Shown here in pieces: positions 1 through 64,000 of a stretch of DNA of 64,000 bases (its first letter is position 1; each line of letters starts with the position of its first letter). The notes beneath the pieces were generated by a model. That model made no database searches and was not told the DNA's origin. It saw nothing but the letters and a program-made list of their open reading frames with translations. The position numbers and the translations under genes are program-made. The stretch lies in assembly GCA_963793265.1 (NCBI GenBank), contig CAWBZI010000001.1, positions 608,001 to 672,000 on the forward strand. The letters are read 5' to 3'. Origin of the DNA: an uncultured cyanobacterium. GTDB taxonomy: Bacteria; Cyanobacteriota; Cyanobacteriia; Phormidesmidales; Phormidesmidaceae.

Positions 1-644
1 TCGGCAGTGTCACCGTCAACAGCGTCGCGACGAAGTTCCGCGAGCGTGGTAAGCGCGTCATACCAGAGCATAGATTCTTCGTAGATAGAGAGGCGTTCTC
101 GACCCGTAGCTACAGTTAGCCGCTCACGCATCGCCTGGTCAGGCTCTATCCGTTGAATCCATCCTGCAACGCTCAGGTTTTCGGAAAGGCTTTCGGCATC
201 ACAAACCACTGACAAGTTCCACCGATAGTTCTTGCCTATGAGTAGGGGCGCAGTCGTCTCGGGCAGTAATAAGCTCACAATGCCAGCATCCGCAGGGACG
301 CTAAAGGTTTTCTGATAGAGCAGCTCTCCTGACTCATCGACTAGCCCAAACTCAAGACTTCTGTCTGCGCTAATACCGGGTAGTGAGAACCATAGCGTCG
401 GGTGCTCTGAAATTGTCAGACCGACGCTGCTTTTTGGTATCAGCGCGATAACAGGCTGATTAGGCGTCGTCAGGCAGGCGGTATTTGGGGATCTAGAGCC
501 ACCGCTGATCCGTCTGCCGGGTAGACCTAGCCTTTGGTTATCCTCTTGCGAGTTAGCAAAGCCAGGTAGGCCGAAAAGACTACAGGCAAGCATTCCGCCG
601 AGGGCTATGGCTATGGTCGTTTTTGTCAGGCTAGAGCGTCTCAT
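1..644 (-). CDS. DUF928 domain-containing protein (3' end runs off window)
   Basis: Manual translation from ATG at 644: MRRSSLTKTTIAIALGG...GLPGRRISGGSRSP...ALIPKSSVGLTISEHPTLWFSLP...YRWNLSVVC...GWIQRI...LWYDALTTLAELRR. Signal peptide plus typical DUF928 motifs. Absent from the ORF track because it is truncated by the window edge. Confidence 0.85.
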   Translation of the reverse strand, partial: MRRSSLTKTTIAIALGGMLACSLFGLPGFANSQEDNQRLGLPGRRISGGSRSPNTACLTTPNQPVIALIPKSSVGLTISEHPTLWFSLPGISADRSLEFGLVDESGELLYQKTFSVPADAGIVSLLLPETTAPLLIGKNYRWNLSVVCDAESLSENLSVAGWIQRIEPDQAMRERLTVATGRERLSIYEESMLWYDALTTLAELRRDAVDGDTA

Positions 645-884
645 ATCACACGCTGAGTTGAAGGTAGTTGCATATGGCAAGTCAAGGGCCGCGCCAGGAT
701 GGGTACGGAGCTGCCTCGGCTATCTTTTCTGTCTTAAAGGGTTTTCGATACATTGGAGAATCGTAATATTACGGACTCGTCACCGCGGCGGGCGCGTCAC
801 TAGCCTGGTCAGCACGAACCAGAGCATTGACTGAAGTGGCGATCGCTGGTGACAATAGAGAAGTCGTAATTTTTAAAAGCAAGT

Positions 885-1055
885 ATGGCTAGTATTCAGC
901 CCACTAAAGTCCCTAATATGGAACGCCCAAAAAAGGGCTTTAACCACTATGCAGAGCGGCTTAACGGCAGAGCAGCCATGATTGGGATGGTCGCTTTGGT
1001 TTTAATTGAGCTACTAACTGGCAAAGGTCTAATGACATTAGTAGGGTTGGCCTAG
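885..1055 (+). CDS. hli: High-light-inducible protein (HliP/SCP, chlorophyll a/b-binding family), 56 aa
   Basis: MASIQPTKVPNMERPKKGFNHYAERLNGRAAMIGMVALVLIELLTGKGLMTLVGLA; ExxNGRxAMxG chlorophyll-binding motif plus one TM helix. Below the ORF-track cutoff. Confidence 0.93.
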   Translation: MASIQPTKVPNMERPKKGFNHYAERLNGRAAMIGMVALVLIELLTGKGLMTLVGLA

Positions 1056-1059
1056 AACG

Positions 1060-1674
1060 TCAGACCAGCGCGTCTATCTGTGAAAACAGGTGTTCTAAGC
1101 TACCAGCGTTATCTAATATATGGTCGGCAAGCTGGCGCTTTCTAGCCAAACTCATCTGCGCGTCGATTCTGGACTGTGCATCTATGTCAGAGAGCTGATT
1201 GCGGCTCATGAGCCTTTGCTTTTGCTGCGACAAATTGCAGGTGACGACCCAGGTTTCGGTCACAAGGTGGGTCAAATTCGCTTCAAATAGCAGCGGGATA
1301 GAATATACCAGTGTTTGAGATGGCGGAAACGAGGCTGCTTTTTTTTGAAACTGGCTGCGGACAAAAGGATGAATCTGCTGCTCTAGCCAGTTCTTTTCGG
1401 TGGCATCACTAAAGATAATTTGACCGAGCTGACTGCGGTTAAGATCACCATCAGGCAGGAGGATAGTGGGGCCGTAGCGTAGGGCGATCGCCTCTAAAAT
1501 TTCACTTCCTTTTGCGACTGCTAATCGCGAATACACATCTGCATCTAACACAGGCAGCTCATGCTTTTGCATCAAATAATCAGACGCGGTGCTTTTACCA
1601 GTCGCGATACCACCTGTCAAACCAATAATTCGCCTGGCCAAAGAGCCAGCCAAGGAGTCAGCAGAAGAGGTCAT
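1060..1674 (-). CDS. coaE: Dephospho-CoA kinase
   Basis: IGLTGGIATGKST P-loop, DAD, LE..IHP, IPLLFE and RI.AQM motifs. Start at 1674 gives an ATGA overlap with the cobA stop. Confidence 0.95.
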   Translation of the reverse strand: MTSSADSLAGSLARRIIGLTGGIATGKSTASDYLMQKHELPVLDADVYSRLAVAKGSEILEAIALRYGPTILLPDGDLNRSQLGQIIFSDATEKNWLEQQIHPFVRSQFQKKAASFPPSQTLVYSIPLLFEANLTHLVTETWVVTCNLSQQKQRLMSRNQLSDIDAQSRIDAQMSLARKRQLADHILDNAGSLEHLFSQIDALV

Positions 1675-3215
1675 TTTGCCCATTCCTCTAACCCCTTTGT
1701 CAGCCCCGCTAGCGTGTACTCTTTAGCCTCGAATGTAACTTTGCCCAAGAGCATCTGGCAGTCTCTTGAGGTTTGCGGGCCGATGGAGGCGATCTCGACA
1801 CCCTCTAGCAAATCCAACCAATTTTCACCGAAAGCGCGCGCCATCATCTGCGCAAAGTGCCGAACCGTTTTAGAACTTGCAAACGTAATCACATCTATCT
1901 CTCTATTCTCTATCGCTAGCTTTGCAGCCGGTGGAATAGCAGTAGGAAGCGCTGATTCATAAGCGGCGACCTCGGTGACTAGCGCGCCTTTTTCTGACAT
2001 CTCTTTTGTTAATATCTCCCGACCGCCTTGTTCTACACGAGGAAACAACAGCTTTAGACCATTGGGACTTTCAGGAAAGTGTTCAATCAGAGAATCTGCA
2101 ACATACTCTGGCGGAATAAAGTCAGCAACCAGACCACGCTGAGTCAAAACAGCATTTGTCTTTTTCCCGACGACTGCGATCTTAAGAGAAGACAGTGCGC
2201 GGAAGTCTTTACCTTGCTGAAGAAGTCGGTCTAAGAAAAAGTTGACGGCATTGGCTGAGGTGAGAATAAGCCAGTCGAAGGTAGAAAGGATGGCGATCAC
2301 ATCGTCTACCGGCTTCCAGGTGGCCGGTTCACGAATTTCTAGCGCCGGAAAATCAACGACCCTAGCACCTTTCTCAATCAGCATTTGGCTAAACTGGCCT
2401 GATTGAGTCGCAGCGCGAGTAACCAGAATGGTTTTATTTGAAAGCGGTTGCAAAGATGTTGGTGGAGGCGCTAGATAGCTACGCAGGCTGACGACTTCTC
2501 CAACAACGATGACGCAGGGAGAAAGCTTTGCCTCACCCACTATTTGCGGCAAGCTTATCAAAGTGCCCTGCCAAATCTGCTGCTGGGGTTGGCTCGCCCA
2601 ACGCACGATCGCGACGGGTGTTTCGGGGCGTTTGCGGTGCGTTGTCAGGCGATGGCAAATCTCTCGCAGGTGCCGTCCACCCATGAGCAAAACAACGGTG
2701 TCGAGACGGGCGATCGCGGCCCAATCTAAAGCCTCCAAATCGTGAGCCGTAAACGCGCCAAATCCGCGACTAAGCACCTTATCAGTCAGTGGAATACCCG
2801 CAAGTAGAGGGGCGACTAGCGCGGAAGAGAGTCCAGGAACCACTTCAAAATCGCAGTCTGCGGCCTTAAGTGCCTGAATCTCTGCAGCGGCTCTACCAAA
2901 AATAAAAGGATCGCCGCTTTTGAGCCGCACCACTTGCTTACCCGCTTGGCAAAGCTTTACCAGCAGCCGATTAATCTCGGGCTGAGGTGTACTAGGCTCT
3001 CCGCCGCGCTTGCCAACGTGCCACTGCTCGCAGGTAGCGGGAATTTCCTGTATCAGCGAGCTATCTACGAGCGCATCAAAAACCAAAGCATCGGCCCGAT
3101 TGAGCAGCCGCAGACCGCGCACGGTGAGATAGCCGATATCGCCTGGGCCTGCACCCAACAGAAAAACTTTGCCCTGACTTGATTCGCTCTGACTTAATTT
3201 AGGTTCAGACAACAT
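1671..3215 (-). CDS. cobA: Uroporphyrinogen-III C-methyltransferase / uroporphyrinogen-III synthase fusion (CobA-HemD)
   Basis: N-terminal GAGPGD...RLKSGDPFIFGR; C-terminal HemD domain (ILVTRA, LTSANAV, FASSKTV, SIGPQT). Confidence 0.95.
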   Translation of the reverse strand: MLSEPKLSQSESSQGKVFLLGAGPGDIGYLTVRGLRLLNRADALVFDALVDSSLIQEIPATCEQWHVGKRGGEPSTPQPEINRLLVKLCQAGKQVVRLKSGDPFIFGRAAAEIQALKAADCDFEVVPGLSSALVAPLLAGIPLTDKVLSRGFGAFTAHDLEALDWAAIARLDTVVLLMGGRHLREICHRLTTHRKRPETPVAIVRWASQPQQQIWQGTLISLPQIVGEAKLSPCVIVVGEVVSLRSYLAPPPTSLQPLSNKTILVTRAATQSGQFSQMLIEKGARVVDFPALEIREPATWKPVDDVIAILSTFDWLILTSANAVNFFLDRLLQQGKDFRALSSLKIAVVGKKTNAVLTQRGLVADFIPPEYVADSLIEHFPESPNGLKLLFPRVEQGGREILTKEMSEKGALVTEVAAYESALPTAIPPAAKLAIENREIDVITFASSKTVRHFAQMMARAFGENWLDLLEGVEIASIGPQTSRDCQMLLGKVTFEAKEYTLAGLTKGLEEWAK

Positions 3216-3267
3216 GGTCTACCCGCTAACCTGCTGCCTTTATTCTGAAGCAAGATGGCACTCAAGT

Positions 3268-4191
3268 TTAGTCTTCAGGCATTGGGTTGGCGTAAATGCC
3301 CAAATGATTGGCGACAGGTCTGAGATTTGTCGGTATGCGCGCTTGAAAAGGCGAGTTCAAAACCTTTGCCCGTCCGCCTGAGTCCACCGCTAGGGTTGAC
3401 GAGCCGCCGCCGTCTAAGTTCAAAGCTTTGCTTGCACCTAAAGCAATCAGTTCCTCAGCGAGTTCAGCGAGGGTAATTCCTTCGCTATAGCCTTTTTGAC
3501 GGCCGTCTACGGTGACTAGCCACATCGCTTCGTGGGCTTCGTCTAAGGCGACGACTGTGCGGGGAAAGAGTTCGTTGTAGTTAGAGCCAGCGACGAGCTG
3601 AGCTTCTTTTAGGAAGTAGCGATCGCCCGCCCACCCATGGGCTGTCCCGTCAGGACAATCACCGCTATCAGCAATAGAGATTTCCTGAGCGCTAGCAATG
3701 CACAGAGCAGGCCAGTCAGCTTCGGCTTCGGAGTAGCGATTGCCATTAGACATCATGATTCCTACGGCATTTACGCCCTCACCTACATGAGGCGCATAGT
3801 CAAAAGGGTGGTGCACATGCATCGGGTAGAAAAAGTTAGCGTTAATTGCTACCTGCACACCTTGCTTCTGCAAAAATCCTGGCACCGTATCAGCGGTAGT
3901 CTCTTTCCCATCATCAGCAATCCCTTGAGGCGTCGCCAAAAACTCGATACCTGGCGCAGTCAAATCTACTGTTACAACGTGGAAGACAAGCGGTCTGGGT
4001 GTGTTGCGACTGTAGCGTTCGTAGGTGATGCCTTGAAAGAGCGATCGCACCTGAGGCGTTCGAGCGGGCCTTTTGAGCAAACAAAAACCATACGTCAGTC
4101 CGCCCGCTAAAACCAAACTACCTAATATACTCGCAGCAACCACAGCGAGTGTCTTGAACGTTTTTTTAAGCGATGTGTTTTTGAAAGCCAT
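3268..4191 (-). CDS. Phosphodiester glycosidase family protein (NAGPA/DUF2233)
   Basis: AINANFF, PRT, VDGRQ..S.G and ALNLDGGGSS motifs; N-terminal membrane anchor. Confidence 0.88.
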   Translation of the reverse strand: MAFKNTSLKKTFKTLAVVAASILGSLVLAGGLTYGFCLLKRPARTPQVRSLFQGITYERYSRNTPRPLVFHVVTVDLTAPGIEFLATPQGIADDGKETTADTVPGFLQKQGVQVAINANFFYPMHVHHPFDYAPHVGEGVNAVGIMMSNGNRYSEAEADWPALCIASAQEISIADSGDCPDGTAHGWAGDRYFLKEAQLVAGSNYNELFPRTVVALDEAHEAMWLVTVDGRQKGYSEGITLAELAEELIALGASKALNLDGGGSSTLAVDSGGRAKVLNSPFQARIPTNLRPVANHLGIYANPMPED

Positions 4192-4656
4192 AACCTACTG
4201 AAATTTCGTGTGTATCTATTTAATGACGAGCGTGTGTCTTTACGTATGGCGAGATGAAGATGCATGTGTTGTGGTAAAGAACTGTTGTGCTGACGCTCTG
4301 AGCCTCTGAGTATTCATCTAATATGAAAGTGTTCAAGAAAGCAGTGCCTTTCACCTCCAACGCACAGCGACTCGCCGTTTTCTCTTAAACATAAGGTGAG
4401 ACTTGAATCATAAAACTGTTGTTTAGCTTGACCGCTCGAATTAGCGAACTTCTTAATAGATACAGCCTTTAATCGCTTATTCCTGATAGCTCAGCTTCGC
4501 AAAAAACGCTTTCTTTCTGAGGCGATTTTGCAAGGCAACAGTTTCAACCTTTTCTCAACTAAATAAAATTCGTAGGAGTTCTATTTTTTTACACTCTGTT
4601 TTTACACTGCGTTCCGCTAAGAAAATGTAGTTCAGAAAGAAAGGAGACTTCAGGCT

Positions 4657-4806
4657 ATGAAACTTTTCCAAACACTCAATAGCGTTTTCCTCTATCTAGC
4701 TGAAGGGGTCTATCGAATCTTCAGCCCCCATGACGATGCTTACCCTGCGACAGGGTTGCAGCCATACGCTGGAGTCCCTTATTCCAAACGCTTTGATGTT
4801 TGGTAA
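4657..4806 (+). CDS. atpT: AtpTheta (Norf1)-like small inhibitor of ATP synthase, 49 aa
   Basis: MKLFQTLNSVFLYLAEGVYRIFSPHDDAYPATGLQPYAGVPYSKRFDVW; amphipathic N-terminal helix plus RIFSP.DD.YP..G.QP..G.P motif. AAGGAG RBS at 4641-4646; terminator directly downstream. Confidence 0.8.
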   Translation: MKLFQTLNSVFLYLAEGVYRIFSPHDDAYPATGLQPYAGVPYSKRFDVW

Positions 4807-4865
4807 AAGAGAACCGTAATCGTGCTTCCTTCCATACTTCCATAGACACACAAACATAGACACGC

Positions 4866-4902
4866 AAAAAGCGGGCAAAGTACCAACCTTTGCCCGCTTT
4901 TT
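4866..4902. terminator. Bidirectional intrinsic terminator between atpT and ndbA
   Basis: AAAAA-GCGGGCAAAG-loop-CTTTGCCCGC-TTTTT. Confidence 0.85.
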
Positions 4903-4937
4903 GATGTGTTCAGAAATATAAAGCTCTCTGGTGAGCC

Positions 4938-6341
4938 TTAAGCCTTTACCATCTCTGAATCGTCAGCAGCTTTCTTTTTACCCTGTGCCATCTCATCAAT
5001 GACTAAAGCCGAAAGTGCAGGAATAGAATCGTCGCCTGTAATTAAGCGAGCGCCGCGCTGACTTGTGAAATAGTGCCAGCCCCACTGAAGCATGACCAAT
5101 AGCTTGTTATCAAATTCGACCAGGTAGTAGATGTGAACGAAGATCCAGATAAACCAGGCAGGAAAGCCAGAAAGGTTAGCAAACCCCAAGCTAGCGACAG
5201 CTTCGTTGCGGCCAATGACAGCTAGGCTCCCTTTGTCCTTGTACTCAAAGGGTTTAACGGGCTGCTTGGCAACGCGGCTTTTGATAGATTTTGCTAGATA
5301 CTCACCTTGCTGCATAGCAGTAGAAGCTGTGCCGGGAACAGGGCCGTCATTGTTGTGAGCGTAGTGAGCCAAATCGCCTGCGATGAATATGTTAGGACAG
5401 CCTGGTACGCTTAAATCCGGCTCTACAATGATGCGGCCAATGCGGTCTAATGGTGCACCCGTTTGATCAGCGATCGCCTTCCCCATTGGCGAAGCCTTAA
5501 TGCCCGCTGCCCACAGTACGGTAAACGCCTGAACTTTCTCTTCACTATCGCCGCTTTTGAGCGTCACGATATCGCCATCAATATTAGTCACCAGCGTATT
5601 GGTACGAACCTCTACGCCTAGCTTCTCTAGAGACTTTTTCGCAGCCACAGACAGATCGCCAGGGTAGGGCGGCAGCACTCTGTCCATACCTTCGAGCAGG
5701 ACAACTTTAGTTTCCCCAGGATTGATGCTACGGAAGTCTTCGCGGAGTGTTTCGTAGGCAAGTTCAGCGATCGCACCCGAAAGCTCCACACCCGTAGGCC
5801 CACCACCCACAATAAAGAAGGTCAGCAGCGCCTCACGCCGAGCCGGGTCAGTTTCATTTTCAGCCGCCTCAAATGCCAAAAAGATCCGACGACGAACCTC
5901 AAGCGCGTCTTCAATCGTTTTCATGCCCGGCGCAATCGACGACCACTCATCTTTACCAAAGTAGTGATGGCTAGAACCCGTCGCAACGATCAGGCTATCG
6001 TAGCTAACACTTTCACCGCTCTTAAGCCGAACGTTTTGATCCTCAGGCTTAATGCCGACGACCTCGCCCATCAAGACCTGTACGTTCTTTTGCTTGCTGA
6101 GAATGGCGCGCAGCGGCGAAGAAATATCTCCTGCAGAAAGTCCGCCAGTAGCGACCTGATAGAGCAGCGGTTGAAACAGGTGAAAGTTGCGCTTGTCGAT
6201 TAAGGTGACTTTGACGTTGGCTTTGCCAAGAGCTTTGGCAGCGTACAGTCCTCCAAAGCCACCGCCGACAATCACAACATGATGAGGTGCGGGTTTGTGA
6301 GTTGCGACGGAGACGGGCTTGTTCTGGAGAACTGCTGTCAT
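4938..6341 (-). CDS. ndbA: Type II NADH dehydrogenase (NDH-2)
   Basis: Two GxGxxG Rossmann motifs (GGGFGG, GGGPTGVE), FHLFQPLLYQVATG, WAAG, C-terminal amphipathic/TM region. Confidence 0.9.
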   Translation of the reverse strand: MTAVLQNKPVSVATHKPAPHHVVIVGGGFGGLYAAKALGKANVKVTLIDKRNFHLFQPLLYQVATGGLSAGDISSPLRAILSKQKNVQVLMGEVVGIKPEDQNVRLKSGESVSYDSLIVATGSSHHYFGKDEWSSIAPGMKTIEDALEVRRRIFLAFEAAENETDPARREALLTFFIVGGGPTGVELSGAIAELAYETLREDFRSINPGETKVVLLEGMDRVLPPYPGDLSVAAKKSLEKLGVEVRTNTLVTNIDGDIVTLKSGDSEEKVQAFTVLWAAGIKASPMGKAIADQTGAPLDRIGRIIVEPDLSVPGCPNIFIAGDLAHYAHNNDGPVPGTASTAMQQGEYLAKSIKSRVAKQPVKPFEYKDKGSLAVIGRNEAVASLGFANLSGFPAWFIWIFVHIYYLVEFDNKLLVMLQWGWHYFTSQRGARLITGDDSIPALSALVIDEMAQGKKKAADDSEMVKA

Positions 6342-6717
6342 AGTTAGTAACCGATGATTATTTAACTTAAATAAAGTTTATAACTCTAGCGCCTTATTTT
6401 TCTAGTGCTCAGACAGACACTTCATAGAAAGTTGTTGGGTTGAGGCGGCTCTGACAGGCTTAATTCTGTCTAAATAAATAGAAATAACTTTAATAAGTAG
6501 GCGTAATTAGAGCATAGCTATTGACTTGTGGATCAATGTGCCCATTATATTGAAGCCCATTGATTATTTTTACTGTGCCGATGGTTACCGTTGCGATCGC
6601 TTAGCGCTACGCTCAATCGTAGAGTTTGGTAGCTTTGATGCCATATGAGACGCAGAGAAATTGTAGAGTTTAGATAGCTGCGGCAGCGGCGAGATTAAGG
6701 CGAGGAGATTTGAGGAC

Positions 6718-8541
6718 ATGGGGTTAATTGTTCAGAAGTATGGTGGTACTTCCGTTGGTAGCGTAGAGCGGATTCAGGCGGTAGCTGAGCGAATTCAGGC
6801 AACGGCCAAAGCTGGGAACTCAGTGATTGTCGTGGTTTCGGCAATGGGCAAAAGCACTGATGGCTTAGTGCAGCTTGCGACCGAAATTTCGAGTAACCCT
6901 AGCCGTAGAGAAATGGATATGCTGCTCTCGACTGGGGAGCAGGTGACGATTGCCCTATTGAGCATGGCCCTGCATGAACGCGGACAGGCCGCTATCTCTC
7001 TAACTGGCGCACAGGTTGGAATTGTGACCGAGGCTGAACATAGTCGCGCTCGCATCTTAGAAATTAAAACGCACCGCCTAAAGCGTCATTTAGAAGAGGG
7101 CAAAGTCATTGTCGTCGCAGGCTTTCAAGGCACTAGCCGCAGTGACGAACAAGAGAATGATATTGAAATTACGACGCTAGGACGTGGCGGCTCTGACACC
7201 TCAGCCGTTGCCTTAGCCGCCGCTATGCAGGCAGAACGCTGCGAGATTTATACAGATGTCCCTGGCATTTTGACCTCTGATCCGCGTGTAGTACCCGAAG
7301 CGCAGCTCATGGAGGAAATCACCTGCGATGAAATGTTAGAGCTAGCGAGCTTAGGCGCGAGCGTACTGCATCCTCGGGCGGTAGAGATTGCTCGAAACTA
7401 TGGCATTACGCTCGTGGTGCGATCTAGCTGGACAGATCAGCCTGGTACTCGTGTAACCTCACCTGCGCCACAGCCTAGACCCCTAGAAGGATTGGAGCTA
7501 GGCAATCCAGTCGACGCCGTGGAATTTGATACTGACCAGGCCAAGATAGCGCTGCTGCGAGTGCCCGATAAGCCGGGGGTGGCCGCTCAGCTATTTGGCG
7601 AGCTAGCAGGGCAGGCGCTGAATGTAGATTTGATTATTCAGTCTATTCATGAGGGCAATTCCAATGACATTGCATTCACGGTTCACAGTAAGTCGTTGGC
7701 TCAAGCAACCAGCGTTGCCGAGCATATTGCGCCTACGCTGAGATCGGATGTCTCTGCGACAGATGAGGCCGAGGTACAAACGTCTGACAAAATTGCCAAG
7801 CTGAGTATTGCAGGCGCAGGTATGATTGGCCGTCCTGGGGTAGCAGCAGGTATGTTTTCAGCGCTGGCGGCGGCGGGTGTGAATATTCAGATGATTTCGA
7901 CTTCGGAGGTGAAGGTGAGCTGTACGGTGGCTGCGAAGGATTGCGATCGCGCGATCACCACTCTCTGCAAACATTTCGACGTATCCAACTCACCTGCTAG
8001 GCTCGATCAAGCCCGCATACTTCCCACCGATCTCCCTTCAGTACGCGGCGCAGCTTTAGATCTCAAACAAGCACAGCTCGCCATTCGCTACGTGCCTGAC
8101 CAGCCGGGACTAGCCGCCCGCATCTTTCAAATCTTGGCCGATCGAGGCATTAGCGTGGACATGATTATTCAATCTCAGCGCAGCCGCCCGCACGAGGGGC
8201 AAATGACCCGTGATATTGCCTGCACAGTAGGTCAGGCTGAGGCGGCACTGGCCAAAGAGGTGTTGCAATCGGCGGCGGCTGAGTTGGGGTATGGAGAAGT
8301 TTGGGTGAATGAGGCGATCGCTAAAGTAAGCGTCGTCGGGATCGGCATGATCCATCGCCCCGGCATCGCTGCTGCTATGTTTCAGTCATTAGCTAAAGCA
8401 GGTATCAACATTCATATGATTGCGACTTCAGAGATCAAAATTAGCTGCGTTGTGAAACAAGCACAAGGCGTAGAAGCTTTAAAGGTCATCCATTCAGCCT
8501 TTGGTTTAGCTGGGAATAAAACCATTGAGGTACCCGCATGA
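6718..8541 (+). CDS. lysC: Aspartate kinase (cyanobacterial four-ACT type)
   Basis: [26 protein letters not shown]; four C-terminal ACT repeats. Confidence 0.96.
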
Positions 8542-8766
8542 GTCAAGATACCGCTATTTTTCTAGGCAGCGTAGCTTTATTCTTTGGCTACCTAGTTTTG
8601 TCTGCAAAAACTGAGATGGGTACGAAGACGAGCTTTCGATGGCCGTGGCAAAAATAATGAGAGAAAGCCATCAAAAAACGCTGCTAAATGGAGAGGCAGC
8701 TCACCCTTGTTTAGCAACGCGTAATTTTGAAAAAAGGTGTTGGGAAGCGATTGACTAAGCGATTGA

Positions 8767-9750
8767 CTAAGCGACTGGTGGGCGACGGCGAGTTGCACCC
8801 AAGCCTGCGGCAAGTAAACCCACGCTAATTAGAGACATAGACATAGGTTCAGGAACCGGCTGCGCGGCGACTTCTCTGAATGTGCCTGCGGCAACAGGCG
8901 CTGTGAGACGGAAGACTTGACCGTCACCGACATCGACACCGAGAGGAGCGCCACTGCCTGCGGCTGTGACTGCTGCGTCAATAGGATTAGAAATCTCTGC
9001 GGGGAGCGTTAGTCCGTGAATCACAATCTCTCGGAAATCGAGAGGATTCAAGTTGTTGTATTGACGAGCCTGATCGGCATCAGATAGATCGAAGCTATAG
9101 GTAGTATCTAGAACAAACTCTGTACCACTTGGAAAAAGCTCGCCAGGATTGATTTCCCCAGCACCCGCTCTTTGCAAGAACTGAGTAAGTGGTGGCAGGC
9201 CAGAGGGTGGCGCAGGCTGCTGCTCAGAGGACAGATTCAAAATCACTGGGCCGTAGGCAGGACGACCTTCAATAAAGTTGAGATAGCCATCGCCATCAGC
9301 ATCATCCATGGCCAGCGTAGGCAGCCTTGATGGCACGGGCCTGCCACCAGTTCCGGCAAAGAAAGGGCCGTTGCCCTGCTCGAATAAAGGCAAAGAGGCA
9401 TTGCCTAGAAACTGACCGTGAATGTGGGCAACGTGAACGCCGCCAAACTCAGTCAGGTCTTGCAGTCCAGTGACGTTGACTTTAACTTGTAGGCTCGCTG
9501 TGTTGGCGATGCTGTCAAGCGTTTCGATAATAGAGGCAGAGCCGGAAGCGCGAGAGCCAAAGGCACTGTTGAGCGTACCGATTTCGCTGGTGTAGGTGCT
9601 GGTAGAAAGATGTGCAGCGAGTGCGGATAATGGCAGTGTAGCCGTCGCGGCAACGGCTGTCAGCGTGGAAAATAGCAGTGCTTTCAAGGCGGTTAATCCC
9701 TTTGAAGATGCTCTTAAGGCATTTCTATCTGGATTTTTGGCGATATGCAT
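8767..9750 (-). CDS. Secreted PEP-CTERM protein with His-rich (CHRD/SOD-like) domain
   Basis: Signal peptide; HVAHIHG, DADGDG loop and IVIHGL; C-terminal VPEP + TM + RRR exosortase sorting signal. Confidence 0.8.
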   Translation of the reverse strand: MHIAKNPDRNALRASSKGLTALKALLFSTLTAVAATATLPLSALAAHLSTSTYTSEIGTLNSAFGSRASGSASIIETLDSIANTASLQVKVNVTGLQDLTEFGGVHVAHIHGQFLGNASLPLFEQGNGPFFAGTGGRPVPSRLPTLAMDDADGDGYLNFIEGRPAYGPVILNLSSEQQPAPPSGLPPLTQFLQRAGAGEINPGELFPSGTEFVLDTTYSFDLSDADQARQYNNLNPLDFREIVIHGLTLPAEISNPIDAAVTAAGSGAPLGVDVGDGQVFRLTAPVAAGTFREVAAQPVPEPMSMSLISVGLLAAGLGATRRRPPVA

Positions 9751-9813
9751 AAGATTTAGGATTTGTGTACGGCGAGAATACGGAACGGAAGTAGATGCCC
9801 TTCGTAGTCGGGG

Positions 9814-9839
9814 TACGTATGAGGGCTATGAGCGGATTC
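9814..9839 (-). promoter_or_regulatory. Putative ECF sigma promoter for the PEP-CTERM gene (GAATCC-N16-CGTA)
   Basis: Minus strand reads GAATCC gctcatagccctcata CGTA, about 65 nt upstream of ATG 9750. A matching motif precedes the anti-sigma gene. Confidence 0.6.
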
Positions 9840-10035
9840 GGAATAGACGATAAAGCGGGAAAAACCCGTTGAAACTTCGCAGCGCCTTTATAAAGTGCGA
9901 ATGAAGATATAATTCTTGTGAAGCAAGCAGTACTAAGCAACCTTTACGAATAGCGAGTATACGAATAGCGATTAACTATGGCCCAAATCTATATAAGATG
10001 GTGAGACGAGCATATCTTTTTGCCCCCTGTCCCGT

Positions 10036-10647
10036 ATGTCTTTACCGCTATCTAATAGCTCTAGCTCTGAGTCGTCAGTACACAAAGACTCAGCAGATAC
10101 GGTTGTATATGCAGCACTCGAGCGCGGCGACGCCAAAGCTTTAGGCATTTTGTATGACCGCCATGCGGGGCTAGTATATGCCATTGCTCTCAAGGTTTTG
10201 AGCAATACGCAAGCAGCAGAAGATTTGACCCAAGACATCTTTGTGATGCTTGCAAACACGAAGCAGTACAACCCCAAAAGAGGCGCACTACGGACTTATC
10301 TAGCGGTTTTAACCCGGTCACGGGCTATTGATCGGCTGCGTTCAAAGGGGGCAGCTTCTCGCAAAATTAACCGGCTCCAAAGTCTTCAGTCGCGATCGCC
10401 CACAGACAACGTACCGCTAGAGAAAGTCAGCCAGTACGAACAAAATTACACCGTACGGGAGGCGCTATGTCAGCTTTCAACTGAAGAACAGCAGATTTTG
10501 AACATGATGTATTTTGAAGGGCTTAGCCAGTCGGCAGTTTCGCAAACGCTAGGTGTTCCGTTGGGAACAGTAAAAACAAGATCTCGTCGGGGACTAACAA
10601 AACTGCGACAGATTTTAGGCGATTCTGTTCTTACGGACAAAGCTTAG
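10036..10647 (+). CDS. ECF (group 4) sigma-70 factor, SigK/SigI-like
   Basis: Region 2 (LYDRH...AEDLTQDIF...RSRAIDRLR) and region 4 (YFEGLSQ...LGVPLGTVKTR). Confidence 0.92.
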   Translation: MSLPLSNSSSSESSVHKDSADTVVYAALERGDAKALGILYDRHAGLVYAIALKVLSNTQAAEDLTQDIFVMLANTKQYNPKRGALRTYLAVLTRSRAIDRLRSKGAASRKINRLQSLQSRSPTDNVPLEKVSQYEQNYTVREALCQLSTEEQQILNMMYFEGLSQSAVSQTLGVPLGTVKTRSRRGLTKLRQILGDSVLTDKA

Positions 10648-10650
10648 AAG

Positions 10651-10677
10651 GAATCCACATCTATCATAAGAAGCGTA
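10651..10677 (+). promoter_or_regulatory. Putative ECF sigma promoter for the anti-sigma gene (GAATCC-N17-CGTA)
   Basis: GAATCC acatctatcataagaag CGTA in the 72-bp gap between the sigma and anti-sigma genes. Confidence 0.6.
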
Positions 10678-10719
10678 CCTAGTTTAGTAGTTCCATTCAC
10701 TTCCCTTTAACAAGGCGAC

Positions 10720-11544
10720 TTGATGAGTCAGTCATCACCAGCAGAAAATATATCTTCTCTCGTCGCAGGGTATGTACTCGGCACGCTAGATGATGTCGAG
10801 GCAGAGATGTTTGCCCAGCTTGTGCTGGAAGATCCCACGGTGCTAGAAGAAGTTGACCAAATGCAGGCGGTGCTAGAGCAGACTTACGCGATAGAAGAAA
10901 TTGCACCGCCCTCTCAGCTTAGAGAAAAGGTTTTGGCAGCATCAGCGACATCGGCAGCGGTCGCTCAACCTACATCCCTATTCTCACAGCCTCTACAACC
11001 ACAACCTCTACAGCTACCAGAGCCTACGGTTGAGCAGCCACACACACGCTGGCGAAAAGCTGCTTTAGCTACCCTTGCTACAGTGCTAGGGCTTAGCGCG
11101 CTGACTAACTTTGTTCTATGGCGTCAGCTCAACCAACAAATCGCCACAGCCCCTAATAACCAAACGGTAGAGCAGAGCGCTGAGTCTTTAGACTATAGGC
11201 TAACCTCAACAGAACCAGCAGAAACGGGAACGGCTGAGGTGACCGTTGATCCAGCCAGCCTGACAGCTCAGATTCAAGCTCAAGAACTGCCAGCGATCGC
11301 ACCTGATAAAACCTACGTACTATGGGCCGTACTCAATCCAGAAGCCCCTTTCACCACTGATGAGAAAGGAGCCATCTTAACCACAGCTTTTCAGGTAGAC
11401 GAACAGGGCAACGCCAGCGAAACAACTTCAGTTCCCGCCGTATTCAGACAGCCCGAGCTGATTGTAGCCTTGGGCATCACGGTGGAATCTGCTGATTCGC
11501 CGCAGAGCCACACAGGCGCTCCCGTACTACTTTCACCGCTCTAG
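10720..11544 (+). CDS. Anti-sigma factor, RskA family
   Basis: N-terminal AGYVLGTLD..E...F, PP..LREKVL, a single TM helix, and C-terminal Y.LW...GITVE...P....G.PVL. Confidence 0.88.
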   Translation: MMSQSSPAENISSLVAGYVLGTLDDVEAEMFAQLVLEDPTVLEEVDQMQAVLEQTYAIEEIAPPSQLREKVLAASATSAAVAQPTSLFSQPLQPQPLQLPEPTVEQPHTRWRKAALATLATVLGLSALTNFVLWRQLNQQIATAPNNQTVEQSAESLDYRLTSTEPAETGTAEVTVDPASLTAQIQAQELPAIAPDKTYVLWAVLNPEAPFTTDEKGAILTTAFQVDEQGNASETTSVPAVFRQPELIVALGITVESADSPQSHTGAPVLLSPL

Positions 11545-11713
11545 CATTCTCAGAGAAGCTACCGTAGGGCCTTTAAAGATCTCACTCTTATGGCTATGGA
11601 GGGATATCTACACTCGTAATAAACCGCTAAGCTTGCGATATTAAATATGTCAAGTGGCTAAGCGCAAACTGTTCTTGCGAGGTCACCCAAGCTCAAACAC
11701 ACAGGTAGCCCCC

Positions 11714-12004
11714 ATGGACAATAAAAATTTAATTGAATCGTTTTACGGCTGGTATCGTGGCGCAATTCGTGACCCAAAGTGGCGCTGGTTCATCATCCTG
11801 GGCACAGCACTCTATCTTGTTAGCCCACTAGATATTTCACCAGATATTATTCCTATCATTGGCTGGCTAGACGATGGTATTTTGGCAACTTTGCTAGTGA
11901 CTGAACTCTCTTCTTTAGCGATGGATTATTTAGGCGGCCGTAAGGAAACAGCAGCTACTGCTGATGCAGAAGACGCGACTGTTATTGATGTTGAAGTTAG
12001 CTAA
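11714..12004 (+). CDS. YkvA/DUF1232 family membrane protein
   Basis: YLVSPLDISPDIIPIIGWLDD motif; ATG at 11714 preferred over the upstream GTG. Confidence 0.88.
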   Translation: MDNKNLIESFYGWYRGAIRDPKWRWFIILGTALYLVSPLDISPDIIPIIGWLDDGILATLLVTELSSLAMDYLGGRKETAATADAEDATVIDVEVS

Positions 12005-12038
12005 TTTTAGATTGTTGATTAGTTAAGTTTAAGAGCTT

Positions 12039-12091
12039 AAAAAGAGTGTTGATAAGGTTTTTCTAAAAGAGAACTTTATTAGCACTCTTTT
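12039..12091. terminator. Bidirectional terminator between convergent DUF1232 and SBP genes
   Basis: AAAAGAGTGTTGATAAGGTT...AACTTTATTAGCACTCTTTT imperfect inverted repeat. Confidence 0.7.
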
Positions 12092-12104
12092 GCCTTAGGG
12101 GCAG

Positions 12105-13958
12105 CTACTCACTTGCTGCTGGAGGTGCAACAGGAACAGCTTCAGGAGAGTTGTTTTCTTCGGGTACAGCAGGCGGCGCGGCGATTGGTTCAACGGGAGC
12201 ATCTACCGGAGCCCAAGTGCCGATATCCCAGGTACTCGTGTCCCAAGGTGTCGGGTCTACGCCAGTGATGCGATCGCTCAACCCATTAATCACCGCCCGA
12301 CGCACCAGCGGAATCACCACATAATCCTGCGCCAAAATAGTGTTCAACCGCTGAAAAAGAACACTTCTCTTATCAGGATCTAGCTCCTTACTCGCCTGCT
12401 CCCACACCTTGTCATATTCAGGATTACAGTAGCGGCCATTGTTTGGCCTTTGCCACTGATTTTTTTGAGAAGCAATCTCATCACATAGCCACCAGCTCAT
12501 ATAGATCGCAGGATCAGGCGTGTCGCTGCCCGTGTTGTACTCCTGCATATCTGCATAGAAGTGGTTGAGACTGCGAGTCTGAGACGGGTCGGCTGAAAAG
12601 AAGTCTTCGGCAACCACCCGGCTAATATCAACATCGATACCGACAGCCGCTAAGTCCTCTTTGATCATCTCCTGAGTTTGCTGGCGCACCGGATTGATTG
12701 GCGTTTGGAACACCATCCGCATTTCTTCGCCGTCTTTATCGCGAATCCCGTCTTCGTTAGTATCTACCCAACCGGCCTCATCCAGCAGTTTGTTAGCGCG
12801 CTCGGGGTCATGACGGTAGTAAATGCTAGGGTTCGCGTATTCTTCGGGGTAAGGAAGGAGCTGGTTCGTTCGCTGGCCTGCGTTGCCGTATACCTCGTAG
12901 GCGATCGCATCTCTATCAATCGCATAGTCCACTGCCTGACGCACTTTCACATCACTTAAAAAAGGATGCGGATTATCCACACTAGAGCGTTCACCCTTTT
13001 CAGTTTCTTCATTGGGATCGGTCAGGTTAAGCATCAGCCGCTCCACGTAAGCGCCAAACGTTGCAAACACGCGCCCGGCTCCACCTGCTGCTAGAGACTT
13101 GCGATCGTCAATACTGAGCTGTACGTTATGAGCGAAATCAGCGTCGCCATCGCGCAGCACTCGCTTTGCCGCCACATACGGCGTCACGCCGCCCTCTAGC
13201 TCCACAATTTTAAAAGCAGGTAGCCCGTCTCGAAACTGTTCGTTCGCCGCAAACGTCCACCGCCCATCCACAATTGTGATGAAGCGAAAAGGGCCAGTGC
13301 CCACTGGCTGCAAGTTTGCAGGCGCACTGCGAGCATTAATTCCCTTGGCACTCTCAAACACGTGCTTGGGCAAAATCATGCCGTTTTGCCCTGTGAACGG
13401 CAGCGCCCAAGAAGGATTGGGCTCTTTGAAAGTGATTTTCACAGTCAGCGGATCGACGGCCTCTACTTTCTCTATTGCCTCGTAGTACTTTTCTGTTACG
13501 GCTGCGACTTTCGGGTCGCTCACAAACTCGTAAGTAAAGACAACATCTTCAGCCGTAAAGGGCTGACCGTCTGACCAACGCACGTTGGGCTTTAATCGCC
13601 AGGTAACCGTGCGGCCATCCGCAGCAATGCCCCCATTTTCAGGCGTAGGAATCAGCTCAGCCAATACCGGCAGCAAATCGCCATTGGGCTCGTAAGTCGC
13701 TAGGGGTTCGTAGACAATTCTGGCGGCTTCAAAGTCTTGAAAGCCATTAGCCAAATGAGGATTTAGCGTCGTCGGAATTCGGCTGTACAGCAGCTTAAGA
13801 ACGTATTCATCGCGTACGTCTAGCTCAACCTGTTCGTTTGTTTTGTTCAGCGTAAAGGGTTCAGAGCTAACCACTTCTGTCGTGTTAGTAGACCTAGACT
13901 GACAGGCCGAGAGCGCTAGCAGCCCAGCTAAAGGAATCGCTAATAGAGAAAATCTCAT
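12105..13958 (-). CDS. Peptide/nickel ABC transporter substrate-binding lipoprotein (family 5, OppA/DppA-like)
   Basis: Lipobox LSAC; LKPNVRWSDGQPFTAEDVVFTY, PVGTGPF, D.KVRQA..YAIDR. Confidence 0.92.
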   Translation of the reverse strand: MRFSLLAIPLAGLLALSACQSRSTNTTEVVSSEPFTLNKTNEQVELDVRDEYVLKLLYSRIPTTLNPHLANGFQDFEAARIVYEPLATYEPNGDLLPVLAELIPTPENGGIAADGRTVTWRLKPNVRWSDGQPFTAEDVVFTYEFVSDPKVAAVTEKYYEAIEKVEAVDPLTVKITFKEPNPSWALPFTGQNGMILPKHVFESAKGINARSAPANLQPVGTGPFRFITIVDGRWTFAANEQFRDGLPAFKIVELEGGVTPYVAAKRVLRDGDADFAHNVQLSIDDRKSLAAGGAGRVFATFGAYVERLMLNLTDPNEETEKGERSSVDNPHPFLSDVKVRQAVDYAIDRDAIAYEVYGNAGQRTNQLLPYPEEYANPSIYYRHDPERANKLLDEAGWVDTNEDGIRDKDGEEMRMVFQTPINPVRQQTQEMIKEDLAAVGIDVDISRVVAEDFFSADPSQTRSLNHFYADMQEYNTGSDTPDPAIYMSWWLCDEIASQKNQWQRPNNGRYCNPEYDKVWEQASKELDPDKRSVLFQRLNTILAQDYVVIPLVRRAVINGLSDRITGVDPTPWDTSTWDIGTWAPVDAPVEPIAAPPAVPEENNSPEAVPVAPPAASE

Positions 13959-14040
13959 CACAAACTTTGCACCCAAACTAAACACTCGCAGCTTATCAAC
14001 CTACTGGCTGTCTCAATATATTCAAACGCTGTTAGGGCAA

Positions 14041-14568
14041 TCAGCCATTACTCGACAAAAAAGGCAAGACTTCAGCAACCCGATCAGACACCTGCTCGCT
14101 CGAACGCCTCGCCCAATACTCGCTTAAAAAATGAATTTGCCGTAGCCCCACGATCAGATTTAAACCTGGAATAACAATCCACCAGCAAACTAAAGGCGCA
14201 CTCAATCCTTCAGCGACATACAGCCGGTTGATCTCTCGATACAGCCGATACTGAACGATATAAATCCATAAAACGCCTGAGAATGCCAGCCAGCTAAACC
14301 AGCTTGGCACATCTGGATCGAACCGAGCGAGCGCTAATGGCACGACAATGCCGAGGACGAAAGGAATAATGCATACTGCGCCTGACCATACGTTTGCGAT
14401 CGCCTCATCCGACTCAGATTGCTGAGCAGCGTAAGCTTTCAGCTCGTCTTGAATCATCCACTTGTAGTAGCCGTAATACAGCAGCCCAGACGCTACCGAG
14501 CGTAAAATGACGCGAGTTAAGGGGCGAGGTGTGCCCACAGCAGAGGTCGCCGGAGAAGTAGCAGTCAT
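14041..14568 (-). CDS. Membrane protein, DUF4234-like
   Basis: Several hydrophobic helices; LYYGYYKW and IPGLNLIVG motifs. Confidence 0.55.
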   Translation of the reverse strand: MTATSPATSAVGTPRPLTRVILRSVASGLLYYGYYKWMIQDELKAYAAQQSESDEAIANVWSGAVCIIPFVLGIVVPLALARFDPDVPSWFSWLAFSGVLWIYIVQYRLYREINRLYVAEGLSAPLVCWWIVIPGLNLIVGLRQIHFLSEYWARRSSEQVSDRVAEVLPFLSSNG

Positions 14569-14669
14569 GGAGAAAAAGGCACTAGCAAAAGTTTTTGTAT
14601 CCTAGCGCGAGTTGGAGCGCCTTGTTCTGAGATCTGTTTCGAGTAAATCTATGCCTCGTTTCAACAAAG

Positions 14670-14700
14670 TGTCCTGACTCAGCTAAGCAACTGAGTACTA
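14670..14700 (+). promoter_or_regulatory. DIF1-like promoter of sRNA copy 1 (TCCTGA at -35)
   Basis: TGTCCTGA at 14670-14677, 36 nt before the shared motif; GTACTA 17 nt later. Confidence 0.5.
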
Positions 14701-14706
14701 ATAATT

Positions 14707-14814
14707 GGTAGATGCACCCTGATGTTTCCTCGGCTGTCATACCCTCGGTTCACGCTTGAATTCACACTTTTGTGGCGATGCGTACTGTCGGTTGATTAGC
14801 TGAGGATTTTTTTT
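14707..14814 (+). ncRNA. Putative NsiR1-like small RNA, copy 1 (~108 nt)
   Basis: Begins GGTAGATGCACCCTGA; stem TCCTCGGCTGTCA/TGATTAGCTGAGGA followed by T8; no ORF. Confidence 0.65.
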
Positions 14815-14837
14815 GTTTTTAGCTGGCTTGCCGTATT

Positions 14838-14867
14838 TGTCCTGAACCCAATCGCCGCCTTGGAATA
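14838..14867 (+). promoter_or_regulatory. DIF1-like promoter of sRNA copy 2 (TCCTGA at -35)
   Basis: TGTCCTGA at 14838-14845, again 36 nt before the shared motif; GAATA 17 nt later. Confidence 0.5.
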
Positions 14868-14874
14868 GTTAAGT

Positions 14875-14929
14875 GGTAGATGCACCCTGACCATTCCCTG
14901 GCACTTTTTAGCGCTAGGGAATTTTTTTT
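14875..14929 (+). ncRNA. Putative NsiR1-like small RNA, copy 2 (~55 nt)
   Basis: Begins GGTAGATGCACCCTGA; stem ATTCCCTGGC/GCTAGGGAAT followed by T8. Confidence 0.7.
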
Positions 14930-14931
14930 GC

Positions 14932-14961
14932 AAAAAAAGCCGCTAGCGAAGTAGCGACTTT
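14932..14961 (-). terminator. Intrinsic terminator of the 15002-15508 gene
   Basis: Minus strand GTCGCTA-cttcgc-TAGCGGC-TTTTTTT. Confidence 0.7.
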
Positions 14962-15001
14962 CTTTCAACGATCATTCTTTCAACGATCAAAGGCGTCAGA
15001 A

Positions 15002-15508
15002 CTACGCAGACTCAGCCGCTGGTTCTTCAGCAGGTTTCTCCTCAGCAGCGGGTTCTACAGGTTCGTCACTAGCAACGGGAACCTCAGCAACCGGTTCAGT
15101 CGTTTCAACGGCTTCGGCAGCAGGTGCCGTTGATTCAGTCGTTTCGCTAGAGTCAGCAGCCACCGACTCACTGCCATCAGCCGCTTCAGTTTCAGAAACT
15201 TCGGGCACTTCAGGTTCAGCGACCTTTGCAGAAGGCTTAGGCCCACGTACTAAAGCAGGATTCATCGGCCCTTTAGGCTTATCGTCCTTGCCTCGGCCCT
15301 TACCTTTACGTCCCTTGCCTTTACCACCCCGACCACTGTCACGATCGTCGCGGCTATAGGTCTGACTCTGGCTTTCGCTTTGGCCTTCGCCGCTGTCTTT
15401 GCGATCAGCCTTCTTAATCGGTGGAGGCACGTTACTAACAGGTGCAGGCGTGGGCTCAGCCTGCTTTGCCGCCTCACGCTCACTTTTTTTGATAGGACGC
15501 TCTGCCAT
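15002..15508 (-). CDS. Conserved low-complexity hypothetical protein
   Basis: MAERPIKKSER start, GKGR-rich segment, NPALVRGPKP motif, acidic tail. Confidence 0.7.
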   Translation of the reverse strand: MAERPIKKSEREAAKQAEPTPAPVSNVPPPIKKADRKDSGEGQSESQSQTYSRDDRDSGRGGKGKGRKGKGRGKDDKPKGPMNPALVRGPKPSAKVAEPEVPEVSETEAADGSESVAADSSETTESTAPAAEAVETTEPVAEVPVASDEPVEPAAEEKPAEEPAAESA

Positions 15509-15577
15509 CGATCTCTCCGCTGTATTACGTAAATTGCCAATTAATGGTATCACGTGCGATTGAGAGAAAAGCGCAGC

Positions 15578-15961
15578 TTAGCTAGGTGGCCAGCCATCGT
15601 CCGTTTGAGGAAGCGGGCTTTCGCTGCCCAGCAAAGGCGTTTCACCGTCAGAAGATGCGTCAATTGTCTTGCCTACTTCGCCGTTGTCCAGCACTGCTTC
15701 AGGATCAAAGTTCAGACCTAGTACATCAATCAGCGCGTCTTCATCTGAGTTGAGCTGATAGAACGGCACCATTAGGTTAGAAAGCTTAGGCTCTAGGGCA
15801 TTAACAACGCCTAGAATAAGGAATGAGGACGGTCGGCGTCCGCCTTCGGGTGTGCGTACGGAAGTCGTAGACATCTGAACTTCGAGCCAGGTACGGTTGG
15901 CGCGGAAGTAGTCCAGCCATTTGTCTCTGATAACCGAAGTAAAGTTCTCGAAAAAGGCCAT
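15578..15961 (-). CDS. DUF5331-like cyanobacterial protein
   Basis: KWLDY...NR.W, RRPSSFLILGV..ALEP.L, L..LGLNFDP. Confidence 0.75.
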   Translation of the reverse strand: MAFFENFTSVIRDKWLDYFRANRTWLEVQMSTTSVRTPEGGRRPSSFLILGVVNALEPKLSNLMVPFYQLNSDEDALIDVLGLNFDPEAVLDNGEVGKTIDASSDGETPLLGSESPLPQTDDGWPPS

Positions 15962-16098
15962 TTTTCAACCTGTAAGGAATTGCGAGCAAACTGCAACGGG
16001 GGCGTTTGCTATTCTACGCTTGTGCATGTAGCCCCAATATCGCAGCAATCTAACACCCTTCAGGCGTTATGACTAGACTATGAACAAATTTTGTTGTT

Positions 16099-17256
16099 TT
16101 AGGGCTCTAGCTGCATTCCCGTTCGTATAAACGGACTGCTGACTTCTAAGTCGCCCGTCTTCACGCCCTTGGTCACATCTACGCCGGGCTCTCTTCGCTC
16201 GTTAAAGTCTGCGATCGCCCGATTCACTTCCGTCGCAATCTGCTCATGAGACTTGGTAACGACCGGATCGGCTTCTAAAAGCTGGAACTTGTAATAAAGC
16301 ATTTCAGAGAACTCGCCCAAATTACCCGAAAGCACCTCGGCAGGCGAAAGATTCAGCGGCCCCGTCTCAGTGATTTGCTCAATAAGCTGCGGGCTCAACG
16401 TCGCCTGAAACTGCTGAATGTAGGCCCAGGCGATAGAGCGCACTTCTGATTGCAGCTCACCTTTACGGGCGTAGCTCGCTACTTTTTGGGCCAAAGCTAC
16501 CCATTCTGGGGCTACCCAACGGCTCAGCGCGCGATCTAACTCAAACGTCTCGACCACTTTATTCACCAGCGCTCGTCCGCCCGAACGGCTTAAAGAACCA
16601 TCGTTGAGCGTGGCTACTACCGTTTGCACCAGGCTTAATAGCTCACCCGTTTTTTGCCAGTCTGTATCATCAGGTGCAAACTGCTGTAGGTAGGCGCTCA
16701 CCACGTTGCTAACGGTCGCCTCTTGTTCACGCCGCCATACGGAAACCTGCTCGGCTAAGAGCTGGGCGCTTACGTCTACGAGGGTAGGGTCTACGCCTAA
16801 GCTTTTGGAGGCTGCGATCGCCTCATCTATGAACCGCTCTAGCTGAGCATTCTCAATTTGCACAGTCGTCAAATTTGCAACAATTGCCCCGATAGTTGCC
16901 CGCAGCTCAAGATTGTTTTCAGGCTGTCCAAACGTCACCACGTAAGCGCGTAAGACATTGAGCACCTGACTCAGATTTTTAATTGAAGCAGGCTGGTTAC
17001 GCTTGGGCCGACCTGGCAGGTCGCGAGGCGGCTCAGCGCTTTGAGTAGCAGGGTTTGGGGAAGGCGCTGACGAATCTGCTGGCATATCTGGGGGCACAGA
17101 AGGCAAGGGGGTAGAAGAACGCGTTACTACGTCAGACGCTTTAGAAAAGTCTGGTGTTTCTTCATCGTTACTGGCAGGCAATGCGGGGACTTGATTATTC
17201 GTTTTTTTCTTAAAGAGACGAAATATATTGAAAAAGCGAAGAAATTTCCGAAACAT
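16099..17256 (-). CDS. Hypothetical protein with internal helical repeats
   Basis: 385-aa ORF co-oriented with its neighbours; no family recognised. Confidence 0.7.
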   Translation of the reverse strand: MFRKFLRFFNIFRLFKKKTNNQVPALPASNDEETPDFSKASDVVTRSSTPLPSVPPDMPADSSAPSPNPATQSAEPPRDLPGRPKRNQPASIKNLSQVLNVLRAYVVTFGQPENNLELRATIGAIVANLTTVQIENAQLERFIDEAIAASKSLGVDPTLVDVSAQLLAEQVSVWRREQEATVSNVVSAYLQQFAPDDTDWQKTGELLSLVQTVVATLNDGSLSRSGGRALVNKVVETFELDRALSRWVAPEWVALAQKVASYARKGELQSEVRSIAWAYIQQFQATLSPQLIEQITETGPLNLSPAEVLSGNLGEFSEMLYYKFQLLEADPVVTKSHEQIATEVNRAIADFNERREPGVDVTKGVKTGDLEVSSPFIRTGMQLEP

Positions 17257-17324
17257 AGCTAGTTTTTATTCCCCTGATTTGATGATGCAAATCGCTGAGC
17301 CGTTAAGCTGCGGTGAAAGACAAC

Positions 17325-18323
17325 CTACGTCAACGCTAGTTCGTACTCAATAGCGCTCTGAATCGTAGCCGCGACCGACTCGGCCAAAGCACGGTAATCA
17401 TAGCCGCCTTCTAGCCCAAATAAAATCTTTGGCGTGAGGCGCATACAAGCTTGGGTAAACCAGCCGTAGTCTTCAGGCTGCAAAGAGACGCTCGCCAGCG
17501 GGTCGGCATGGTTAGCATCGTAGCCCGCACTCACAATCATAAAATCGGCATCAAAAGCCTTCAGGAATGGCTGTGCTTTAGCTTTCCAAAGCGCTTGATA
17601 GTCGGCAAGCTGACTGCCTGCTGACATTGGGATGTTGAGAACGTTATTGTGCAGGCCCGTTTCGGTAGGCGCGCCTGTGCCAGGGTAGGCCGGAGACTGA
17701 TGGAAGGAGCAGTAGGCAATGCGATCGCACGCCTCAACCAAAGACTGAGTGCCGTTACCGTGATGCACATCCCAGTCGAGAATAGCGACTCGGTTGACTT
17801 CCGGTAGATTGGCTAAAGCATAGTGGGCTGCGATCGCCGCGTTCGAGAGCAAGCAAAAGCCCATTCCCCGCGCATACTCGGCATGATGACCTGGTGGTCT
17901 AACCAGCGCAAAAGCAGGCGAGCCATATTGCCCCACCCAGTCCGCACCATCCAGCCAAGCCGCCACCGCCAGCAGCGCCAGGTCATAGCTCTGGGTGCTC
18001 ATGATAGTGTCGGCATCTACCTGCCCCCCGCCCCTTTTCGCAAAAGCCTCAAGCGCCTTCACGTAACCTGCCTCATGCACCCGATAAATGTCCGGTAATA
18101 CGGCCCTATCAGACGGATTTATCCACTGAATTTTTGTGGCCCAATCACGCTTAGAAGCCGTGCCAGAATCACTGCCATAAACATCGTTTTCTGAGTGCTT
18201 TTGTTGACAGTTCTTAAGGTAATCTACGACCGCCGTCAAACGGCCCGCATTTTCAGGGTGGGTAGCGCCCGTATCGTGGCCTAAGAATAAACTGCTATAA
18301 AAGATGGGAAACTTTTGTGCCAT
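17325..18323 (-). CDS. Histone deacetylase / acetylpolyamine amidohydrolase family protein
   Basis: HPE...RL, RPPGHHA, GFC, DWDVHHGNGTQ, SAGYDA..DPL, LEGGY. Confidence 0.95.
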   Translation of the reverse strand: MAQKFPIFYSSLFLGHDTGATHPENAGRLTAVVDYLKNCQQKHSENDVYGSDSGTASKRDWATKIQWINPSDRAVLPDIYRVHEAGYVKALEAFAKRGGGQVDADTIMSTQSYDLALLAVAAWLDGADWVGQYGSPAFALVRPPGHHAEYARGMGFCLLSNAAIAAHYALANLPEVNRVAILDWDVHHGNGTQSLVEACDRIAYCSFHQSPAYPGTGAPTETGLHNNVLNIPMSAGSQLADYQALWKAKAQPFLKAFDADFMIVSAGYDANHADPLASVSLQPEDYGWFTQACMRLTPKILFGLEGGYDYRALAESVAATIQSAIEYELALT

Positions 18324-18684
18324 AAGGGTTACAGAGCATTAGACAACAGCCTATTCACAGCCCAAAGGAGCCGTAAAAAAGGGGTAAAACATGATAGAAT
18401 ATTAGCCATATTGAATGCTGCTTTAAAGCCTTACGTTACATGCCAAAAAAAGACTTCTGACCTGTTTTCTTAGGTGAGCAAACAGGTGAGCAAATAATCT
18501 AACTGATTCAATCGTTTTCAACGGTTTGCTGTTAACAGTTTGCCAACCCAATTTCTTTCTAATCTTCTATTAAGATTATTTACTGCATAGCGCCACTATT
18601 CAACTGTGGCGCTATGCAATTGAAGACCGCCATTGTCTTTCAGCCTTTCTCGTACTTTCCTCGAATTTTTCTGGAGCTTCCTAC

Positions 18685-21396
18685 ATGAGTAGTCCTCAAG
18701 AGCGCATCGTGCCAACAGACCTGCGCAATGAGATGTCTAGATCCTATCTCGAATACGCTATGAGCGTAATTGTAGGTAGAGCCCTTCCAGATGCGAGGGA
18801 TGGCCTTAAGCCAGTGCACAGGCGCATTTTGTATGCCATGCACGAGCTAGGACTGACGGCGGATAGACCCTTTCGTAAGTGCGCTCGCGTCGTCGGTGAA
18901 GTGCTCGGTAAGTACCACCCCCACGGCGATACAGCGGTGTACGACGCGCTTGTGCGAATGGCCCAAGACTTTTCCATGCGCCACCCGCTGATCAACGGCC
19001 ATGGCAACTTCGGCTCTATCGACAATGACCCGCCAGCGGCCATGAGATATACCGAGTCGCGGCTTCAGGCGCTCACGGGCGCAGCCCTGCTGCAAGATAT
19101 TGAAGCTGAAACCGTTGACTTTGCTGACAACTTTGACGGATCGCAGCAAGAGCCTGTCGTGCTGCCTGCGCGCATTCCGCAGCTCCTTATCAATGGCTCC
19201 TCGGGCATCGCCGTGGGTATGGCCACCAATATTCCGCCGCACAACTTAGGCGAAGTTATCAATGGCACTATCGCCCTAATTGACAATCCCGAACTCACCA
19301 GCATTGAGCTGATGGAGTATATTCCAGGGCCAGATTTTCCGACGGGTGCCCAGATTATGGGCACTAGGGGCATTCGCGAGGCTTACACAACGGGTCGCGG
19401 ATCGGTAACGATGCGCGGCGTGGCCAACATCGAGACGCAGGAAAATAGGGGTCGCCCCGATCGCGAAACGATCATCATCACTGAGCTGCCCTACCAAACG
19501 AACAAGGCAGCGCTGATTGAAAAAATCGCTGACATGGTGAACGAGCGCCGGTTAGAAGGCATATCCGATCTACGCGATGAGAGCGATAGAGACGGGATGC
19601 GGATCGTAATTGAACTCAAGCGTGATGCCTACCCGCGCGTAGTGCTCAACAACCTTTACAAGCAAACGCCGCTGCAAAACAACTTTGGCGTCAACATGCT
19701 GGGCTTGGTTAACGGCGAGCCTCAGCTCCTCACGCTGCGAGACTTTCTCCAGGTCTTTCTCGACTTCCGCGTTGAAACCATCACCCGCCGTACGCGCTAC
19801 CAGTTGCGCAAAGCTCAAGAGCGCGATCACCTCTTGCAGGGCTATCTAATTGCCTTAGACAACCTAGACGCGGTAATTGCGCTCATTCGGGGCTCTGCGG
19901 ATGCGGCATCGGCAAAGGCTGAGCTAATTGAGTCTTACGGATTTTCGAGCACGCAGGCCGATGCCATTTTGCAGATGCAGTTGCGCCGACTGACGGCTTT
20001 AGAAGCTGAGAAGATTCAGCAGGAGCACGAGGAGCTAACGAATCGGATTGCCGATCTTGAAGATATTTTGGCGAATCGTGATCGCATTCTCAGCATCATC
20101 AAGTCAGAGATCACAGCCATTCGTGACGCTCATGCCAACGAGCGCCGCACCGTCCTCGAAGCCGACGAAAACGATCTTTCAGACATCTCGCTAATTGCCA
20201 ACGAGCAAGTAGCCATTCTAGTCACCGAGCAAGGCTATATCAAGCGAATGCTGGTAGATACCTTTGAGGCGCAAAACCGAGCCACACGCGGTAAGTCTGG
20301 CACCCGCATGAAGGACGATGACGGCATTGAGCACTTCATGACCTGCTGTAGCCATGACCACGTGATTTTCTTCACCGATAGAGGCGTGGCTTATTCGCTC
20401 AGAGCCTATCAAATCCCTGAAAGCTCACGCACGGCCAAAGGCTATCCCCTCGTACAAATGCTGCCGATTCCTAAGGAGGAAAAGGTGACTTCTGTCATTA
20501 GCGCTAGCGAATTTAGTGAAGACGAGTACCTGGTCATGCTCACTCAGGGCGGTTTTGTAAAAAAGACCGCACTCTCCGCCTTCAGTCGGATTCGTACCAA
20601 CGGCCTAATTGCGATTTCTTTAGAAGAAGGTGACGAGCTGAGATGGGTACGCCTAGCGCGCGCTGAAGATAGCATTCTCATTGGCTCTCAGCGCGGTATG
20701 ACGATTCACTTTAAGACCGATCATGCTCAGCTCCGTCCGTTGGGTAGACCGACTAAAGGCGTCAGGGCGATGTCTTTGCGAGAGGGCGATCGCCTAATCA
20801 GCATGGATATCCTTTCTTCTCAAATCGTTGCAGCTATTGAGGCCGCTACCGCCGAAGCCGCTGACGACGACAGCGAAGATGAGGTCACTGTTGATCAGGG
20901 GCCATGGGTACTGGTCGTATCAGCCGGTGGATTGGGCAAGCGCGTGCCGGTTTCTAACTTCCGCCTGCAAAATCGAGCGGGCATGGGGCTCGTCGCGATA
21001 AAGTTCCGCAAGGATGATGACGAGCTAGTCGCGCTCAGGATTGCGGGCGCAGAAGATGAGCTGATGATTGTCAGTCAGCGCGGCATTATTATGCGGCAGG
21101 CCATTGATGCGATTTCGGTTCAGTCGCGGATGGCAACAGGCGTGCAGTTGCAGCGGTTGGATAGTGATGATGCGATCGCCGCTGTTGCCCTCGTACCTCA
21201 CCTTGAAGAAGAGGATGACTTGCCCTCAGAAGACACCGCTGAAGTGATTGCTGAAACTATTGCCGAAACGCAGGTCATCGCTGACCTAGAAGCTGCTGCC
21301 GAAGAAGGAGAAGCCGTTGATGAAGCTCACGACGCCCTAATGCTGCTACAGCAGGAAGCCGCCGCCGAAGCTGACAGCGAGCCTACCGATAGCTAG
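18685..21396 (+). CDS. gyrA: DNA gyrase subunit A
   Basis: [32 protein letters not shown] active site, GyrA-box QNRATRG, acidic C-tail. Confidence 0.97.
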
Positions 21397-21437
21397 TTCT
21401 CTAAGTAGCTGGTACAAAGTCAACAAACTAAATTAGC

Positions 21438-21480
21438 AAAGCCGCTATCGATCCTAAAGCAGATCGGTAGCGGCTTTTTT
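21438..21480 (+). terminator. Intrinsic terminator after gyrA
   Basis: GCCGCTATCGATC...GATCGGTAGCGGC-TTTTTT. Confidence 0.85.
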
Positions 21481-21770
21481 GTATAAAGAATCTGCCTTTG
21501 GATAGTCATCATTATTGCCTCGCCGAGCTAACCTCCCGTAACCGCTGATTCGGTTGACTCGTTTTTTGAATTAATTTCGTTAAACGATCACCATTCACAT
21601 CACAAGGCATAGGTGATACGCATCACAAACAAGCCTTTAGCAACGCCTAAAAGATAGATACATAGCAAGCACTTTGTTAAAAAGGTTCGCTAATCTCCGT
21701 GGATTCCCGTTGCGATCAACACTAAAGCTGTACCCTATTTCTAAATATCAGCAAAACTTGCTGATAGCTG

Positions 21771-23483
21771 ATGCTAGCGTTCCAAACACACCAAACTTCA
21801 CCAGACTCAAACCAAAATATGATTCATCTAATGCCGCCCCCAGCAATGGGTAGTAGCTTAGTCGGGTTCGGCCCATCCCCAACCCTTGCTCAGACCGTTG
21901 TCGAAGCAGACAACTTCTCTGAGCTTTGGGCTAGCCTGCTTGCCTTCGTGCCCACACTCATAGGGGCCTTAATATTCCTGATTGGCGGGCTCATTCTTGC
22001 CTATGCCGTTGCCTGGATAATTAAGAACCTGCTCAAAAAGACGACCATCGACGAACGAATCGGGGCTGCGATTAGTGGCTCATCCACCAATCATCTCAAC
22101 CTATCCAAATGGATCAGCGATGGTATTTTTTGGATAATTGCCATACTGGCCATTATTGGCTTTCTCAATGCCCTGAACCTAGAAGTGGTATCAGAGCCGT
22201 TGAGCAATCTCATCGACACCGTACTTCAGTATATTCCGCGCATCATTAGCGCAGGCGTGTTGCTACTCGTTGCATGGATTATTGCAACCGTTGTCAAAAC
22301 GATTGTTAACCGCATCTTTGAAGGCTTTAACTTAGACGACAAGCTAGCTGAGAACACAGGCGTCGATCCCCGAGAGAATTCCATTCGCATCCACGAAACT
22401 CTAGGAACTGCGCTCTATTGGTTCGTATTTCTGCTGTTTTTGCCGCCCGTGCTCAACGCGTTAGACCTCAATGGTTTGCTCGCGCCGGTTCAGAATTTAC
22501 TTGACCAGTTCCTATCAGCGATTCCTAAGATCATCTTTGCGCTGTTGCTATTTGGTGCAGGCTGGCTAGTTGCCAAAATCGTTCGCGGTATTGTCACAAA
22601 CTTACTATCGGCTACTGGCATAGACAACATCGGTCATCGCGTGGGCTTAGCACGTACGCCCGCTACCACAAGCGGAATCTCACTTTCTGGGCTAATCGGC
22701 ACCATCGTCTATGTCTTAATCCTGATTCCGTTTGCTATATCTGCCCTCCAAGCACTAGATATTGAGGCCATCTCTGATCCGGCTGTCAACATGCTTGACC
22801 AGGTGTTGACGTTCATTCCGTTGCTGATCACTGCAGGCGCTGTACTCGCAGGGTTCTACTTTATCGGTCGGTTTGTCAGTGAGCTGGTTACAGGCTTGCT
22901 AGAAAGCGTTGGCTTCAACAGCATTCTCGACTCTTTGGGTCTTCCTGAAATGTCGCGATCCACGCCGCCAGTGCCACCCACGACGCCCGTTGCTGACTTG
23001 GGTGCCCCTGGGGCCACGATGATTCAGCCACCGACTGATACGCCTCAAAGCAAGACGCCTTCTGAAGTAGCTGGCTGGATTGCACTGGTAGGCATTGTGC
23101 TCTTTGGCGTTGTGACTGCAACTGAAATCCTTCAGCTCACACAGCTCACGCTGATTGTTCGCGCGGTCATGGAAATCGCGGCTCAAGTACTTGTCGGTGT
23201 GCTCATCTTTGCAATTGGCCTATATATCGCTAATTTGGCCTATCGCCTGATCAAAAGCAGTGGCGCTTCTAACATGTTGGCGCAAGCTGCCAGAGTGGTT
23301 ATTCTCGTGTTTGTTGGTGCTCTGTCACTCGCACAGATGGGTGTTGCGCCTAGCATTGTGAACCTGGCGTTTGGTTTGCTACTGGGCGCGGTTGCGATTG
23401 CAATTGCAGTCGCTTTCGGCTTAGGTGGCCGAGACGTTGCTGGCGAACAGCTCAAAGAATGGCTTAGCGATCTTAAAAAGTAA
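21771..23483 (+). CDS. CmpX-like / mechanosensitive-channel TM-helix repeat membrane protein
   Basis: Repeated P.II.A....GW.IA TM units; C-terminal AIAVAFGLGGRD.A. Start position uncertain. Confidence 0.8.
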   Translation: MLAFQTHQTSPDSNQNMIHLMPPPAMGSSLVGFGPSPTLAQTVVEADNFSELWASLLAFVPTLIGALIFLIGGLILAYAVAWIIKNLLKKTTIDERIGAAISGSSTNHLNLSKWISDGIFWIIAILAIIGFLNALNLEVVSEPLSNLIDTVLQYIPRIISAGVLLLVAWIIATVVKTIVNRIFEGFNLDDKLAENTGVDPRENSIRIHETLGTALYWFVFLLFLPPVLNALDLNGLLAPVQNLLDQFLSAIPKIIFALLLFGAGWLVAKIVRGIVTNLLSATGIDNIGHRVGLARTPATTSGISLSGLIGTIVYVLILIPFAISALQALDIEAISDPAVNMLDQVLTFIPLLITAGAVLAGFYFIGRFVSELVTGLLESVGFNSILDSLGLPEMSRSTPPVPPTTPVADLGAPGATMIQPPTDTPQSKTPSEVAGWIALVGIVLFGVVTATEILQLTQLTLIVRAVMEIAAQVLVGVLIFAIGLYIANLAYRLIKSSGASNMLAQAARVVILVFVGALSLAQMGVAPSIVNLAFGLLLGAVAIAIAVAFGLGGRDVAGEQLKEWLSDLKK

Positions 23484-23545
23484 GCGAAGCAAAGGGCTGT
23501 AGCAATAACGAATAATGATTTAGTCAAGCTACAGCCTTATTTCTC

Positions 23546-23594
23546 AAAACCCGTCGCTGTCAGGATTTTTTCCTTCAGCGGCGGGTTTCGTTTT
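23546..23594 (+). terminator. Intrinsic terminator
   Basis: AAACCCGTCGCTG...CAGCGGCGGGTTT-CGTTTT. Confidence 0.7.
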
Positions 23595-23687
23595 AAAGCC
23601 TTGCTATACAATTAGGCTCTGAAGTGTAAAAAGCGACTCCAAAGCAATAGACCCTGTAGAAAAAGCCCATTAAAAACCAATACCTCA

Positions 23688-23894
23688 ATGAAAAGCAATG
23701 AGCTTGCAAGATACATAGAAGCCACTGACGGTATGGGCAAACCCTGGCTGCTCGTTCAGCTTCGACTCGCCAAACTAAAAGAGCGCCGCCACGAACTCAC
23801 CACTGAAGAATTTAATGATCAGCTCGCCGAACTCCACGCAGAGCTGATGAAGCTAGGGCAGTGGTGGGTGGGTCAAGAAAAAGATGTGTTTTAA
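23688..23894 (+). CDS. Conserved small cyanobacterial hypothetical protein
   Basis: ARYIEATDG..KPWLL.QLRL.KL.E...LG.WW.G.E..VF; lies immediately upstream of ppk1. Confidence 0.75.
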   Translation: MKSNELARYIEATDGMGKPWLLVQLRLAKLKERRHELTTEEFNDQLAELHAELMKLGQWWVGQEKDVF

Positions 23895-23928
23895 AACCTA
23901 TTCAATTTAAGTTCAAGCCGTAAAGCGT

Positions 23929-26193
23929 ATGAGTAAGGCCCCAACTAACCATAAAAGCGGTGGTCAACCGGCTACTAAAGCTGAAACCAAATTAGCCGAT
24001 GAAAAACAAGGTAATAGCAAAAATCAGAGCAAAGCAGCAAAGCATATCTCCACCGAAAAGATCTCTTTGGGCGATACGCAGTGGTATCTCAGCCGCGAAC
24101 TAAGCTGGCTAGAGTTCAACCGCAGAGTGCTCCACGAAGCCTTGGACGAACGCACACCGCTGCTAGAGCGTCTTAAGTTTCTAGCCATCTTCAGCGCAAA
24201 CTTAGACGAATATTTTATGGTGCGCGTCGCCGTCACCAAACAGCAGATAGACGCCAGTGTTAGCAAGCGCACGCCCGATGGCCGTAATCCGGTAGAGCAG
24301 CTACAGGCCATCAGCCAGCGACTCAGGCCGATGATTGCGCAGATGCATCATTATTTTCAGGCAGACTTGCGATCGCTAATGACCCAAGACGGTATCTATT
24401 TACTGAGCTATCCAGACTTAACGCCAGAGCAAAGCGCCTATCTCGATACATACTTCAACGAACAAGTATTTCCCGTACTTACGCCCTTAGCCGTAGATTC
24501 TGGACATCCCTTTCCATACATCTCTAACCTCAGCTTGAATTTAGCCGTTGAGATTCAAGATAAGGAATCTAATGAGTCTCATTTTGCACGGGTGAAAGTG
24601 CCTAAGGTTCTGCCAAGGTTTGTGCAGATTCCAGAAAGCTTGCGACCCGCGATCGCGCCCGACTCTAAAGATTCTGCTGCCGGGCCGCCCTGCCATTGGA
24701 TAGGCGTACCGATGGAGCAAGTCATCGCGCACAACATCGCCGCGCTGTTTCCAGGAATGGAGGTCATAGACTGCCATTCATTTCGCATTACCCGCAACGC
24801 AGATTTGGCCCTAGAAGAAGACGAAGCGGATGATTTGATGCTGGCAATTGAGCAGGAGCTGCGCAAGCGTAGGCTAGGCGGGTCTGTGGTGAGGATGGAG
24901 CTAGAGTCGGGAATGAACCCGGACATGCGCAACACGCTCATGAACGAACTGAATATCAAAGAAGAAGACGTTTACGAAGTAGAAGGGCCGCTAGGCTTTG
25001 CCGATCTCATGAGCCTGATGGGGTTGCCGCTACCTGAGCTTAAAGATCCGCGCTGGTCACCTGTTACGCCGCCTTCTTGGAAAAACGCGGCTCAGGCTGA
25101 AGGTGACGATGTATTTGGCCTAATTCGCAGACGCGATCGCCTCGTCCACCATCCTTACCACGCCTTTTCTGGCACGGTTCAAGCCTTCATTACTCAGGCA
25201 GCTATCGACCCTGACGTACTCGCCATCAAAATGACGCTGTACCGAACCTCGGGCGACTCTCCGATTGTCAACGCCTTGATCAAAGCCGCTGAAAATGGCA
25301 AGCAGGTCGTTGCCTTAGTAGAACTCAAGGCCAGGTTTGACGAAGAAAATAATATCAACTGGGCTCGTACGCTAGAGCGTTCAGGTGTCCATGTTGTATA
25401 TGGGCTCATGGGACTAAAAACCCACACCAAAGTCGCGCTCGTCGTCCGCCGCGAAAAAGATATGATTCGCCGCTACGTGCACATTGGCACTGGCAACTAC
25501 AATCCTAAAACAGCAAAGCTCTATACCGATCTAGGCTTACTGAGCTGTCGGCCTGAGCTAGGCACCGACCTTACAGACTTATTCAACTATCTAACGGGCT
25601 ACTCTAAGCAGCAGTCATATCAGAAGCTATTGATTGCGCCAGTTAGCTTGCGATCGCAAATGACTGAGTACATTCGTCATGAGGCTAAACTTGCAGCCGA
25701 CGGCAAAGAAGGCCGCATTATCGTCAAAATGAACGCCCTTGTCGATCACAAAATGATTGCCGAACTCTATAAGGCATCGCAAGCGGGTGTACAGATAGAC
25801 CTGATCGTGCGGGGTATCTGCTGCCTGCGTCCTGGCATTCCAGGGCTGAGCGAAAACATCCGAGTCATCAGCGTTATTGGTCGGTTTTTAGAACACTCTC
25901 GTATCTTTTACTTCCAAAATGGCGATCAAAACGGCAGCGCAGCCCGCTACTACATTGGATCAGCCGACTGGATGCCGCGCAATCTTGACCGCAGAGTAGA
26001 AGCGCTCGTGCCTATAGAAGATCCGTCCTTACAGAAAGAGCTTTTTGAACTACTAAACATCTGCTTAGAAGACAATCGTAAGGCTTGGGAAATGCAGTCC
26101 GACGGTACTTATATTCAAAGACATCCTCAAAAGGGAGAGCCTAAACGAAACACCCATAAGATTCTGATGAAGAAAGCGCTTAGCCAGCGTTAG
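23929..26193 (+). CDS. ppk1: Polyphosphate kinase 1
   Basis: RELSWLEFN.RVL, NLDEYFMVRVA, HHPY, ELKARFDEENNI, KTH.K, GRFLEHSR, SADWM.RNLDRRVE. Confidence 0.97.
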   Translation: MSKAPTNHKSGGQPATKAETKLADEKQGNSKNQSKAAKHISTEKISLGDTQWYLSRELSWLEFNRRVLHEALDERTPLLERLKFLAIFSANLDEYFMVRVAVTKQQIDASVSKRTPDGRNPVEQLQAISQRLRPMIAQMHHYFQADLRSLMTQDGIYLLSYPDLTPEQSAYLDTYFNEQVFPVLTPLAVDSGHPFPYISNLSLNLAVEIQDKESNESHFARVKVPKVLPRFVQIPESLRPAIAPDSKDSAAGPPCHWIGVPMEQVIAHNIAALFPGMEVIDCHSFRITRNADLALEEDEADDLMLAIEQELRKRRLGGSVVRMELESGMNPDMRNTLMNELNIKEEDVYEVEGPLGFADLMSLMGLPLPELKDPRWSPVTPPSWKNAAQAEGDDVFGLIRRRDRLVHHPYHAFSGTVQAFITQAAIDPDVLAIKMTLYRTSGDSPIVNALIKAAENGKQVVALVELKARFDEENNINWARTLERSGVHVVYGLMGLKTHTKVALVVRREKDMIRRYVHIGTGNYNPKTAKLYTDLGLLSCRPELGTDLTDLFNYLTGYSKQQSYQKLLIAPVSLRSQMTEYIRHEAKLAADGKEGRIIVKMNALVDHKMIAELYKASQAGVQIDLIVRGICCLRPGIPGLSENIRVISVIGRFLEHSRIFYFQNGDQNGSAARYYIGSADWMPRNLDRRVEALVPIEDPSLQKELFELLNICLEDNRKAWEMQSDGTYIQRHPQKGEPKRNTHKILMKKALSQR

Positions 26194-26220
26194 TCAGTCT
26201 GCCGTCATTGAGCAAATCGA

Positions 26221-26436
26221 TTATTCAAACTTTTCTAGCTGATCGAGCTTTAGCCAGGCATTAGGCGTCGGCACTCGTCCAAACTTGACCAGAGCGTAGT
26301 CATCGCGAGTGTCTAAAATTTCGCCTTTAGTATCAAACACGTAGCTAGAGAGGCGGCGATCGCTAGCCTTCGCTTCCACGCTATTTTCAAACTTCTCGCG
26401 CACCAAACGAACAAAATCCCCTTTTTTAACCGGCAT
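26221..26436 (-). CDS. ndhO: NAD(P)H-quinone oxidoreductase subunit O
   Basis: [21 protein letters not shown]...Y.F...GEI......YA.VKFG.VPTPN.WL.LDQLE. Confidence 0.92.
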
Positions 26437-26556
26437 AGGTGAAGCTCTCAACTATAAATATCTAGCGTTCATTGTATCGTTCTAGGCGATCGTGCGCTGA
26501 TTAATCACATCACTCTATTGATGCTATGTACTGATGCTATGTACGACCGCCTGCGG

Positions 26557-27441
26557 CTACTTCTGGCAGCTAGGACAGTAGTGCGCCGAACGCCCAGCTA
26601 AAGACACACGAACGATTTCACGCTCACACTCACGACAGGGCTCACCTTCTCTGCCATAGACCCAGGCCACCCCACCATAGTTGCCATTCGTACCGTGAAC
26701 ATCACGGAAGTCACTAAAGGTCGTGCCGCCGGATTCAATGCTAGTCGTCAATACCTGAACAATGGCTTTATGTAGCTTTGTGATGCGTTTTTTAGAGAGG
26801 CGATCGCACATCACCTCAGGCCGAATACCGCTCATAAAAAGCGCCTCGTCGGCATAGATATTACCAATTCCAGCTACCAGCTTTTGATCTAATAGCGCAT
26901 TCTTAATCGGCCTTTTGCGCCCCTTCAAAGCATCGACCAGATAGCCCACCGAAAAGTCTTCCGAAAAAGGCTCAGGCCCCAAATTATTCAGCCCAGTCAT
27001 CACATCCTCAACAGGCCGATCGGGCGGCACCCACCACAGACGCCCAAACGTTCGCTGATCGACATATCGTAGCTCTCTACCACCGTCAAAAAACAGCCGA
27101 ACCCGACAGTGCGTTTGCAGCGCCTCATCTTGAGACACCCAAAGTAGCTGCCCGGTCATTCGGAGATGAACCCCTAGCCAGCCAGCCGCCCTAGTACGAT
27201 CTTCAGCGCCATTTTTAGCGTGATCGCCCGATTCCGAACGCCTTAGCTCACCCAGCAAATACTTTCCTCGACGGTGCCAAGTCGCTAAATGAGCACCTTC
27301 TATGCCCACCAGAAAGCTATCAGACTGCTCAGGATAGGCAATCGTACGCGCCAGCCGAACGTCTCCACCTCGAACCGGCTGATTTAACGAAACTCGGTTA
27401 AGCCCTCGGCGGACAGTTTCTACTTCAGGTAGCTCGGGCAC
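26557..27441 (-). CDS. mutM: Formamidopyrimidine-DNA glycosylase
   Basis: N-terminal PELPEVE, RRGKYL, HLRMTG, GIGNIYADE, C-terminal zinc finger. Confidence 0.97.
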   Translation of the reverse strand: MPELPEVETVRRGLNRVSLNQPVRGGDVRLARTIAYPEQSDSFLVGIEGAHLATWHRRGKYLLGELRRSESGDHAKNGAEDRTRAAGWLGVHLRMTGQLLWVSQDEALQTHCRVRLFFDGGRELRYVDQRTFGRLWWVPPDRPVEDVMTGLNNLGPEPFSEDFSVGYLVDALKGRKRPIKNALLDQKLVAGIGNIYADEALFMSGIRPEVMCDRLSKKRITKLHKAIVQVLTTSIESGGTTFSDFRDVHGTNGNYGGVAWVYGREGEPCRECEREIVRVSLAGRSAHYCPSCQK

Positions 27442-27492
27442 TGCGATCGCCTTTCAACAAATTATCTCAATCAAATACATTCAAACCAGCAC

Positions 27493-27915
27493 TCAGCTAG
27501 CCGCAGACCTGTTCTTACTTTTGGCCTTCGGCGCTGGGTTTCTCGGTGCTTTTTTATCGGCAGGCGTTGCGATCGCCTTGCCTTCGGGCTCAACACTATC
27601 TTTACTAGCAGCTTCAACAGGAGCCGTCTGCTTGCTAGCAGAACCAGCCACGGCCTTAGAACTACCGCTAGAACCATTGACAGCATTATTCTGAGCAGGT
27701 CGCCGCTTACTCGCCTTTTTAGCAGGCGCTTCAACCTCTACCAGCTCAAACTCTGCGAAGTTATTGGTATTTACGCCTGAGTAGTTCACTTTACTAAAGC
27801 GCACCACCACCGGATACTTAATGCCGCTTTGATCCACAGAGGCCACAGAGCCAATCTCTCTGTACCAATAGGACTCAGGACGCAGAATCCTTACCTTAGA
27901 GCCACGCTGAACCAT
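27493..27915 (-). CDS. psaE: Photosystem I subunit IV (PsaE), second copy with ~70-aa C-terminal extension
   Basis: [18 protein letters not shown]...[22 protein letters not shown] followed by a K/A/S/P-rich tail. Confidence 0.92.
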
Positions 27916-27957
27916 TATTAATCATTCTCAATAGCTATCAACCCTCTCGCCAAGCAC

Positions 27958-28003
27958 CTCAAGAACTGCCTATCTCTTGCAGAAGAGTCAAGCAGTTTTT
28001 GAG
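27958..28003. other. Stem-loop between the two psaE copies
   Basis: CTCAAGAACTGC...CTCTT/AAGAG...GCAGTTTTTGAG. Confidence 0.6.
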
Positions 28004-28049
28004 AGCGTTGAAACAAGCATCCAAATACAAGGGCACTCGGTTCTTTTTC

Positions 28050-28280
28050 TTACTTAGCCGCAGGCGTTTTTTTCATTGGTTTCTTAGCAGGAGCCTCAAC
28101 TTCTACGACTTCAGCTTCTGAAAAGTTATTCGTGTTCACACCCGCGTAGTTGACCTTATTAAAGCGCACCACAACAGGGTATTTGATGCCGCTTTGGTCT
28201 ACTGATGCGACAGCGCCAACTTCCCGATACCAGTAGGACTCGGGGCGGAGAATTCTGACCTTAGAACCACGCTGAACCAT
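28050..28280 (-). CDS. psaE: Photosystem I subunit IV (PsaE), canonical-length copy
   Basis: [18 protein letters not shown]...[19 protein letters not shown] before ATG 28280. Confidence 0.95.
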
Positions 28281-28579
28281 GAATACTAGCCCTCTTAAAA
28301 CATTAGATAGAACCGTCGCAACGTAAACCATCGCGCACCTTCTAAGGTTACTACTCTGTCGGAGAGAAGCCTCGGTTTTACTGTTTAAGTTTTATTGCTG
28401 CGAAACGATAATTTTTACAAAGAACGTTCATTTCACAATGCCTACTGACCCAAGATTCCTATCACTAACCGCCACTAGGTAATACGCCTCCAAAAGAAAA
28501 AGCTACCGAACGACGCTAGAGATCGTTTCGATAGCTTCAACCAGTCGCTGTAAGAGAGCAGACCTTGTAGAACTAACCG

Positions 28580-29617
28580 CTACACAGCATTAGGTACAGG
28601 CACTCGGAAGCCAGGCAGTACAACCTGAGACACCACATCGGCAGGCTGCAATAGCAGAGAGTCTGGAACGCTACCCTGTGCGGGCTGTAAAGGATTGGCC
28701 GTAGCCGGAGGGGCTGCTAGTAGAGGCGTTGTTCGAGCAGTCGGCACAAATGCAGTAGGAATACTCACCGCAGGCGTCGTGGCTACTGGCTCTTCAGCAG
28801 CTTCATTACTGCTACCACCAGAAATAGGCCGGGAAACTTCGATGCCATTCTCTTCTAGAATCACCCGAGGCTCAAAGGCGATTGTTTCAATGCGCTTGAC
28901 CCGAACATTGCCACCGCCGAGGCGATCGCCCACCTTCACATATCTTTCTGGCTCACTACCGGAGCGCACAATTGCATAGGGCTCATCGCCTAGCTGAATA
29001 ATGCCAGAAACCGAAATTGTCGGTGCAATAATAGGCTGCGGAATTGAAGGAAGTGCCGCAATAGGAGAGGGTAATACTAGCGGTTCATTAGGTGGCTGTA
29101 CGCGCACAGGTGGAGGTGTTGGCGCGGGCCGAGCGGCGACAGGCCGAGCCGTATTTCCACCAGATCCATTGCTAGCTCCACTGCCAGATCTATTTGCCGT
29201 GCGTCCACTGGAATTTCCGCCGCTTGGGTTTCCGCCACCAGAACCATTGCGAGCTGCTGCAACAGCATCGGGTGAAAGAACAACAGCATCGGGGGTTGGT
29301 GGGATTGGCAAACTGGCGAAGGGATCGACTCGGCTACGGGCGATCGCTCTAGCCCGAGCCGCCGGGTCAGTCGAACTAATCAAATCAACCGTAACCGTTC
29401 CGGCAGGCTGAGAGCCCTCTACAGTCGGGTCTTCGAAAGCTTCGGCATCTTCTGAAGCCTCTTCACCTAGCTGAGAGATAGAGTTTGGAATGGCCTCTAG
29501 AGCCTCTCCAGACTCAACAGACTCCACGATATCGACAACCGTGTTGCCGTCACGGTTGAAAAATTGGCAACCCGTCAACGGAATCGTTGCCAGTGAGATA
29601 AGCAGCAAACGCCGCAT
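28580..29617 (-). CDS. Lipoprotein, PilP-like type IV pilus alignment protein (putative)
   Basis: Lipobox LTGC, R.DPFA motif, disordered linker, beta domain VSGII.LG..PYAIV...RYVKVGD.L..G.VRVKRI. Confidence 0.6.
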   Translation of the reverse strand: MRRLLLISLATIPLTGCQFFNRDGNTVVDIVESVESGEALEAIPNSISQLGEEASEDAEAFEDPTVEGSQPAGTVTVDLISSTDPAARARAIARSRVDPFASLPIPPTPDAVVLSPDAVAAARNGSGGGNPSGGNSSGRTANRSGSGASNGSGGNTARPVAARPAPTPPPVRVQPPNEPLVLPSPIAALPSIPQPIIAPTISVSGIIQLGDEPYAIVRSGSEPERYVKVGDRLGGGNVRVKRIETIAFEPRVILEENGIEVSRPISGGSSNEAAEEPVATTPAVSIPTAFVPTARTTPLLAAPPATANPLQPAQGSVPDSLLLQPADVVSQVVLPGFRVPVPNAV

Positions 29618-29802
29618 GTGGTGTTCCCTCCCAGGACTGGTTAATCAAAAGGAATCGCAAACGCCTTACAAAATCTTTATCGGGTCGTCGCTAGCTTAGA
29701 GTAGACACAATTCACTTGAAAACTAACGTCCTGGGCAAAGAATGTAGCAAATTAGATTGAAACGTCCGGCGGCTACGCCTGATACTGCCTCCGCCTACCG
29801 AA

Positions 29803-30582
29803 CTAAGCCTCTTCAGCCGGTCGCATAATCACCTGCAAGTGCTTAAGTCCTTTCTTAACCCGGCGAGACACCGTGACTGAGCTAATGCCCAAGCGTTCAG
29901 CCGTTTCCTTCTGCGTAAGATCGTGCAAAAACACAAACTCCACCACTTCTCGGGTGCGTTTCTCTAGCTGAGAGAGTGCCTGATGCAGCCGAATCTGGTC
30001 TTCTTGGGCGAGCTGAAAGCTTCGGTAGCGAGAGTCGGGGAGCAAGTCACCTAAAGACGACGCGCCACCATCGTTTTCTTTAATCGGAGCGTCCAAACTC
30101 AAAAGATTGCGGTTGCTGCTAGCAATTCTGACCTGCTGCCATTCTTCCACACTAATCTCAAGCTCATCAGCAACCTCTTGATCGCTAGGTCTGCGGTTCA
30201 GATTTTCTTGCAGGTGACGAATAGCCCTAGCTGACTGATTTTGTAAGGTTTGCCAGCGCCGAGGAATGCGAACTACAGTACCTTTGTCTCTCAAGTAGTG
30301 CTGAATTTCGCCGCGAATGTAAGGGATGGCAAAAGAGCTGAAGGCAAATCCTTTTTGGAGGTCAAAGCGTTCAATCGCGCGGATTAAGCCTAAGCTGCCT
30401 ACCTGCATTAAGTCGTCAAAGGTTTCTCCAGAGCTGTGCAGCCAGCGATGAGCTTCTCGGCGGACAAGGCCAATATTCATCTGCACTAAACGGTTTCTAA
30501 GCTGTGGTGAAGGGTCTTTGTGATAAGTCGTTAAAATTTCAAGAGATTGGTTTTTAATAACTTGATTCGACGAAGAATGCAT
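29803..30582 (-). CDS. sigF: RNA polymerase sigma factor SigF (group 3)
   Basis: RNRLVQMNIGLVR.EAH, DLMQVG.LGLIRAIERF, FSSFAIPYIRGEIQHYLRDK, YRSFQLAQED.IRL. Confidence 0.92.
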   Translation of the reverse strand: MHSSSNQVIKNQSLEILTTYHKDPSPQLRNRLVQMNIGLVRREAHRWLHSSGETFDDLMQVGSLGLIRAIERFDLQKGFAFSSFAIPYIRGEIQHYLRDKGTVVRIPRRWQTLQNQSARAIRHLQENLNRRPSDQEVADELEISVEEWQQVRIASSNRNLLSLDAPIKENDGGASSLGDLLPDSRYRSFQLAQEDQIRLHQALSQLEKRTREVVEFVFLHDLTQKETAERLGISSVTVSRRVKKGLKHLQVIMRPAEEA

Positions 30583-30809
30583 ATATTAAAGAGCCTGTAA
30601 TTATCAGTTAAGGACTCTTGGCAGATGGGACAAGGCACACCTACTAGGCGACTCTGACTGAGCAACTTCAATCACAAGATCTGGAGCTAACCAGGACTTG
30701 AAAGCGCCTGTAGCAGAGGATACCAAGTTGACCCATCTAGCCTAATCAACGCCTCTTGCTCAAGCAATTGGGTTTCTACGGAATCAGACGGCTTAGAATG
30801 TGACCGCAC

Positions 30810-30842
30810 AAAAAAGAGGACATCTTGGTAGATGTCCTCTTT
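30810..30842 (-). terminator. Intrinsic terminator after psbO
   Basis: AAAAAAGAGGACATCT-tggt-AGATGTCCTCTTT. Confidence 0.85.
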
Positions 30843-30902
30843 AAGGGGTGCGCTTTGCTAAAAAGCGGCTAACTGTAGCTGACTAGAGACAAGTGGCTGA
30901 AC

Positions 30903-31739
30903 TTAAGCGTCTTGACTAGACTCAATGCGACCGTAGAATACGCCTTGCAAGCGGACGTCATCGGCTGCGGCCGTTCCCATATCTGTATCAGAAGGCTGCT
31001 CGGAAATGAACGTACCGCCAACTTCACCCGTTTTGCTATCTACTTTAGAAATTTGCAAAGAGATATTGCCTCTACCCACATCAAAGGCTTTGACGTTCTC
31101 TCGGCTCAAATCAACCGCATCAGCACGAGCAGGTAGGGCAACTGCGTTGTCGTATCCCGTGGTCAAACCGCGCGCTTTAGGATCTAAGAAGTTAGAAGTA
31201 CGGTAGGAAGGAACGCGAAAATCACCCTCAAAATCGGTGGAGGTGGTAATAGCGTTAAGCCCAGGCTGAGACTTAGCCTTTAGCCCTTTGATAGTAAAGA
31301 GGAAAGGAATTTGGTCACCGCCAGGAAGCAGTACGGTAATCGGCTGGAAGTCCATACCTAGCTTTTCGTCGAAGACTAAGCTACCGTCATCCTGAAGCTT
31401 GATATCACCGCTGACCTGCTCTAGAGAAGTGGTGTAGCGAGTGAGTGATTTACCGGCTACAAACTCAGCTTCTTTGCGCTGATTAGGTGACTCTTGCTTT
31501 ACAAAGAAGCTGGTAGGCTCCATGCAAAGGTCAACGAGTTGATAGGCCACACCGGATTCGATGGGGATTTGGCCACGACGGGTTTCGTCTACCTGAGGGC
31601 AGCTATTGGCAAGCCCTGTATTACGAATTTCGTCATAGGTCAGTGGAATGTTGCTAGTTGCGCTAGGCGCTTCGCTACAGGCCGTTAGGACACCTAAGCA
31701 AAGGGCAAAAAACGCAGCTAGCAGAGCGCGATACCTCAT
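30903..31739 (-). CDS. psbO: Photosystem II manganese-stabilizing protein
   Basis: MRYRALL...LTACS, LTYDEI..TGLAN.CP, PFLFTIK, YRTSNFLDPKARG..TGYD.AVALPA, QPSDTDMG. Confidence 0.97.
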   Translation of the reverse strand: MRYRALLAAFFALCLGVLTACSEAPSATSNIPLTYDEIRNTGLANSCPQVDETRRGQIPIESGVAYQLVDLCMEPTSFFVKQESPNQRKEAEFVAGKSLTRYTTSLEQVSGDIKLQDDGSLVFDEKLGMDFQPITVLLPGGDQIPFLFTIKGLKAKSQPGLNAITTSTDFEGDFRVPSYRTSNFLDPKARGLTTGYDNAVALPARADAVDLSRENVKAFDVGRGNISLQISKVDSKTGEVGGTFISEQPSDTDMGTAAADDVRLQGVFYGRIESSQDA

Positions 31740-32024
31740 GGTCAACCTCAAGATTCTGTTAAATATTTGAAAACGGCAAAGGGAATTTAGTTATTCATTT
31801 TACACCGCAACCGCCCGGTTCTGAACGGTTTCTTCAGCTTTACCCGGCGACGATATAGCGGCTGGCTAGCAGCTAGCTTGCATGAGCAGGCGGCGATCAC
31901 GTAGGCTCCGATAGACTGTCGTACGATTGAAAGAACATAAACTAAAGTTACAAAACTACAAAGTCTTAGTTTAAAAAAAGCTAAAAAAAGCCTTAATCAA
32001 GAGTCCCTAAACACCGAGAACCCC

Positions 32025-32414
32025 TTGAACGCACCTCTAAATGCGCCCTTGAATGCACCCTCGAATACAGTGAGTAGTTCTGAGCCCCTGACCCATCAGT
32101 CCCCACAAGATATGCCAGCGGATCTCGCGCAGTTGGTGCAGGTTGTTCAAGCAGCGGCCCAAAGCAGGGAGGGCGATTGCGTAGAGCTACTAGCGCTGCT
32201 AAGGCTGCTAAACGAACTGCACTACAACATTCGAGACACTCTTTTTCGAGAAGCGCTGCCCGACAATCGCCAGCATTTGTACCGGCTGCTCAAAGACATG
32301 GAAAATAAGGGTGGCTGGCCCTATATCAGAAGAATGAAGCTAACTGCACTATTAGAGCATCTAAACGAAGAAGAGGCGGAAGCGGGAAACGAGTCTGAGC
32401 AAAGTCAGGGCTGA
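32025..32414 (+). CDS. Conserved cyanobacterial hypothetical protein
   Basis: LL.LLR.L..LH..IRD..F..ALP.NRQ.LY.LLKDME..GGWPYI.RMKL; start position uncertain. Confidence 0.75.
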   Translation: MNAPLNAPLNAPSNTVSSSEPLTHQSPQDMPADLAQLVQVVQAAAQSREGDCVELLALLRLLNELHYNIRDTLFREALPDNRQHLYRLLKDMENKGGWPYIRRMKLTALLEHLNEEEAEAGNESEQSQG

Positions 32415-32766
32415 GGATTACTGCCAATTGCATTCTTCAAATTTACGTTTACTTACGTTTCAAGCGCGCTGAGAGCCGATTTGAAGGAATAGAGCTTGTT
32501 GCGTCTCTATAAGCCGCTCGCTCACTTTGTCATCTGCCTTTATTTAGCTGTCTCTAATTTCTTGCGGTTAGCATCCTTTTACCTTCGTAAGAGGATCAAT
32601 GCGCTTAGGTGGCACAGCTAACCGGGCAACATCTGATCAAATCTCGTAGGATTGCTCACACCAGAGCTTCTACCTTTTTAATAGATTCCGCGATCGCGCC
32701 CTTGTGAAAAAATAGCCAAAAGAATAGCGATCTCCAAAAATATAGGCAACTAAAGTACAGGCAACC

Positions 32767-34386
32767 ATGTTTTTTAAAGCACACTACAAAAGCCCTGATA
32801 GGAGCTGGCAGCGTCTCTTGCAGTGCAATCTTCTACAGAGCGTCTTGCTATCGGGTATGGTGGCTTTGCTCTCTCAAGGCATTGCCGCCTCCCCCGCTGA
32901 AGCGGCGGTGAATCGGTATTGCCAGCTATCGCAGGCAGACGCCGACAGAAAAGAGTCGCTGCGTGTGGCGGGTGCTCAAGGTGATGCTACCGCGCAGCAG
33001 CAATACGAAGACCTTAGACAGCAGCATACGCGCGATCTGCAAGACTGTCGTCGGCAAAACTGGCCAGAGAATCAGGCGATTTGGCTGCGGCTATACCCTT
33101 GTGATTTGCAGCCGGGCCGATTAGATGCGCTGATGGATCGGATTGTGAACTTGGGCTACAACCAGGTTTATATTGAGGCATTTTCTAATGGGCAGGTGCT
33201 GTTGCCTAAAAACGATAATCCGACAGTTTGGCCCAGTGTGGTGCAGTCGAGCGCGGATGCCGATCGTGATTTGCTAGCAGAAGCGATCGCCTCTGCCCAA
33301 GACAGAGACTTGACCGCCTATGCCTGGATGTTTACGCTCAACTTTGGCTATTCATACGGTCAGCGAGCCGACCGCAGGCAGGTACTTGCTCGCAATCGTT
33401 CGGGGGCAGACACACGCGACTATGCCGACAACGGAACCAGCGGCGTTTCCGAAGAATCCTTTGTTGATCCTTATAATGCAACGGCTCAGGCTGACTACGC
33501 TCAAATGGTACGCGCCGTACTTGCTCGTAATCCTGATGGCGCGCTTTATGACTACGTACGCTATCCTCGCCTCACAGGTGCGGCTTCTGTGGTTAGCCAG
33601 GTGAGCGACCTATGGATTTACGGCTCAGCAGCGAGCAATGCGCTTGTGCAGCGTGGCATGAACAATAAGGGGCGAGCGCTTATTCAGAAGTTTTTACAGC
33701 GCGGCTACATCACAGATACAGACGTAGCCCAGGTTGATAGTCAGTATCCCACTGAAGGAGAACCGCTATGGCAGAGCCGCAATCCACCCGCAGTAGAGCC
33801 TAAAGATTTAGCCGCCCCTTCCGAGCGTAGGCCAGGGCTACAGGTAGAGCTATGGCGACTGAGCGTAGCCCATGCAATTCAGGGTGTCGTAGACTTTTTA
33901 CAGGCGGGCGCTATGCCTGCTCGTCAAGCGGGCATCCCTGCCGGAGCCGTCTTTTTCCCTTATGGCAACCGAGCCGTTGGCAGTGGCTACGACGCCCGGT
34001 TGCAGCACTGGAACCGCTTTCCTGAATGGATGGATGCTCATCCGATGGCGTATGCGGTCTGTGGAAATGCAAACTGCATTGTGGACGAAGTGCGGCGCGT
34101 AACCAACATTCGACAAAACACTAGAACCGTGAAGCCTGCGCTAGCGGGAACGTGGGGCGTCGCACAGCCAAACCGGCCTTCTCTAGAAGTGCAAATGGAC
34201 GCACTACAGCGGAACTTTCCACAGATCAATACGGTGAGCCATTTTTCGTTTGCCTGGCAAGATTCCGAGTTTGATCGGTTTCGGAAGAGTTGTGGCGTGG
34301 GTAGAGCGCAAGGGCCGGACTTGGATGTGCTCAGAAGCAGAGTTCGCTTAGACGAGACGAGTGAGCAGGCAAATAACTTTCAATAG
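32767..34386 (+). CDS. Secreted glycoside hydrolase family 10-like (GHL10/DUF187) protein
   Basis: Signal peptide; AIWLRLYPCD, GYN.VYIE.F, D.DLLAEAI..A..R.L..YAW, DG..YDYVRYP. Confidence 0.8.
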   Translation: MFFKAHYKSPDRSWQRLLQCNLLQSVLLSGMVALLSQGIAASPAEAAVNRYCQLSQADADRKESLRVAGAQGDATAQQQYEDLRQQHTRDLQDCRRQNWPENQAIWLRLYPCDLQPGRLDALMDRIVNLGYNQVYIEAFSNGQVLLPKNDNPTVWPSVVQSSADADRDLLAEAIASAQDRDLTAYAWMFTLNFGYSYGQRADRRQVLARNRSGADTRDYADNGTSGVSEESFVDPYNATAQADYAQMVRAVLARNPDGALYDYVRYPRLTGAASVVSQVSDLWIYGSAASNALVQRGMNNKGRALIQKFLQRGYITDTDVAQVDSQYPTEGEPLWQSRNPPAVEPKDLAAPSERRPGLQVELWRLSVAHAIQGVVDFLQAGAMPARQAGIPAGAVFFPYGNRAVGSGYDARLQHWNRFPEWMDAHPMAYAVCGNANCIVDEVRRVTNIRQNTRTVKPALAGTWGVAQPNRPSLEVQMDALQRNFPQINTVSHFSFAWQDSEFDRFRKSCGVGRAQGPDLDVLRSRVRLDETSEQANNFQ

Positions 34387-34391
34387 CCTAT

Positions 34392-36284
34392 TCAAGTTAG
34401 CCCACCTAAGTAGCCTCGGGGCGTGATAAACCAGCCTTCATAGGTGCGACTGCTGCGGTTACCGATGATGACGGTGGTGAGCATGTCTATGGGGTGCTCG
34501 AACATTTCGCCCAGGCTAGTCAGGGTGATTTGTTCGTCGGGGCGGTAGAGCGATCTGGCTAATGCCACAGGCGTATCGGCACTTCTGTGCTTTAAGAACG
34601 TTTCTTGCGCGAACACGATTTGATCAGTGCGTGTTTTTGATTTGGGATTGTATAGCGCCACTATGAAATCAGCTTCAGCAGCGGCCCGCAGTCGGGTTTG
34701 GATTACTTCCCACGGCGTTAGCAGGTTGCTCAGGCTGATAGCGCAAAAGTCGTGCATCAATGGGGCACCGACTCGTGAAGCCGCAGATTGCAGAGCGCTG
34801 ACGCCTGGAAATACTTCTACTTCAGGTGTTTTACCATCCCAAGATTCGGCTCGCAGTTGCTCTAGAACTAGACCTGCCATACCGTAGATGCCGCAATCGC
34901 CGGAGGAAATGACTGCTACTGTGAAACCTTCGTTCGCTAGCGCGATCGCTCTTTCGGCCCGCTGCCGCTCTTGAGTAATCGGTAGTCCTTCTACAATTTG
35001 ACCCGGACGTAGCAAAGGTCGAATGAGATCGACGTAGAGCTTATAGCCGATTACAACGTCTGCATTTGTAATTGCGGCCCTAGCGGCAGGCGTGATTTGG
35101 TTAAGACTGCCGGGGCCAGTGCCGACAAGGTGAAGCTTACCCGTGCGACCTATGTATTCGGTTTCTGATTGAGCGATCGCAACTGTCACCGCCCCCTTAA
35201 CACCTTCTATCTCAACATCTACCGCCTTCACAATCTGCTTTTTCACTCTCAGCGTACTTACCGTATCAGCCGCATCGCAATAGCCAACTGCCACAATGGC
35301 TGCGGCCTCAGACACGCTAGGCGTTCCTACCTCTCGTTCAACGACGCTTGAAGGCGTTGGAACAGCCACAGAATTCAGCATCTTTGCCGTAAAACACCGC
35401 AACGGCCAGTTTCGTTCTTGGGCGAGTTCAACTAAGCCCACTTCATCTGCTTTGAGATCGATGGTGGCTATTCCAGCGATCGCGCCCAAAGCCAAATGAT
35501 TCTTCCGGCATATCTCTATCACCGCATGTTCAATTAGCGCTTTGCTCGTATCCCTTTCACAGCCAATCCCTAACCACAAAACGCGAGGATGCCACTGCAC
35601 TTTTGGCAAATCAGCATCCGGTGCAAACGTTCTTTGAATGGGGCTAATCCACACGCGGCCCTTCGGCTTGGCTTTGGCGTCTCGATCTTCAAATTCTGGG
35701 AAGCCAAACTGAAAGGGATGGTCGGCAGGTAAGTGCTTTTGCCAGAGGGTGCTACCGGCTTCTTGGAGTATTTGGACTGGGGACTGCTGTGCGATCGCTG
35801 CTGCAACTCCCGTCCAATCACCAGCTCCCATTGCCCAGCCAAACGGTGTGCCGAGCGTATCTATACCAGGTAGGTTTAGAGAGTGTGATGAGCCGGTGAT
35901 AATGGGTTCGGCGTTGAGGAGCTGGCTGATGTGTTGGGTGAGGCGATCGCCCCCACCCTGATGCCCGCCGCACAAACTAATCGCCACTTTCCCATCTGGG
36001 TCAATCACAACGACAGCCGGGTCACTGGCTTTATCAGTCAACAGCGGCGCAATCAAACGAACCACCGCACCGCTGGCAAGACAAAAAACAAAGCCTTCGT
36101 ACGCTTGCCAATTCGCCTGCAAAAAAGCCGCTAATGAAGTGTCGTAAATGCGATAGCTGAGATTTAACGCATCAGCCTCGTGCTGCAATTTGGGCGAAAT
36201 CCATAACTGTGCAACCTCTCCACACAGCGGCGCTAAGCAGCGCAGGCCCGAAGGTGTCGTCGTAATTGCAGCGGTAGGTAGCAT
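34392..36284 (-). CDS. cobJ: CbiG-CobJ (precorrin-3B C17-methyltransferase) fusion
   Basis: CbiG (GAVVRLIAPLL.DK..DPAV, GGHQGG, GIGC, SVSEAAA) plus CobJ (GTGPG, SSGDCGIYGMAG, GAPLMHDF, YNP.S, TPRGY). Confidence 0.95.
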   Translation of the reverse strand: MLPTAAITTTPSGLRCLAPLCGEVAQLWISPKLQHEADALNLSYRIYDTSLAAFLQANWQAYEGFVFCLASGAVVRLIAPLLTDKASDPAVVVIDPDGKVAISLCGGHQGGGDRLTQHISQLLNAEPIITGSSHSLNLPGIDTLGTPFGWAMGAGDWTGVAAAIAQQSPVQILQEAGSTLWQKHLPADHPFQFGFPEFEDRDAKAKPKGRVWISPIQRTFAPDADLPKVQWHPRVLWLGIGCERDTSKALIEHAVIEICRKNHLALGAIAGIATIDLKADEVGLVELAQERNWPLRCFTAKMLNSVAVPTPSSVVEREVGTPSVSEAAAIVAVGYCDAADTVSTLRVKKQIVKAVDVEIEGVKGAVTVAIAQSETEYIGRTGKLHLVGTGPGSLNQITPAARAAITNADVVIGYKLYVDLIRPLLRPGQIVEGLPITQERQRAERAIALANEGFTVAVISSGDCGIYGMAGLVLEQLRAESWDGKTPEVEVFPGVSALQSAASRVGAPLMHDFCAISLSNLLTPWEVIQTRLRAAAEADFIVALYNPKSKTRTDQIVFAQETFLKHRSADTPVALARSLYRPDEQITLTSLGEMFEHPIDMLTTVIIGNRSSRTYEGWFITPRGYLGGLT

Positions 36285-36294
36285 AGGTACATTT

Positions 36295-36729
36295 TCAAGC
36301 CGACTGGCGAGGCCGAATAGAAGCCAAGGCTTTTGATTCTACCTTTTGAGTGTGGTACAAATCCCACCGAAGCTGAAGACTCATCCAGAAGTCGGCTGAG
36401 TTGCCGAAGTACTTAGCCAAGCGCAGCGCTGTACTAGGCGTTATGGCAGTTCTGACTTTAATTATTTTGCTGACAAGCTCTAGCGGAAGGTGTATAGATT
36501 CGGCAAGTTCCTGCTCAGTAATATTCATGGGCTTTAAAAACGATTCTTCAAGCATCTGCCCCGGAGGCGTCGGCACTCGATGACTAGGCACACGAACTCT
36601 CAGTGCGGCATTCTCAAAAAACGCATCTGTCAAAGGCGGAATATCAGAGTAGTTAATACTTTCGTCTTCCATAGCCTCTCGTACTGCCCAGCCAGTACGG
36701 GAGGTACCGTTCAAGTCTTGTCCGCTCAT
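36295..36729 (-). CDS. higA: Chimeric antitoxin: BrnA-like N-terminus fused to a HigA/VapI XRE-HTH antitoxin
   Basis: SRT.W....AMEDE.I.YSDIPPLTD.FF (BrnA-like) followed by PT.PG.ML.E.FLKP..IT...LA...ITPSTALRLAKYFG.SADFW..LQ..WDLY (HigA). Confidence 0.75.
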   Translation of the reverse strand: MSGQDLNGTSRTGWAVREAMEDESINYSDIPPLTDAFFENAALRVRVPSHRVPTPPGQMLEESFLKPMNITEQELAESIHLPLELVSKIIKVRTAITPSTALRLAKYFGNSADFWMSLQLRWDLYHTQKVESKALASIRPRQSA

Positions 36730-36770
36730 TTCTATTAGCCCTTCGTGCCGAAGTAATTAAAATCACATCA
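36695..36770 (-). pseudogene. Remnant 3' end of a brnT-like toxin gene
   Basis: Frame overlapping the antitoxin start reads DVILITSARRANRNERTRLERYLPY (cf. BrnT C-terminal IRIISARKA...ER). No start codon is found before an upstream in-frame stop. Confidence 0.6.
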
Positions 36771-36856
36771 TACGAACAGTATTCGCATCCTGACTCAGGA
36801 AGGTATCATTCACGGTTAGAGTGGAGCTGACGACCTACGCATCGCTTTTTATATAA

Positions 36857-37530
36857 ATGTCTGAAGATAAAAGCCTTGATATCATCGGTGCAGGAAAAAT
36901 CGCTGAAGCTATTCCAGACGCGGCTTGGACAACAGTAGTAGACACTGCCTGTGATACGTTCAGGCGAACGATCCTACCACTTACAGCGATTACCAGTGGC
37001 GTTGGACGGTTGATCGAAGCAAAGTTCAATCGGTTAGTCGATGCTGAGAAAGTTGTTATCTCTAACACAATGTTCCGTGCTACGGAGAAAGCGACCCGCA
37101 ATAATCAGAAGCAGAAAGAGGCACACAAGACAGCCATCATATTGAAGGTTATAGAAAGTGCATCTAGCGAGGTTGATGCTACGCTGCAAGAGCTATGGAC
37201 AAACTTAGTCGCGAATGAACTTGTGGACGGCTCTATTCATCCAGAATTTGTCCGCATTTTATCAAGACTCAGCACTGCTGATGCCCAAAGACTGATAGAG
37301 ATTGCGCAAAGCTCTAAGCAGAGGTCGTCTCTTAAGTTAGCCTAAAAATCTTGAGTGTCGTAGAGGTGGGTTCAGTGCGTCTGAGAGGTACTAGCAAAGA
37401 ACATACAACCTTTATTGATGCACATCTATCTAATCTCAATCTAATTCAGATATCCGATATCAATACCTGCGAGCTGACTGTTACAGGTAGAGCTTTTCTT
37501 GAGTCTGTTAGTGATCCTTCTATGGAATAA
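36857..37530 (+). pseudogene. Abi-alpha (DUF4393)-like gene interrupted by a frameshift at ~37340
   Basis: First frame: LQELWTNLVAN...IHPEFVRILSRLSTADA. The -1 frame continues LKILSV...HLSNLNLI...ELTVTGRAFLESVSDP to a stop at 37530. Confidence 0.7.
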
Positions 37531-37568
37531 TCTTCTTCAACACAAGAGTATATAGCCATTAGTCGCAC

Positions 37569-37769
37569 TCATAATTCCTGTAGCTTTCCTTTGGCCTTTG
37601 CATCCATCGCTTCTTTGAGTAGAAAGTCTAGCTTTCCTTCGGCACTATCTCTCTCAATTTGCTCATCCCAAATCTGCCAGTCCTTCTCGGCAAACCACTC
37701 CCTCAATTGATTGAAGTCTTGTTGAGGAAGCGCCTCAATTTCAGCTTTTATTTGCTCTACCTGTGTCAT
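37569..37769 (-). CDS. Small antitoxin-like protein (orphan)
   Basis: VEQIKAEIEALP......LREWF.E.DW..WDEQIERD...GKLD.L..EA; resembles the antitoxin type usually paired with ParE/RelE-like toxins. No toxin is adjacent. Confidence 0.6.
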   Translation of the reverse strand: MTQVEQIKAEIEALPQQDFNQLREWFAEKDWQIWDEQIERDSAEGKLDFLLKEAMDAKAKGKLQEL

Positions 37770-37819
37770 GGAGATACCTCAACATAGCAAATTAGTTAAA
37801 AGAGAGGCCGCGATAACGT

Positions 37820-40609
37820 TTACACCATTTCAGACTGCTTAGCGGCAGGTTGTGGCTGTGGTTGGAACTGGAAGAGGGTGTAGACTACGTTCCGGCGGAT
37901 GCCTGTCATCATATCGAGGAAGACCTCGTAGCCTTCGCTCTTGTATTCGATGAGGGGGTCTTTTTGGCCGTAGCCGCGTAGGCCGACGGTTTCGCGGAGG
38001 GCGTCCATTTGCTGAAGGTGCTCGCGCCAGAGGTTGTCGATTTGCTGGAGGATGAAGAAGCGCTCAGCTTCGCGCATGAGGCCGGGCTTGATCATGTCAA
38101 CCTGCGCTTCTTTGAGGTCGTAGGCGATGCGAACCTGCTCTGCAAGGAAGGTTTTCATTTCACCCATGGAAAGGTTCTCTAGCTGGTCGGGAGTGAGGTC
38201 AGCGAGTAAGTAGATGAACTCTTGGACTTTGCTGACGACGCTGGCGAGATCCCATTCCTCTGAGGGCAGTTCGGGGTTGACATAGGCTTCTACGATGTCG
38301 TCCATCGTTTGCTCGGCGTAGGCTAGCACTAGCTCTTTTAGCTCTTTGCCTTCAAGTACACGGCGGCGCTCGGCGTAGATAGCGCGGCGCTGGTTGTTCA
38401 TTACCTCGTCGTATTCAAAGACTTGCTTACGGATGTCGTAGTAGTAGGTTTCTACTTTCTTTTGTGCGCCTTCGAGCGATCGCGTCAACATCCCCGATTC
38501 GATCGGCATGTCTTCTTCTACGCGGAAAGCATTCATCAGCCCGGCGACGCGATCGCCGCCAAAAATCCGCAGTAGATTATCTTCCAAGCTCAAGAAAAAC
38601 TTCGTCGAACCAGGATCACCCTGACGACCGGCCCTACCTCTAAGCTGATTATCCACCCGGCGAGACTCGTGACGCTCAGTACCAATCACGTGCAGTCCGC
38701 CTAGCTCAATGACACTATCATGAGCGGCTGAGGTAATAACCTCATATTCATCTAGCACACGGTTATAAACGTCTCTGAGCTTTTGAATTACCGGATCGCT
38801 AGTCGGCGCTTTCTCAGCAGCAACTGCAATTTTATCTTCAGCAGCTAGCTCCGAAAGGCTCTGCTCACCATAGGTTTGCGCGGCAAAAGAAACCGCTTCC
38901 TTCAGGGCTTCTTTGGTCTGTGGCGCTAAATCTGTAGGGAAGATCTGTGGCGCAACTTTCCAGGTTTTTGGCTTTTTGCCATCACCGAAGCCTTGAATAG
39001 ACTTTCCATTCTTAGCGGCTGCCACTTGAGCAACGCCAAACTTTTCGTCCTTCTCAGGCTTAACCAGTCGAGGCATGAAGTACTCGCGCACTTTCAGTCT
39101 CGCCATATAGTCAGCGTTACCACCCAAGATGATGTCGGTACCTCGGCCTGCCATGTTGGTGGCGATTGTCACTGAGCCGCTGCGTCCGGCCTGAGCGACG
39201 ATTTCTGATTCGCGCTCTACGTTCTCGGGTTTTGCGTTTAGCAGGTTGTGCTCTACGTTGAGTTCTTTGAGCAAGATGGAGAGGACTTCGGATTTTTCTA
39301 CGCTGGTGGTGCCGACGAGTACCGGGCGACCCGTTTCGTGCATTTCAGCGCATTCTTGGGCGATCGCATTCCACTTCGCGTTCTCAGTTTTATAAACCAC
39401 GTCTGGCAGATCACGCCGCTGCGAAGGGCGGTTTGTTGGAATAATCGTGACTTCCAAGTTGTAAATCTTTTCAAATTCAGCCTCTTCAGTTTTTGCCGTA
39501 CCCGTCATCCCTGAGAGCTTTGGATAGAGCAAAAAGAAGTTCTGGTAGGTAATAGAAGCCAGCGTTTGCGTCTCAGGCTGGATCTCTACGTGCTCTTTGG
39601 CCTCAATCGCCTGGTGCAGGCCATCGCTCCAACGGCGACCGGCCATTACACGTCCGGTAAATTCGTCTACGATCACAACTTCGCTATCGCGAACAATGTA
39701 GTTTACGTCTTTAGTAAATAGTTCCTTTGCCTTAAGCGCATTAAAAATGTAGTGCGCCCAGGGGTCTTTAGGATCGAATAGGTCAGTTACGTTTAGAAGC
39801 TGCTCGGCTTTCTCAAAGCCTTCATCGGTGAGCAGTACGTTGCGGGCTTTCTCATCAACTTCGTAGTCAACCTCATCGCCTTCTAGCTGAGCTGCAACCT
39901 CAGCCGCCTGCGTGTATTTCTCACCGGGGCGCTCTATTTGGCCTGAAATGATTAGAGGCGTCCTTGCCTCATCAACCAGAATTGAGTCCACTTCGTCGAT
40001 GACGCAGAAGTTAAACGGGCGCTGTACAACGTCCGCCATCTGCGTACTCATGTTGTCGCGCAGATAGTCGAAACCAAATTCGCTGTTGGTACCGTAAGTA
40101 ACGTCGCAGGCGTAGTTTCTCTTACGATCAGCGGGACTCATACCCTGCTGAATAAGGCCAACGCTCAAGCCTAAGAAGCGGTGAACCTGACCCATCCACT
40201 CAGCGTCACGCCGGGCTAGGTAGTCGTTTACCGTGACAACGTGAGCGCCTTTGCCTTCAATCGCATTTAGATAGACAGGCAGGGTAGACACCAGGGTCTT
40301 ACCTTCACCTGTTTTCATCTCGGCAATTTGCCCGTCGTGCAGCACCATGCCGCCGAGCATTTGCACGTCGTAGTGGCGCATTCCTAACACGCGCTTACCG
40401 GCTTCGCGTACAACCGCAAACGCTTCGGTCAAAATGTCGTCAGTGTCTTCGCCGTCTTTTAGCCGCTGCCGAAACTCCGCAGTTTTGCCCGTTAGCTCAG
40501 CATCAGAGAGCGCCTGCATTTCTTCTTCGAGCAGGTTGATCTCTTTGATATCGGGCTGGTAGCGCTTGAGCTTACGGGTATTAGGGTCGCCTAAAAGTCT
40601 TTTTAGCAT
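37820..40609 (-). CDS. secA: Preprotein translocase ATPase SecA
   Basis: [52 protein letters not shown]. Confidence 0.98.
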
Positions 40610-40663
40610 GTCAACAGCAAGGAAACGGCGGGCGGATATTATTGTATCTAACTAATCTTATGA

Positions 40664-40851
40664 GCGGGTAAGGCTTCGGTGGAAGAGGGTATTCCGGGCG
40701 GGTTACCCTACAAAGGTTACTGTTAGTACTAACCGTATCCCCTGAAAATGGTACCACCTGAAGGGTTGTGCTGGGGTTACGTAGGGCTGCGCTCGGGCGA
40801 ATTCTTCTATGGCTCGCCAAGTTAGGAGAAAGTCAGGAAAGCCTTACTTTT
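40664..40851 (+). ncRNA. Candidate ~185-nt structured RNA
   Basis: Nested complementary segments closed by GTAAGGCTT/AAGCCTTAC followed by TTTT; TAATCT -10-like hexamer at 40653-40658. Confidence 0.35.
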
Positions 40852-40995
40852 ATAGCAGCAAGGTTTCTGCATAGCCACTATCCTTTACTAGAAAAGTAAA
40901 GGTATTTATTACAAACGCTCAGACTTGAATTCGGCAAGATTTTATCTGGCGTTCTTTTCCACTTCTTATGGAGGCCCAGCCGGGTTATTCGGTTT

Positions 40996-41487
40996 ATGGA
41001 CAGTCGGCATATTCAGTTTCAATACACACAGGTGTTTACGCCCGATCAGCTCACGCAACTGTGCGATTTGTTTAAGCTGGCTGCTTTTTGGGCTACAGAG
41101 AGACGGCCTTCGGAAATGGCACGGGCGATCGCTAACAGCAAACCCGTGGTCACCGCCTGGGACGATGAAAAACTAATCGGCTTCTCACGCGCTACCACCG
41201 ATGGCGTTTTTCGCGCTACGATTTGGGACGTTGTAATCCATCCTGACTACAGAGGCGCAGGGCTCGGTCGCAGACTGGTAGAGACATTAATCGCGCACCC
41301 TCATATGAATAAGGTGGAGCGAACTTATTTGATGACCACTCACCAGCAGAGCTTTTACGAGCGCATTGGGTTTGAAGAAAACAGTACGACGACGATGGTG
41401 CTGCACAATCAACTGATTGCAGAGCGCCTGACAGAAGTCGCGGCAGCTCATGGCATAGCCGTAGAGGTAGGCGTAGAGCGAGGCTAA
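40996..41487 (+). CDS. GNAT family N-acetyltransferase (Ycf52-like)
   Basis: LIGFSRATTDG.FRATIWDVVIHPDYRG.GLGR motif A; FYERIGF. Confidence 0.9.
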   Translation: MDSRHIQFQYTQVFTPDQLTQLCDLFKLAAFWATERRPSEMARAIANSKPVVTAWDDEKLIGFSRATTDGVFRATIWDVVIHPDYRGAGLGRRLVETLIAHPHMNKVERTYLMTTHQQSFYERIGFEENSTTTMVLHNQLIAERLTEVAAAHGIAVEVGVERG

Positions 41488-41494
41488 ACAGTTT

Positions 41495-41746
41495 TTATTC
41501 GCCTGCTTCTTCAGCCTCAATTTTTTCGCGAGAGTCGCCCCAATAAGCGCTATAAATCCATTCTTCGTTGGGGCCTTTGTCTTCGGTGCGCCAGCGGTAG
41601 ATGACGCCTTTGTTGGGGTTGACGCCGACTTCTAGCAGCTTAGCTCCCATGTAGTATTCGGTTTGCTTGAGGGTGCGATCGCGAAAAAACTGACTTTCTC
41701 GCTTAGAAATTGTCTTAGAGATATGAGCCTGGGTAGGTTTTGCCAT
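41495..41746 (-). CDS. Conserved hypothetical protein
   Basis: Compact 83-aa ORF co-oriented with upstream genes (KPTQAH...QTEYYMGAKLLEVG..P..VIYRW). Confidence 0.7.
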   Translation of the reverse strand: MAKPTQAHISKTISKRESQFFRDRTLKQTEYYMGAKLLEVGVNPNKGVIYRWRTEDKGPNEEWIYSAYWGDSREKIEAEEAGE

Positions 41747-41803
41747 GGTTCTAACTACGACCAAAAGTGACCGAAGGGATAGTCAAAAAAATAATTATAT
41801 AGA

Positions 41804-42577
41804 TTAAAGCGCCCACTCCAAATTGATGCCAACTCGGCTGTCGCCTTCATCCGCCGTGCTTTGCCACTCTAGATCGGTTGAGAGCCGTAAATTTCGAGTG
41901 ACTGCGTAGCCAAAGTTTAGCTGGGTAATGCTGAGCCCTTCGCTGTCGCCCACTATCCAGGATTGATCAAGCGTGATGTCGGCTGCGCCTGTGCGAGAAG
42001 GAACAACGCGCAAACGAACGCCGAGGTTTGCGCCGCTCACGCTGTAGTCGCTGGCAGATTTTGCGTAACGGTAGCCGACAGTGGGGGCGACGTTGAAGTA
42101 GCCGCCTAAAGGTAGGACGTAGTAGTGCAGGTCGGTGCCGTAGGCTTGGCGATCGCCCCTAAAATTCTGCTGATAGTCAGCGCTTACCGTCAGCGGCGTA
42201 TTGCCAATAAAAACATCTTCAACACCGACTAAAAAGCCACTCGTACCGTCCGAAGATGGAAAGTAGCTATAACCAGCCTGGAGTCGCGTTACAAAGCTAG
42301 GGTCGTTTCGGATATCGGCTCGAACGTCGGGCACTTTCTCTAGCCAGCGCTGCAAAACCGGACTCTGTTCAATAATCTCTGGCGTGAGGTTCAAAGGCCC
42401 CGTAGGCTCAGCAGATTCGGTAGGATCAGTAGTAGATTCAGCGGGCGTAGCAAGCGCAGGAGAGAATGAAGGTTCTAATGGGTTAGCAAAAGCAGCTGTA
42501 GGGAGAAGGGCGATCGCGCCTACCGTGGCAAAACGCCCTACCGACAGACAACCCATCAAAAGTTTCTGATAATTCAT
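41804..42577 (-). CDS. Exported protein, probable small outer-membrane beta-barrel
   Basis: Signal peptide, SPVLQRWL..VPDV..DIR.DPSF motif, alternating beta strands, terminal INLEWAL. Confidence 0.65.
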   Translation of the reverse strand: MNYQKLLMGCLSVGRFATVGAIALLPTAAFANPLEPSFSPALATPAESTTDPTESAEPTGPLNLTPEIIEQSPVLQRWLEKVPDVRADIRNDPSFVTRLQAGYSYFPSSDGTSGFLVGVEDVFIGNTPLTVSADYQQNFRGDRQAYGTDLHYYVLPLGGYFNVAPTVGYRYAKSASDYSVSGANLGVRLRVVPSRTGAADITLDQSWIVGDSEGLSITQLNFGYAVTRNLRLSTDLEWQSTADEGDSRVGINLEWAL

Positions 42578-42629
42578 GGGCCTAGCCTATCCCGCTCACT
42601 AACAAAAGTCAGCCCGCTAGACCAAAAGC

Positions 42630-43895
42630 CTACAAGAAGGCCATTGGATTTACCGGCTCGCCGCCCTGCCGCACTTCAAAATGGAGGTGAGGGCCAGTAG
42701 AAAGCCCAGTTGTGCCGATTGCCGCAATCACATCGCCTTTCTTCACGGCCTGACCTTCATACACATCTAGCCGACTGGCGTGAGCATAAAGCGTCGTCAC
42801 CCCGCCGCCGTGCTCAAGAATCACCGCATTACCGTAGCCGCCGTACCAGCCTGCATATATCACAACCCCTGTTTCTGCAGCCTGAATCGGACTGCCGTGC
42901 TCAGCGCCAAAGTCAGTACCCGCATGAAAACGGCTGTAGCCCAGTACTGGATGGAACCGACTCCCAAAATTACTGGTGATAGGCCCCTGGCTAGGCATTA
43001 GCATTTTGCCTGAGTTGCGAGCCGCCCGTAGCGCTTCTTCGCGAGCAATCTTGGCATCGGCAGCATTCGCCGCTGCGACGCGCTCTAAAATCAGCGATGT
43101 AATATTGTCGGAGTCTTTGTCTAGCTGTTTGATTGCCGCTGAGAGTGCGCCTCTATTTTCTCGCAGGCGCTCCATCGTCACTGCCTGCTGCTGAAGCTGT
43201 TCGGTGTATTGGGCGCGACTCGCCATAAGCTGCTGGCGGAGTAAGGAGATATCGTTTTTTTGCTGTTCGACGCCTTCTTGCTGCGCCACAATCTCAACGG
43301 ACTGAGCGTCTAAATCAACCAGCGTATCGCGATCAGACATGTAGACTCGTTTTAGCCGATAGCGTCTGTCTAAAAAGCTGTTGAGGTCGCTGCTTTGTAA
43401 AAGTAACGCCCAGCCCTGAGCTGCCTGCTGACGCTGCATGAACTGAAGCCGTCCGACGACAGCGGTGCGAGACTGCTCATACACCTGCTTATTGGCTTCT
43501 AAATCAAGCTCTAGGCGGTTGAGCCTCTCTTCGGCTTCGGCGAGCTGATATTCGGTGTCTGTGATCCAGGCGTCGGTGCCTTGAATGGTTTTAGAAAGAT
43601 CGCGCAGCTTTTTGTTGCCCTGATCTTCTGCCTTTTGATAGCGCTCGTCAGTTTTGCTGTGGGTGTCGAGCTGCTGATCGATTTGGTCGCGTTGCTGGCG
43701 GAGCTGTTCTAGCGTGGGAGGCGATTGGGCCTGCGTGGCTGTTGGCGTGAGTGTGACTGAGACTAGCCAGAGGGCGATTGCGATCGCCACAACAAAACTC
43801 AGATATTTCTGCCAGCGACTTAAATACTTTTGCCAACGGCAATGCAGCAAGACCATTATTTTCTCAAATCCAAGTTTAGAGCGCGCATTTCTCAA
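42630..43895 (-). CDS. M23 family peptidase / EnvC-like murein hydrolase activator with coiled coil
   Basis: Long coiled coil plus HAGTDFG, GGYGN, YAH, STGPHLHFEVR. Start may be 43856. Confidence 0.92.
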   Translation of the reverse strand: MRNARSKLGFEKIMVLLHCRWQKYLSRWQKYLSFVVAIAIALWLVSVTLTPTATQAQSPPTLEQLRQQRDQIDQQLDTHSKTDERYQKAEDQGNKKLRDLSKTIQGTDAWITDTEYQLAEAEERLNRLELDLEANKQVYEQSRTAVVGRLQFMQRQQAAQGWALLLQSSDLNSFLDRRYRLKRVYMSDRDTLVDLDAQSVEIVAQQEGVEQQKNDISLLRQQLMASRAQYTEQLQQQAVTMERLRENRGALSAAIKQLDKDSDNITSLILERVAAANAADAKIAREEALRAARNSGKMLMPSQGPITSNFGSRFHPVLGYSRFHAGTDFGAEHGSPIQAAETGVVIYAGWYGGYGNAVILEHGGGVTTLYAHASRLDVYEGQAVKKGDVIAAIGTTGLSTGPHLHFEVRQGGEPVNPMAFL

Positions 43896-44563
43896 AGCAC
43901 CAAGGCGGTAATTCCAAAGCTCAGAATCAGTATTCCAAAGACTTTAGTTGACCAGCGATTGAACGTTGCTAGCCGTTGCGGCGTGAGTCGATTGCGCAGG
44001 TAAATCACACCTGAGACTAGCACTAACCACCATGCTGCTGAGCCCGTAAATACGCCAGCCACAAGGGTTACAGAAGTTAGCGTGCGCGTTTGCGTAATAC
44101 CTAATCCGGCGAAGATTGCGATGAAAGAGAAGATGGTTGCCGGGTTGGTTAGGGTTAGTCCTAATGTGGAGATGTAGGCGGAGAATGTGGATAGGTTTGG
44201 AGATTTGGGAAGGTCGGGAGATTTGGGGGTTGAGGATGTGCTGCCCGAGACATTCGACAAGTCCGCATCAGAAAAGTCTGTTTTAGAGAAGAAGGTAGTT
44301 AGTCCTAAATAGCAAAGGAATAAGCCACCGATTATTTGTAGATAGTTTGAGTACGTTACTAGCGCGTTAGAAATGGCGCTTAGCCCGAAAGCGGCGACTA
44401 TGCCGTAGAAACCATCGGCAGTCGCCGCGCCTAGCCCGGTTACTAACCCCACCAAACGACCCTGGCTGAGCGTACGGCGGATGCACAGTACGCCAATTGG
44501 GCCGACCGGGGCAGCGATCGCAACTCCCATCAAAACGCCTTTCAACAAAATCAAAATCAGCAC
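43892..44563 (-). CDS. LysE family amino-acid exporter
   Basis: AIAAPVGPIG.LCIRRTL, GLGAATAD, LTLTNPATI; GAGGAGG RBS before GTG 44563. Confidence 0.9.
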   Translation of the reverse strand: MLILILLKGVLMGVAIAAPVGPIGVLCIRRTLSQGRLVGLVTGLGAATADGFYGIVAAFGLSAISNALVTYSNYLQIIGGLFLCYLGLTTFFSKTDFSDADLSNVSGSTSSTPKSPDLPKSPNLSTFSAYISTLGLTLTNPATIFSFIAIFAGLGITQTRTLTSVTLVAGVFTGSAAWWLVLVSGVIYLRNRLTPQRLATFNRWSTKVFGILILSFGITALVL

Positions 44564-44594
44564 AATTTCCTCCTCAAGCTTGCGCATCGAGTAA

Positions 44595-45056
44595 CTAACT
44601 TTTCTCAACCGGCAGCACTACCGCATCTTTCACTGTCGAAAGCGCAATCGTCGTCCGAGTCTGTTGAATGCCTGGCAACGCCTTTAGTCCTTCACTCAAA
44701 AACTGCTCTAAAGCAGCCGTAGAACGACAGCGCACTTTGAGTAGGTAGTCGCTATCGCCTACGACGTGATGGCATGACTGGACGCTGCTGTGCGATCGCA
44801 CATACGCCACAAACCCTTGACGATACTGAGGGTGCTCTAGCGTGACAGCCACAAACGCTGTTAAATCAACCCCCAAAGCCTCCGCACTTAGCCGCGCTGC
44901 ATAGCCAGTGATAATGCCTGCACCTTCTAAGCGACGGACACGATCAGCGATCGCAGGAGCCGACACCCCGAACTGATCGGCCAAAGACGACCACCGCACC
45001 CGACCGTCTTGCATCAACGCCGCCAATATCTTGCGGTCAAGTTCATCAATATCCAT
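44595..45056 (-). CDS. Lrp/AsnC family transcriptional regulator
   Basis: DELDRKIL..L..DGR HTH...RVRRLE..GII.GY; C-terminal AsnC domain (CH.V.GD.DYLLKV). Confidence 0.93.
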   Translation of the reverse strand: MDIDELDRKILAALMQDGRVRWSSLADQFGVSAPAIADRVRRLEGAGIITGYAARLSAEALGVDLTAFVAVTLEHPQYRQGFVAYVRSHSSVQSCHHVVGDSDYLLKVRCRSTAALEQFLSEGLKALPGIQQTRTTIALSTVKDAVVLPVEKS

Positions 45057-45344
45057 AAATCTATTTTTCTAAATCTAAATCACGCTAGATAAATTACTTA
45101 TAGCGCTTAAATTCCTAAAACGGGAAATTAAATAATCTTTATATGAAAAATAGGTTTATATAAAAAGATAAAGGATATGTGATGAAGCCGTTCCATCTCA
45201 TGTAGGAGGGGCGACAATCTGGGTAAATAAGTAGCAGTCGTACCCGTGCATCTGGCACATGGATCGCTGACAAACGTCACAAAATGGTAATGGCAGCAAT
45301 TCATAACTCAGCCAGCGCATCTACCTTTCAACATCCACATATTT

Positions 45345-46787
45345 ATGATCGGGAATCTTACTCAAGCCCTCGAACACATCGATCTCCCCGCCGATTGGAT
45401 TGGCATTAGAGCAAATAAAGAATCAAGTAGCTGGCGAGCGATGCGCGACGGTCGTCCGCAGCAAAACGAAAGAGGACTCAGCCAAGGCGCAATGGTTGAA
45501 GTGCTGGTGCAGGGGCAGTTTGGCTACAGCGCTACTAATCAGCTCACGACAGAAGCCTTGAAAGATGCTGCCAAAAGAGCTTACGAGCAGGCGCTAGAGA
45601 CGAGTCAGTGGGCAATCCATCGATTTACTCAGGCCGTGCGCCCGCAGGTTAAGGGCGAGTACATTTCTCCTTATCAGCAGGCTTTAGACTCGCTAAGCGT
45701 GGGCGATATTAATGACTTGCTGCGTAAGCTTTGCGAGCAGATGAAAGTATCGGATGAGATTGTGCGCACCAGTGCGATCGCGCGTAGTCATGAGGTGGAA
45801 TCCTGGTTTGTCAGCACGAATGGCTCTGAGGTGTACCAAAAGCTGGTGATGTTGGAGAGTCATTTAGGGGCGATCGCACAAGCCCCCGGCGTCACACAGT
45901 CCCGCTCAGACAACGGTTACCTAGCCCGCAGCTATCAAGGCGGCTGGGAGCTAATGTCAGGCTCAGACCTTTGGGATCGCGCTGCTCGAATTGGTACGCA
46001 GGCTGTAGAGCTGCTTAGCGCACCAGATTGTCCTGAAGAGGTGACAACTTTGGTACTCGCGCCCGACCAAATGATGCTTCAGCTTCACGAGAGCGTCGGT
46101 CATCCGCTAGAGCTAGACCGCATTTTAGGAGACGAGCGCAACTATGCAGGCGGCAGCTTCGTACAGCCCAAAGACTTCGGCAGTTTGGTGTACGGTTCGC
46201 CGCTGATGAACGTCACCTTCGACACGACGAAAGCGGGCGAAATTGCTAGCTATGGCTTCGATGACACTGGAACACCTGCCGAGAAACAATATTTGATTCG
46301 CGAAGGCGTTCTACAGCGCGGACTCGGGGGGCTTGAGAGTCAGGCGCGGCTAGATGTGCCTGGTGTTGCCTGCACACGGGCCTGTAGCTGGAACCGTCCG
46401 GCAATCGACCGTATGGCTAACATCAATTTGGAGCCGGGAGACACGGACTTCGAAACGATGATTAGCAGCATCGAATCTGGCGTTTATATGGAATCCAATC
46501 GCTCTTGGTCGATTGATGACCAGCGGCATAAGTTTCAATTTGGCTGTGAATACGCGCGAAAAATCGAAGACGGCAAGCTGACGACGCCGCTCAAAAATCC
46601 TAACTACCGGGCCACGACGCCTCAGTTCTGGGGCAGCTTGGTTCAGATCGGCAACGGTCAAACTTTGGAAACTTACGGTACGCCCTACTGCGGTAAAGGC
46701 GAGCCTAATCAGCTTGTTCGCGTCGGCCACGCATCGCCCGTTTGTGCGTTTGAAAATATTGAAGTTTTTGGAGGCGCTAAAGCATGA
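45345..46787 (+). CDS. tldD: TldD family metalloprotease
   Basis: HESVGHPLELDRI (HExxxH), FDD.G, RMAN, CGKGEP.Q....GH.SP. Confidence 0.9.
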   Translation: MIGNLTQALEHIDLPADWIGIRANKESSSWRAMRDGRPQQNERGLSQGAMVEVLVQGQFGYSATNQLTTEALKDAAKRAYEQALETSQWAIHRFTQAVRPQVKGEYISPYQQALDSLSVGDINDLLRKLCEQMKVSDEIVRTSAIARSHEVESWFVSTNGSEVYQKLVMLESHLGAIAQAPGVTQSRSDNGYLARSYQGGWELMSGSDLWDRAARIGTQAVELLSAPDCPEEVTTLVLAPDQMMLQLHESVGHPLELDRILGDERNYAGGSFVQPKDFGSLVYGSPLMNVTFDTTKAGEIASYGFDDTGTPAEKQYLIREGVLQRGLGGLESQARLDVPGVACTRACSWNRPAIDRMANINLEPGDTDFETMISSIESGVYMESNRSWSIDDQRHKFQFGCEYARKIEDGKLTTPLKNPNYRATTPQFWGSLVQIGNGQTLETYGTPYCGKGEPNQLVRVGHASPVCAFENIEVFGGAKA

Positions 46788-48205
46788 CCTTACGTTCATC
46801 TGAATCCAGCATCAGCACCATTGAGGACGCAAGCAGTTCGGCAGGCGAGCGCTCGCCTTCCTCCTCAGAAGCCACCTTCAACCAAATCGCCGCCGCCATC
46901 AGCACTCAGCTCTCCAATCACCCCAACTGCCACTTCACCCTTTCACTCGCGGGCGAAGACACTCAGTTCACCCGGTTCAACGGTGCCAAGGTTCGTCAGA
47001 GCGGCCAGGTTTGCGACGGGCAGCTTCGGCTGACGCTGATGACGAGCGATCGCACCACCGCCGCCCGAATTCCATTCACCAGCCACTTTGACACAGACTG
47101 GGCGATCGCAAAGCCAACCCTCGACGGCCTGCTAGCGGATCTACCCGAGCTGCCCATCGATCCCTACGTCGTGATTCCTACTAGCGATGACAAGAACAAA
47201 GGTCACAGCCGAGAGGTGCGCAATGGCAAGCTACTTCCTGCAAAAGCAGTTGCCGAAAAGCTCATTGAACCTGTGCAAAAGCTGGATTTTTCAGGCTTAT
47301 ATGCAGGCGGCATCTCGTATCGAGCCTACGCAGATTCAGCCGGGAAACGCCATTGGTTTGAAACGCCTTCCTTCACACTCGACTATTCCTTATTTAATCA
47401 CCGCAACCAGGCCGTAAAAGGCACGGTCGCAGGCAACGTCTGGAATATGTCCGACTATCAGCAAAACATCAGCGCCAGCCAGCAGCAGCTAGAACTGCTC
47501 TCTCGGCCCGTTAAAATAATCTCCAAAGGCGCTTACCGCACCTACTTAGCGCCTGCGGCTGTCGCTGATTTGCTCGAAACTGTTATCTACGGCGGACTGG
47601 GCGAAGCTGATTTGAGACAGGGCAACAGTGCCTTTGAAAAGCTGGAAAAAGGCGACGCGACGCTCTCCGAGAAGTTCTCACTACAAGAAGACTTTCAGCG
47701 CATCAGCGTGCCTCGGTTCAACAGCAATGGTGTTGTTGCCCCTGAGCAGCTATCGATTATTGAGCAAGGGCAGTGGGTTAATTCTCTTGTGAGCGATCGC
47801 AGTGCCAAAGAATACGGCAAGCCTAGCAACGCGGCCAACAGCGGCGAATTCATGCGGGCTCCGACCGTAGCGCCCGGTCAACTGCGCGAAGACCAAATCC
47901 TAGCTCAGCTCGGCACTGGCCTATATCTTTCTAACCTGCACTATCTCAACTGGAGCGATCTCACTGCCGGACGGATCACAGGCATGACCCGCTACGCCTG
48001 CTTTTGGGTAGAAGACGGCGAGATTGTCGCACCCATTGAAAATCTCAGGTTTGACGACAGCTTCTATCGCTTTTTAGGCGAAGGGCTGGTGGCGCTGACC
48101 GAAGGGCAGAGGTTTTTACCGGCAGTCGGGACGTATGATAGGCGCTCGCTTGGCGGCATGTGGATGCCAGGTATGTTGATAGACCAGTTCCGGTATACGC
48201 TGTAG
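46784..48205 (+). CDS. pmbA: TldE/PmbA family protein
   Basis: ATGA-coupled to tldD; TldD/PmbA-like sequence lacking HExxxH; TGMTRYACFWVE.G.I.API.NLRF. Confidence 0.8.
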   Translation: MTLRSSESSISTIEDASSSAGERSPSSSEATFNQIAAAISTQLSNHPNCHFTLSLAGEDTQFTRFNGAKVRQSGQVCDGQLRLTLMTSDRTTAARIPFTSHFDTDWAIAKPTLDGLLADLPELPIDPYVVIPTSDDKNKGHSREVRNGKLLPAKAVAEKLIEPVQKLDFSGLYAGGISYRAYADSAGKRHWFETPSFTLDYSLFNHRNQAVKGTVAGNVWNMSDYQQNISASQQQLELLSRPVKIISKGAYRTYLAPAAVADLLETVIYGGLGEADLRQGNSAFEKLEKGDATLSEKFSLQEDFQRISVPRFNSNGVVAPEQLSIIEQGQWVNSLVSDRSAKEYGKPSNAANSGEFMRAPTVAPGQLREDQILAQLGTGLYLSNLHYLNWSDLTAGRITGMTRYACFWVEDGEIVAPIENLRFDDSFYRFLGEGLVALTEGQRFLPAVGTYDRRSLGGMWMPGMLIDQFRYTL

Positions 48206-48234
48206 CTCCGCCTAGCATTTGCCCTTGAAACTCG

Positions 48235-49305
48235 ATGAAGTCCGAACAGCAACTTTCTATTTCGTTTAGCGGCGTACTCACAGTTTTTGCAGCCATTCCA
48301 GCCGCTATTATTGGCTGGCAGCTCAGAGGCTTGCTTCTACTCGTGATGATCTCAGTGGTGCTAGCCTGCTCTATTGCCCCTATTGTCGGCTGGGCAGAAC
48401 AGTTTCGAGTGCCCCGCTGGCTGAGCGCACTGCTCACCTATCTAGTCATCATCGGTACGCTAGTCGGCCTTGTCTTTCTAATTGGCCCTACGGTGCTCGA
48501 CCAGATTCAGCTCTTAGTCAGGCAGTTGCCGCTGCTGCTAAGAAAGGCGGCGACTCAAGTAGAAACCTGGGCGCTGACCGTGAATGAAGATCGGCCTGAC
48601 TTTACCAGTCAGGTTTTTGATCAGTTAGATGTGCAGGCGATCGCAGCCTGGGCCATCCGCTCCACCCGCCAGGTCGCCCTGAGATCCTTCAGCCTCACAA
48701 CTGGCTTCCTTGGCACACTGCTTAGCCTCGTGCTTGCCATATTCATTTCGGGCTACATGCTCGCTGATAGCAACACGCTCACCACTAACTTCATTCGGCT
48801 GTTGCCTAAGCCCTGGGACAAGCGGATTAGTCAGCAGCTACCTGAGATAGGCGATCGCATTGGCACTTACATTCGCGGACGGCTGATCGTGTCAGGAACG
48901 CTGGCGATTGTGACTGGTATAGGACTGGGGTTTTTGGGACTACAAGACTTTGCGATTGGTTTGGGGGCGATCGCAGGCGTCACTAACCTAGTACCCTTCC
49001 TCGGCCCTATTTTAGGAGCCATTCCCGCCCTCATCGTCGCTATTCCTCAAGGCGGCTGGACGGTGCTATGGGTCATCCTTTTCTACGTCGTGATTCAAAA
49101 CATTGAAACGTACCTGCTCGATCCGCTATTAGTGGGATCTTCTATCGGTGTACATCCGCTGTATCAGCTTCTTGCCGTTTTGGGAGGAGCCCAGGTTTTA
49201 GGTATTATTGGAGCGCTTATCGTGCCGCCCTGGGTTGCAGGGTTTGCCGTATTGCTCGAAAACCTCTACGTACAGCCCAAATTAAGGAGCGAAGAACCAT
49301 CCTGA
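48235..49305 (+). CDS. AI-2E family transporter
   Basis: YIRG.L, NLVPFLGP.LG.IP, IQNIE.Y.L.P, LG..GALI..P. Confidence 0.9.
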   Translation: MKSEQQLSISFSGVLTVFAAIPAAIIGWQLRGLLLLVMISVVLACSIAPIVGWAEQFRVPRWLSALLTYLVIIGTLVGLVFLIGPTVLDQIQLLVRQLPLLLRKAATQVETWALTVNEDRPDFTSQVFDQLDVQAIAAWAIRSTRQVALRSFSLTTGFLGTLLSLVLAIFISGYMLADSNTLTTNFIRLLPKPWDKRISQQLPEIGDRIGTYIRGRLIVSGTLAIVTGIGLGFLGLQDFAIGLGAIAGVTNLVPFLGPILGAIPALIVAIPQGGWTVLWVILFYVVIQNIETYLLDPLLVGSSIGVHPLYQLLAVLGGAQVLGIIGALIVPPWVAGFAVLLENLYVQPKLRSEEPS

Positions 49306-49433
49306 TAAAAGTTGATTAGCGTTGGATAGGGAGTTTGTCGGCCTGCATCCAACCGCTCACGCTTTCTATAAATGATCTCAATAATCTAAGAACTAAACAT
49401 CTCCAAACTAATCGTTTAAGCGTATCTGCCTTA

Positions 49434-49593
49434 GGAATGAGGATTAAGTAATCTACACATATCGAAGCCCTCACCCCAACCCTCTCCCGAGGGGAGAGGG
49501 AGCTAGACTCAAAGTCCTTCTCCCCTCGGGAGAAGGATTTAGGATGAGGGCTTCAATAGATGACGGTTGCGCAGTTTATTTAATCCTCGCTCC
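49434..49593. mobile_element. MITE-like non-autonomous element (160 bp) with an internal REP-like cloverleaf
   Basis: Imperfect terminal inverted repeats GGAATGAGGATTAAGTAATCT / AGTTTATTTAATCCTCGCTCC, flanked by TTA on both sides (49431-33, 49594-96). Internal hairpins CCCTCTCCC/GGGAGAGGG and TCCTTCTCCC/GGGAGAAGGA. Confidence 0.75.
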
Positions 49594-49640
49594 TTAGCGC
49601 CCCAGCAGATCGAGTTTCCTTCTATGGCTAGCGCAGTATT

Positions 49641-51428
49641 GTGAGCAGTATCGTCATCACTTTAGGCATCGTGGCCCTAGCCCTGGTGCTATTCATCGTA
49701 GAGCTATTTCCCGCAGACATCACGGCGCTAAGCGTCATGGTGGCGCTCATTCTGCTCAAGCAAGTCTCACCTGAAGAAGGCATTGCAGGCTTCAGCAATC
49801 CGGCCACCATCACCGTCATGGCGATGTTCATTCTCAGCTCAGGCGTCGCCAGAACCGGCGCGCTGCAAAAGGCGAGCGGCTGGCTAATTCAATGGGGCGG
49901 TAAAAGACTAACGCAGCAAATCATAGCGCTTGGACTAATCGTCGGCCCAATGTCGGCACTGGTAAACAACACTGCTGTCGTCTCTGTCTTTTTGCCCATT
50001 GTCGAAGACTTTTGCCAGCAGCACCGCATTTCACCGTCTAAGCTGCTGATGCCTTTGTCTTTTGCCACTATCTTAGGCGGCATGATCACCGTTATCGGCA
50101 CCTCCACCAGCGTACTAGCCAGCGGACTTTCGGCTGATTTAGGGCTGGGTGAATTCTCCTTATTTCAGTTCACCGCCCTCGGCATCATCATATTTGTCAT
50201 CGGCATGGCCTACTTAGCCTTCATCGCGCCCCGGCTCTTACCCAACCGGCAAATAGACGATCGCGGCCTCAGCCAAAAGTACGGCATGAAAGACTACGTG
50301 AGTGAGTTAGTCATTACGCCACGCTCTAGCCTGGTGGGCCAAACGCTACAGGCCAGTCAGCTACAGCGACGCTTTGACGTAGACGTGCTAGAGCTGATTC
50401 GTAACAACACCCATTTTCCACAGCCGTTTGCCGATAAAACCCTAGCGGCCAGCGATATTTTACTTGCCCGTGGCGGTAAACAAGATTTACTCAAGATTCG
50501 TGAAAGTGAAGGGCTAGAGATACTACCAGACGTTCAGTTTGGGCAAAAGTCATGGCAGGGAGGCATTGGTGAAGAGGAAGGGATCGCTGAGGCGCTGGTG
50601 ATTGCGAACTCTAATTTGATTGGCTCGACGCTGAAAGATATGCGCTTTCGGCAGCGGTATAACGTGACGGTGCTGGCAATCAGGCGAGGACAGGAGTTGT
50701 TGCGCGATCGCATGGGAAAAGTCCCCCTACGCTTCGGCGATCTGCTCCTCGTACAGGGGCCAAAACAAAGCTTAGTCGGTATTCAAACCAGCCGTAACCT
50801 ACTTTTACTAGAGCAACGCAGCCTCGAAACGCTACGCACAGGCAAAGCAAATATTGCCCTAGCCATCGGCCTTTCTGTGGTCATCGCGGCGGCTGTCACC
50901 GACTATCCCATCTTAGTTTCAGCCTTAGCCGGGGTCGTCGCCATGATCCTCACTGGCTGCTTAAAACCAGGCGAACTCTATCAGGCCGTCCGCTGGGACG
51001 TTATCTTTCTACTCGCCTGCTTGATCCCTTTAGGCACAGCCATGCAAAACTCGGGAGCCACCGAATGGATAGCGAGCCAGCTTGTCAGCGTCGGCGGCGG
51101 CATGTCTAGCTACTGGCTGCTGACGCTGCTTTATGTGATTACAGTGCTCTTAACCGCCGTATTATCAAATAATGCCTCTGTCATCTTGCTACTGCCCATC
51201 GGCGCGCAGGTCGCTAGCTCTATCGGGATCAATCCCCTCACGGCCATATTTATTGTCACGTTTGCGGCCTCTAATAGCTTTATGACGCCAATTGGCTATC
51301 AAACGAACACGATGGTCTATAGCGCTGGTGGCTATCGCTTTCTCGACTTTTTGAAAGTAGGTGGCCCGCTGGCGTTGATTATGACGATTATCACGCCGCC
51401 TTTAGCAATTTGGATCTACGGGCTGTAG
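49641..51428 (+). CDS. SLC13/DASS family permease with two TrkA-C domains (probable sulfate transporter)
   Basis: SALVNNTAVV, GGMITVIGTST, two TrkA-C repeats, SFMTPIGYQTN; adjacent to cysC. Confidence 0.9.
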   Translation: MSSIVITLGIVALALVLFIVELFPADITALSVMVALILLKQVSPEEGIAGFSNPATITVMAMFILSSGVARTGALQKASGWLIQWGGKRLTQQIIALGLIVGPMSALVNNTAVVSVFLPIVEDFCQQHRISPSKLLMPLSFATILGGMITVIGTSTSVLASGLSADLGLGEFSLFQFTALGIIIFVIGMAYLAFIAPRLLPNRQIDDRGLSQKYGMKDYVSELVITPRSSLVGQTLQASQLQRRFDVDVLELIRNNTHFPQPFADKTLAASDILLARGGKQDLLKIRESEGLEILPDVQFGQKSWQGGIGEEEGIAEALVIANSNLIGSTLKDMRFRQRYNVTVLAIRRGQELLRDRMGKVPLRFGDLLLVQGPKQSLVGIQTSRNLLLLEQRSLETLRTGKANIALAIGLSVVIAAAVTDYPILVSALAGVVAMILTGCLKPGELYQAVRWDVIFLLACLIPLGTAMQNSGATEWIASQLVSVGGGMSSYWLLTLLYVITVLLTAVLSNNASVILLLPIGAQVASSIGINPLTAIFIVTFAASNSFMTPIGYQTNTMVYSAGGYRFLDFLKVGGPLALIMTIITPPLAIWIYGL

Positions 51429-51514
51429 GGGCATCGGAAAACACGGGTTCGCTAGTGCCCTCCTTGATGGTAAAACTGGTTTTTTTAGTTGATTGTTAGG
51501 AGATATCAAGAACA

Positions 51515-52078
51515 ATGCCATCAGAACTGTCATCAAAACAGAAGGGCGTTACGGTTTGGTTTACGGGCCTTAGCGGCGCAGGTAAAACCACGATTAACGA
51601 TGCGCTGACTGCAAAATTGCGCGATCGCGGCATCAAGCTAGAGGTGCTAGACGGCGACATCGTTCGCACTAATCTCACAAAAGGCTTGGGCTTTAGCAAA
51701 GAAGACCGCGATGAAAACGTGCGTCGAATTGGCTTCGTGTCTAACCTGCTTACTCGCAACGGTGTGATTGTGCTAGTCGCGGCCATTTCACCTTACCGGG
51801 CCATTCGTGAGGAAGTGCGATCGCGTATTGGCGATTTTATAGAAGTCCACGTTTCAGCGCCCGTAGAAGTTTGCGAAGAGCGCGACGTAAAAGGGCTGTA
51901 TGCCAAAGCTCGCTCGGGTGAAATCAAACAGTTCACCGGCATTAGCGATCCTTACGAGGAGCCTATGAACCCTGAAGTGAACTGTGAAACGCACAAGGAG
52001 ACTTTAGAAGAGAGCGTCAACAAAGTGATCGCTAAGCTCGAAGAAATGGGCTACGTACCTGCGGCTGTTGCAGCCTAA
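51515..52078 (+). CDS. cysC: Adenylyl-sulfate kinase
   Basis: WFTGLSGAGKTT, LDGD.VR, DR.ENVRR, ISPY, RDVKGLY.KAR.G.I..FTGISDPYE. Confidence 0.97.
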   Translation: MPSELSSKQKGVTVWFTGLSGAGKTTINDALTAKLRDRGIKLEVLDGDIVRTNLTKGLGFSKEDRDENVRRIGFVSNLLTRNGVIVLVAAISPYRAIREEVRSRIGDFIEVHVSAPVEVCEERDVKGLYAKARSGEIKQFTGISDPYEEPMNPEVNCETHKETLEESVNKVIAKLEEMGYVPAAVAA

Positions 52079-52084
52079 AGCCTG

Positions 52085-53416
52085 CTAGCGCATCAAATCG
52101 TCGAGTTCGGCGTAGTCGGGTAGGGTGGTATCAATTTGCTTACCCGCGCGAATTACCGTGCGATCGCCCTGCCCCCTCGCCATCAGCTCATTAAAACTGC
52201 GCGCCTTAAACACCACAAAATCCGCCCCCATTCCCTCGCCTATCAAGCCAACCGCCAGCCCCATCATCTCAGCAGGCGTCTTCGTCACCGCCAGCGGCCA
52301 GCTCCCCACCGGACGATCCAAATGCCCAATCCGGGCTGACTGCACAAACACCTCCAGTCCATCGTGATCCCCATAGGCAAAAAACGGATCGCGACAGTTA
52401 TCTGAGGCCAAAGCCACGTTCACACCCGCTGCCTTCAGCTCATGCAGCAGCGTCACCCCTCGATACCGGGGCGTTTTTCCTGGATGCCTGTCTTGCAAAT
52501 ACAGGTTACACATCGGCAGGCTCACCACAGAAATGCCTGCCGCTTTCACTGCATTGATTGTTTTATCCACCTCTTCTTTGGACTGCACAGACAAGCTACA
52601 GCAGTGCCCGCAAGTGATTTTTCCTAAGAATTTATGTCGGATAGCAGCTTCAGCGACAAGGCGTAGGGCGATCGCATCAGAATCCAAACTCTCATCCGTA
52701 TGAAAGTCCAAATCTAACGCTCTCTCTTTCGCCAGCTCAAATACCCGATCAATTTGTTGAACAATATCGGGGTTCATGAAGGCGACGCCGCCAAGCACGC
52801 CGCCCGAATCGGATACTAGATCAGCTAGCTTCTCTCCTTTCGATCCCGAAAAGTAGTCCAGCGTTACCAGGCAAGCCGCCTGCAAATGTAGCCTGTCAGC
52901 CCAGTGCGATCGCAGCTGCCGAAACACCTCAAAGCTAATTTCTCCCTGCTCATCAAACGCATCCAAATGCGTCCGTACTGCCTGCGTACCGTGCGCGTAG
53001 CTACACTTCAGCCCAAACGCCATCCGCTGGTAAACATCTTCTGCATTCCATCGCTCACTACGGTCATTCCCGGCAGCAGATAGCGCACTCGCAAAAGTAC
53101 CATCTGGATTGGGGCTACGCGGCCAGATATGCCCTTTATCTAAGTGAGTATGTATATCTACAAAGCAAGGCCAAATCAGCCCGGAGTGAACGTCTACGCT
53201 CGGTACAGATTGAGGGATGTCTGGGGCTGCTGGTCTTATGGTTTTTATTTTGCGATCGCTCACCTCGATATCCACACCAATCAGCGCCTCATGATGGTCG
53301 CTAGAGCGTTCGATTTCTACTGTCTCAAAAGTTCCTTGAGCCAGTAGCGCCAAAGGAACTCGCCCGTTACGCAACCAGTAGCGAGGAGCGGTAGGCACCG
53401 TGCAAAAAGAACTCAT
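52085..53416 (-). CDS. codA: Cytosine deaminase (amidohydrolase)
   Basis: DIHTHLDKGH, RTH.D, DFHTDE, GHCCSL, SDNCRDPF. Confidence 0.9.
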   Translation of the reverse strand: MSSFCTVPTAPRYWLRNGRVPLALLAQGTFETVEIERSSDHHEALIGVDIEVSDRKIKTIRPAAPDIPQSVPSVDVHSGLIWPCFVDIHTHLDKGHIWPRSPNPDGTFASALSAAGNDRSERWNAEDVYQRMAFGLKCSYAHGTQAVRTHLDAFDEQGEISFEVFRQLRSHWADRLHLQAACLVTLDYFSGSKGEKLADLVSDSGGVLGGVAFMNPDIVQQIDRVFELAKERALDLDFHTDESLDSDAIALRLVAEAAIRHKFLGKITCGHCCSLSVQSKEEVDKTINAVKAAGISVVSLPMCNLYLQDRHPGKTPRYRGVTLLHELKAAGVNVALASDNCRDPFFAYGDHDGLEVFVQSARIGHLDRPVGSWPLAVTKTPAEMMGLAVGLIGEGMGADFVVFKARSFNELMARGQGDRTVIRAGKQIDTTLPDYAELDDLMR

Positions 53417-53504
53417 CTTCAAAATAGCCTCAAACAAAATAGGTAGCGCTGTTAGCTACACTAAACCTAGCCGCTCAGCGCCTTTTTACTAAGGCTCAGC
53501 AATT

Positions 53505-54161
53505 ATGGTTCAGCAGCTCTTCAAAATAGACTCTACAACAGACATCATCTATCCTGATTGCGACGGTCAACCCATGGCGGACAATACCGAGCAATTTCAG
53601 TGGATCGTCAACATTAAAGAGAATTTAGAAGCTATCTACAAAGACGATCCCAATGTTTTTGTAGCGGGCGACCTCCTGTGGTATCCCATTGAAGGCGACA
53701 ACAAAACTCGCCAAGCACCTGACACCATGGTTGCCCTCGGCAGGCCCAAAGGCTATCGCGGCTCATATATGCAGTGGAAAGAAGACGGCATCGCGCCTCA
53801 AGTCGTTTTTGAAATTCTTTCACCAGGGAATCGCATGGGCGAGATGTTCAAAAAATTCCACTTCTATCAGCGTCATGGCGTCCAGGAATACTACGTCTAC
53901 GACCCATACGATATAGAGCTAATGGGCTGGCAGCTTATGAATCAACGCCTGGAAATCATCGAAGGCATTGAGGATTGGACAAGTCCACTGCTTCAAATTC
54001 GTTTCGTCGTCAAACCTGACACGCTAGAGATCTATAGGCCGGATGGGAAACCCTTCTTGAGCCTAGCTGATACCCAGCAAAAGCTAGACGAATCTGAAGC
54101 TCGGAACACTCGCCTTACAGAGAAACTAAAAGAGCTGGGGATCGACCCGTCAGAAATTTAA
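53505..54161 (+). CDS. Uma2 family PD-(D/E)XK endonuclease-like protein
   Basis: YPDCDGQPMADNTEQF, APD.MV, PQVVFEILSPGN, GVQEYYVYDP. Confidence 0.92.
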   Translation: MVQQLFKIDSTTDIIYPDCDGQPMADNTEQFQWIVNIKENLEAIYKDDPNVFVAGDLLWYPIEGDNKTRQAPDTMVALGRPKGYRGSYMQWKEDGIAPQVVFEILSPGNRMGEMFKKFHFYQRHGVQEYYVYDPYDIELMGWQLMNQRLEIIEGIEDWTSPLLQIRFVVKPDTLEIYRPDGKPFLSLADTQQKLDESEARNTRLTEKLKELGIDPSEI

Positions 54162-54178
54162 TGAGCGGTATTAAGCGG

Positions 54179-55144
54179 TTACTGTGCAGCTCTTTCGACC
54201 CATTCCACAACCTGATTGCCTAGCCTTACATTGTCTAGGCGGTCAATCTCGCGGATGCCGGTAGGGCTAGTAACGTTCACCTCAGTCAGGTAGCCGCCGA
54301 TAATATCGAGTCCGACAAAAATCAGGCCATCCCGCCGTAGAGCAGGCGCAACCTGTTTGCAAATTTCTAAATCGCGCTCAGTAAGTTCGGTTTTATCACT
54401 ACGACCGCCGACTGCCATATTGCCGCGAAACTCTTTGCCAGTAGGCACCCGGTTCACCGACCCAATCGGATCGCCATTGAGCATGACCACGCGCTTATCA
54501 CCTTCTTTAGCCGCTGGTAAATAGGTTTGCACCATCACGGGCTCTTGGCCTCGGTGGGTGCTCACTTCGATAATGGAATTGAAGTTGCGATCGCCCCCTT
54601 CCAAAAACAAAATCCCTTCTCCACCCTTTCCGCCCAAAGGCTTCAGCACCCCAGCGCCCCAGCTTTCTACCGCCTCACGAATCACGTGCTTATCAGCACT
54701 CACAATCGTCTTCGGAATCGCCTCTGTGAACTGCATCGCGTACATCTTCTCATTCGCCATCCGCAACCCGCTCGGAGAGTTAATCACCTGAGTTTTCAAT
54801 GGATCGATGTAGTCAAGAATATAGGTGACATAGAGATAAGGCACCGTCACAGGCGGATCGGTTCGCATGAACACAGCACCCATATCTTCTAGCGATCGCC
54901 ACGTTGCCTCACCAAGCTGATACCAATCCGGTTCAGATATCCACCTCTGACCCTCTTGCACCACCGGCTTCATCGTTATTGGCTGCAGCCAACCGCAGGC
55001 TTTTCCATCTACCACACCCAACCGGTCAGCCTGAGTGATATACACCTGATGGCCCAAAACCTGCGCCGCCTCCATGATTGCCACACTCGTATCGTGACCT
55101 GGATCTAATCGCGCAATGGGATCAATAATGAACGCAAATTTCAA
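54179..55144 (-). CDS. gshB: Glutathione synthetase
   Basis: FIIDP......HDTS, FMRTDPP, NEK, KPL.G.GG.G, GDKR, RGN.A.GG, EVNVTSPTG. Confidence 0.97.
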   Translation of the reverse strand: MKFAFIIDPIARLDPGHDTSVAIMEAAQVLGHQVYITQADRLGVVDGKACGWLQPITMKPVVQEGQRWISEPDWYQLGEATWRSLEDMGAVFMRTDPPVTVPYLYVTYILDYIDPLKTQVINSPSGLRMANEKMYAMQFTEAIPKTIVSADKHVIREAVESWGAGVLKPLGGKGGEGILFLEGGDRNFNSIIEVSTHRGQEPVMVQTYLPAAKEGDKRVVMLNGDPIGSVNRVPTGKEFRGNMAVGGRSDKTELTERDLEICKQVAPALRRDGLIFVGLDIIGGYLTEVNVTSPTGIREIDRLDNVRLGNQVVEWVERAAQ

Positions 55145-55534
55145 TAGAATTCTCCTGAGAGAGTAGCCCTTGAATGGACATATAGAGCATAGGACAAAAT
55201 AATCGTGTTACCGCTGTAATCGTTGCACAGATACTTGTTTTGAAGGGTATTTATATCGCCTTAAGCCTTGTGCAAATGTTTGTGAAATCTTTACCCTGAC
55301 CACATCTCAGGGGGAGAAACTGCAAGCTATGTTGTACGCATATTCTGCAAGCAATAAGTTCGTCTTCAGAAGTTAGATGGACAAAGGCTGTAGTAACAGC
55401 CTGCTTAGAAAAGTTTTAGAGAAAGCTTGAATGCTGTGCCAATTCAAATTGGGTAACATTACCGATTCGCGAGTCCATTCGGAGTCTCTAATGTGAGCGG
55501 TAGCTAGGGCTGAAGGGTTGAGAGGAGATCGCAC

Positions 55535-55702
55535 ATGTTCGTTAGATTAATACAGGCCACCACCATTACGATGGCGCTATACGTTTTGCTAGGGCTGAGC
55601 GCCCTACAGACCCAAACAGCCGAAGGGAATAATGCCAAAGTTAACGTGGAGCCAGCCGAGGCACTCGTTGCACTAAAACAAGCGTTCACTCGCCGTCAGT
55701 AG
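55535..55702 (+). CDS. Small exported/membrane peptide, 55 aa
   Basis: MFVRLIQATTITMALYVLLGLSALQTQTAEGNNAKVNVEPAEALVALKQAFTRRQ; GAGGAG RBS 7 nt upstream; signal-peptide-like N-terminus; terminator downstream. Confidence 0.65.
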   Translation: MFVRLIQATTITMALYVLLGLSALQTQTAEGNNAKVNVEPAEALVALKQAFTRRQ

Positions 55703-55734
55703 GCATGTCGGTAATATTCTTTGAGTATTTCAGC

Positions 55735-55771
55735 AAAAAACGCACTCTGCTACTAGCAAGGTGCGTTTTTT
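55735..55771. terminator. Bidirectional intrinsic terminator
   Basis: AAAAAA-CGCAC...GTGCG-TTTTTT between convergent genes. Confidence 0.75.
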
Positions 55772-55833
55772 ATTAATTTCATATCCGTATCAGATAACGC
55801 TTAAAACGTACTGAAACTATCAACAAAGTAACC

Positions 55834-56127
55834 CTACACCAGAGCTGGCGACGCGCTTAAGGCAGCAGGTGAAAAACTAGGCGCATAGGCTTCAATAACG
55901 CGTCCTGTCTCAGCGCACATCGTCATCAAATAGTCGCAGTGAGAGCACTGAGTACGAACAATATTTTCTTGATGGTAGCGCTCGGCGGAGCTGCCGCAGG
56001 TAGGGCAATGTACTCTTTGTACCGTCGCGGGCACAGAAGCGCTCTTGCTATCTTGCGACAAGAAGGACTCCAAAAAGTGCTTCGCGGGTCTTTCCATGGC
56101 CTTCATAGTTCTTAATGACTTACTCAT
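55834..56127 (-). CDS. Small zinc-ribbon protein
   Basis: CPTCGS.AER...RTQCSHCDYLM..C..TG.VIEAYAP (two CxxC motifs). Confidence 0.75.
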   Translation of the reverse strand: MSKSLRTMKAMERPAKHFLESFLSQDSKSASVPATVQRVHCPTCGSSAERYHQENIVRTQCSHCDYLMTMCAETGRVIEAYAPSFSPAALSASPALV

Positions 56128-56811
56128 TTTTTAGGACGCTGTTGCCTGGGGAGTATGGAATACAAACTCACAGGTTCCAGAGATTTGGCTTGCTCGTTAT
56201 CTCCCATATTATGCCAACTTATCTATGCGGTAGCAAAGCGTCTTAAGACATATGAAAAGATGGGGATCGCCTATCCTCAGACTGATCCCCGGATATCTGA
56301 AACGCTTGCCAGCTCAAGGGTAGATGAGTATTTATGCCTGCGCTAAAGGGATGAAACAAGCCTTTTTTGATGCCTCTGGCGTTTGACAAATAAAGGTTTG
56401 CTTTATAATTGAGGCCGATTGCCTTTACGGTTCTCAACACTATCTCATGTCGCAATATTGACAATAGTTAAGATAAAAATCAATGCTGTTCTTTAAACGC
56501 AGGAATGTATCAGAAAACACTTTTCTGTTTAAGGCACTATGAGGCGTTTTTAAAGCGTTTTTTAATCGGAGCTTAATGCTAAGGCTTGTGCTTAAAAGCT
56601 GAACCAAACGCCTCACAAATCAATCGACTAAATTAGTCAGTTAGGCTAATAGCCTTAGCAATAAACGTCACTAAAACTGTCAGCTTTTCTTATTAAGTGA
56701 TTTCGCTTATTTTCACCTTCTTTTTCTAACAGAAACATCCTGTAGAAACCGCGTAGCTCAGACGAACATCTGTAAACAAAGCGTGGCGAGATTCACGACA
56801 GCTTCCAACGT

Positions 56812-58734
56812 TTATGAAGCGGCTGAAGGGTGAAAGTAGTCGTAGATTTGCTGCGCAAGCTGAGGGCCAATACCGTCTACGGTCGCAAGCTGTTTGGGCG
56901 AAGCCTCACGAATATAGTCAATAGAGCGGAAGTTGGCAAGTAGCTGTTTGCGACGGTGGTGGCCAAGTCCGGGGATGTCTTCTAAGCGCGATCGCCGCAT
57001 CCGACCCATTCGCCGCTTGCGATGAAAGCTCACGGCAAATCGGTGCGCCTCATCACGCAAACGACGCAGCAGCATTACCCCAGGCTGATCGGCCTCAGTA
57101 TCCAGCGACTTCTTCTCACCCGGCAAAAAGATTTCCTCTAGCCGCTTAGCTAGGCTTACCACCCGCAGTTCACTCAGCAAGTTCATATCTTCTAGCACCG
57201 CAACAACCGCCGATAGCTGGCCCTTACCACCGTCGATCATCACTAAATCTGGCCAGTCGGGATTGCCCACGCGCTGCAAAGTCAGATCTTCTGCGTAGCG
57301 GCGGAAGCGACGACCAATTACTTCGGCCATGCTGGCAAAGTCGTCAGAGTGACCGCTGGTAACCGTAGGGTTTTTAATTTTGTACGTGCGGTAGTGCTGC
57401 TTGGCCGGGAGGCCGTCGATAAAGACAACCTGCGAGGCCACCGCATCAGAGCCCTGTACGTGGGAGATATCGTAGCCTTCAATCCGCTTAGGGGGGCCTG
57501 GCAAGTCGGCTAGCTCAGCGAGATCTTGCATGGCCTGATTGTTGCGATCGGCAAAGCGTTGGGTGCGTGCTAGCTCGTATTGGGCGTTGCGCTCCACCAT
57601 TTCTACTAGCTCAGCTTTAGACTGGCGCTGAGGCGTATCGATAGAGACTTTTCGGCCTTTTTGCACAGTTAAAAACTCAGCGAGCATGTCGCTTTCGGGT
57701 AGCGGATGCTGCGCCAAAATCTCGGCAGGGATCTCCACCGGATCGACCAGGCGATAGTGTTCTTCTAATACGCGCTGAAGGATTTCGCCAGGCGTACCTG
57801 ACTGAGTGTCGGCGACGAAGCCGAGGCGACCGACTAAGCGGCCCGCGCGGATTTGGAAGAGCTGTACGCAGGCGTGTTCATCGTCGGCAGACAGGGCGAT
57901 CGCATCCCGAGAAACCGTATCGTCTGGCAAAGCAACCTTTTGATGCGCCCCCAGCGTTTCGAGTCCCTTTACCTGATCGCGAATGAGCGCTGCTTTCTCA
58001 AAGTCAAGATCTTCAGCAGCTTTATTCATTTTGTCGGTGAGGATGTCGATCAGCTCGTGCGATCGCCCTTGAAACACCATCGCTACCCGCTGCACAATCT
58101 TGTGATATTCCTCAGGCGTAATCATCTGCTGACACACGCCAGGGCACTGCCCAATGTCGTAATTGAGGCAGGGACGATCCTTAAATAAAGGCTGACGGCG
58201 CTGCCGCAAAGGAAAAATTCGCTTAGCAATTTGCAGCGTCCGCCTGAGCAAACCCGTGTCTACATAGGGCCCGTAGTAGCGGCTTTTAGCGTCTTTTCGG
58301 CGCTTGCGCGTAATAAAAATACGCGGATAGTCCTCCCCCCAAGTAATGCAAAGGAAGGGATACTTCTTATCATCTTTGAGCAGCACATTGTACTCAGGCT
58401 GATGCTGCTTGATCAGGTTAGCCTCTAAAGCCAGCGCCTCTGCTTCAGTATCCGTAACAATAAACTCAATATCAGCCACCTTAGCCACCATCGCCGAAAT
58501 CCGAGGCGAGTGGTGATGCGCGGCATCGCGAAAATAAGAGCGGACGCGGTTACGCAGGCTTTTCGACTTACCAATGTAGAGGATTTGGTCGGTGTCATCC
58601 CGCATGAAATAAACCCCTGGCTCCTGAGGAATCTCTTTGAGCCGAGCTTCTAGCCGTTCAGCATCCTTAAGCAAGGTCTTAACCAAAGTTCCAGAGGCGG
58701 CGGTAGAGGTTTTGAGGTTTGAGAGATCAGACAC
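56812..58734 (-). CDS. uvrC: Excinuclease ABC subunit C
   Basis: GIY-YIG (PGVYFM...LYIGKS), UVR domain, [25 protein letters not shown]-terminal HhH. Confidence 0.97.
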
Positions 58735-58962
58735 AGTAGAGAATCTATCAGAGGGTTATCTCTATTCTAGATATTTTTTGCTCTATGGAACTTTTTGCTT
58801 GGCTTCAAAAAGGGTACATGAATCACGAAGATTTGGTATGTGAGTTGTCACATTGTTCCTGGTTAGAGGAAAATTTTAGGTATAAGTCGATACTGCAAAA
58901 AAGATCCGTATTTATACGGATTTTTTTCTATCCTGATCTTTAATCCTCACCCACCGTCAACT

Positions 58963-59169
58963 GTGAACATCCAAGAATTTGAGAGCCAGTATCAAGAGTC
59001 CGTCAGCAAAATTCTCAACGAACTTCAGTCAATGGCGATCATCTCTAATCGCCTTGAGTCAACAATTGTAGAAGTCGGCTCATCTGTACAGAGCCTTAAT
59101 CAAATGGTCGAAGACTTTTTGAAAGAACAGCAAGACACAGAACCACCATCGGATCAAACGCTCGGATAG
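58963..59169 (+). CDS. Small coiled-coil hypothetical protein
   Basis: 68-aa heptad-pattern ORF with GTG start (FE.QY......ILN.LQ). Confidence 0.6.
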   Translation: MNIQEFESQYQESVSKILNELQSMAIISNRLESTIVEVGSSVQSLNQMVEDFLKEQQDTEPPSDQTLG

Positions 59170-59204
59170 GCCAATGTTATAAGGTGTTGCTATATAAGGT
59201 GTTG

Positions 59205-59588
59205 CTATGTAAGGGGCATTAGCTTCGCCACCGTTTCACTTAAGTCGCTAGGCAAGACAGGCTTAGTAAGATAGGCATCTGCGCCTAGCTGGTAAGCTTT
59301 TTGCTGATCTGTTGGGAGCGTGTAGCCACTGACTACCAAAATCGCGAGATGTTGCCACTGCAAGGCGGCTCGTACCTGCTCAATGATCGTAAATCCATCT
59401 ATTACTGGCATTCGTAGGTTAAGGATAAGAACGCCAGGATCGAAGTCTTGAAGACTCTCAAAAATTTTTTGCCCTTCTGAGAGGGTACGTACGCTGTAGC
59501 CGCACTGCTCTAGATAATCAGCAAACAAAACTCGATTGCCGTAATCGTTCTCTAAAATCAGGACGCGGCCTAGCGCCGGAAAAGACAT
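59205..59588 (-). CDS. Single-domain response regulator (CheY/DivK-like), atypical receiver
   Basis: Receiver-fold motifs VLILEND, LILNLRMP..DG, VVSG, GA..YLTKP; the phosphoacceptor Asp is replaced by Asn57. Confidence 0.88.
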   Translation of the reverse strand: MSFPALGRVLILENDYGNRVLFADYLEQCGYSVRTLSEGQKIFESLQDFDPGVLILNLRMPVIDGFTIIEQVRAALQWQHLAILVVSGYTLPTDQQKAYQLGADAYLTKPVLPSDLSETVAKLMPLT

Positions 59589-59750
59589 ATTTGTAGGGTG
59601 CTGGCAATGACCAGGCAGTGAATTTTCTTAAACCTTGCTTTCATTGAATGCGCTGTTGCTGATGAATTTTGATGCAACAAACGTACAGGTATACGGACAA
59701 TTAGTAAGTATACGCAGAGTGAGGCTTGAAAAGCGCGTGCTTAAGTCACA

Positions 59751-60962
59751 TCAAGCTGCTTTATTCACAGACTCTTCACCATTGATATTAGCAAATATAC
59801 CTATTTTCTCAATAGCGGTGGTAAGCACCTCTGGCGGATGAACCAGGGCAAACCGTACATAGCCTTCACCCGACTTGCCAAAGCCTCTTCCTGGCGAAAG
59901 CGCAACACCTGTCGCCGCTACTAGCGCCGTACAAAAGTCGATAGAACGCTCTGCCCAATTATTCGACAGGCCCTCAGGTAGCTTTACCCATAAGTACATC
60001 GTTGCTTTGGGGCTAGAAACATGCCAGCCTATGCCGCGCAGCGCCTTAACGGCCGCGTCTCTCCGGTTAGCAAAGGTATCTACAACATGTTTTACAACCG
60101 TTTGCGGGCCAGTAAGGGCAGCGATCGCACCTCTCAAAATCCCTCGATACTGGTTAAAGTCCACCGTCGCCTTGACCTGCCTAAGCCCTTTAATCAGCTC
60201 AGCATTACCGATGGCATAGCCCACCCGAAAACCGCCCATGTTGTAAGACTTTGACAGCGTGAAGAACTCAATCGAAACCGATTTTGTCGGATCTGCCTGA
60301 AGAATTGAAGGTACCGGATCGCCTTCAAAGTACAGATCGGCGTAGGGAAAATCGTGAACTAGAGCTATCGCCCTCTCCTGACAAAAGGCTACGGCTGCTT
60401 TAAAAAAGTCAAGCGGCGCGACAGCCGTCGTCGGATTGTGCGGATAGCTCAAAACCATCATTGTGGCTTTTTTGACAACCGCAGCCGGGATATCGGCCAG
60501 CACAGGCAGAAAGTCATTTTCAGCCAAAATTGGCATCGGATAGATTTCACCACCTGCTAAATACACTCCGCCAACGTGAGATGGGTAGCCGGGATCAAGC
60601 AGTAGCGCAATATCGCCTGGGTTCATCACCGCTAAGGGCAGGTGGGCTGTCCCCTCTTGCGAGCCAATCAGCGGCAGCACTTCAGTCTCAGGATTAACGG
60701 CGATGCCATACTTTTGCTCGTACCACTCAGCCGCCGCGACACGCATGTCTTTTGTGCTGTTGAACAGTGCGTAGCCGTGGGTTTCAGGGTCTTGAAGGGC
60801 CTGAGCAATTGCATCCAGCACATGAGGCGGCGTTGGCAAATCAGACGAGCCCAGCGACAGATCAATGATGGGTTTACCGGCAGCGATCGCCTGCGTTTTG
60901 GCCCGATCCATATCGGCAAAAACATTGGTTTGTAAAGGAGCAAGGCGGTCTGCAATTTGCAT
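59751..60962 (-). CDS. PLP-dependent class I/II aminotransferase (DapL/MtnE-like)
   Basis: PLIGSQEG, DPGYP, SYPHNPT, HDFPY, SKSYNMGGFRVG, GEGYVRFAL. Confidence 0.9.
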   Translation of the reverse strand: MQIADRLAPLQTNVFADMDRAKTQAIAAGKPIIDLSLGSSDLPTPPHVLDAIAQALQDPETHGYALFNSTKDMRVAAAEWYEQKYGIAVNPETEVLPLIGSQEGTAHLPLAVMNPGDIALLLDPGYPSHVGGVYLAGGEIYPMPILAENDFLPVLADIPAAVVKKATMMVLSYPHNPTTAVAPLDFFKAAVAFCQERAIALVHDFPYADLYFEGDPVPSILQADPTKSVSIEFFTLSKSYNMGGFRVGYAIGNAELIKGLRQVKATVDFNQYRGILRGAIAALTGPQTVVKHVVDTFANRRDAAVKALRGIGWHVSSPKATMYLWVKLPEGLSNNWAERSIDFCTALVAATGVALSPGRGFGKSGEGYVRFALVHPPEVLTTAIEKIGIFANINGEESVNKAA

Positions 60963-61078
60963 AGGTTAGACGTTAGGATTAGGCGCTAAGAGAAGACAGG
61001 TACGAAACTAAAATCCCTCACCTAAAGATTAATCCAGGCAAGGGAAATTGAGGAAGAAGGCTATAGCCTTGACAGTAA

Positions 61079-61861
61079 CTACAGGCTATCTAGCTCACTT
61101 TTCAGCGCTTCTAGCTCACTATCAACGGCGGGGTCAGCCTTTTGATTAGGGGTCACCGCAGGTTCATCACCGGGCGGCAAAGCCTCTTGCGAAGGTGCAG
61201 CACCACCGAGCATATTTGCCTTCATCGCTTCTAGCTCATAGTCCACATCGCTACCCGACTCTAGCTGTGCAAACTGACTTTCTAAATCAGCTCCGGCTAG
61301 CTCAGCGGCAGCCTGACCACTGGCCTCCATCATCATCACCTTTTCTTCCATGCGCTCAAAAGCACCCATGGCGCTACTGGTGCTGAGGCTACCGACGCTA
61401 TTTTGAAGCTGCTCATTGGCTTTGGCCGCACTGGCACGGGCTTTGAGCATGTCTTTCTTAGTCTTCGCTTCAGAAATTTTACTTTCCAAAGCAATGAGCT
61501 GACGCTTGAGCGTATCGACTGAAGACTTTTGCTGGTCAAGCTGGGTTTGCAAAGAAGTTGCTGTTTCGGCCTGAGACTTTTTACGCACGAGCGCCTCGCG
61601 GGCTAGCTCTTCGTTACCTTTTTGCAGGGCAAGCTGAGCGCGTTGCTGCCACTGAGCAGCGGCGGTTTTGGCCTTATCAGCCTGGCTCTGAGAGCGCTTT
61701 TGAGCAGCGATCGCACGGGCTACAGCCTGACGCATCTGCACCAAATCTTCCTGCATGTCGATGATGGCCTGATCCAGAATCTTTTCAGGATCTTCAGCAG
61801 AACTCACGGCTGCATTCAGGTTAGAGCGCACCACTCGGCTAACGCGATCAAACAATCCCAT
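61079..61861 (-). CDS. vipp1: Vipp1/IM30 (PspA family)
   Basis: MGLFDRVSRVVRSNLN...AEDPEKILDQA...AFERMEEKV plus C-terminal extension helix VDSELEALKSELD. Confidence 0.93.
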   Translation of the reverse strand: MGLFDRVSRVVRSNLNAAVSSAEDPEKILDQAIIDMQEDLVQMRQAVARAIAAQKRSQSQADKAKTAAAQWQQRAQLALQKGNEELAREALVRKKSQAETATSLQTQLDQQKSSVDTLKRQLIALESKISEAKTKKDMLKARASAAKANEQLQNSVGSLSTSSAMGAFERMEEKVMMMEASGQAAAELAGADLESQFAQLESGSDVDYELEAMKANMLGGAAPSQEALPPGDEPAVTPNQKADPAVDSELEALKSELDSL

Positions 61862-62042
61862 GTCGTTATATCCCTCAGTTCTTCTACGAAATGCTTACTA
61901 TCTAGTATACGCAGCCATTCTAGAATGGTGAGCCGCATTCATCAGTAAAGATAGCCGTCCTTGAACACCATCACAGGCAATGTGTTGTCGGACAGTTACT
62001 CAAAAGATACCGCACGAAACGGATGAATTCCCGATTATAAAT

Positions 62043-63146
62043 CTAATATTTCTTAAGCAGTGAGAGCGTTTTGCGAGCCGTGTCTATGGAGGGAAGTGGG
62101 GGAATGTGGGGACTTAGGGCATTAGGGGAAACGCCCGCTCGGTAGGCGGCGATCGCACCTGCTACCTCTAAATAAGTACTCAACGCAATTGTCTCTATCT
62201 GCAAATCAGCCGCACTCACTGACATCGCTGTCCTATTCTCACCAACCGCAATCACCTGCCCGCCTCGTTTTGCAAGCATAGGAGCCAAACTCATCACCGC
62301 GCTGCCGCCAAAGGCAGTAGCTGGAACCACAACGGTATCGACCTGATGAGCAGAAATCGCTTCAGGTAAGCTATCAGCAAGATCCGTAACAAACTGAGGA
62401 GCCCGGCTCAAGCCTGCTAGTACGCAGGGTAGAAACGTATAGCCCAGTTCCTCAGCCGCCGAACGCGGCGAAATATTAGGATCTAGCGGTAAAGGTAAGA
62501 GAGCAGGTGCGTGAGCACAAGGAATTTTGAAGGTGCGTACGACTAAGTGGCTGATTACCGCCTCGACTCCGGCTAGCGGATCGACGCCTCGGCCCTGACG
62601 ATAAGCCTGAAGTTCTGGTGAGCTGTCGTCATCAGGGAATCGAGCAACCACTGCGATCGCCCGCACGCTCGCTTCAGTCATTAATCTTTCTACCGCCCGC
62701 AGCAAACTCCCTGGATTTTCTAGCGTCCCCCAAGATGCGCCTGACTCGATTGTTTTTAAGGCCACGCCTAGCGGTGCATCCGTCACCACATGCGCGCGAA
62801 TGTCTAAGCCCAGGGTGGCTCTAGCAGCATCGGCGGCCTGGAGGTGGCGCGATCGCAATTCATCTTCTACCCCTCGATCAATTACCAGCCCAATCGGGTT
62901 CTGATGCACTGGCTGCAAATTCCACTTACCCGCTGCAAACTGATCGAGCCCATACCCTTCTACGTAATAGGTATTCTGCATCGGCCAATATAGCTGCGCC
63001 CCGTTCATCACATTTGGATGCGTGATTAGCCGGTCAGTCACCTGCGCTATGGTTCTTGCAACCGGCAGTGCGTCTCCAGCATAGCCGCCAATGGCCGCGC
63101 CAATCCCGGTCGGGATAATCAGCACCGTCGTGTGGGGTCGGGTCAT
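62043..63146 (-). CDS. DUF3326 domain-containing protein
   Basis: IIPTGIGAAIGGYAGDA, ITHPNVMNGA, YVEGY.LD.F, EAVISH, AAEELGYTFLPCVL.GL. Confidence 0.88.
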   Translation of the reverse strand: MTRPHTTVLIIPTGIGAAIGGYAGDALPVARTIAQVTDRLITHPNVMNGAQLYWPMQNTYYVEGYGLDQFAAGKWNLQPVHQNPIGLVIDRGVEDELRSRHLQAADAARATLGLDIRAHVVTDAPLGVALKTIESGASWGTLENPGSLLRAVERLMTEASVRAIAVVARFPDDDSSPELQAYRQGRGVDPLAGVEAVISHLVVRTFKIPCAHAPALLPLPLDPNISPRSAAEELGYTFLPCVLAGLSRAPQFVTDLADSLPEAISAHQVDTVVVPATAFGGSAVMSLAPMLAKRGGQVIAVGENRTAMSVSAADLQIETIALSTYLEVAGAIAAYRAGVSPNALSPHIPPLPSIDTARKTLSLLKKY

Positions 63147-63155
63147 TAGAGCGGA

Positions 63156-63383
63156 TTATTTTAGGGTGGTTACGACGGCTTCAACGTGGGCGGTTTTGGC
63201 GAGGGGGTTGATGCTGGTGATGGCCCAGCGCAGAGGATCGCCGTGCTGGGAAAGGAGGGTTTCTATGTGCGATCGCAGAGCGTCGGAGCGCAGCAGATTA
63301 GTACCTCTCGCAGCCTCTCGCAGCTTGCTTGGCGAGGCTAGTAAAGACACATCCAGCGTAATTAGTTTTGTCTGCATCGGCAT
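63156..63383 (-). CDS. Conserved small hypothetical protein
   Basis: LR..IE..L...GDPLRWAIT......AHVEAVV; lies between the ferredoxin and DUF3326 genes. Confidence 0.7.
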   Translation of the reverse strand: MPMQTKLITLDVSLLASPSKLREAARGTNLLRSDALRSHIETLLSQHGDPLRWAITSINPLAKTAHVEAVVTTLK

Positions 63384-63409
63384 GTTGCTTTTACTAGAAA
63401 GATGGAGCC

Positions 63410-63730
63410 CTATCCCGGCTGACCAAACTGGCGCTGATATACCTCGTCTTCTTTTTCAGTCTCTATTTTGAGATCAGACGTGGGAAAAGCAACACACAGC
63501 AGCGCATAGCCATCTGCTTGCAGCTCAGGGCTCACGCCCATACCGTCCGTTTGATCCACCGTACCTTCTAAAATCAATGCGGCGCACGTTGTACATACGC
63601 CCGCATTGCAAGAAGTCGGCAAATCAAGCCCAGCCTCTTGCGCTGCGACCAACACCGTTTGATCCTCGGCCACCTGAATGCTGTGAACCTCGCCCTGGTG
63701 GTTGATTTCAGCCGTAAACGTTTTACCCAT
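63410..63730 (-). CDS. Plant-type [2Fe-2S] ferredoxin with C-terminal extension (FdC1-like)
   Basis: PTSCNAGVCTTCA...LLCVA cysteine pattern; tail EDEVYQRQFG. Confidence 0.9.
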   Translation of the reverse strand: MGKTFTAEINHQGEVHSIQVAEDQTVLVAAQEAGLDLPTSCNAGVCTTCAALILEGTVDQTDGMGVSPELQADGYALLCVAFPTSDLKIETEKEDEVYQRQFGQPG

Positions 63731-63782
63731 GTCTTGAGTTTTCTTCGCTAAATTTTTTAGAGTCAGTTTTTCAATAGACCTT

Positions 63783-63965
63783 CTAAGAGGCTACCTGACC
63801 AGGGAAAGCGCGATCAAACTCTTCAAGCAAATCATCAATTTCTTCTAGCGCCTGATTGATATCGATGCGCAGCGTACCAATCCCTGGCTGCTCTAGCAAA
63901 CGGATTAACGACTGACGTTTAGAGCGAATAAGTTCAATTCTGGTTTGGAGTGCGGCAAATTCCAT
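63783..63965 (-). CDS. Conserved small hypothetical protein
   Basis: RIE.IR.KR.SL..LLEQP..GTLRIDINQALEEIDDLL.EF..AFP. Confidence 0.7.
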   Translation of the reverse strand: MEFAALQTRIELIRSKRQSLIRLLEQPGIGTLRIDINQALEEIDDLLEEFDRAFPGQVAS

Positions 63966-64000
63966 ATCAAACGGATCTCCGAGATGAGTTACATTTCTTT

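What the first reader, a model, noticed from the sequence alone, without database searches (positions are those of the whole stretch)
14670..14929. Tandem pair of NsiR1-like sRNA genes with identically spaced DIF1-like promoters in an apparently non-heterocystous cyanobacterium
Seen: the 17-mer TGGTAGATGCACCCTGA occurs at 14706-14722 and 14874-14890 (168-bp period). Each copy is preceded exactly 36 nt upstream by TGTCCTGA (14670, 14838) and followed by a different hairpin plus T8, while the intervening sequence is unrelated. This is the pattern of two independent transcription units conserved only at promoter and seed. Knowledge (recalled, not database-verified): NsiR1 of heterocystous Nostocales is a ~60-nt multicopy tandem sRNA starting GGTAGATGCACC, expressed from promoters with the DIF1 motif TCCGGA at about -35. 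Inference: this is an NsiR1-type module outside the hetF context, in a ~50% GC genome unlikely to be Nostocales. That would suggest an older sRNA/promoter circuit predating heterocysts. Copy 1 carries an extra ~50-nt loop that may be a second functional domain.
Basis: partly seen in the sequence, partly recalled or inferred. Interest (0 to 1): 0.82.

Follow-up and report, generated by a model that had tools for sequence, protein, structure and literature searches.

The report
Two NsiR1 sRNA genes, non-heterocystous host
These are two real genes for NsiR1, a small regulatory RNA known from heterocyst-forming cyanobacteria, here in a nitrogen-fixing thin-filament cyanobacterium outside that group, so the RNA seems to belong to an older developmental circuit whose job in such organisms is still unknown.

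Summary
Both units pass the Rfam NsiR1 model (53.5 and 45.9 bits, gathering 39). Each has TCCTGA where the DIF1/sigma-HetZ -35 element TCCGGA sits, then a spacing that fits the published sigma-HetZ promoter consensus, an invariant 17-nt 5' module and its own terminator.

By an RpoB tree the host sits next to Vasconcelosia (Nodosilineales), apart from Nostoc and Calothrix. It carries nifH, patX-hetR and hetZ but no HetP-family gene.

The module is not peculiar to this genome. The 17-mer with a TCCGGA-like hexamer at -36 to -34 occurs in 125 of 132 units from loci whose names are not Nostocales. In 151 sampled cyanobacterial genomes, NsiR1 over threshold occurs in exactly the 42 that carry HetZ. 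The pair is syntenic and conserved within the genus.

Copy 1's extra 60-nt loop is not conserved, so a second functional domain is unlikely. No expression data exist, and target prediction gave nothing above chance.

This scan reached the same reading before on other genomes (e1-5235552, e1-7422769, e1-3137765, e1-7723643, e1-7723654). Verdict: a new member of a known family, of moderate interest.

The parts
14670..14677 (+). Copy 1 promoter -35 element: TGTCCTGA, with core TCCTGA at 14672-14677 (the DIF1/sigma-HetZ-type hexamer with T in place of G-32)
   Evidence: The hexamer is invariant in 5 of 5 genus orthologues. Its position matches the TCC[GT]G[AGT] peak at -36 to -34.
14694..14700 (+). 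Copy 1 -10 region: aGTACTA. G at -11 and A at -9 fit the nGNA element of the sigma-HetZ consensus
   Evidence: Consensus TCCGGA-N16-17-TGNA-N7-9-T is from PMC13342950.
14706..14814 (+). nsiR1 copy 1, about 108 nt: invariant 5' module at 14706-14722, extended terminator hairpin with a 60-nt lineage-specific insertion, and T8 at 14807-14814
   Evidence: Rfam RF02399 at 45.9 bits, gathering 39. Fold energy -36.2 kcal/mol. The insertion is unique in the genome and not conserved in orthologues.
14838..14845 (+). Copy 2 promoter -35 element: TGTCCTGA, with core TCCTGA at 14840-14845
   Evidence: TCCTGA is invariant in 9 of 9 genus orthologues.
14862..14868 (+). Copy 2 -10 region: gGAATAG (G at -11, A at -9)
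   Evidence: GGAAnA is conserved in the genus.
14874..14929 (+). nsiR1 copy 2, about 56 nt: invariant 5' module at 14874-14890, terminator hairpin, and T8 at 14922-14929
   Evidence: Rfam RF02399 at 53.5 bits. The terminator stem covaries in the genus: 3 pairs have changes on both sides.
14041..14568 (-). orf175, a hydrophobic protein of no known family, transcribed divergently from copy 1. If its 5' UTR is at least 140 nt long, copy 1 would be antisense to it
   Evidence: No family hit. Homologues lie beside the pair in 2 genus relatives, loci L155/L164 and L157. Absent from 122 NsiR1 loci of other lineages.
15002..15553 (-). orf183, a low-complexity charged protein of no known family, convergent with copy 2
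   Evidence: No family hit. Homologues lie beside NsiR1 in 7 genus relatives.

Best explanation
The region holds two independent genes of the NsiR1 small-RNA family. Each is read from its own promoter, whose -35 element (TCCTGA) is a variant of the DIF1 motif TCCGGA. That motif is recognised in Anabaena by the sigma factor HetZ, whose own gene is switched on by HetR. Each gene ends at its own intrinsic terminator, giving RNAs of about 108 and 56 nt.

Shown here: family membership, promoter anatomy, conservation, the host's position outside the heterocystous clade, and the presence of hetR, patX and hetZ in the host.

Inferred: transcription depends on sigma-HetZ and so on the HetR circuit, probably under nitrogen stress. 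The RNAs probably act like Nostoc NsiR1, pairing through the exposed invariant 5' module with mRNAs to block translation.

The Nostoc target alr3234 (HetP-like) has no counterpart in this genome, so the targets must differ and are unknown. The two genes belong to a five-member family in this genome. Three members carry DIF1-like hexamers, one sits behind a HetR-operator-like palindrome, and one has no conserved -35.
For: Family membership:
- Rfam RF02399 gives 53.5 and 45.9 bits against a gathering score of 39.
- The genome holds 4 matches over the cut-off, and a script found a fifth look-alike.

Promoter:
- Both copies read TCCTGA-N16-nGNA-N8-T. This fits TCCGGA-N16-17-TGNA-N7-9-T. The same paper says G-32 can be fully or partly replaced (PMC13342950, passages).
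- The patX-hetR promoter of this genome also has TCCTGA, 61 nt before patX.
- TCC[GT]G[AGT] lies at -36 to -34 in 66 of 76 Nostocales units and 125 of 132 other units. Background is 346 of 24400 windows, or 1.4%.

Regulators present in this genome:
- hetR at 235 bits.
- HetZ model NF037963 at 599.7 bits, cut-off 550.
- patX with two RGSGR motifs.

Co-occurrence in 151 sampled genomes:
- NsiR1 over gathering in 42, HetZ over cut-off in the same 42, HetR in 43.
- 0 of 108 HetR-negative genomes have NsiR1 over gathering.

Conservation within the genus:
- 12 of 12 relatives have NsiR1.
- TCCTGA and the 17-mer are invariant while spacers vary.
- The terminator covaries, and flanking genes are syntenic.

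Host:
- RpoB is 91.9% identical to Vasconcelosia and 86% to Nostoc and Calothrix. The two Nostocales form a clade with 100/100 support that excludes the host.

Mode of action in Nostoc: PMC9045159 (passages).
Against: - There are no expression data. No RNA run holds this DNA, so start sites, sizes and regulation are untested.
- TCCTGA differs from the canonical TCCGGA, and no experiment shows that this organism's HetZ reads it.
- Target prediction found nothing above chance. The best seed duplex was -23.8 kcal/mol, against -20.4 to -26.9 for 20 shuffled seeds. Complementary 12-mers numbered 217, against 169-958 for shuffled seeds.
- HetP-family genes, which include the validated trans target in Nostoc, were not found.
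- The co-occurrence counts come from related genomes and are not independent events.
- My split into 'Nostocales' and 'other' rests on record names and recalled taxonomy. Some unnamed MAGs counted as 'other' could be heterocystous.
Confidence: 0.75

Rival explanations
1. They are genuine NsiR1-family sRNAs, but the housekeeping or another group-2 sigma factor transcribes them. On this view the conserved TCCTGA is a binding site for some other factor, or is conserved for another reason, and has nothing to do with HetZ.
For: TCCTGA is not the canonical TCCGGA. TCCTGA is a common hexamer in this genome, with 1606 copies. No in vivo data exist. One family member (class D, C1:1305103) has no conserved -35 hexamer in the genus.
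Against: The hexamer has a fixed position and is invariant in 14 of 14 genus orthologues of the two copies. TCCTGA and TCCGGA are interchangeable at the same offset across lineages. NsiR1 and HetZ overlap perfectly, 42 of 42 and 0 of 109. No sigma-70 consensus promoter was found.
Confidence: 0.1
2. The invariant 17-nt 5' module is mainly a protein-binding site, for example for a PatR-like RNA-binding protein, and not a base-pairing seed. The RNAs would then act by titrating or recruiting that protein.
For: Seventeen invariant nucleotides across orders is longer than a usual sRNA seed. No complementary target stands out. In Nostoc, PatR CLIP-seq enriches NsiR1 with log2 fold change 5.6 (PMC11797042, passages).
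Against: In Nostoc, base pairing with the hetF and alr3234 mRNAs is shown experimentally (PMC9045159, passages). I did not look for a PatR homologue in this genome. This rival does not exclude the best explanation.
Confidence: 0.15
3. Copy 1 acts in cis as an antisense RNA to a long 5' UTR of the divergent gene orf175. This would mirror NsiR1.1, which overlaps the hetF 5' UTR in Nostoc. Copy 2 would be the trans-acting sibling.
For: Copy 1 lies 138-246 nt upstream of the orf175 start codon on the opposite strand. The same divergent arrangement occurs in G165, and orf175 also lies beside the locus in G171. The NsiR1.1/hetF precedent is in PMC9045159.
Against: The orf175 transcription start is unknown, so overlap is unproven. 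orf175 lies beside NsiR1 only within this genus: 0 hits in 122 loci of other lineages.
Confidence: 0.12
4. These are not functional genes: either decaying repeat copies or mere bidirectional terminators for the flanking genes.
For: Both flanking genes lie on the opposite strand, and copy 2's terminator is followed by an A-run that could serve orf183.
Against: Promoter motif, 5' module and terminator are all conserved, with covariation, in the genus and across orders. The locus is near-identical in contigs of independent coded runs.
Confidence: 0.03

Closest known systems
NsiR1 of Nostoc/Anabaena sp. PCC 7120 (Rfam RF02399; Ionescu et al. 2010, seen only as cited in PMC9045159, PMC4030482 and PMC6596454)
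   Same: Same Rfam family. Same 5' sequence, UGGUAGAUGCACCCUGA. Copy 2 is also about 60 nt with an intrinsic terminator. Each copy has its own promoter with a DIF-type hexamer near -35. Copies are multiple, tandem and slightly divergent.
   Different: Two tandem copies plus three dispersed, against 12 in tandem. Not next to hetF. The hexamer is TCCTGA, not TCCGGA. Copy 1 carries a 60-nt hairpin insertion. The host lies outside the heterocystous clade and has no HetP-family gene, so the validated target alr3234 has no counterpart.
RNA162, the NsiR1-like 57-nt RNA annotated in Limnospira indica PCC 8005 (PMC8400943, passages read)
   Same: An NsiR1-family RNA in a filamentous cyanobacterium that carries hetR and patS but forms no heterocysts. 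It was detected as a transcript there.
   Different: That paper mentions it in passing within a radiation transcriptome study. It gives no promoter analysis, no distribution and no link to HetZ. Limnospira does not fix N2, whereas this host has nifH.
DIF1-motif promoters of patX, hetR and patS read by sigma-HetZ (PMC13342950; PMC11298460; Elhai and Khudyakov 2018, recalled and seen only as cited)
   Same: A -35 hexamer TCCGGA or a variant of it, with 16-17 nt spacing to an nGNA -10 element. A DIF1-type promoter is also predicted before patX-hetR in the non-heterocystous Leptolyngbya BL0902, and this genome has TCCTGA before its own patX-hetR.
   Different: Those are promoters of protein-coding genes. 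That an sRNA with this promoter type follows HetZ outside the Nostocales was not stated in any paper I could search.
Multicopy 'sibling' sRNAs such as Qrr (recalled) and others reviewed in PMC9045159
   Same: Several paralogues share one seed but have divergent bodies and separate promoters.
   Different: Here the paralogues carry different promoter types: DIF1-like, and a HetR-operator-like palindrome.

Membership tests
NsiR1 (Rfam RF02399) | Score at or above the curated gathering threshold of the covariance model | tested here: met
   53.5 bits (14874-14928) and 45.9 bits (14706-14814) against 39.
NsiR1 (Rfam RF02399) | Conserved 5' sequence UGGUAGAUGCACCCUGA, followed by a terminator hairpin and a U-run, about 60 nt in all | tested here: met
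   The 17-mer is exact in both copies. Both have a hairpin plus T8. Copy 2 is 56 nt. Copy 1 is 109 nt because of a 60-nt insertion in the hairpin loop.
NsiR1 (Rfam RF02399) | Each copy has its own promoter with the DIF motif TCCGGA near -35 (PMC4030482) | tested here: inconclusive
   The hexamer at the right place is TCCTGA, not TCCGGA. The same variant occurs at the same offset in 33 non-Nostocales and 2 Nostocales units. G-32 is reported as replaceable (PMC13342950). No functional test was possible.
NsiR1 (Rfam RF02399) | Tandem multicopy array in the vicinity of hetF | tested here: not met
   There are two tandem copies only. The neighbours are orf175, orf183, a DUF5331 protein and an SBP_bac_5 protein, with no CHAT-domain gene among them. 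I did not locate hetF elsewhere in the genome.
NsiR1 (Rfam RF02399) | HetR- and NtcA-dependent expression restricted to developing heterocysts | not testable with these tools
   No RNA run is listed for this DNA. The host probably forms no heterocysts.
NsiR1 (Rfam RF02399) | Represses alr3234 (HetP-like) in trans and hetF in cis | tested here: not met
   The HetP family model NF037966 has no match in this 98.97%-complete genome. The same model hits Nostoc 4 times, Calothrix 2 times and Phormidesmis once over cut-off. The hetF relation was not tested.
Sigma-HetZ (DIF1) promoter class | Consensus TCCGGA-N16-17-TGNA-N7-9-T(+1), tolerant at T-35, G-32 and A-30 (PMC13342950) | tested here: met
   Copy 1 reads TCCTGA-N16-AGTA-N8-T. 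Copy 2 reads TCCTGA-N16-GGAA-N8-T. The consensus of 118 non-Nostocales NsiR1 promoters is TCCGGAt-N17-G.A.A.
Sigma-HetZ (DIF1) promoter class | The genome encodes HetZ and its activator HetR | tested here: met
   HetZ model NF037963 scores 599.7 bits against a cut-off of 550, at C1:964787-965902. HetR model PF03574 scores 235 bits.
Sigma-HetZ (DIF1) promoter class | Transcription depends on HetZ in vivo or in vitro | not testable with these tools
   Only co-occurrence is available: NsiR1 over gathering in 42 of 42 HetZ-positive and 0 of 109 HetZ-negative sampled genomes.

The most novel reading that the evidence does not exclude
NsiR1-type RNAs are an ancestral, obligatory output of the HetR/sigma-HetZ/PatX circuit in every HetZ-bearing filamentous cyanobacterium, and they predate heterocysts. 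The family uses one invariant 5' module behind two promoter types: the sigma-HetZ -35 element and a direct HetR operator. Promoter type follows which regulator a genome has. In non-heterocystous diazotrophs such as this one, the RNAs would mark and help lock in a hidden, possibly patterned, cell state within filaments that look uniform.
Probability: 0.35. Interest if true: 0.8.

Novelty: new member of a known kind. Interest (0 to 1): 0.5.

Why it matters
What hetR, hetZ and patU do in filamentous cyanobacteria that form no heterocysts is openly called a mystery (PMC11298460, PMC12669612). The nsiR1 promoter is the smallest and earliest cell-specific reporter of that circuit in Nostoc (PMC4030482).

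This module is conserved, with its promoter, in exactly the sampled genomes that carry HetZ. That gives a ready-made readout of sigma-HetZ activity: a promoter-gfp fusion or a Northern probe. It also gives a candidate effector for testing whether undifferentiated filaments have patterned or nitrogen-dependent cell states.

It also corrects the view in a review that NsiR1 is confined to heterocyst formers (PMC6596454).

Tried and rejected
- **Expression:** no RNA holder is listed for window 14000-15600. DNA contigs of coded runs X1-X4 only confirm the locus. One contig covers 14584-15039 with a single difference.
- **Targets:** duplex scan of the 17-mer against 5402 start regions gave a best energy of -23.8 kcal/mol, within the range of 20 shuffled seeds. 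Complementary stretches of at least 12 nt were not enriched.
- **Finding hetZ:**
  - A family name used as accession gave an error.
  - Two guessed neighbouring accessions turned out to be unrelated families.
  - Candidates picked by HetR-box-like palindromes were a glucosylglycerol phosphatase, RseP and a low-complexity secreted protein.
  - Paralogue filters were too loose.
  - A local sigma-factor profile finally pointed to the right ORF.
  - The PDB sequence search found no HetZ chain.
- **Naming kinship:** searches through named loci return no kinship codes, so I used an RpoB tree instead.
- **Copy 1's insertion as a mobile element:** it is unique in the genome and absent from the fetched loci.
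- **orf175/orf183 as a general NsiR1 neighbour:** 0 hits in 122 loci of other lineages.
- **Papers not held:** Ionescu 2010, Brenes-Alvarez 2020 and Du 2012. What they say on distribution is known to me only through citing papers. A search for HetZ plus Pfam returned only unrelated papers.
- **Supplements:** I did not open those of PMC13342950, and they may list NsiR1 promoters among the 546 HetZ sites.

Full report
**Observation.** The 17-mer TGGTAGATGCACCCTGA occurs at 14706 and 14874, and nowhere else in the 64-kb window even with three mismatches allowed. Chance expects 0.15 matches. The composite TGTCCTGA-N28-TGGTAGATGCACC matches at 14670 and 14838, with zero expected. Each unit ends in its own hairpin followed by T8, at 14807-14814 and 14922-14929. 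The spacers and hairpins of the two units are unrelated. Both flanking ORFs, 14041-14568 and 15002-15553, lie on the minus strand and hit no Pfam or NCBIfam family.

**Identity.** Both units exceed the gathering score of Rfam RF02399 (NsiR1): 53.5 bits for 14874-14928 and 45.9 bits for 14706-14814, against 39.
- The model alignment shows full-length matches. Copy 1 has 60 nt where the model has 8 in the terminator loop.
- RNAfold extends copy 1's terminator into one long hairpin of -36.2 kcal/mol.
- The whole genome is 5.68 Mb in 7 contigs, about 50.7% G+C and 98.97% complete. It holds four matches over the cut-off. A script found a fifth look-alike at C1:191454.

**Host.**
- The genome has nifH at 464 bits, over its cut-off.
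- It has hetR. The HetR NCBIfam equivalog scores 475.8 bits, just under its cut-off of 489.
- An 85-aa patX with two RGSGR motifs lies directly upstream of hetR.
- It has hetZ: NF037963 at 599.7 bits against a cut-off of 550, at C1:964787-965902, with a 414-aa ORF behind it. A HetZ-related-2 paralogue is also present.
- No HetP-family gene was found. The same model hits Nostoc foliaceum (4 over cut-off), Calothrix anomala (2) and Phormidesmis priestleyi (1). It hits neither Leptolyngbya PCC 6406 nor Vasconcelosia.
- In an RpoB tree of 9 rows, the genome groups with Vasconcelosia minhoensis LEGE 07310 (91.9% identity) and one MAG, with 99/97 support. Nostoc and Calothrix form a separate 100/100 clade at 86% identity to the host.
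- Vasconcelosia is classed in Nodosilineales.
- I conclude that the host is a thin-filament, nitrogen-fixing cyanobacterium outside the heterocystous clade. This rests on phylogeny and gene content, not on morphology.

[quoted passage not shown] A 2026 paper shows that HetZ is a sigma factor whose region 4 reads T-35 C-34 C-33 G-32 G-31 A-30. Its consensus is TCCGGA-N16-17-TGNA-N7-9-T, and T-35, G-32 and A-30 are replaceable (PMC13342950, passages).
- Copy 1 reads TCCTGA-N16-AGTA-N8-T. Copy 2 reads TCCTGA-N16-GGAA-N8-T. The patX-hetR promoter of this genome also has TCCTGA, 61 nt before patX.
From these I extracted 210 distinct units, after dropping units within 60 nt of a locus edge.
  - 76 units came from 20 loci whose names I recognise as Nostocales.
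  - 132 came from 97 other cyanobacterial loci, named Leptolyngbyaceae, Elainellaceae, Oculatellaceae, Microcoleus, Symploca, Spirulina, Geitlerinema, Phormidesmis, Chamaesiphon and others.
  - 2 came from non-cyanobacterial MAGs and look like chance.
- TCC[GT]G[AGT] starts at -36 to -34 in 66 of 76 and 125 of 132 units, against 1.4% of random windows. Near-variants such as CCCGGA account for most of the misses. TCCTGA occurs 33 times outside the Nostocales.
- The non-Nostocales consensus is TCCGGAt-N17-G.A.A.
- The group labels are mine, drawn from record titles, and some unnamed MAGs may be misplaced.

**Distribution.** I searched 151 cyanobacterial genomes drawn evenly from the phylum.
- NsiR1 is over gathering in 42, with 8 further genomes showing single weak hits at E above 1e-4.
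- HetR is present in 43.
- HetZ is over cut-off in 42.
- The NsiR1 and HetZ sets are identical.
- The one genome that is HetR-positive and HetZ-negative (G117) has only a weak NsiR1 hit.
- The 42 genomes span 12 family codes. One of them, f7, has 22 of 22 genomes positive, with long arrays and the best scores. I take it to be the heterocystous Nostocaceae, which is an inference.
- Kin are not independent, so this is a pattern and not a statistic.

**Conservation in the genus.** All 12 sampled congeners have NsiR1 over cut-off. The units fall into classes.
- Class A matches copy 1 and class B matches copy 2. Both have TCCTGA.
- Class C has CCCGGA.
- Class D has no conserved -35.
- In alignments of 9 class-B and 5 class-A units, TCCTGA, the -10 region and the 5' module are invariant while the 17-nt spacer varies.
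- Three pairs of the class-B terminator stem change on both sides.
- Class-A units are 60-109 nt long. Their inserted sequences are unrelated, and copy 1's insertion is unique in the genome. I therefore reject the idea of a second functional domain.
- Homologues of orf183 flank the locus in 7 relatives, and homologues of orf175 in 2. Neither flanks NsiR1 in other lineages.

**A second promoter type.**
- The fifth paralogue (C1:191454) is preceded by GAGGGGTTTCGCCCCTC. Both arms match the 17-bp HetR site of the hetP promoter, GAGGGGTCTAACCCCTC (PMC4192349, passage). The palindrome is centred near -35, upstream of a CATAAT -10.
- The palindrome followed by GTAGATGCACC occurs in 26 of 31 genus genomes, with 0 hits for the reversed control.
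- A looser form occurs in 37 of the 151 sampled genomes.
  - That is 32 of 43 HetR-positive genomes, including G117.
  - It is also 5 of 108 HetR-negative genomes.
  - The reversed control gave 7 hits.
- So one 5' module is wired to both regulators of the circuit.

**Function.** In Nostoc, NsiR1.1 is antisense to the hetF 5' UTR, and NsiR1.4 pairs across the alr3234 start codon and lowers translation (PMC9045159, passages). Here there is no HetP-family gene and no adjacent hetF. My two target scans gave nothing above shuffled controls. No RNA data exist. I therefore commit to a trans-acting, sigma-HetZ-driven sRNA with unknown targets. Two non-exclusive alternatives remain: a protein-binding role for the module (PatR binds NsiR1 in Nostoc, PMC11797042) and a cis-antisense role of copy 1 on orf175.

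**Novelty.**
- A 2015 review states that NsiR1 exists in cyanobacteria that differentiate heterocysts (PMC6596454, passage).
- A 2021 paper notes an NsiR1-like RNA in non-heterocystous Limnospira in passing (PMC8400943, passages).
- My full-text searches found no paper describing the phylum-wide link to HetZ or the HetR-box paralogues. The two primary NsiR1 papers were not held.
- The pair is a new member of a known family. The broader pattern is worth a specialist's attention.

Noticed in passing
Own genome C1:191410-191517, outside the window (about 417 kb before its start): A fifth NsiR1-like gene (GTAGATGCACCCTGA plus a terminator) falls below the Rfam threshold. It sits behind GAGGGGTTTCGCCCCTC, a palindrome whose arms equal the HetR site of the hetP promoter. 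The arrangement is conserved in 26 of 31 genus genomes and occurs in 32 of 43 HetR-positive sampled genomes.
   Followed up: partly
Whole genome G000: TCCGGA occurs only 37 times in 5.68 Mb, against a Markov expectation of 419. It is the ninth most depleted of the 64 palindromic hexamers. GAGCTC, GGCGCC, GCCGGC and CCCGGG occur 10 times or fewer. Avoidance of the canonical DIF1 hexamer, perhaps driven by restriction systems, may explain why this genus uses TCCTGA or CCCGGA at -35.
   Followed up: partly
Own genome C1:1305103-1305161 and class D units in relatives (L150, L163, L166, L170, L171): This NsiR1 paralogue starts ATGTAG and has no conserved -35 hexamer. It has a conserved upstream block AAATCC[GT]GCATCTTGGT whose TGCATCT could pair with the AGATGCA of the 5' module. 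That would be a possible anti-seed hairpin if transcription starts further upstream.
   Followed up: no
Sampled genome G147, C1:2342794-2343931: A genome of the family I take to be Nostocaceae has a second tandem array of 7 units at about 148-nt spacing. Each unit has a GGGG-N5-CCCC box, a TATACT -10 and AAGTAGATGCACC. The array is far from that genome's main NsiR1 array at 4.65 Mb. An earlier scan note (e1-2695072) describes a second NsiR1 array beside exoD.
   Followed up: no
Own genome C1:268467: A HetR-box-like palindrome GGGGTCTGGCCCCTC lies 266 nt upstream of a 105-aa ORF. From the sequence alone, I read that ORF as an HU-type DNA-binding protein.
   Followed up: no
Own genome C1:146794-148207: patX (85 aa, two RGSGR motifs, hydrophobic N-terminus) lies directly upstream of hetR, with TCCTGA 61 nt before patX. 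This is the same layout as reported for Leptolyngbya BL0902 (PMC11298460).
   Followed up: partly
Coded runs X2-X4 laid on window 14500-15100: Other contigs in the same metagenome runs carry diverged NsiR1 units, again preceded by TTTTGTCCTGA. Related organisms with the same promoter variant therefore co-occur in these samples (loose ends).
   Followed up: no
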